This document shows, piece by piece, positions 1 through 32,000 of a DNA stretch of 32,000 bases (its first letter is position 1; the number at the start of each line of letters is the position of its first letter). The stretch lies in contig SUPR01000025.1 in NCBI GenBank assembly GCA_005191425.1, positions 1 to 32,000 of the forward strand. Direction: 5' to 3'. The position numbers were made by a program, and so were the translations under genes. The notes beneath the pieces are model-generated. The model was not told the origin of the DNA. It was given only the letters and a program-made list of their open reading frames with translations, and searched no databases. Origin of the DNA: Candidatus Helarchaeota ASGARD archaeon Hel_GB_B. GTDB lineage: Archaea > Asgardarchaeota > Lokiarchaeia > Helarchaeales > HEL-GB-B.

Positions 1-2
1 AA

Positions 3-803
3 CTTAAAGAAAAAGGAATTGATATTAAGTTATCTGATAGAAAATCATTAATTACTATGATAAAAAATAAAATATGGCTTATCGGCATAATTTTGGGGTC
101 TTTAGGTGGGCTACCTTATTTTGCTAGTCAAGCATTTATTGGTGTAGCACTTACCCAGCCGTTGCAAGGTACTGGGCTTCTGATGCTTGTAATTGCAGCT
201 GTCTATTATTTAAAAGAGAAATTAAAGAAAGAGGAAATTATCGGTATTGTGATCTTAATTTTAGGGCCGGTATTTTTATCGTTAAGTAATGTTAAAGATA
301 TAAATATAAATTTAGATTTTACAAAGATTAGCTTTATTTCGTCAATTGTTATTTTTTATATTGCATGTATTGCTGGAATTGGAATTACATATTTTATAGC
401 AAGAAAAGAAATTAAACCTGCAATTATGTTGGGGATCAATTCGGGTATCTTTTTTGGGATGGGCGCTATAAGTGCTCAATTAGGCGTGTTTTTTTTAGAG
501 ATGGACGCAGGGCTTATAAGCATACTTGGTGCAATCTTGGGGTTCAGCATGATACTAATTGGTAATACAATTGGGACTCTGATTGTCAATATTGCATTTC
601 AAAAAGGGAAAGCTATAAGAATATTACCAGTTCAAGGAATTGGAAATTTGTTAATACCAGTAATTGGTGGAGTATTTATATTTCTCCAAGCAATTAATAA
701 TCCAATACTCTTTATAATTGGTTTCTTATGTCAATTGGCGGGAGGTATTCTTATAGTTCGATTACAAGCAAAAATTCAAGTTTCAAGTGAAGACAATAAT
801 TAA
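3..803 (+). CDS. DMT/EamA-superfamily membrane transporter (5' partial)
   Basis: The frame stays open upstream of the ORF-track Met at 57 to the window edge (LKEKGIDIKLSDRKSLITM...). Many Gly-rich hydrophobic helices; 'ALTQPLQGTGLLMLV...YYLKEKL...EIIG' and 'AFQKGKAIRILP' look like the two DMT repeats. Confidence 0.7.
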   Translation, partial: LKEKGIDIKLSDRKSLITMIKNKIWLIGIILGSLGGLPYFASQAFIGVALTQPLQGTGLLMLVIAAVYYLKEKLKKEEIIGIVILILGPVFLSLSNVKDININLDFTKISFISSIVIFYIACIAGIGITYFIARKEIKPAIMLGINSGIFFGMGAISAQLGVFFLEMDAGLISILGAILGFSMILIGNTIGTLIVNIAFQKGKAIRILPVQGIGNLLIPVIGGVFIFLQAINNPILFIIGFLCQLAGGILIVRLQAKIQVSSEDNN

Positions 804-875
804 AATCAATAAATTTCATCTAATTTTTGACTAAAGATAAAAAAAAGATTATTATATTTTTTTAATAATTCTACT

Positions 876-2321
876 TTAATCAGAATTCATGTTTTTTTCT
901 TTCAATTCTTTTGCTCGTTTTTCTAATATTTCATGGACATTGTTCATATCATTTTTTACTGTTTTTAGTGCAAGTATCCAGAAAAACCCACAAGGGATCC
1001 AAAATAAAATACCGATTAATAGTGTTAGGTTTAAGTCTAATCTGAATGGATATTTAAACATATAAAAAACATAATTTATTAGAAAACCTCCAAAAAAAGG
1101 CCCAAGTCCTCTTCCAATTGTATCGAATGTATTACTTACACCCATTACTGTTCCTCTGTGTTCGGGTAAATTTACATCTGCAGTTGCAGCATACCAAGTA
1201 GCACCACATCCGCCCGCAATAATCGACCCTATAAATGCCAACAAAAAGATTATGGACAAATTTAAATTATTAGAAAATTCGTTTATCAATGCTTGAATTA
1301 TTACTAATGTATCTGTAGAATTTGGAATTTTAGTAACCACATTAAATGGAATCATTACAGCTATAGCAATTAATGGTACTCCCCCAAAAACAGATATTGT
1401 CGATAGTAAGACTCGACCATCAATTCGACGCTTATGGATCTTATCACCAAAATACCCAAATATAAAATTTCCAATTGCTGCTCCTGCCATAAATAACCCG
1501 CCCAATATTGCACCTATTATCGCATAAACACTTGCACTAATTCCTGTAAGGCTAAATTTGTATGAAAAATAATATGGAAGCCACGCTTGAGAAACTCCCC
1601 AAGGTATACACCCAAATATCCCTTGAATTATCATCCATCGGTTTGTTTTATTAGTCCAGACAATTCGAAGCCCTTTTCTATTTATTCTATATGAGTAATG
1701 TAGCTCTTTTATATCTTTAAATTCGCGTTCAGAACGTGCTCGTTCAGGTTCTTTTAGAAATAGAAAAATAAAAGAAAAAATAAATCCCGGAATTGAAATC
1801 ATTAAGAATGGCGTCCTCCATTCTATTGAAAATGTAGATACAATATAACCAACCCCACCACCAAATCCTAAAGCAACACCCCATAATGCAAATGTTATAG
1901 ACCTTTTTTCAGGTGAAATTAAATCTGATATAATACTAAACCCAATCGGTAGGACACATCCCAGTCCAATTCCTGTTAATGCTCTAAAAATTAATAGTTG
2001 CATATAATTTATTGAAAAAAATGTCATGAATGAAAAAATCGACCAAATGATGCTACTAAAAAACATTGCATATTTTCTTGCAACTTTGTCTGCATAATAA
2101 CCCCAAAAAACCATAAATGCCCCGGATACTAAAGTTGTAATAGTAGTAACTAGCCCTACTTCAGTCTCAGAGATTCCAAATTCCAATTGTATAAGCGAAT
2201 ATTTTGGTATCAACAAGCTCTGATCTGCAAAATTTAATAAAACAAGTATAAAAAATACAATAATCATTAGGAACTCTAAATTCTTAAAGGATTTTTTTAT
2301 TTTTTTCACATTTTCAGTCAT
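876..2321 (-). CDS. Major facilitator superfamily (MFS) transporter, substrate unknown
   Basis: 481 aa with about 12 hydrophobic segments; MFS motif A-like 'GYYADKVARK' and its repeat 'GYFGDKIHKR'; 'RALTGIGLG', 'DLISPEKR', 'KEPER'. Confidence 0.9.
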   Translation of the reverse strand: MTENVKKIKKSFKNLEFLMIIVFFILVLLNFADQSLLIPKYSLIQLEFGISETEVGLVTTITTLVSGAFMVFWGYYADKVARKYAMFFSSIIWSIFSFMTFFSINYMQLLIFRALTGIGLGCVLPIGFSIISDLISPEKRSITFALWGVALGFGGGVGYIVSTFSIEWRTPFLMISIPGFIFSFIFLFLKEPERARSEREFKDIKELHYSYRINRKGLRIVWTNKTNRWMIIQGIFGCIPWGVSQAWLPYYFSYKFSLTGISASVYAIIGAILGGLFMAGAAIGNFIFGYFGDKIHKRRIDGRVLLSTISVFGGVPLIAIAVMIPFNVVTKIPNSTDTLVIIQALINEFSNNLNLSIIFLLAFIGSIIAGGCGATWYAATADVNLPEHRGTVMGVSNTFDTIGRGLGPFFGGFLINYVFYMFKYPFRLDLNLTLLIGILFWIPCGFFWILALKTVKNDMNNVHEILEKRAKELKEKNMNSD

Positions 2322-3020
2322 AACACTTCATATGGAATAACTTGTTTGTATTTTTAAAAATTTGTATTCATTTATTTATCAATTTACTGATTCTTTTAAC
2401 TGGAATCTTTTGAGCGTATTTGTATAAAATTTGGTAATTACATTTTATGACTATAAAACAATGTAAATTTTACAATTCAATGTTTTTAATTATTCTGCTA
2501 AAATCAAAAAAGTTGAGAATATTTAAAATATATAAATCATCAACACAGAGATTTAATTTTAGTAAAAAAGTATTAATTGGATTCTTTTAACCCACTTGAA
2601 TTTATTTTTTTAAATTTCATTTTTTTATTTGATTTTCATTGAGAATTCTAAACTTTACAACAAAAAAATAAGTGATTTGCTTATAATAAATGAATTGAAA
2701 AATAGCGTTAGAATTTTAACCAATTATCTTGCTTGTTATTTTAAAGAAGTTGCTTTATTATCTCTTTTAATTGACAATAGTTGTAATGTTATCTTTAAAT
2801 TATTTAATATTTTGTAATCTGTATTCAGAAATCGTATATTTGAAATTCTCAATTTTCCATTTATTTTTCAAATTATCTTATATTCTCTCTTTTAAACCTA
2901 CTCTTTAGCATTCATTTTAACTTCATTCACAATTTATATCCCACGTTTAGCAGAATTTAAATAAATTCAATGTTAAGTTTATAATTAAAAAGATGAGTGA
3001 TTAAACTCAAAATATTTTAA

Positions 3021-4667
3021 ATGACTGTGAAAAAAATGATTACCAAATTAGTGTTACCAAAACTTGGATGGACAATGGAAGAAGGCAAAATAATAAAATG
3101 GCTGAAACAAGAAGGTTCAGAGATAAAGAAACGAGAACCCATTTTAATGATTGAAACTGACAAAGTTTCCTTAGAAATTGAATCGCCAATTGATGGATTT
3201 TTGCGAAAAATTATAATTCAAGAAAATCAGACTGTACCTGTTGGAACTGTAATAGCTATATTATCTGATAATTTAGAAGAAAAAATACCTCAAGATATTG
3301 AAAGTCTAAAAGAAGTAATTGAAGTTTCAGTACCTAAAAAGGAGGAAACCCTTGAAACTATACCTGATCAAGAATTACAGACCCAAAATCAAATCGTCAA
3401 TAGAATTATTGCGTCACCAAGGGCTAAAAAATTGGCGAGAGAACATAATATAAATTTAGCATTATTAAAAGGTACTGGCCCAAATGGTAGAATTATTGAG
3501 AGAGATGTTATTAATTTCTTAAATCAAGAAATTTCTCCGCAAATTAAAAGTAAAACAATTCCTCTTGAAGGGATTAGAAAAATAATTGCAAAAAAGATGC
3601 ATTATAGTCTTAATGAAATTCCACAACTTACATATACTTCTGAAATAGATATGTCTGAAGCTATCAAAATCAGAAAATATCTTATTGATTTATATTCAAG
3701 TGAAAATGTCAAGATCACTTTAACTGATATTATTATTAAAGCAGTAATTGAAGCAATAAAAAAATATCCTATTTTTAATTCAGTTTTAGATGAAAATAAA
3801 ATTGTAATAAAAGATGTAATAAACTTAGGAGTTGCAGTTTCTACTGATAGGGGTCTCATAGTCCCTGTTATTCATAATGCCAGTTCAAAATCAATAAAAG
3901 AAATATCAATGTCAGTAAGAGTATTAGCCAATAAAGCTAGAAATAATACCTTAAATTTAGATGATGTTTCTGGCGGAACATTTACAATTTCAAATCTAGG
4001 AATGTTTGGAATAGAAATATTTACTCCTATTATTAATCCTCCCGAATCCGCAATTTTAGGAGTAGGTAAAATTATTGACAAACCAATAATAAAAGAAGGA
4101 CGGTTAAAAATTTGTCCAATGATGGTGCTTAGTTTAACACATGACCATAGAATTATGGACGGGGTTGATGCTGCTAAATTTTTACAAGAAATTAAAATGC
4201 TTTTAGAGGACCCATATTCCTTATTTAAACTTGAAAAACCAAAAAGTGCCCAAAAGGAAAAAATAATGGCAGAAACAAATAGTTTAAAAAGTCCTAAAGA
4301 AAAAGGAGCCTTAAAATTCGTTGAAATGCTAGAAAAAAGAGGTATGAATATTTTAGGGTATAAACCAAACCAAATGAACTTAATTGGGCAACATAATCCA
4401 CAATTAATTGCTAATTTTGCAAGGTTACATAGGGATGCAATGCAAGAAGGTGCTTTATCTACAAAAACTAAAGCATTAATTGCATTAGCAATAGCAGTAA
4501 TTGTCGGTTGTGAATCTTGTATGAAATGGCATCTAGTAGAAGCAATAGAAGCAGGGGCAACTAATGAGGAAATTTCAGAAACTCTTGGAGTCACAATTTA
4601 TATGGGCGGTGGGCCAGCGTTAATGCATGCCGAAACAATTGCTGATAAACTTGAAGAATTACGTTAA
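3021..4667 (+). CDS. 2-oxoacid/acetoin dehydrogenase E2 (dihydrolipoamide acyltransferase) fused to a C-terminal CMD/AhpD-like CxxC domain
   Basis: Lipoyl domain 'PKLGWTMEEG...ETDK48VSLEIESP', E3-binding domain 'ASPRAKKLARE...GTGPNGRI', catalytic 'TISNLG...PIINPP...DHRIMDG'. The frame continues with no stop into 'GALSTKTKALIALAIAVIVGC497ESC500MKWH...GAT.EEI.E...YMGGGP'. Confidence 0.9.
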   Translation: MTVKKMITKLVLPKLGWTMEEGKIIKWLKQEGSEIKKREPILMIETDKVSLEIESPIDGFLRKIIIQENQTVPVGTVIAILSDNLEEKIPQDIESLKEVIEVSVPKKEETLETIPDQELQTQNQIVNRIIASPRAKKLAREHNINLALLKGTGPNGRIIERDVINFLNQEISPQIKSKTIPLEGIRKIIAKKMHYSLNEIPQLTYTSEIDMSEAIKIRKYLIDLYSSENVKITLTDIIIKAVIEAIKKYPIFNSVLDENKIVIKDVINLGVAVSTDRGLIVPVIHNASSKSIKEISMSVRVLANKARNNTLNLDDVSGGTFTISNLGMFGIEIFTPIINPPESAILGVGKIIDKPIIKEGRLKICPMMVLSLTHDHRIMDGVDAAKFLQEIKMLLEDPYSLFKLEKPKSAQKEKIMAETNSLKSPKEKGALKFVEMLEKRGMNILGYKPNQMNLIGQHNPQLIANFARLHRDAMQEGALSTKTKALIALAIAVIVGCESCMKWHLVEAIEAGATNEEISETLGVTIYMGGGPALMHAETIADKLEELR

Positions 4668-4694
4668 AAAATAAATCTTTTATTGTGTAAAGTA

Positions 4695-5549
4695 ATGAAT
4701 AAAAAACCTGATTGGATTATCAGAAAAGCTCCACGACCTGAAATTTTATTGGAAATGAATAAATTATTTAGAAATTTAAAGATTCATACAATTTGTGAAA
4801 ATGCATTATGTCCGAATATTGGTATATGTTTTGAGAAAAAAGTTGCTACTTTTTTAATTTTAGGCAATATTTGTTCAAGGAATTGTAGATTTTGTGGAGT
4901 TCAAAAGGGAAGACCTACTCCTGTTGATAATAAAGAACCTGAACATGTTGCAGATGCTGTCCAAAAATTAAAGTTAAGACATGTAGTTATAACTTCAGTA
5001 ACTCGAGACGACCTGCCAGATTTTGGAGTTGACCAATTTATTAAAACAATAAATGCGATTCGTAATAATAACAGAAAAATAACAATTGAGGTACTAATCC
5101 CGGATTTTCAAGGATCTGAATTTTGTCTGGATAAAATTATTAAAATTAGACCTGAAATAATTGGTCATAATATTGAAACTATCCCTAAATTATATCATAA
5201 AATCAGACCAAAAGCCGATTTTTACCGCTCAATTGGGATTCTCCAGTACCTGAATGATAATAGAATTAATTATCTTATTAAATCTGGTCTAATGATTGGA
5301 CTTGGCGAAACTAAAGAAGAGATCTTCCAAACTATGGAGATTATTTCAAAAACTGGGTGTGATATTTTAACTATAGGACAATATTTACAACCTTCAAAAA
5401 AGCAAGTAGAAGTAGAAAAATATTATGAACCCAAATTTTTTGATGAATTAAAAGATCATGGAACTTCAATTGGATTTAAATATGTCTATTCAGGTCCTTT
5501 TGTCAGAAGCTCTTTTAATGCAGACGAAATTTTTAAAATTTTAAAGTAA
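4695..5549 (+). CDS. lipA: Lipoyl synthase (radical SAM)
   Basis: CX4CX5C 'CENALCPNIGIC', radical SAM CX3CX2C 'CSRNCRFC', 'TSVTRDDLPD', 'HNIET', 'GQYLQP', C-terminal 'VRSSF'. ATG at 4695 is preferred over TTG at 4683. Confidence 0.95.
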   Translation: MNKKPDWIIRKAPRPEILLEMNKLFRNLKIHTICENALCPNIGICFEKKVATFLILGNICSRNCRFCGVQKGRPTPVDNKEPEHVADAVQKLKLRHVVITSVTRDDLPDFGVDQFIKTINAIRNNNRKITIEVLIPDFQGSEFCLDKIIKIRPEIIGHNIETIPKLYHKIRPKADFYRSIGILQYLNDNRINYLIKSGLMIGLGETKEEIFQTMEIISKTGCDILTIGQYLQPSKKQVEVEKYYEPKFFDELKDHGTSIGFKYVYSGPFVRSSFNADEIFKILK

Positions 5550-5571
5550 ATAAGCAGATCAATGAGTATGA

Positions 5572-6597
5572 TTAACAAACTCTAGGAATTGGCTCACCTC
5601 GTGGGGTTTCAATTATTCTTTTACCGCCAATCGAGGTATTTAGAATTACATAACCGGGCTTTTCTGCTTTAACTTCACCGATAATCTCTGCATTTTTTCC
5701 ATATTTAGTTTTTTTTATTAGCGATAAAGTTTCTTCTGCTAAATCTTTTTCTACTCCCATAACTACTTTACCTTCATTTGCGATGGCTAATGGATCAAAA
5801 CCTAGCATTTCACATGCAGCTATTACCGGCGCTTTAATCGGGACTTTGTCTTCATCAATCCAAATACTTACATTTGACTTCTGAGCAAATTCATTTAAAA
5901 GTCCAGCAACTCCTCCTCTTGTTGGGTCCTTCATGGCTTTTATACCACCCGGTTTCATAGCAGCTTCTATTGTTTCGTGTAAAGGGGCACAATCTGAAAC
6001 TAATTGTGTCTCAAAACCTAAACCTTCTCGCTTTGAAAGTAGCGCTATCCCATGATCTCCAATTGAACCATTAATTATTATCTTATTACCTGGTTTCAGG
6101 CCATTATCCGTAATAACTGAACCTTTTTTTACAATACCAACTCCTGTAGTTGAAATTATCATACCATCAAGTGTCCCATTGGGCATAACCTTCGTATCTC
6201 CTGCAATAAGCGCCACATTTGCCTCAACTAATATTTGGTTCATAGAATTTAATATCTTTTTAAAATTATTCATTAAAAAACCCTCTTCCATTATAATTGC
6301 CGATGTTATGGCGACTGGCTTGGCGCCCATCACTGCGACATCATTAATTGTCCCGCAAACCGCTAACTTTCCAAGATCTCCACCCGGAAAAAAAAGCGGC
6401 GTTATTGTATGTGCATCGGTTGAAACAACAACTTCATAATCCTGAACTGGAATTGTCGCCCCATCATCTAGAGCTTCAAGTCCAATACCACCTTTTACAA
6501 TTTTATTTTTAAAAGTGGGTACGATAATCTCATCCAATAATTGTTGCGTTAACTTTCCACCAGCTCCATGAGCCAACTCTATCTTATCAAATTCCAT
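5572..6597 (-). CDS. hypE: [NiFe]-hydrogenase maturation protein HypE (carbamoyl dehydratase)
   Basis: N-terminal 'LAHGAGG', 'GGDLGKLAVCGTINDVAV', 'GDTKV', 'KDPTRGG', 'ANEGK' and the diagnostic C-terminal 'PRVC'. Confidence 0.97.
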   Translation of the reverse strand: MEFDKIELAHGAGGKLTQQLLDEIIVPTFKNKIVKGGIGLEALDDGATIPVQDYEVVVSTDAHTITPLFFPGGDLGKLAVCGTINDVAVMGAKPVAITSAIIMEEGFLMNNFKKILNSMNQILVEANVALIAGDTKVMPNGTLDGMIISTTGVGIVKKGSVITDNGLKPGNKIIINGSIGDHGIALLSKREGLGFETQLVSDCAPLHETIEAAMKPGGIKAMKDPTRGGVAGLLNEFAQKSNVSIWIDEDKVPIKAPVIAACEMLGFDPLAIANEGKVVMGVEKDLAEETLSLIKKTKYGKNAEIIGEVKAEKPGYVILNTSIGGKRIIETPRGEPIPRVC

Positions 6598-7039
6598 ATA
6601 TGTCAGACCTTAAAATCATAAAAAATCAATTAAAATGAAAATAATATAGAAGAATTAGAATAAAAACTTTTTATCCAGTTTTATTATTTTTTGAAATTAA
6701 TATTAATTAAAGAATTTTATAGCAATTAAGTTGTAATTTAAAAAGAATTATGATTGACAAATCATTATATTAATTATTTTTACTCGTGAAATCTCTTTTT
6801 AAGTTAATAAATTAATAACTCTTAATATTTTACTAAAAATATAAATTATGTTCGATATTCAAATATAAACTTTAAAATATCCTCAATAATTTATGCCAAA
6901 TTTCTGCTTTTTTAATGGTAACTTTAAATATTATATTATATTTTATTTGACTTTAAATAAAATTTATAAAATGAATTTATTAATATCTCTATTACAAAAA
7001 AGTAATAACAATTATTGAAATTATCTTGGTGAATTTAAT

Positions 7040-7927
7040 TTGGTTAAAAAACAATTCTATTTACTTATTCTGTGCTTTATTCTTATAATTACATTATTTA
7101 TTTCAATAATTGTTCTTGGAATAATTTCTGATATATCTCATCTGCCACTTATTCCTATACAATATATTTTTGATTTTATAAAAATTTTACCAGGACCTAT
7201 TTATACTGATATTTTTTTATTATTTTTCATCTCTATTGGCTTTTACTTTTTAAATCATCTGCTTTATCCCTATTATATTAAAATATGGTATTATTTTCAT
7301 AAAATTTATAGAAGAAAATCAAAATACGGATTTATGGTGATTGGAAAAAAGGTATCCTTTTATAAACTCTTTATAAGAGCATTTTATATGGGATTATTCG
7401 CGTTTAGCATTACAACACTCATTTCAAGTTTCTCGGGGGACTATTTTTTCAGGGCTGGTTTACCATTGCCTGGTCTATCAGCTCTTTTCGTTTGTGAAGA
7501 TATTTTTCTAGGGACATTTCTAATTTGTCCAATTACTATTCTTATTTTCTTTCCTATTTTTCAAATGGAGGATTCAGGTTTTATAACATACAGACATCTG
7601 CCCAATTATATGCGGACTCCAGAAATTGAGGGTGTTCATGCTCTTTTATATAGATTATTGAAAGGTTATTCCGGACTTTCAACTATAATTACATTGATAT
7701 ACTATATTTACGCCGCTTTTGAAGCTGTAGACTGGAATTTCGGTAACCCTGCAATTCTAACTCCATTAATATTGATCGGGCTACCGTTTCTTATGATTGG
7801 TCTGTTATTTATTCCTTTTTTGCTTTATGATAAATATATTGAAAAAAATTCAGAACGATTACGCAAGAAATTTAAAAAACTTCCCTCAGTTATTGTCCCA
7901 AATTTTGATGATATCATTAGCAAATAA
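7040..7927 (+). CDS. Multi-pass membrane protein of unknown function
   Basis: 295-aa ORF with TTG start behind 'ggtga'; about 6-7 hydrophobic segments; no motif recognised. Confidence 0.75.
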   Translation: MVKKQFYLLILCFILIITLFISIIVLGIISDISHLPLIPIQYIFDFIKILPGPIYTDIFLLFFISIGFYFLNHLLYPYYIKIWYYFHKIYRRKSKYGFMVIGKKVSFYKLFIRAFYMGLFAFSITTLISSFSGDYFFRAGLPLPGLSALFVCEDIFLGTFLICPITILIFFPIFQMEDSGFITYRHLPNYMRTPEIEGVHALLYRLLKGYSGLSTIITLIYYIYAAFEAVDWNFGNPAILTPLILIGLPFLMIGLLFIPFLLYDKYIEKNSERLRKKFKKLPSVIVPNFDDIISK

Positions 7928-8175
7928 AACTACAAGTATAAAAACAAACGGATTAATAATAAAAGTTAATATCATAACTGGAATAAGTATTAAACGTCTA
8001 AAAGAGTCAAATATAAAAACTAATAATTTGTATGTCTTTAGAATAAATTTTTTAAAGTAAACGAATAAGAATAATCATTAACTTTTTATATGATTTTTCA
8101 ATTCACATAATAATAAATAATTAAATATAATTTACAAAATATACAAAATAAATAGAACAAGATATGGTGTAATAA

Positions 8176-8559
8176 ATGTCATATTGGCAAGGTAGATCAA
8201 AAAGAAAACCAAGTGGCGGTCGTTTAAAAAAACGGTGCAAGAAAAGAAAATATGAAATGGGCAATCCACCTACAGAAACTATTATTGGCCCACCTACTAA
8301 AAAATTTGTACGTGGTAGAAGTGGTATCATAAAGATTAGGCTAAAAAAAATTGATACAGCAAATGTAACCGATAAAAATACTGGAGTCACAAAAAAGGTC
8401 AAAATTTTAAAAGTTATCGAAAATCCAGCCAATGTCGAGTATACAAGAAGAAGAATAATAACAAAAGGTGCAATAATTGAAACTGAATTAGGCATAGCAA
8501 AAGTAACAAGTAAAATAAATCAAGTAGGTATAGTCAACGCCGTGCTAATTAATGAATAA
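8176..8559 (+). CDS. rps8e: 30S ribosomal protein S8e
   Basis: 'WQGRSKRKPSGGR...KRKYEMG', 'ENPAN..YTRR.IITKGAIIETELG.AKVTS...Q.G.VNAVLI'. Confidence 0.97.
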   Translation: MSYWQGRSKRKPSGGRLKKRCKKRKYEMGNPPTETIIGPPTKKFVRGRSGIIKIRLKKIDTANVTDKNTGVTKKVKILKVIENPANVEYTRRRIITKGAIIETELGIAKVTSKINQVGIVNAVLINE

Positions 8560-8595
8560 TTGAATATAGTTAAAAAATATTTAATATAGAAATGT

Positions 8596-8973
8596 TTATG
8601 TTTCGACCCTGATATTTTTAATATTTAATTCGTGTCCTCCTATTATTTCTAAATCTCTTTCTCCACATTTTGGACACTGCGATAGACTTAATTCCATCAT
8701 CAATGTATCTCCTGAAGATTCTAAATTTAATACGCCTTTATATTTACATTTAGGGCAGAAAACTTTTGCATTTACATGTGTAATTCTAATGTTTGCTCCC
8801 TCAGCGATTGTTCCCTTAGATGCAATATCAAACGAAAATTTAAGTTGTTCTGGTACCAAAAATGTCAAATCTCCAATTTCTAAGTGCACTTCTGTTATTT
8901 TTTTTGCACCATTTTGTAAGCCTACTCTAGTAATTGTCCTAACAATTTGTTGAGCTGTAGCAAATTCATGCAT
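8596..8973 (-). CDS. hypA: Hydrogenase nickel metallochaperone HypA
   Basis: N-terminal Ni-binding 'MHE', two CxxC (CPKC, CPKCG), 'IIGGHEL.I..I.VE'. Confidence 0.95.
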   Translation of the reverse strand: MHEFATAQQIVRTITRVGLQNGAKKITEVHLEIGDLTFLVPEQLKFSFDIASKGTIAEGANIRITHVNAKVFCPKCKYKGVLNLESSGDTLMMELSLSQCPKCGERDLEIIGGHELNIKNIRVET

Positions 8974-9202
8974 ATTAATCAGTTAATTTCATTTATAATT
9001 TAAAGAAAAACTTTTGGGCTAAATTTTATATGGATAAAATTAAATTTACTTAATAAATTAATCTCGTCAATTAATTATAATCCAGCCCAATAAATAATAT
9101 TTAGGCAAATAATTCATAAAATATTGATCAAATGAAATCAAAGTAATTGAAGTTATACTGGACATTTTTACTTAAATTACTTGATATATTTCCCATAAAA
9201 AT

Positions 9203-9517
9203 ATGATAAAAATGAAAAATAAAGGATTTTATATTATATGGCCCCAATATTTTGATTCAAGGCTTACTAGAAAAGAGGGCAGGAGAGTAAATAAGAAATC
9301 TCTTGCTGTAAAAAAGCCTAATATAAAAGATCTCATAGAAGCAGCACAATCTCTAGGCTTTGAATTTAAAATTAATCCTGAAGCTTTATATCCCCGCTTC
9401 TGGTACATGGGTAATTCAGGATATCTATTAATAAAAATTGATAAAAATTATAATAAAACTGATATAATAAAAAAAATTGCTTTAAAATTAAAAAAATTAA
9501 AGAAAAAAGAACGATGA
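9203..9517 (+). CDS. srp19: Signal recognition particle protein SRP19
   Basis: 'IIWPQYFDSRLTRKEGRRV...LAV..P.IKDLIEAAQSLG...YPR.W...G'. The start may be the later ATG (MKNKGF). Confidence 0.92.
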   Translation: MIKMKNKGFYIIWPQYFDSRLTRKEGRRVNKKSLAVKKPNIKDLIEAAQSLGFEFKINPEALYPRFWYMGNSGYLLIKIDKNYNKTDIIKKIALKLKKLKKKER

Positions 9518-9524
9518 CCTTTTA

Positions 9525-9561
9525 ATTAATTAGAAAGATTTTAATTTTTTTTCTAATTAAT
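9525..9561. terminator. Inverted repeat followed/flanked by T-tracts downstream of srp19 (possible terminator hairpin)
   Basis: Arms attaattagaaa (9525-9536) and tttctaattaat (9550-9561) with a 13-nt loop, starting 8 nt after the srp19 stop. AT-only apart from one G:C pair, so it may be chance. Confidence 0.3.
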
Positions 9562-9630
9562 CCTCTAGCTTTATATTAAATCAATATAATAATAAAATTT
9601 TAAATATTTTGGAGTGTTTAATAATTAAAT

Positions 9631-9921
9631 ATGGGTTCAGATATTTTAAAAAAAAGAAATTATTCCCGAAATGAACTATTTTTAATTAGAAAAGAAAAAT
9701 TAATATCTGCAATTATATCAGCAAAAAAAATACTAAAGGCTTCAGAACCACTTGAGATAGCAGATGAATTTTTTCATAATAGTTTTAAATTAATGGAGAA
9801 AATATATCACATTAAATATCCAAATATGAATCAAGAAGAAATCCAACAAATAATAAAGAATAATTTACAACTATCGTATAGACTTAAGCACTTAAGAAAA
9901 CGAGGGATAAATTCATGGTAG
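9631..9921 (+). CDS. Small helical hypothetical protein, putative antitoxin/partner of the downstream nucleotidyltransferase
   Basis: 96-aa ORF whose stop overlaps the next gene's ATG by 7 nt (ATGGTAG). Confidence 0.6.
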   Translation: MGSDILKKRNYSRNELFLIRKEKLISAIISAKKILKASEPLEIADEFFHNSFKLMEKIYHIKYPNMNQEEIQQIIKNNLQLSYRLKHLRKRGINSW

Positions 9922-10496
9922 AGTTAGAAAAAATTCTATCGCGTCTGGTTAAAATTTTCAATTCCATTAATATAAAATATGTTATTGTTGGGGGAATAGC
10001 AATTATTCATTATGGTCATTTAAGAACTACTCAAGATATAGATCTTATTCTTGAAGATAACAAAAAATATTTCCCAAAGCTATTAGGTCTTTTTAAAAAA
10101 AACAATTTTGATGTTAATGATGCTGATTTTTATCGAGCATATCAAGAAAAGACCCATATAACAATTTTTGATAATAAAAGCTATTATAGATTAGATATTA
10201 AAATTGCATCAAAAAATATAGATTATGACGTGTTAAATAATGCTATTAAAGAACAAATTTTTAATTTTAACTTAAATTTTGCTCCTTTAGAATATGTCTT
10301 AATAGGTAAATTATTATATATTGGGAATATTGATGATATTCCAGATTCTGAGCTTTTAGAATATCAAGATATCTTAGATTTTTTAGTATTATATCATGCA
10401 AATAGAAATAGAATTAATGATGATTTTTTAATGAAAAAAGTAGTAGAAATTAATTTAGGACCAACCTTAAAGAGACTAATTTCATTTAAATTCTGA
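9915..10496 (+). CDS. Pol-beta superfamily nucleotidyltransferase (DUF6036/AbiEii-MenT-like)
   Basis: 'YVIVGGIAIIHYGHLRTTQDIDLIL' matches the hGG-x(n)-RxTxDhD signature; 'YRLDIK'; SD-like 'gaggga' upstream. Confidence 0.8.
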   Translation: MVELEKILSRLVKIFNSINIKYVIVGGIAIIHYGHLRTTQDIDLILEDNKKYFPKLLGLFKKNNFDVNDADFYRAYQEKTHITIFDNKSYYRLDIKIASKNIDYDVLNNAIKEQIFNFNLNFAPLEYVLIGKLLYIGNIDDIPDSELLEYQDILDFLVLYHANRNRINDDFLMKKVVEINLGPTLKRLISFKF

Positions 10497-10933
10497 TTAT
10501 ACAATTAAAAAAAAGTAGAAAAAGAAATTTGAATTTATTAAAAGCAATCAAATTAAATAATAAATCCCAAAATATAAAGAATGTCAGAAACTATTAATAT
10601 TAAAGACGCAGATTAATAAAAAAACCAACGGAAAATGAGAAAATTCAAACTTTTTTATAATATATTTCTCTTTATGGTATGAAAATTCATAATTTATTAA
10701 AAAATTAAATTCGAACTCTAGAAACCAAAATTAAAAAAGACTTTATAAACAAATAAAAAAATCGAAAAATCTTTAAAAACTAAATCAAAAATATCAAATC
10801 TATTTCTTATGTAATAAAATTCTAGATTATTTATAAAAGTTTATAAAGTATCCAAAAACTTATAAACATTTTTTAGTAAATAATTATAAGAAAAAAGCTA
10901 AGGGTACTATATAATTGTAAGGGAGTCCTTTTT

Positions 10934-11185
10934 TTGAAAAGATTAGGAAAAGTATTACATATTATGAATAATAAGAAAATAGCAATTGTGCATTGTGATA
11001 AAATTTATAATAAAATAATTGGAAAAAAGGTAGTAGATGAAAAAGTTATGAATATTGGCACTGTTTATGATATTTTTGGTCCAGTACAAAATCCATATAT
11101 AGTAATAAAATTAAATGAAAAACAAAAAAATGCGGATAAACTTCCAGGTAAATTATTATACATATATACAAAAAGAAAAAGGTAA
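10934..11185 (+). CDS. gar1: H/ACA ribonucleoprotein subunit Gar1
   Basis: 'MKRLGKVLH...IGKKVVDE....IG.VYDIFGPVQNPY.VIK'; TTG start 7 nt after 'ggagt'; directly upstream of tfb, a common archaeal arrangement. Confidence 0.88.
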   Translation: MKRLGKVLHIMNNKKIAIVHCDKIYNKIIGKKVVDEKVMNIGTVYDIFGPVQNPYIVIKLNEKQKNADKLPGKLLYIYTKRKR

Positions 11186-11192
11186 TAGTTAA

Positions 11193-12128
11193 ATGACGAA
11201 TTTAGATAAAAAAACTGATGAAATTCCGTATTATTGTAGTGAATGTGGTGGGCGGATTATTCAAAATTATCGGGAAGCAGAGTTAACGTGTAGTAATTGT
11301 GGACTGGTGATCAGAACACAAATATTTTTAAAAGGCCCAGAATGGCGAGAATTTGATACTGAACAAAAAGAGAAGAGATGTCGAGTAGGTGATCCCTTTA
11401 CATGTACTATACATGATTATGGCCTTGCAACAATTATTAGTGAAAAAAATAGAGATTATTTAGGACGTGTTTTATCTCAAAAATATAATTCACAGATCTA
11501 TCGTCTCCGAAAACTAGATAAACAATACAGATATACAAATTCTAGTCAAAAAAGTATGATGAAAGCTTTTACAGAACTTGAACGATTAGAGTCATCGATT
11601 AATTTACCAATATCAAGAAAAATTAAAGAAGAGGCAGCAATTTTATATAGAAAATTGCTTGAAAAAGGGTTAACTAAAGGTCGTTCAATTGATTTAATAA
11701 TAACAACAATTTTATATATTACATGCCGTCAAAATGGTCTACCAATTACTCTTAAGGATATTTGTCAAAACTCAAAATTTAGTGAAAAATCAATAAATAG
11801 GATGTATAGATTTATTTGTAAAGAATTGAAATTAGAAATTTTACCTGTAAACCCAATTAATTTCATTTCTAGATTTGCTTCTGCTTTGGACGTAAGTATT
11901 GAAGTCCAAAAACTAGCAATTGATATTATAAATAAAGCAATAAAAATGGGGATTAGTTCTGGAAGGGGACAGATGGGCTTAATTGCTGGAGCTTTGTATA
12001 TTGCTTGTATTTTAAAGGACCAACATAGATCTCAAAAAAAGATCGCATCAATTGTTAATGTAACTGAAGTTACGATTAGAAATAGATATAAAGAACTAGT
12101 AAAAAAACTTAATATAGAATTACCGTAG
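11193..12128 (+). CDS. tfb: Transcription initiation factor IIB (TFB)
   Basis: Zn ribbon CSEC...CSNCG, B-reader 'GPEWREF', 'HDYGL', two cyclin repeats, C-terminal 'VTEVTIRNRYKEL'. Confidence 0.96.
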   Translation: MTNLDKKTDEIPYYCSECGGRIIQNYREAELTCSNCGLVIRTQIFLKGPEWREFDTEQKEKRCRVGDPFTCTIHDYGLATIISEKNRDYLGRVLSQKYNSQIYRLRKLDKQYRYTNSSQKSMMKAFTELERLESSINLPISRKIKEEAAILYRKLLEKGLTKGRSIDLIITTILYITCRQNGLPITLKDICQNSKFSEKSINRMYRFICKELKLEILPVNPINFISRFASALDVSIEVQKLAIDIINKAIKMGISSGRGQMGLIAGALYIACILKDQHRSQKKIASIVNVTEVTIRNRYKELVKKLNIELP

Positions 12129-12141
12129 GTTTTGAATTGTT

Positions 12142-12504
12142 TTAGCCTTTTTTAGAAACTGATTCTTCCATCCACGCCAATAAATCTTTACAGGTAATAA
12201 TCTTGTCGATACCACATATTTCAAGGTTGCTGCATAAAAAGCATGGACAATTATCTAGAGTATCCCATTCTATTTTTTCAGGCTCTTTTTTTGTATAATA
12301 AAGCCGATAGGTCCATCTTCCTTTATTTAATTCTTTTTCTCTCCTTATTAATCCATCTTCTTCCAACTTTACGGCTATTCGAGATCCGAGTCGGCTTGTT
12401 GCCCCTAAAAACTTCCACAATTCAGACTGTAATACTCCTTTTGCTCCATATTCCTTAATAAATTCTAATGCTTTAAGTTCTTGAGGGTCTATCATTTTTA
12501 TCAA
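12142..12504 (-). CDS. Transcription factor E beta subunit (TFE-beta / archaeal RPC34-C39 homolog): winged helix + Fe-S Cys cluster
   Basis: wHTH 'GVLQSELWK.LG..SR.GSRIAVKLEE.GLIRRE...GRWTYRL' followed by C88-x2-C91-x5-C97-x7-C105...W; convergent with tfb. Confidence 0.78.
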   Translation of the reverse strand: MIKMIDPQELKALEFIKEYGAKGVLQSELWKFLGATSRLGSRIAVKLEEDGLIRREKELNKGRWTYRLYYTKKEPEKIEWDTLDNCPCFLCSNLEICGIDKIITCKDLLAWMEESVSKKG

Positions 12505-12557
12505 GCTAACTCCTATCAGTGAATTTATTATATGTACAAAAAAATATTAAATTTTTT

Positions 12558-13169
12558 TCATTCAATTTTTATAAAATTTTTACATATTAAATACATTTCA
12601 CGACTTGTATCTAAACTTGCTTTTGGTTTAGTAAACCGCACAAATTTAAAATATAATTTGAATTCTTTTTTAATATTATTTATATTTGAACCTTGAAAAA
12701 CTTTGCTAATAAAGTGACCATCTTTCTTTAAAAATGGTTTTACAATATACTCAAAGGCGCACTTTATCAAATAATTTTGCCGTTCTACATCTAGGTTAGA
12801 AATGCCACTAGTATGCATAGAGCAATCGGAAATGATTAAATCAGCTTTATTAGGAAGTAATGGTCCTATTTTTTTAGTAATTTCCGGGCTTGTAATATTA
12901 AATTTTAAAAATTTTACATTTCCTGGAATAGGTCTTATATCGTTAATATCTATTCCCAGTATCAATATATTTTTACCTTTTATTGATTGAATTGCTTGTA
13001 TCCAACTTCCAGGAGCACAGCAAATATCTATTACAATTGATATATTCCTTAAGAATTTATATTTTTGATTTAATTGTAATAATTTATAAGCTGCTCTAGA
13101 TCTATATTTTTCTCGTTTAGATCTTCTATAATATATGTCTTTTTTCCTTTTATTTATCCAATTTGACAT
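12558..13169 (-). CDS. rlmE: 23S rRNA 2'-O-methyltransferase RlmE/FtsJ
   Basis: 'YRSRAAYKL', SAM loop 'DICCAPGSW', K-D-K-E tetrad (YKL, ISD, SKVF, SREMY). Confidence 0.93.
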   Translation of the reverse strand: MSNWINKRKKDIYYRRSKREKYRSRAAYKLLQLNQKYKFLRNISIVIDICCAPGSWIQAIQSIKGKNILILGIDINDIRPIPGNVKFLKFNITSPEITKKIGPLLPNKADLIISDCSMHTSGISNLDVERQNYLIKCAFEYIVKPFLKKDGHFISKVFQGSNINNIKKEFKLYFKFVRFTKPKASLDTSREMYLICKNFIKIE

Positions 13170-13459
13170 TTTTAATACTGAACTTTTTTTGTTAATAATT
13201 TATAAAATTCACAATAATAATATAATCTATTATAGTTGATAATAATTTCATAAAATGGTTTATAATTGAAGTTAATTTTGATTTTTTTATTTTCAAATTT
13301 TATTATACTTTAATAATTAAACCTATTTGATATTAATTATATCAATATAAAACATTAGCAATTTTTTCCCAATTTAATTATTTTTGTCCAAATTTTATTA
13401 CAAAAAATTCAAATATTTCAATGCATTTTGTTTTTATAGAAATTGATAAATATAATTAA

Positions 13460-15451
<1,992 letters not shown>

Positions 15452-15459
15452 AATAATAA

Positions 15460-18078
15460 ATGGATTTGTTAATTTTGAGAGAAGGTAAAATACTAAATGT
15501 AAAAGCTATCACTGAGGAAATGAAAGATGCCTATATGGACTACTCAATGTCTGTAATAATTGGAAGGGCACTACCTGATGTGAGGGATGGGTTAAAACCA
15601 GTGCATCGCAGGATACTTTATGCTATGCATGAAATTGGTATGACTAATTTCAAAAAATCGGCTAGAATTGTAGGAGCAGTATTGGGTCAATATCATCCCC
15701 ATGGTGATACCGCAATTTATGATGCTGTAGTAAGAATGACTCAAGATTTTTCATTACGGTATCCCCTAATTGATGGTCAAGGAAATTTCGGGAGTATCGA
15801 TGGTGATACTGCTGCAGCAATGAGATATACCGAAGCCCGACTATCCGCTATTTCTAAAGAAATGCTTGAAGATATTGATAAAGATACAATTGATATGACT
15901 CCTAATTTCGATGATACACTAAAAGAACCTACCGTTTTACCAGCAAAAGTACCTAATCTACTAATTAATGGCGCGTCCGGTATTGCAGTGGGAATGGCTA
16001 CTAATATACCACCTCATAACCTCTCAGAAGTCATTAATGGTATTATCGCAACAATTAACAACCCAGATATTACCAATGATGAACTTATGGAATATATTAA
16101 AGGGCCTGATTTTCCAACTGGTGGCGTGATTAAAGGTATTAAAGGTATTAGAGATGCCTATAATCAAGGAAAAGGTAAAATATTTATCCAAGGACAATAT
16201 TTTGTTGAAAATTTTAAGGGCGGCGATAGAAAGAGAATCATCATTACCGAAATTCCTTATATGGTTAATAAATCCAAACTAATTGAAAAAATAGCTGAAT
16301 TGGTAATCAATAAGAAAATTACGGGAATTTCGGATATAAGAGATGAATCCGACCGCAATGGTATGCGAATTGTTATTGAATTAAAATCAGGTGTGAATCC
16401 TGATATTGTTATCAATAATTTATATACTCATACGAATCTTCGTACTACTTTCGGTGTTATTAATCTCGTTTTAGTGAAGTCGAATGACGGGAAATTGGTA
16501 CCCAGAATTTTAAAACTTAATGAACTTATTAAGGAATATATTAAACATCGAGTAGAAGTAATTGAACGGAGAACAAAATATGAGAAAAATAAAGCTGAAA
16601 AAAGAATTCACACATTAGAAGGTCTAATTTTTGCAATTAATCATATCGATAGAGTAATTGAAATCTTAAAGAGCTCGCCTTCAACGGAAGCTGCACGTAT
16701 TTCATTAAAATCAATTAAAGGTGTAGGTCAAACTGAATTAACTGATAAGCAAATTAATGCAATTTTTGATATGCGACTTCAACAATTAATTAAACTTGAA
16801 AAAGATAAATTGATTAATGAATTAAATGATTTAAAAAAGAAAGTAAAGGAATTTAATATAATTCTGACCAGTGAAGATAAATTAAATGAAGTTATTATCA
16901 AGGAATTAAAGGAATTAGATAAAAAATATGGTGATAAAAGACGGACAGAAATAGATATTGAAGACTATTTTATAGAAAGCCCGGGCGAATTAATACCTGA
17001 AGAAAAAGTAGTATTTCTGTTGACGAGAGAAGGTTATGTTAAAAGTATTTCTATAGAAAGCTATAAAAGCCAGAAAAGAGGGGGAAAAGGAATGACTGCA
17101 ATGAAAATTGGGGATGAAGACGAAATTAACGAAATATTTGCATGCTCAAACCATGATAAAATGTTTTTCTTTACTAATAAAGGCAAAGTCTTTAGTATTA
17201 ATGTCTATGAAATTCCACCTTCTAAAAAAAGAATGACAAAGGGGATCATCGTCAATAAATTAGTCCATCTTGATAAAGATGAAAAAATTAATGCCGTATT
17301 ACCAGTAAAAGAAGAAGATTTCAATGAAGATTATTATCTGACGATTGCCACAAAATTTGGTCTAATTAAAAAGACTGAAATTAAAAAATTAAAAAATATA
17401 AGACAAAATGGAATAATTATCATTACATTAAAAGAGGGGGATGACTTAATCGATGTAAAAATGACTAACGGCGAAAATGATATTATACTTGGCACAAAAA
17501 ATGGCTTTGTAATCCGGTTTAATGAATCTGAAGTCCGCCCTACTGGTAGAACATCTCAAGGTGTAATTGGAATTGACCTTAGACCTGGCGATGAAGTCAT
17601 TGAAATGGCTATTGTTAATAACTTAGGTTCCTTATTAACTATTACCTCTACAGGATTTGGAAAGAGGACAACATTTAAAAAATATAATAGGATTCATAGG
17701 GGCGGAAAAGGAGTTTTTAATATCCAACTACGGTCTAAAAATGAAGAAGTCGTCTCAATTAAAACTGTAAATCAGAACGATGAAATAATGTTAATGACTT
17801 ATTATGGCAATATTATACGAATTCCTGTTTCTGATATTAGAATAATTGGTCGAAGGACCCATGGAGTAACACTTATTCGATTTAACAAAGAAAATGAAAA
17901 AGAAAGAGTAGTAGCTGTTGCTAAAATTGATGAAAGTTTAATTTCAAAAGTCGAAAACATGGAAAAAAGAAATTTTGGACAAAATGAATTGGAAACCGAA
18001 TTAGATGAAGATTATAATCTTGAATTTTATAGCGATACCAATGATGAAAATAATTCTAATATAGGTCAAAAAGATTAA
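15460..18078 (+). CDS. gyrA: DNA gyrase subunit A
   Basis: '[16 protein letters not shown]', 'YHPHGD', catalytic 'AAAMRY123TE', GyrA-box 'QKRGGKG' (gyrase, not topo IV), beta-pinwheel repeats, acidic tail. Confidence 0.98.
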
Positions 18079-18116
18079 ATTCAAATATTTTATAATCCAC
18101 CTATTCCTTGAATTAA

Positions 18117-19295
18117 ATGAATTTTCCAATAAAAAAATATAAAGAAGGAAAAACATTTTTCTATGCACCCGATTTAGACAAATATGGAATTCCTCAGAAT
18201 GCTCCAGCATTTTATAATCCTAATATGAAATTTAATAGAGATTGTTCACTAATAGCAATTCAAACATATCAAAAATTACTTAATAAAAATATCATAATAT
18301 GCGACCCATTATCTGGAGTAGGAATAAGAGGACTAAGATATGTTAATGAACTCAATGGGGTAAACTTTGTTTTTGTTAATGATTATAATAAAAATGCTTA
18401 TGAATTAATTTTGCGGAATATTAAATTATTAAAAAATAACCTCATAATTAAAGCTTTTAATAAAGAAGCAAATAATTTTCTTAATGATTTTAGTATTTTA
18501 CCTAAAGTTTTGGATATCATCGATATAGACCCATTTGGATCACCTACTTGTTTTATTGATACTGCTGTAAGGGCTCTAAAGAAACGTGGTTTAATTATGT
18601 TAACCGCCACAGATATGAGGATTCTTTGTGGGATACAACCCAAAGTTTGTGCTAGAAAATATGGCGGATACTCACTCAAAACTAATTATTGTCATGAAAT
18701 TGCAATACGATTACTTTTAGGTTGTTTGATGAAAATTGCGAATCGGTTCAATTTTTATATCCATCCCCTGATGTCTTTTACTCAAATTCATTATATTCGG
18801 ACTATTGTTGAGTTAATTAAAAATAAAAAAGAAATAAGTAAAAATTTGAAGGATTTTGGATATATATCTCATTGTTTCAAATGTAATGGTAGGTTAATTT
18901 TTAAAGAATTAGATATTAAAATACCGAAAACATGTCCTTTTTGTGGTAGTAAATTAATAAGTATAGCTGGTCCCTTATGGTTGGGTAAAATTCAAGATAA
19001 AAACTTTTTATCAAATTCATTAGAAATTATTAAAAATATTGAACTAACTAACAAAAAGAAAATCGAGTTGTTCTTTTCTACTCTATTAGCAGAATCTGAA
19101 ATGCCTCCTACTTATTATAACATCCATAAAATATGTAAAAATATCAAAATTTCTGCCCCTAAACTTGAATCAATAATTAACAAATTACATGAATCAAATT
19201 TTATAGCAAGCAGGACTCATTTTTGCCCTATTTGTATAAAAACTGATGCTAATATAAATTTAATAATAAAAACAATAAAAGACTTAAAAACTTAG
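18117..19295 (+). CDS. trm1: tRNA (guanine26-N2)-dimethyltransferase Trm1
   Basis: 'FYNP.M.FNRD', 'DPLSGVGIRGLRY', 'DIDPFGSP', 'TATD', Zn finger 'HC..C...CPFCG', 'GPLW.G', 'SRTHF'. Confidence 0.95.
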   Translation: MNFPIKKYKEGKTFFYAPDLDKYGIPQNAPAFYNPNMKFNRDCSLIAIQTYQKLLNKNIIICDPLSGVGIRGLRYVNELNGVNFVFVNDYNKNAYELILRNIKLLKNNLIIKAFNKEANNFLNDFSILPKVLDIIDIDPFGSPTCFIDTAVRALKKRGLIMLTATDMRILCGIQPKVCARKYGGYSLKTNYCHEIAIRLLLGCLMKIANRFNFYIHPLMSFTQIHYIRTIVELIKNKKEISKNLKDFGYISHCFKCNGRLIFKELDIKIPKTCPFCGSKLISIAGPLWLGKIQDKNFLSNSLEIIKNIELTNKKKIELFFSTLLAESEMPPTYYNIHKICKNIKISAPKLESIINKLHESNFIASRTHFCPICIKTDANINLIIKTIKDLKT

Positions 19296-19298
19296 TTA

Positions 19299-20330
19299 TT
19301 ATTTTTTCACCCATTCGATGTCCTGCCCTAATTTGTCCAAAAAGCTGGCAAGAATTGTCCTCGGGATATTCATTTTTTTAGAAATTTCTTTTAATGAATG
19401 ATTACCATTACAATAATGTATAATTTCTGAAAATAATTTATTGAGGTCTGGGTCTATATCTATCGATTTTAAAAGGTTAAAGTTCGTTATTACTGGATAT
19501 ATCCTAACTGGTCGTACCCAACCCTCTTTCATACAAAATGCCACAATCTCTTTTACTTTGTCCAAATCTACATTTAATTTTAAATGGATCCCATTTATAC
19601 TGATTTTTCCCTCCTTCATTAAAGTTAATATATCTATTCCTTTTTTACCAAAATTATTCATTATAGTTTCATATACATAAGAAATTTTCTCAAAAATATT
19701 TTTTCCTTCCTCTGTTAAGATATAGATATCTGTATTTTTAATCATCTCACTTAATTGCCCTCCTATTTGAATTATCCCAAGTTCTTGAAGATATGCAAGT
19801 TTCTCAATTACCGATTCTATTGGTTCATTTAAACGGTTAGAAATTTCTTTTACATCTGATGTATTGTCTATAGCAACTAATAGATTTAACGTAGACCGAT
19901 CAATGAAATCCTCTGATAAAATAGGCACGTCATTCATTGATATGAATTCTGGAGCAAATTTTTTTACAATTATTTCTTTATATGGATCAAAAATTACTGT
20001 ATCTGCAGCTGGATCTATCTCATAAATCTCTTCAAATAATTTAATTGTCTCTCTTAATATTCTTCTTATATTTGGAGTGTCTGTTTTCGCTAAAAGTAAA
20101 CCTATGATTTCCTTCCCGGGTTCTATCAATATCTTAAAATCTCCCCTATCTACAGCTCTGATTATTTTATTTGAATTTGAATTGGGCATTATAAAATTTA
20201 AAAAGGATGAGATCGCGGATAAGAAACCCGATACCATCTGCTCATCTAACGAAGAACCTATGAAACTATGGTGAAGTATACATGTCCCAACATTCTTTAT
20301 TACAAAAAATATTTCAAATATTCTAGCCAT
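19299..20330 (-). CDS. Longin-like N-terminal domain + three winged-helix repeats (NPRL2/GATOR1-like architecture; Asgard-type)
   Basis: aa 1-125 'IFFVIK.VG.CIL...DEQMVSGFLSAISSF...KILIE.G..IIGLLL' is a longin/roadblock-like pattern typical of Asgard proteins. It is followed by repeats of 'hD...shkEIS..h......h..L...G.h' at about aa 133-190, 200-275 and 277-340. Confidence 0.7.
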   Translation of the reverse strand: MARIFEIFFVIKNVGTCILHHSFIGSSLDEQMVSGFLSAISSFLNFIMPNSNSNKIIRAVDRGDFKILIEPGKEIIGLLLAKTDTPNIRRILRETIKLFEEIYEIDPAADTVIFDPYKEIIVKKFAPEFISMNDVPILSEDFIDRSTLNLLVAIDNTSDVKEISNRLNEPIESVIEKLAYLQELGIIQIGGQLSEMIKNTDIYILTEEGKNIFEKISYVYETIMNNFGKKGIDILTLMKEGKISINGIHLKLNVDLDKVKEIVAFCMKEGWVRPVRIYPVITNFNLLKSIDIDPDLNKLFSEIIHYCNGNHSLKEISKKMNIPRTILASFLDKLGQDIEWVKK

Positions 20331-20558
20331 TTATCTCATTTTTTTTCTTTATTGATTTTAATTCTTTTAAGTTATTCATCTGACTTGAAAAATATCCCAA
20401 AACTATTTTCTATGTTCATTTTTTAAATTTTTGAGGCGATCAATAATTTAATAATTTTTGAAATTATATTCAATTTTTAAAATAAAAGTTTTAATCTCTT
20501 TAAAAATACTTATTTAATTAAACTCACTATAAATTTAAAAAAAATTTATCCATTTTAA

Positions 20559-20586
20559 AATAATAAAATATGTATATTTTATTATT
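20559..20586. promoter_or_regulatory. 28-bp palindrome next to a TATA-like box upstream of the cyclophilin gene
   Basis: aataataaaatat-gt-atattttattatt (13-bp perfect arms, 2-nt spacer), abutting ttataaag at 20585-20592, about 50 nt before the ATG at 20636. Confidence 0.3.
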
Positions 20587-20635
20587 ATAAAGTAATATTT
20601 TTTAAGTAAGTTAAAAAATTGGATGTTAAATAAAA

Positions 20636-21112
20636 ATGACTAAAGTTCAAATACAAACTTCTAAAGGAAATATAAATTTAAAACTCTTTGACAATGATGC
20701 TCCACTTACTGTTGCTAGTTTTTTATTTTTAATTAAGAATGGTTTTTATGACGGACTAACTTTTCACAGAGTGATTAAAAATTTTATGATTCAAGGAGGA
20801 TGCCCCCTTGGAACTGGAACTGGTGGGCCTCTTAGTAAAGGAATTAAAGAATTCCCTTATAAGGGTAAAATGGTAAAATATCCTTTTAAAGATGAATTTC
20901 ATAATGGTCATCTTTTTGATAAACCTGGAATATTAGCAATGGCTAATGCCGGACCTAACACAAATGGTAGTCAATTTTTTATTACTCATGTGGTTACCGA
21001 TTGGCTTAATAATAAACACACAATTTTTGGAGAAGTCGTAGGGCCCGAAGATCAAAGTATCGTCAATGCTATTGAAAAAGGAGATAAAATTAATAAAATC
21101 ATTGTCTTGTAA
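20636..21112 (+). CDS. ppi: Cyclophilin-type peptidyl-prolyl cis-trans isomerase
   Basis: 'AP.TV.SF..L...[20 protein letters not shown]', '[18 protein letters not shown]', '[11 protein letters not shown]'. Confidence 0.96.
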
Positions 21113-21142
21113 TTTATTCTTTTTATTATACGAACTAATTTT

Positions 21143-21703
21143 TTATTTTTTTATTAAGGACGCTAAAGAATTTTTAAGAAAATCCAAAATTTGATTTCTG
21201 TTTTCTTTTGTTATCTGAAATATATTTATATCATTTCTTGACTTAATTTGGTCGATAAATTCATGTTTAATTGAGATTCCCATCGATGCTAATACAATTT
21301 TTTCAGAATTTAATGCGTTAATTACTGCTTTTTGAAAATCTTTGGAAAAAAAAATTTCCATTTTTCCTATTTCGTCAATTATGATTATGTCACAATTATC
21401 AATCGCAAAATTAATTGCATTTACTCCAATTTTATTCAAATCAAATAAATTAATGCGATATTTACCCACACGAGGGCCTGATTTTATAAAAACGCTTGAT
21501 AATGTACCTTTAATATTATTAAATATATCTATTATACTAAAACCCTTCCTTATATTATCTTGTCTTATTTCTGGGGTTAATATACCACCAATTTTTAATT
21601 GCTTATTTTTAAAAAAATCAATTAAATTCATCAACAATGTACTTTTTCCACTCCCAGGTTTTCCCATAATAATTACATTTTTGTAAATTTGCTTATTGTT
21701 CAT
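21143..21703 (-). CDS. Nucleoside-triphosphatase, THEP1/NTPase_1 family
   Basis: Walker A 'GKPGSGKST', 'GG.LTPEIR....RKGF', 'VGKY', Walker B 'IIIDEIGKME'. Confidence 0.9.
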   Translation of the reverse strand: MNNKQIYKNVIIMGKPGSGKSTLLMNLIDFFKNKQLKIGGILTPEIRQDNIRKGFSIIDIFNNIKGTLSSVFIKSGPRVGKYRINLFDLNKIGVNAINFAIDNCDIIIIDEIGKMEIFFSKDFQKAVINALNSEKIVLASMGISIKHEFIDQIKSRNDINIFQITKENRNQILDFLKNSLASLIKK

Positions 21704-21889
21704 AAATTTAATGATATTTTCTTTATTTAAAAAATCTTTATAAATTTTGATTAAAAAAATTTGAATTGACCAGTTTCTATAGTCTAATTTGAAAAATATC
21801 TGGTCATTTAATGTATATAATTATACCAGAAAAGTAAAAATATTTAGTAAACAAAAAAATGTTTTAATAAAAAGAATAGAAAATTAAAG

Positions 21890-22993
21890 TTATAGACCAA
21901 TTTTCTTTAAATTTTTAATTGCTTCTACTTGTTTTGAATTTAATTTTTCTGGAATTGCTATATCTACCTTTATTAATAAATCACCATATCCTCGACCTCT
22001 TAACCGCGGCATACCTTTACCTGGAATTCGTAAAATAGTGCCACTTTTTGTTCGAGGTGGTATATTTAAAGTAGCAGTCCCATCCAAAGTATCAACTTTA
22101 ATAGAATCACCCAGTACAGCTTGAGAATAAGTAATTGGTATTTCTCTGTAGAGATATTCACCTTCTCTTTTAAATATTTTATGTTTATCGACATGGATTA
22201 TTACATAAAGATCTCCTGCTTCTCCACCAAGTCTTCCAGCTTGACCTTGACCTCTAACTTTCAAACTAATGCCTGTTTCAATTCCCTTAGGTATTTTCAC
22301 TTCAATTTTTCGTTCGACTTTAACAATCCCCTCACCATTGCATTTTGGACATTTTTTTCTAATAATTCTACCAGTCCCTTTACATCTTTTACAATCTGTT
22401 ATTGTGACTACTTGGCCCATAAATGATCTTTGTACCGTTTGTTTTTGGCCAGTTCCATTACAACTAGGGCATATTTCTGGCTGATAACCTGGAGCTGTTC
22501 CCTTTCCTGCGCATTTCATACAAGTTTCATAGTGTGGCACTGATATTTCTTTCTTAACCCCAGTATATGCCTCTTCTAAAGTTATATGCAAGTTGTATTT
22601 AATATTTGCTCCCTTTTCAGCTGTCCTACGTCTAGATGATCTAGATCGTCTCCCGCCCCCAAAAAATGTATCAAAAATATCGCCAAAACCACCAAATCCT
22701 CCGAAAATACTATTCATTAAGTCGTCCAATCTAATACTACTAAAATCGACAAAATTAGCACCTTTTAGTCCCTCATGGCCAAATTGGTCATAAATCCTTC
22801 TTTTCTCTGGATCTGAGAGTACTTCATATGCTTCTCCGATCTCCTTAAACTTTTCTGTCGCTTCTGGTGAATTATTTCTATCTGGATGATATTTAAGAGC
22901 TAATTTTCTGAATGCTTTCTTTATTTCATCGCTTGAAGCATTTCTTGAAACGCCCAATACTTCGTAATAATCTCTTTTATTCTTGCTCGACAA
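21890..22993 (-). CDS. dnaJ: Chaperone DnaJ (class A)
   Basis: J domain with HPD, G/F-rich linker, four CxxCxGxG repeats. The start is placed at TTG 22993 ([10 protein letters not shown]), 10 nt after a GAGGT SD, not at the ORF-track 23047. Confidence 0.97.
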
Positions 22994-23162
22994 TGTAGGT
23001 TTGACCTCAATTAATATTTCTAATGTAATAATTTTGATAAAACCCAATAAATTTAATTATATAATGTTTAAAAACTTGTTTTAAATGTATTGAAAAATGG
23101 TCAAAAACATAAATTTTACAATTAGAAAAAAGAATTAAGAATTTTTAAAAAAATATAAAAAA

Positions 23163-25067
23163 TTATTTCTCATCATTATCGTCCACGACATCATATTCTG
23201 CATCTACAACGTCCTCTTCTTCAGGTGCTTGAGTTGTTGCTTGACCAGTTCCATAGTATTGTCCAGCTCCTGGCGTACCACCTACTCCGCCTGGCATACC
23301 ACCCGGCATACCCCCTTGCTGATAAATTTTTACCGATAATTCTTGGACTGCTGCAGTTAATTTTTCTATTCCTGATTTAATTTTTGCCACATCATCAGTA
23401 TTCATATCTTGTTTCAGTTGGTTAATAGCGCTTTCAATTTTACTTTTTAATGCGTCATCCATTTTATCTTGGTGTTCCTTCATTAATTTCTCAGTTTGGT
23501 AAATTAAAGATTCAGCTTCATTTTTTGTTTGGATTTTTTCGAGGATCTTTTTATCTTGCTCAACAAATTTTTCTGCTTCTTTTATCTTCTTTTGAATTTC
23601 TTCTTCAGATAATTTTGTTGAAGCTGTTATTGTTATTTTCTGTTCTTTTCCAGTACCGAGATCTTTTGCAGATACATTTAGAATACCATTTGCATCGATA
23701 TCAAATGTAACTTCAATTCTAGGGACGCCTCTCGGGGCAGGTGGGATACCTACTAGATGAAATTTACCCAATGTGATATTATCTTTTGCCATTGGTCTTT
23801 CTCCTTGAAGTACATGTATTTCAACTGCTGGTTGATTGTCTGCAGCGGTCGAGAAAATTTCACTCTTTCTAGTTGGAATTGTAGTATTACGTTCAATAAG
23901 TTTTGTGAATACACCACCCAATGTTTCAACTCCAAGAGAGAGTGGTGTAACATCCAGTAATAATAAATCCTCGACTTCACCTGTAAGGACTCCAGCTTGT
24001 ATTGCTGCACCCATTGCTACACATTCCATGGGGTCTATCCCACGTTCGGGCTCTCTTCCAAAGAAATCAGCGAATCGTTTTCTAACTGCAGGCATACGAG
24101 TTGGCCCTCCAACCAAGATTATATTGTTTATTTCATTTACACCGATTTTTGCGTCTTCAATTGCTCTCTTAATAGGGCCATCAAGTCGTTCAAGGACGGG
24201 TTCAATTAATTCTTCAAGTTTAGCGCGAGTCAATGTCATATTTAAATGTTTAGGGCCACTTGCATCAGCGGTTATATATGGTAAATTAATAGTTGTTTCT
24301 AAGACAGTTGATAGTTCAATTTTAGCTTTTTCTGCAGCTTCTACTACTCGTTGCATAGCCATTTTATCGTTTCTAATATCCACTCCTTCCTGTTTTTTGA
24401 ATTTTTCGGCTATGTAATCTACTAGAATTTTGTCCATATCAGTTCCACCTAACTGGGTATCACCAGAAGTTGATTTGACCTCGAAAACGCCATCACCCAT
24501 CTCCATAATTGTTACATCAAAAGTGCCACCACCAAGGTCTAAAATTGCAATTGTTAGATTTTTTCCTTTTTTATCAAGTCCATATGCCAAGGTAGCAGCA
24601 GTAGGTTCATTTACAAGCCTTTTAACATCTAACCCAGCTATTCTACCCGCATCCTTTGTAGCTTGGCGCTGATTATCATTGAAATAAGCTGGGACTGTTA
24701 TTACTGCTCCAGTTACTGGTTCTCCGAGAAATGCCTCCGCATCTTTTTTAATTTTCTGTAAAATCATTGCAGAAATGTCTTGTGGGGTGTATTCTTTTCC
24801 ATCAATTGTGATTTTATAATTGGTACCCATTTTCCTCTTAATTGCAGTAATTGTTCGTTCGGGGTTTGATATCGCTTGTCTACGAGCAGGTTCGCCCACT
24901 AATCTCTGTCCATCTTTTGTAAATGCTACAATACTAGGAAATGCTTTGCCATATAAAGTTGTGCCTTCTGCAGAAGGTATAATTACTGGTCTACCACCTT
25001 GTAATACAGCTGCTGCTGAGTTTGAAGTTCCCAAGTCGATTCCAATTATTTTTCCCATTATTCTCAT
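23163..25067 (-). CDS. dnaK: Chaperone DnaK (Hsp70)
   Basis: 'GIDLGTSNS', '[17 protein letters not shown]', 'DLGGGTFD', 'DVTPLSLG'; C-terminal GGMP repeats and 'EDVVDAEY'. The start may be ATG 25058. Confidence 0.98.
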
Positions 25068-25102
25068 CTCTAACTTAGTTTTTATTTTTTATTTATTACA
25101 TA

Positions 25103-25822
25103 TTAATTATTTTTATTAACATCATTTTCTTTATTTTCATTATTTTCTCTTTTCTTTCTTGCTACTTTGACCATTGCTGGTCTTAAAATTTTATCTTTAA
25201 ACATATATCCTTTTGAAAGAACTTCAATGATATCATCTTCATTATAATCATCGCGCTCTTCTGTTATTAAACATTCGTGTTTAAATGGGTCGAATTTTCC
25301 CGAGCTATCGATTAATTTTAAACCTTCTTTTTCTAAAATATTATAAAATTCTTTATAAATTGACTTTATACCTTCTATAAATGGGTCATCATTTTTTTTG
25401 TCCACTGAATCTAATGCCCGCTCAAAATTATCCAATACATTTAAGAGCTTTTTTACCAATTGACCTGAAGCATAACTAATTGTTTCACTTTTCTCTTTCT
25501 CTAAAAACTTTTTATAATTATCGAAATCTGCTTGAACTCTCTGAAATCTGTCAAATAATTCATTATATCTACTTTTTTCATTTTGTATTTCTTGTTTTAA
25601 ATCATTATATTCTTGTAAAGATATTGTAATTTCTTTTGGAACATTTTCATCTTCCTGTTTTTTCTCATCTATCTCTTCATCTTCAATTAAAATTTCTTCA
25701 ATAGCGTCATTGTCTAAACTAACATCGGAAATACTACTATTACCTTCTTCACTGTGCAATAATTCTTCATTTTCATTGATACAATCTACATCAATATTAT
25801 CGTCTTCGTCATCATGACTCAA
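25103..25822 (-). CDS. grpE: Nucleotide exchange factor GrpE
   Basis: 'QRVQADFDNYKK', 'LLNVLDNFERAL', 'FDPFKHE', 'KGY...DKILRPAMVKV'; long acidic N-terminus; TTG start after a ggtga SD. Confidence 0.95.
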   Translation of the reverse strand: MSHDDEDDNIDVDCINENEELLHSEEGNSSISDVSLDNDAIEEILIEDEEIDEKKQEDENVPKEITISLQEYNDLKQEIQNEKSRYNELFDRFQRVQADFDNYKKFLEKEKSETISYASGQLVKKLLNVLDNFERALDSVDKKNDDPFIEGIKSIYKEFYNILEKEGLKLIDSSGKFDPFKHECLITEERDDYNEDDIIEVLSKGYMFKDKILRPAMVKVARKKRENNENKENDVNKNN

Positions 25823-25941
25823 CCAGTTTCACCATCAACATTTTTTAATCAATTTATAAATTACTAACTTTAAATTGTGTTATTTTTTTAATGTTTTATC
25901 AATAGAGTGTCAATACTTGAAAATGATGTTTGTTATTTTAA

Positions 25942-25985
25942 AGTCACATATTTTTAGTCACATATTTTAGTAATCACATTTATTT
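25942..25985. repeat. Short tandem direct repeats in the grpE-dnaK-dnaJ upstream region
   Basis: agtcacatattttt (25942-25955), agtcacatatttt (25956-25968), degenerate agtaatcacatttattt (25969-25985), adjoining tttataaa at 25983-25990. Confidence 0.75.
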
Positions 25986-26399
25986 ATAAAGTTTTGGCAT
26001 ATATTGTACCTTATTGTTTATAATTGTTTAAATAATATTTTTAGTTAATATCCTAATAATTTTATCAATATTGGAAAAAATTTGATAACAAAATCAATTT
26101 TAGACATAAATAGAACAAAATAAATTAATCATTAAACAAGTGAAATATTTATTATTTTTATCCTCAATTATTCCGTTAAACAATTAAACCATTTTTTGAA
26201 AATTATGCACTAATTTAAGAATAATTTACAATTTTTGTCAATTTTTTAATTAAAGAATTTAATATTTGATCAATATGATATGATTTATTGGCTAAAAAAT
26301 AATTGTTTAATATAATTATAAGTAAAATTTAAGAATTTTGGTCATTATTACGGAATTTTAAAATATATCTATCATAATATTCTTTAAAAATTAAGATTA

Positions 26400-27074
26400 T
26401 TATTCAATAAAAGTATCTATTTTTCTTTGCTTAATTTCTCGTTTAATATTTGATATCGTTTTCCAACTTTTTCTCACAAAATCTGGAAATTCTCTATTTT
26501 TTAGATAATAATTTTTTAAAAAAATTATAGTATTTTTATCTGAAGTATATCCACTCCCAAAATTAACATTGTATTTGATTTTAATTTTCTCAATTTCACT
26601 ATCCCGTATAACTTTGGCAATAATTGATGCAGCTCCTACTATAGGATAATTTTCATCGGATTTATGTTCACAAATTATTTCTATATTTTTTTTTATTAAT
26701 TTTTTAAAAAAATTCTCATACGCAGAAATATTATTACTGGGACAATCTAAAAATATTCTTTTAATGTTATGCTTTTTCAATAATTCGTTTGTCAATTGAG
26801 CTGAGATTTCTGCTTCAAGCCAATTAAGGTTTGAATTGTTGTCTTTTAAACATGCATCTATTTCTCTTGCTGAAATTATTCGATATTTATATATTACTTC
26901 TTTTTTTAAAATTTCATAAAGTTGCTCGCGTTTTTTGGGGCTTATTTTCTTACTATCCTTAACCCCCCAAAATATTAAATCGTTGATCATTGATTCTTTA
27001 GCCGCTACAATACACATGACCATCGGTCCAATTGCTGGACCTCTTCCACATTCATCAATTCCAGCTATAAGCAT
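26400..27074 (-). CDS. rnhB: Ribonuclease HII
   Basis: 'GIDECGRGP..GPM', 'DSKK', 'ASIIAKV.RD', 'GSGY'; C-terminal PIP-box-like 'QRKIDTFI'. Start set at ATG 27074. Confidence 0.95.
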   Translation of the reverse strand: MLIAGIDECGRGPAIGPMVMCIVAAKESMINDLIFWGVKDSKKISPKKREQLYEILKKEVIYKYRIISAREIDACLKDNNSNLNWLEAEISAQLTNELLKKHNIKRIFLDCPSNNISAYENFFKKLIKKNIEIICEHKSDENYPIVGAASIIAKVIRDSEIEKIKIKYNVNFGSGYTSDKNTIIFLKNYYLKNREFPDFVRKSWKTISNIKREIKQRKIDTFIE

Positions 27075-27234
27075 TGTTATAAAGCGCCCCAAACAAAATA
27101 TTTATTTTTTTCTTTTATGGAATAAATAAATATTAAAAATTAATAAATAGATTTCGGAATATTTTGGACTCTCATTATTGAAAATATAATAGCATACTAA
27201 TTGTATAAATATTTATTAGAAATTAAAAACGAAT

Positions 27235-28579
27235 TCATTTGCTTTTATATTTTAATTTTAATTCCTCTATATATGTCGTTATTTGAGGCAAAACCTTAAG
27301 TCGTGGATAAAAATATTCATTGATCAATTTAACTATTTGGTATCTTGATTCTGCAATTAAATTATTCCATTCATTGTCTGAAATATCACATATACCAAGC
27401 ACATCATCTCTTAATTTCATTAAAGCATCAACAATTTTTTCTTCTTCAGGGCCTTCACAGACTTTAATTACATTTTTTATGAGAGTATAAATTTGATTTG
27501 ATACTACTTTTCTATCGATAGGTGATTTTGGTAATCTTGCATCATTAATGGCATTAAGAAGACTCCAAACTTGGTATAATGCAGATGCTGGTTCATCAAA
27601 CAATTCCCTAGTAAATAATGCTTCCTTATGTGCACCTTTAAGACGGAAAATATTATACAAACGTTTTGCTACTTTGCCATAATTTTGGTTCTCTTCTTCT
27701 AAATAGTGTAAAACCTGCTTTTCTAATGCATTTAAATAATCATCAAGTTTTTTAGGTGTAAGATTTTCTTTTAATTTTGTAAATAGCGGAATTGAACTAG
27801 CTTCCAAATAGACTTCTTGAAAATAAGGGTCTATCTGCCCATCAAGTGGAATAATTTCTCCTTTAGGGCTTTCCCGGGTAATATCTAACATATTACTAAC
27901 ATTTATTACTCTATTTCTATCTGGCTCTACAATTAACCAATCTAACTTGCACCAACCAGGATCTAATTCTCCATATTCCCAATTTAACTTACGATCTTTA
28001 TTTTTGTCTTGGACTATCATAAACCCTTGTTGTACTTCATCAGCATTCCCAGAATTTGGTGTGCCTGCTTTTAACAATCTTCCATTTTTTTTTTTGAAAT
28101 TTGATTTAAAAGTCCCCCATTTTGCTTCAATTAATTGGTAAACCGGAGAATATAATTTGTCCAAAGCTTTTTTTTCTAATTATTTGACCACTTATTTTAC
28201 ATGCTTCCTCTTTTGTGGGGGCAATTATGTTTACTCTTTCAAAATAATCTAAATCTCCTGGAAACCTCTGAACTTTACCTTGAGCTGCAGAACCGGATAA
28301 ACTTATTGCCGTTTCTATTCCCTCGCTATTTGGAATTCCTACTATTTCTGCTATTTTCCTAAACCGTTCTAATTCCTTTGAATCGAAATCAATTAATTGG
28401 AACTCATGCCCATAAATACCTTGAGATTCATCTATAATAAGATCTTCTGGAGTTTCTTCTGCAGATTTTATATCTTTAAGCCATTTTATCGCTTTATCTT
28501 CATTTATTTCAACTCCTAGACGTTTAGCAGCTTCAATTATCTCCTTTATTTCATCTATATTTATATCTCCATTTTTCAT
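27235..28579 (-). pseudogene. Frameshifted gene for an uncharacterised ~447-aa protein with a Pol-beta-type nucleotidyltransferase motif
   Basis: Two overlapping ORFs (28127..28579 and 27235..28164) join as ...IRKK|ALDKLYSPVYQLIEAKWG... if one A is removed from the A8 tract at 28168-28175 (T8 on +). The N-terminal part carries 'LSG96S97AAQGKVQRFPGD109LD111YFE'. Confidence 0.7.
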
Positions 28580-29011
28580 TTTATTAAAAACTCCATTTTT
28601 TAAATGTATTATAAAATATCTTTCCCTTTTTCTAATATTTAAATTTTAATATATTGAACTTAAAATTCGGGGAAAAAAATGATATTTTTTTATCAAATAA
28701 TATTTATTCCAGTTAATAACTTATATTAAATAACATAAAAGCAATAATACATAATTTATAAAAATGAAATACCTAATTATTATATTTAATTGGTCATTTT
28801 TTGATTTTTTAATGAATCTTGATGCCGCAACACAAAAATTAACTTATATTCTTAACAATAAAGCATTTAAAAATTAAAAATTTAAATTCATTTTTTAATT
28901 AAATTGACTAAAAAAGAAAATATTCAAGTATCTAAAATAATATTATAGAAAATATCTATAAATTTTTATTAATTATGTCTCATTTAATCGAAGAAAAAAA
29001 GAGGTAAAAAT

Positions 29012-29752
29012 ATGGTCTGGAATAATTTTCATTATTTTTTGGGTTGTACCTCTATTGCATATAAAAAAACAGCATTAAATATGATCAAAATACTTGATGA
29101 GGCTAAAATTTCATATAAATTATTTGAAAATGAACCTTGTTGTGGTGGAATATTATTTTTACAAGGTAATTTGGAAGAAGGAATTAAAAAAGCAAAAGAA
29201 AATTTTCAATACTTCAAAAATAATAATGTATCTAAATTATTAGTTAATTGTCCAGAATGTTTATTAACATTAAAACAAGAATACCCTAAATATTTAGAAA
29301 ATTGGAATATTGAAATTAAACATACAACTGAATTGATAGCTGAAATTATTAAAGAAAAACTAATAAAACTAAATCCAATAAATAAAAAGGTTACTTATCA
29401 CGATTCATGCCATTTGGGACGATTTAATAATATTTATGAAGCTCCCAGATTTATAATAAAAAGTATACCTGAACTTAAATTTAAAGAAATGGATTTAAGA
29501 GGAGAATATTCTCAGTGTTGCGGTGGTACCATTAGAGACCCCTATTTTGAAGTAAGAAATGACCTAACACTTGATATTCTTAAGAGTTCAAGGCGAAAAG
29601 GTAAAATAATATTAACTGGATGCCCTACATGTCGATATAACTTTAATGCAGTTGCAGAACATTTCGAGCAAAAAATGAGGTCTGTTGATATAATTGACCT
29701 TGTCGCCTATTCTGCAGGTCTAATTTCCGAATTACCAATGAATAATGAATGA
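29012..29752 (+). CDS. CCG-domain Fe-S protein (LutA/HdrD/GlpC-like)
   Basis: Two CCG repeats: 'YFLGC...EPCCGG...NCPEC' and 'YHDSCHLGR...QCCGG...GCPTC'; GAGGT SD 6 nt before the ATG. Confidence 0.88.
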   Translation: MVWNNFHYFLGCTSIAYKKTALNMIKILDEAKISYKLFENEPCCGGILFLQGNLEEGIKKAKENFQYFKNNNVSKLLVNCPECLLTLKQEYPKYLENWNIEIKHTTELIAEIIKEKLIKLNPINKKVTYHDSCHLGRFNNIYEAPRFIIKSIPELKFKEMDLRGEYSQCCGGTIRDPYFEVRNDLTLDILKSSRRKGKIILTGCPTCRYNFNAVAEHFEQKMRSVDIIDLVAYSAGLISELPMNNE

Positions 29753-29767
29753 TATGAGGTAATTAAA

Positions 29768-31042
29768 TTGGATATATTTGATTTAGTTATGAATAAAATT
29801 GAAAAAGGTTTGAATTCACCCACTGATTTTAAGACAATTTTTAATATTGGTTATACAAATAAAATAGTTAATAATAAACGGGTCGAACCGCTAAAAAAGG
29901 AATTTACAAGAATTAAAAGATATTTTGTAGATCATTTTAACGAATTGACAAAAATTGCGATAGAAAATTTAGAAAAAAGAGACTGTAATGTAATATTAGC
30001 CAAAACCCAACAAGAAGCTCTTGATTATATTTTAAAAGAAGTAGAAAATGAAGACTTAATTGTAAAATCTAAAACTGAAACAGGCAAAGAAATTGGGTTA
30101 GTAGAATTTTTAGAGAAAAATGGCTTTAAAGGGAAAATAGTCGAAACCGACCTTGGAGACCGAATTATACAATTACTGAATGAGCGTCCATCAATTCCAA
30201 TGGGACCTGCAGTTCATTTAAGTCCAAAAGAAATATCTGACCGACTTTCTCAAATTTATAACATCGAGGTCGACCCCACTCCCCAAACTCTTGTAAACTT
30301 GGGGCGAGAAAAGCTCAGAAAGGACATTCTACGGGCAAATGTCTGCATTACGGGCGCAAATGTGATAGTAGCAGAAGATGGAATGATCGGTCTGATTGAA
30401 AATGAAGGTAATATTTCATTGATTACACGACTTGCTGCTAAACATATTTGTTTAACTGGTATAGATAAGATAGTACCTACCTGGTATGATGCAGTTACTA
30501 TTCTTAAAATGGCCGAAGCATCATTAGATTTAATGGGCGCTTACATTTCATTTATAAAAGGGCCCAGTCGTACTGCAGACATCGGAGGTGTAGAAGTAAT
30601 TCAAATGCAAGGCGCTAAGGAAGTTCATGTTGTTCTTTTGGACGATTACAGGTCTAAAATTCTAGGGACCGAGTTTGAACAAGCCCTTCAATGTATTAAT
30701 TGCGGAAGGTGTTTTTTGGCATGCCCATTAATTAAATCGATGGGACTCGATATTTTATCATCTAAATATTCGCGAGGACCTATTGGCCTTATAAAAACTT
30801 ACTTATTAGCAGAAAATGGCCTGGAAGAATCTATTAAAATGGGACTATTTGTTTGTACTTTATGCAAAAGATGCCAAATTAATTGTCCAAGTGAAATTAA
30901 TATCCCTGAAATGATTTTAAAACTTAGAGAAATGGCTATTCAAAAAGGTCTAATAATGAACACTTATAAAAACACACTTGCTTCTATTAAAAAATTCGAC
31001 AACCCTTTTTCTAAAAAAATGATGAAACAACTAAAATTCTAA
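29768..31042 (+). CDS. LUD-domain + 2x[4Fe-4S] protein (LutB/LldF-like lactate utilisation subunit)
   Basis: 'KSKT....EIGL..FLE......ETDLGD.IIQL....PS..MGPAVH', 'ITGAN..VAE.G....ENEGN', 'GIDKIVP', 'GPSRTADI', ferredoxin motifs CINCGRCFLACP and CTLCKRCQINCP; GAGGT SD before TTG. Confidence 0.88.
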   Translation: MDIFDLVMNKIEKGLNSPTDFKTIFNIGYTNKIVNNKRVEPLKKEFTRIKRYFVDHFNELTKIAIENLEKRDCNVILAKTQQEALDYILKEVENEDLIVKSKTETGKEIGLVEFLEKNGFKGKIVETDLGDRIIQLLNERPSIPMGPAVHLSPKEISDRLSQIYNIEVDPTPQTLVNLGREKLRKDILRANVCITGANVIVAEDGMIGLIENEGNISLITRLAAKHICLTGIDKIVPTWYDAVTILKMAEASLDLMGAYISFIKGPSRTADIGGVEVIQMQGAKEVHVVLLDDYRSKILGTEFEQALQCINCGRCFLACPLIKSMGLDILSSKYSRGPIGLIKTYLLAENGLEESIKMGLFVCTLCKRCQINCPSEINIPEMILKLREMAIQKGLIMNTYKNTLASIKKFDNPFSKKMMKQLKF

Positions 31043-31140
31043 GAAATCCTTTTAAATTAGACCTTTAACAACAACAAATTTAATAGAAATTGAATTATAA
31101 ATTTTTAACTTAAATTTAATATGACACTAACAAATATTGA

Positions 31141-32000
31141 TCATAATATTTCATTTCTTATTATTGTTTGATTTCTGTCAGGCCCTGTAGATATGATATC
31201 TACTGGAACTTTAGTCATTTCTTCAATTTTTCTAATATATTTCTTGCAATTATCTGGTAATTTTTCAAACTCTTTAATATTGGTTATATCTTCTTCCCAC
31301 CCCCCTATCTCTTCTAAAACTGGTCTACAATTATCTAAAAATGTCTGGTTATTAATAAAATAATCAAATTCTTTACCATCTAACTCATATTTTGTGCAAA
31401 TTTTTAATTTTTTTATCCCAGATAGTACATCTAATTTTGTAAGGACTATTGAATTGATATTATTAATATTAACCGAATATTTCAGTATTGGAATATCTAA
31501 CCACCCACATCGTCTAGGACGTCCTGTAGTAGAACCAAATTCCTTTCCCTTATTTTGTAAATATTTCCCAATATCGTCCTTTAATTCAGTAGGAAAAGGC
31601 CCATTTCCAACTCGTGTTGAATATGCTTTTGCTATTCCTATTATTTTATTAAATTGTATATTTCCAAATCCAGACCCCGTAAATATCCCCCCTAATGTTG
31701 AATTGCTAGAAGTGACATATGGATATGTTCCGTAGTCTATGTCCAGTAAAGTCCCTTGGGCACCCTCAAAAATAATTATATAGTCTGAATTAGAATTAAG
31801 CAATTTGAAAAAATAATGGTTCACATTTTCTACAAATGGTCTAATAATTTCAGCATAATTAATATATTCTTCTAATACTTTTTCATAATTAATAGGATCT
31901 CCATTATAAATTGATATTAACAATTTATTATAAAATTCAAGATTTTTCTTTAATTTATTACTAAAAATCTCTTTATTTATTAAATCTCCAATCCGTATCC
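31141..32000 (-). CDS. purA: Adenylosuccinate synthetase (5' partial)
   Basis: The frame is open to the window edge (IRIGDL...); 'FEGAQGTLLDIDYGTYPYVTSS', 'KAYSTRVGNGPFPTE', 'GSTTGRPRRCGWLD', 'TKLDVL', 'STGPDR'. Confidence 0.97.
   Translation of the reverse strand, partial: IRIGDLINKEIFSNKLKKNLEFYNKLLISIYNGDPINYEKVLEEYINYAEIIRPFVENVNHYFFKLLNSNSDYIIIFEGAQGTLLDIDYGTYPYVTSSNSTLGGIFTGSGFGNIQFNKIIGIAKAYSTRVGNGPFPTELKDDIGKYLQNKGKEFGSTTGRPRRCGWLDIPILKYSVNINNINSIVLTKLDVLSGIKKLKICTKYELDGKEFDYFINNQTFLDNCRPVLEEIGGWEEDITNIKEFEKLPDNCKKYIRKIEEMTKVPVDIISTGPDRNQTIIRNEIL

Follow-up and report, generated by a model that had tools for sequence, protein, structure and literature searches.

In Mycobacterium tuberculosis, electrons travel from E1, or from NADH via Lpd, to the lipoyl group of the E2 protein DlaT, then to AhpD and finally to the peroxiredoxin AhpC. 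AhpD of this species is a trimer of 177 aa chains, each with two CMD-like halves, and AhpD proteins carry the proton-relay signature E-x11-CxxC-x3-H. To our knowledge, electron traffic from a lipoyl arm to AhpD is known only for mycobacteria, where the partners are separate proteins. The E2 involved also serves a dehydrogenase complex, and the reduced lipoate on it (E2p, or DlaT), which powers AhpD, is fed either by E1 or by NADH and E3 (PMC12995895). Lipoyl groups, bound to protein, are also the biological reductants of the disulfide in Ohr/OsmC-family peroxidases (PMC5384416). OsmC is itself a peroxidase, whereas AhpD-type proteins usually relay electrons, and the two types are unrelated in fold and active site. 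Acetoin dehydrogenases (AcoA/AcoB/AcoC/AcoL, with AcoX and AcoR) and archaeal 2-oxoacid complexes combine a PDH/acetoin-type E1alpha/beta with Lpd and a single-lipoyl-domain E2; aco operons include the AcoX gene, which has an NAD-kinase fold.

The locus described here lies in a 32,000 nt stretch of contig SUPR01000025.1 of the uncultured Candidatus Helarchaeota archaeon Hel_GB_B (the window). As in the M. tuberculosis relay, a lipoylated E2, which here also appears to serve a dehydrogenase complex, is paired with a CMD-fold CxxC-x3-H protein, but the two are joined in one chain here, while in other Asgard archaea their genes can share an operon. A further difference from M. tuberculosis AhpD is that the CMD part is a single unit of about 120 aa, and the pairing is found in anaerobic archaea and sulfate-reducing Bacillota.

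The fusion gene and its surroundings

ORF calling and translation of the window gave a single ORF of 548 aa at 3021-4667 on the forward strand. Since homologues start at the second methionine (ATG 3036, MITKL...), the real product is probably 543 aa long. The features of the locus, with residues numbered on the 548 aa translation, are:

3021..4667, + strand: E2-CMD fusion gene (ORF, translation, four Pfam domains)
3048..3263, + strand: lipoyl domain, aa 10-81 (Pfam Biotin_lipoyl, E 1.4e-17)
3162-3164, + strand: lipoyl-lysine K48, within T46-D47-K48 (TDK motif)
3405..3509, + strand: peripheral-subunit (E3/E1) binding domain, aa 129-163 (Pfam E3_binding, E 8.9e-16)
3549..4226, + strand: E2 acyltransferase catalytic domain, aa 177-402 (Pfam 2-oxoacid_dh, E 8.8e-85)
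4227..4307, + strand: Lys-rich flexible linker, aa 403-429 (low AF2 pLDDT, low identity)
4308..4664, + strand: AhpD-type CMD tail, aa 430-548 (Pfam CMD, TIGR00778, 5dik_A)
4509-4532, + strand: C497-E-S-C500-x3-H504 of the CMD tail (translation)
4683..5549, + strand: lipA, lipoyl synthase (start TTG 4683 or ATG 4695)

The original prediction, made from the sequence and its translations, was of a complete E2 that continues past its usual end through a Lys-rich linker into a CMD domain, and the single ORF with four Pfam domains agrees with this. The usual end, LLEDPYSLF of the C-terminal helix, is at aa 394-402, and the linker beyond it has 7 Lys per 24 residues. All of the residues picked out in that prediction are present in the translation, including K48, C497, C500, H504 and the catalytic motif DHRxxDG (D375-H376-R377-x-x-D380-G381, aa 375-381). 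No NCBIfam equivalog scored above its cut-off for the E2 part, and the substrate class is thus not assigned. We regard an antisense ORF of 240 aa (3872-4594), which sits inside this conserved gene, as spurious.

The tail is equivalent to a whole free-standing CMD protein of about 120 aa. It matches Pfam CMD (PF02627) at aa 460-542 (E 7.6e-20; 71 bits, cut-off 23) and the NCBIfam AhpD core domain TIGR00778 (36.9-39.7 bits; cut-off 27.8). Its best solved relative is 5dik_A, a 121-aa chain deposited as AhpD, which aligns from end to end (E 8.9e-20) and shares the CxxC-x3-H and GGGP motifs. Other small AhpD-like CMD structures (7y4r, 1vke, 1p8c and 3bey) are of free-standing proteins with six chains per entry, while the tail is covalently tied to E2. 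An AF2 model of the full-length protein (mean pLDDT 72, pTM 0.47) had confident domains and disordered linkers, with pLDDT below 50 at aa 409-423; it gave no reliable placement of the domains relative to each other, and the position of the tail on the core was not read from it. When the lipoyl domain (aa 5-90) and the tail (aa 425-548) were modeled as a complex, the score was 0.00, which is neutral on binding.

The downstream gene is lipA (NCBIfam lipoyl synthase, 377 bits; TIGR00510, 336 bits, over its cut-off), and the spacing of 27 nt first given for it holds for the ATG at 4695, counted from the stop of the fusion gene. Among relatives, lipA is directly downstream of the fusion gene at two loci (L011, L015), adjacent but divergent at another (L014), and one gene away at a fourth (L009). 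A search of the window found no E1 or E3 gene in it, as had been noted from the sequence.

Conservation and genomic partners

The fusion occurs as one frame in about 17 Helarchaeota-type protein clusters from independent assemblies, with 60-99% identity, and in four of the seven genomes of the order (Helarchaeales), three of which, besides the source genome, code for proteins of 547, 550 and 563 aa. Across the 17 fused proteins, the lipoyl-lysine K48 and the C497, C500 and H504 residues of the tail are invariant, as are S132, P133, R134, A135, G151, G153 and R157 of the E3-binding domain, D375, H376, R377, D380 and G381 of the catalytic domain, and E520 and G529-531 of the tail. Conservation was measured as per-domain identity in place of dN/dS, because the identity of sequence pairs is either near 99% or no higher than 71%, which leaves synonymous sites uninformative or saturated. 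Identity is 0.75 in both the catalytic domain and the CMD tail, while the linkers drift (0.28-0.30), the Lys-rich linker having 0.28 over aa 406-429. Both halves of the fusion look functional on these grounds.

That two adjacent genes were joined by an assembly error, or by loss of a stop in one strain, can be put aside. The frame is unbroken in the 17 clusters and in three other genomes of the order, with no stop between the domains, the tail is constrained as strongly as the catalytic domain, and no point in favor of an artefact was found. A TAA flagged in one genome (G294) lies 5' of the ATG of the gene and not between the domains.

The fusion protein is the sole 2-oxoacid_dh protein and the sole CMD protein of the source genome, which is 93.7% complete. 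The same genome carries E1alpha/beta of the PDH/acetoin type on contig C9, adjoining two Zn-dependent alcohol dehydrogenases, a true Lpd on contig C3 (TIGR01350, 476 bits; cut-off 408.8), and LplA on contig C83. No GCV_T was found in the genome, and Lpd therefore has few other clients. Six of the seven genomes of the order have both E1 and E2, and the seventh lacks both. Since it is the only E2, with E1alpha/beta and Lpd on other contigs and with E1 and E2 co-occurring in the order, the fusion protein appears to be foremost a dehydrogenase core to which a redox tail has been added. That no E1 or E3 gene adjoins it does not point to an orphan scaffold, as the partners sit elsewhere in the genome. 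The wider suggestion, that the protein is not only a dehydrogenase core, is supported in part only: its catalytic residues are invariant, and E1alpha/beta, Lpd, LplA and LipA are encoded in the genome of this sole E2.

Recurrent fusions and operon linkage

The same E2-CMD architecture was found in the sulfate-reducing Bacillota Desulfofundulus thermosubterraneus and Desulfosporosinus sp. OT. In a tree of the E2 part, the Helarchaeota-type proteins form one group (SH-aLRT 87), while those of Desulfofundulus, Desulfosporosinus and Bacillota MAGs, with their own CMD tail, form a distant clade (support 100). The Helarchaeota-type and Bacillota tails are 36% identical and fall in separate clades, and the fusion has evidently arisen at least twice, independently in archaea and Bacillota. 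The bacterial genes lie in operons that resemble aco operons, with a sigma-54 activator and an NAD-kinase-fold gene but without E3; next comes a long ORF with a match to LipA and, at one locus (L027), LplA too.

In the nearest E2 relatives of the Helarchaeota-type proteins, the C-terminal place of the CMD tail is taken by E3 or OsmC. Asgard E2-E3 fusions (about 870 aa) share a clade with them (support 95), are the closest in the E2 part, with up to 56% identity, and have the same attachment point, but where the Helarchaeota-type proteins have a CxxC CMD domain, these end in a dihydrolipoyl dehydrogenase flavoprotein; E3 is the classical partner of the lipoyl arm. A Lokiarchaeota E2-E3 fusion is likewise followed by lipA. 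E2-OsmC fusions are sister (support 93) to the clade of both types. A tail-only search of 301-959-aa proteins and 1.84 billion representatives revealed no further kinds of fusion partner, matching only free-standing CMD proteins and tandem CMD repeats. In a CMD-domain tree (117 columns), the Helarchaeota tail is weakly grouped (60) with a peroxiredoxin-linked clade, and its origin, including one from the LplA-linked operon clade, was not resolved by this tree.

Free-standing relatives of the tail were sampled in 58 neighborhoods across the Asgard phylum, in one of which (L123) gene identities were checked with Pfam. LplA is directly upstream of the CMD gene, on the same strand, in 40 of these, and a Zn-dependent alcohol dehydrogenase adjoins it in 37. 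E2 lies within 5 kb in 27/58 and E1alpha/beta is present in 17-19/58, with gene clusters reading E1a-E1b-E2-LplA-CMD, whereas no Lpd was found in any of the 58. Zn-dependent alcohol dehydrogenases thus adjoin E1alpha/beta or CMD clusters, which can be compared with acetoin systems, but the clusters lack E3 and have a CMD domain or gene. The full signature E-x11-CxxC-x3-H is present in 56/58 of the free-standing proteins, mostly with CESC, as in the protein of the window. Peroxiredoxin genes occur near only two of the 58. At one locus (L122), the CMD gene is followed by a Fur/PerR-type regulator and then a divergent peroxiredoxin, and a peroxide context appears to exist for this one related CMD clade.

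We found no description of an E2-CMD fusion in literature of limited coverage, in line with the initial impression that none had been described, and one may still exist. The idea of a Rosetta-stone link between the E2 lipoyl arm and an AhpD-type protein gains from the two or more origins, the sibling E3 and OsmC fusions, and the operon-linked free CMD proteins.

Proposed electron flow through the tail

Domain make-up, conservation of the catalytic residues, genomic partners, and the recurrence of the fusion and of the operon linkage are observed directly. Our preferred reading, to which we give a probability of roughly 60%, is that the archaeon has a single lipoate-dependent dehydrogenase complex, of the 2-oxoacid or acetoin type, whose acyltransferase core is this protein, and that the AhpD-type tail draws electrons from the lipoyl arm. 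From the E2 domains, the protein is predicted to transfer acyl groups to CoA and to form a multimeric core. The tail would be a small AhpD-type thiol-disulfide oxidoreductase, tethered to the C-terminus of E2 by a flexible linker of about 25 residues. The arm on K48 would receive its electrons when E1 drives oxidative decarboxylation and the acyl group then passes to CoA, or alternatively from NADH through Lpd, and would then swing to the tail and reduce the C497/C500 disulfide by dithiol-disulfide exchange, assisted by H504. From the reduced tail, the electrons would go to an acceptor that removes peroxide or bears a disulfide, a peroxiredoxin or a hydroperoxide itself being the likeliest, which would give the complex a built-in outlet for lipoyl-derived reducing power.

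We infer the transfer between arm and CxxC, its direction and its final acceptor; by analogy with AhpD in M. tuberculosis, the tail most likely receives electrons from the dihydrolipoyl arm. Reduction of the tail by the dihydrolipoyl group of E2 is supported indirectly, as the tie between the two would follow from the recurrence of the fusion, from E3 and OsmC at the same position, and from the presence of CMD genes in E2/LplA operons. The AhpC end of the relay, which was part of the original prediction, is weak: unlike in M. tuberculosis, no AhpC-TSA gene was found in the window or elsewhere in the source genome, and peroxiredoxins are rare near the free-standing relatives. The six other genomes of the order, including that of the same-genus G303 (whose peroxiredoxin has 218 aa), do have AhpC-TSA, though unlinked. 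A further proposal, that of an Fe-S reductase, drew no support. Where AhpD has a Glu, 12 residues ahead of the first Cys, the protein of the window has Ala485, and across the 17 fused proteins this position is Ala in nine, Glu in seven and Gly in one. In hosts that are strict anaerobes, there is no clear call for a catabolic complex to have a peroxide outlet, and the closest linkage of the free-standing relatives, that with LplA, could count against a relay and indicate cofactor handling instead.

Several other roles can be weighed against the same observations. The chemistry would be that of the relay, but with a catabolic rather than protective purpose, if the tail re-oxidized the dihydrolipoyl arm instead of, or alongside, Lpd. 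The position of the tail fits, being the one that E3 occupies in the closest E2 relatives, and so do the Asgard and bacterial operons without E3; of 41 genomes sampled from the Asgard family whose operon is unfused, only three score above the TIGR01350 cut-off. That electrons pass in this way to a non-NAD disulfide acceptor, the complex turning over without NADH production, is nonetheless improbable. The source genome has a true Lpd that, with no GCV_T found, most likely serves the fused E2, a true Lpd is likewise present in all five bacterial genomes that carry E2-CMD, and 29/41 of the unfused-operon genomes keep an Lpd-like flavoprotein of 266-507 bits. No operon examined has a conserved gene for an acceptor able to re-oxidize the tail at catabolic rates. 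We are equally skeptical of the general form of this idea, with the CxxC CMD unit of anaerobes as the physiological oxidant of the arm in place of E3. If it were true, E1-E2-CMD complexes of the Asgard and Desulfotomaculia type would oxidize substrate without NAD and their electrons would enter a disulfide relay, a new operating mode for lipoate-dependent dehydrogenase complexes.

It is slightly more doubtful that the CxxC tail maintains the cofactor, keeping the arm usable without exporting electrons, whether by setting its redox state after assembly by LipA or LplA or by clearing mixed disulfides and thiol damage. The upstream LplA gene, the tightest linkage of the free-standing relatives, would suit such a role, as would lipA beside the fusion gene in the window and in relatives, and the LipA-like ORF, with LplA at one locus, after the bacterial fusions. 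Many loci cluster LplA and LipA with E2, however, so the linkage need not mean cofactor assembly, and the sibling partners E3 and OsmC are electron-transfer partners rather than assembly factors; no AhpD-type protein is known to us to act in lipoate assembly. A tail with no redox role, acting as a carboxymuconolactone-decarboxylase-like enzyme or as a structural cap that alters assembly of E2 trimers, is highly improbable. Solved small CMD proteins are deposited with 3-9 chains per entry (six in the closest), and several free-standing ones are hexamers. The C-terminal helix of E2 normally makes the contact between trimers (PMC12995895), and the extension starts right after it, so the core could change. 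Yet the CxxC and His are invariant in 17/17 fused proteins, which a purely structural role leaves unexplained, and the PcaC model TIGR02425 scores 23-26 bits, far from its cut-off of 155.7.

Under the preferred reading, of a dehydrogenase core whose tail takes electrons off the lipoyl arm, the E2-CMD fusion would be a variant of a relay already known, and the fusions and operon linkage in other anaerobes point to an unstudied route by which electrons leave this arm. The pairing of E2 with CMD is hard-wired, as a fusion in two unrelated anaerobic lineages and as an operon in many Asgard archaea, with E2-E3 and E2-OsmC fusions as its siblings, which suggests that the E2 lipoyl arm may be a widespread electron hub for small thiol-redox proteins, beyond its swinging between E1, E2 and E3. 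Many uncharacterized AhpD-like CxxC proteins of anaerobes are now given a candidate partner, and cultured hosts carry the fusion (Desulfofundulus thermosubterraneus DSM 16057 and Desulfosporosinus sp. OT). Structurally, the fusion is also a puzzle, because the added part starts at the helix through which a 24- or 60-mer core is normally built. It is relevant, too, to the way in which Asgard archaea, as relatives of the lineage of the eukaryotic host, may run and protect a lipoate-dependent complex in the absence of oxygen.

The E2-CMD gene and its surroundings

Translation of the window gives a single 548-aa ORF at 3021-4667 (+), the product of which may be 543 aa, since homologues begin at the second Met. 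By Pfam, its domain order is the usual E2 series plus one extra C-terminal domain, as follows.

Domains of E2-CMD and the adjacent downstream gene
aa 10-81, + strand: Biotin_lipoyl (Pfam)
aa 129-163, + strand: E3_binding (Pfam)
aa 177-402, + strand: 2-oxoacid_dh (Pfam, E 8.8e-85)
aa 460-542, + strand: CMD (Pfam, E 7.6e-20)
ATG at 4695, + strand: lipA, lipoyl synthase, downstream of E2-CMD (NCBIfam, 377 bits)

All residues named in the original prediction were found, namely K48, DHRIMDG (375-381), the E2 end LLEDPYSLF, the Lys-rich linker, C497-E-S-C500 and H504, and lipA does lie 3' of the gene, with 27 nt between the E2 stop and its ATG. The tail (aa 430-548) matches TIGR00778, the AhpD core domain, above cut-off, and scores just 23-26 bits against the NCBIfam model of the true decarboxylase PcaC (cut-off 155.7). 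Among solved structures the tail is closest to 5dik, a deposition named AhpD (E 8.9e-20, whole tail aligned), and the next are small CMD proteins including 7y4r, 1vke, 1p8c and 3bey, each deposited with six chains. Judged by sequence, E2-CMD is a member of both the E2 family and the CMD/AhpD-core family. The closest named relatives are from Helarchaeota MAGs, and databases give such proteins no more specific name than '2-oxo acid dehydrogenase subunit E2'. Two proteins with six tandem CMD/AhpD-like repeats, P0123 (1161 aa) and P0124 (852 aa), also rank with the tail's best matches.

The remaining genes of the window are archaeal housekeeping genes (TFIIB, SRP19, HypA). Downstream of lipA are an AIR-synthase-fold gene (5572-6597, -; AIRS/AIRS_C; HypE, SelD or ThiL type) and hypA (8596-8973, -), in the same order as in the related contig L011. 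An antisense ORF of 240 aa (3872-4594, -) lies entirely within the conserved E2 gene and is most likely spurious. At 9631-10496, an ORF of 96 aa overlaps the gene of a nucleotidyltransferase of 193 aa (DUF6036/AbiEii), and the two have the appearance of a toxin-antitoxin pair.

Conservation and relatives of the fusion

The fusion is real. The four-plus-one architecture recurs in about 17 protein clusters at 60-99% identity, and the unbroken frames in independent assemblies exclude an artefact. Four of the seven species genomes of the order carry it as one frame of 547-563 aa; of the other three, one has E2 fused to E3 (877-aa frame), another an E2 with no fusion partner (416 aa), and the third no E2. 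A stop flagged in one genome of the order (G294) precedes the start codon and does not separate the E2 and CMD domains. Among the Helarchaeota-type proteins, identity is 0.75 in the CMD domain and 0.70 in the preceding helix, a level of conservation equal to that of the catalytic domain (0.75), with both linkers diverging to 0.28-0.30. Without exception, the 17 aligned fused proteins keep K48, D375, H376, R377, D380, G381, C497, C500, H504, E520 and G529-531.

In a tree of the E2 part, the Helarchaeota-type proteins fall within a clade (support 95) that includes Asgard E2-E3 fusions of about 870 aa, and E2-OsmC fusions of about 529 aa make up its sister clade (93). Textbooks name E3 as the partner of the lipoyl arm. 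The biological reductants of the Ohr/OsmC-family peroxidases are protein-bound lipoyl groups (PMC5384416). Since the siblings carry E3 and OsmC, the E2 C-terminus has repeatedly gained lipoate electron-exchange proteins in this clade.

The single-chain E2-E3 proteins of L020:6992-9613 (Lokiarchaeota MAG GCA_011365055.1) and L017 (genome G301), about 870 aa, comprise lipoyl, PSBD and catalytic domains and a full dihydrolipoyl dehydrogenase, an architecture of which we know of no description. They are flanked by LplA and LipA, beside a DGC-domain gene cluster, a DGC-GcvH fusion, ferredoxin and DUF166. The E2-OsmC fusions form seven clusters in their one clade; that of a JGI metagenome contig (L019:6998-8653, 551 aa) is encoded in one operon together with E1alpha and E1beta, an FMN-reductase/flavodoxin_2 protein and a flavodoxin of small size, with no adjacent E3.

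A second E2-CMD group (527-529 aa, 36-38% identical) is found in Desulfofundulus thermosubterraneus DSM 16057, Desulfosporosinus sp. OT and Bacillota MAGs. On the E2-part tree it forms its own clade (100), far from the Helarchaeota-type clade (87), and the tails, 36% identical, also fall into separate clades on the CMD tree; by phylogeny, this is an independent fusion. Each of the five bacterial genomes examined likewise has no E2 but the fusion, and encodes a true Lpd elsewhere. The operon order is sigma-54 activator, E1alpha, E1beta, NAD-kinase-fold gene (a type that acetoin (aco) operons also carry) and E2-CMD. LplA and LipA are represented either by separate genes before E2-CMD (L010) or by one long LipA-matching ORF after it, and GcvH-like genes then follow.

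LipA-matching ORFs (514-584 aa) downstream of bacterial E2-CMD
L029:10431-12182
L030:10597-12180
L031:10587-12146
L032:10609-12150

In another bacterial locus, L027, a frame of 859 aa from stop to stop has matches to LipA and to LplA, and the long ORF resembles a bifunctional LplA-LipA fusion that is already known (NCBIfam NF053790).

Within the phylum, the fused form occurs in only 2 of 301 sampled genomes, and a free-standing tail relative (100-180 aa, 29-46% identity) in 178. Fifty-eight neighbourhoods of such free-standing CMD genes were fetched and searched with the proteins of Hel_GB_B. In 40, the gene immediately upstream, in the same orientation, is LplA, and these 40 CMDs form one clade (98) on the CMD tree; 37 have a neighbouring Zn-dependent alcohol dehydrogenase, 27 an E2 within 5 kb, and 17-19 E1alpha or E1beta. 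Peroxiredoxin was found in two, a GcvH-DGC fusion in one and Lpd in none of the 58. Locus L123, for example, reads by Pfam E1alpha, E1beta, E2, small zinc ribbon, LplA, CMD and a divergent Zn-ADH. The full E-x11-CxxC-x3-H signature is present in 56/58, mostly as CESC, like the window protein. In one related CMD clade (L122), CMD and Fur/PerR-type regulator genes are divergent from peroxiredoxin, a peroxide context.

A dehydrogenase core with dispersed partners

No E1 or E3 gene neighbours E2-CMD, yet it is not an orphan scaffold. The only 2-oxoacid_dh and the only CMD domain of the 3.54-Mb genome (93.7% complete) are those of E2-CMD, E1alpha and E1beta are on contig C9 next to two genes for Zn-dependent alcohol dehydrogenases, and a flavoprotein on contig C3 passes the dihydrolipoyl dehydrogenase equivalog model (476 bits, cut-off 408.8). 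That the window has neither E1 nor E3 is thus a matter of gene dispersal, and E2-CMD is still a dehydrogenase core. E1 is present in exactly the six E2-bearing genomes of the order (n = 7). An LplA gene is on contig C83. GCV_T was not found in the genome despite two GcvH-like lipoyl carriers (C113:21824-22213 and C107:14312-14671), so Lpd most likely serves E2-CMD; glycine cleavage may not be what the carriers serve, and in this they would resemble the DGC-GcvH clusters found elsewhere among Asgard archaea (L108, L020). Directly after E1beta, near the contig end, is a TnpB/IS605 OrfB-like transposase gene (L006:9963-10640, -, on C9), which may account for the separation of E2-CMD/lipA from the E1 genes.

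A proposed lipoate-to-CMD relay and its alternatives

In Mycobacterium tuberculosis, lipoate on the E2 protein DlaT can receive its electrons either through E1 or from NADH via E3, and powers AhpD, which reduces AhpC (PMC12995895). By analogy, E2-CMD most plausibly works like this system: E1-driven catalysis, or NADH via Lpd, would reduce the lipoyl arm, which in turn would reduce the C497/C500 disulfide of the tethered tail, and the tail would hand the electrons onward. The proposed arm-to-tail step is well supported by comparative evidence. E2-CMD is not strictly of the M. tuberculosis AhpD type, however, as its tail has only one CMD unit, Ala stands in place of the relay Glu, and no ahpC is linked.

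Peroxiredoxin, or hydroperoxide directly, is the first-choice candidate acceptor, favoured by the M. tuberculosis system, by the sibling fusion to OsmC and by the CMD clade linked to PerR and Prx. The choice is weakened by the Ala at the relay position, the strictly anaerobic hosts and the rarity of peroxiredoxin near CMD. It is weakened too by the search of the Hel_GB_B genome, where no AhpC-TSA gene was seen; the other six genomes of the order have one. Some AhpC-TSA matches of the order contain one or two in-frame TGA codons (G294:C126:5612-5968, G301:C52:6017-6391, G304:C5:351995-352372 and G294:C196:9236-9616) and may be selenocysteine peroxiredoxins.

Alternatively, the CMD could re-oxidise the lipoyl arm in place of, or parallel to, Lpd. 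It holds the operon slot of E3, and among 41 sampled genomes of the Asgard family with the unfused operon, the Lpd equivalog passed in only three; however, 29 of the 41 still have an Lpd-like flavoprotein, a true Lpd is present in Hel_GB_B and all five bacterial E2-CMD genomes, and the operons have no conserved acceptor gene, making such a bypass improbable. Slightly less probable still is maintenance of the lipoyl cofactor by the tail. The tight LplA linkage would suit this reading, but it has no known precedent in biochemistry and accords less well with the sibling fusions to E3 and OsmC. A non-redox or structural role would leave the invariant CxxC-H unexplained and is very unlikely.

The literature search, like the original prediction, turned up no described E2-CMD fusion. 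From the sequence comparisons, E2-CMD would be a variant of the known lipoate-AhpD relay with unusually strong comparative support, and it is testable, as cultured hosts exist.
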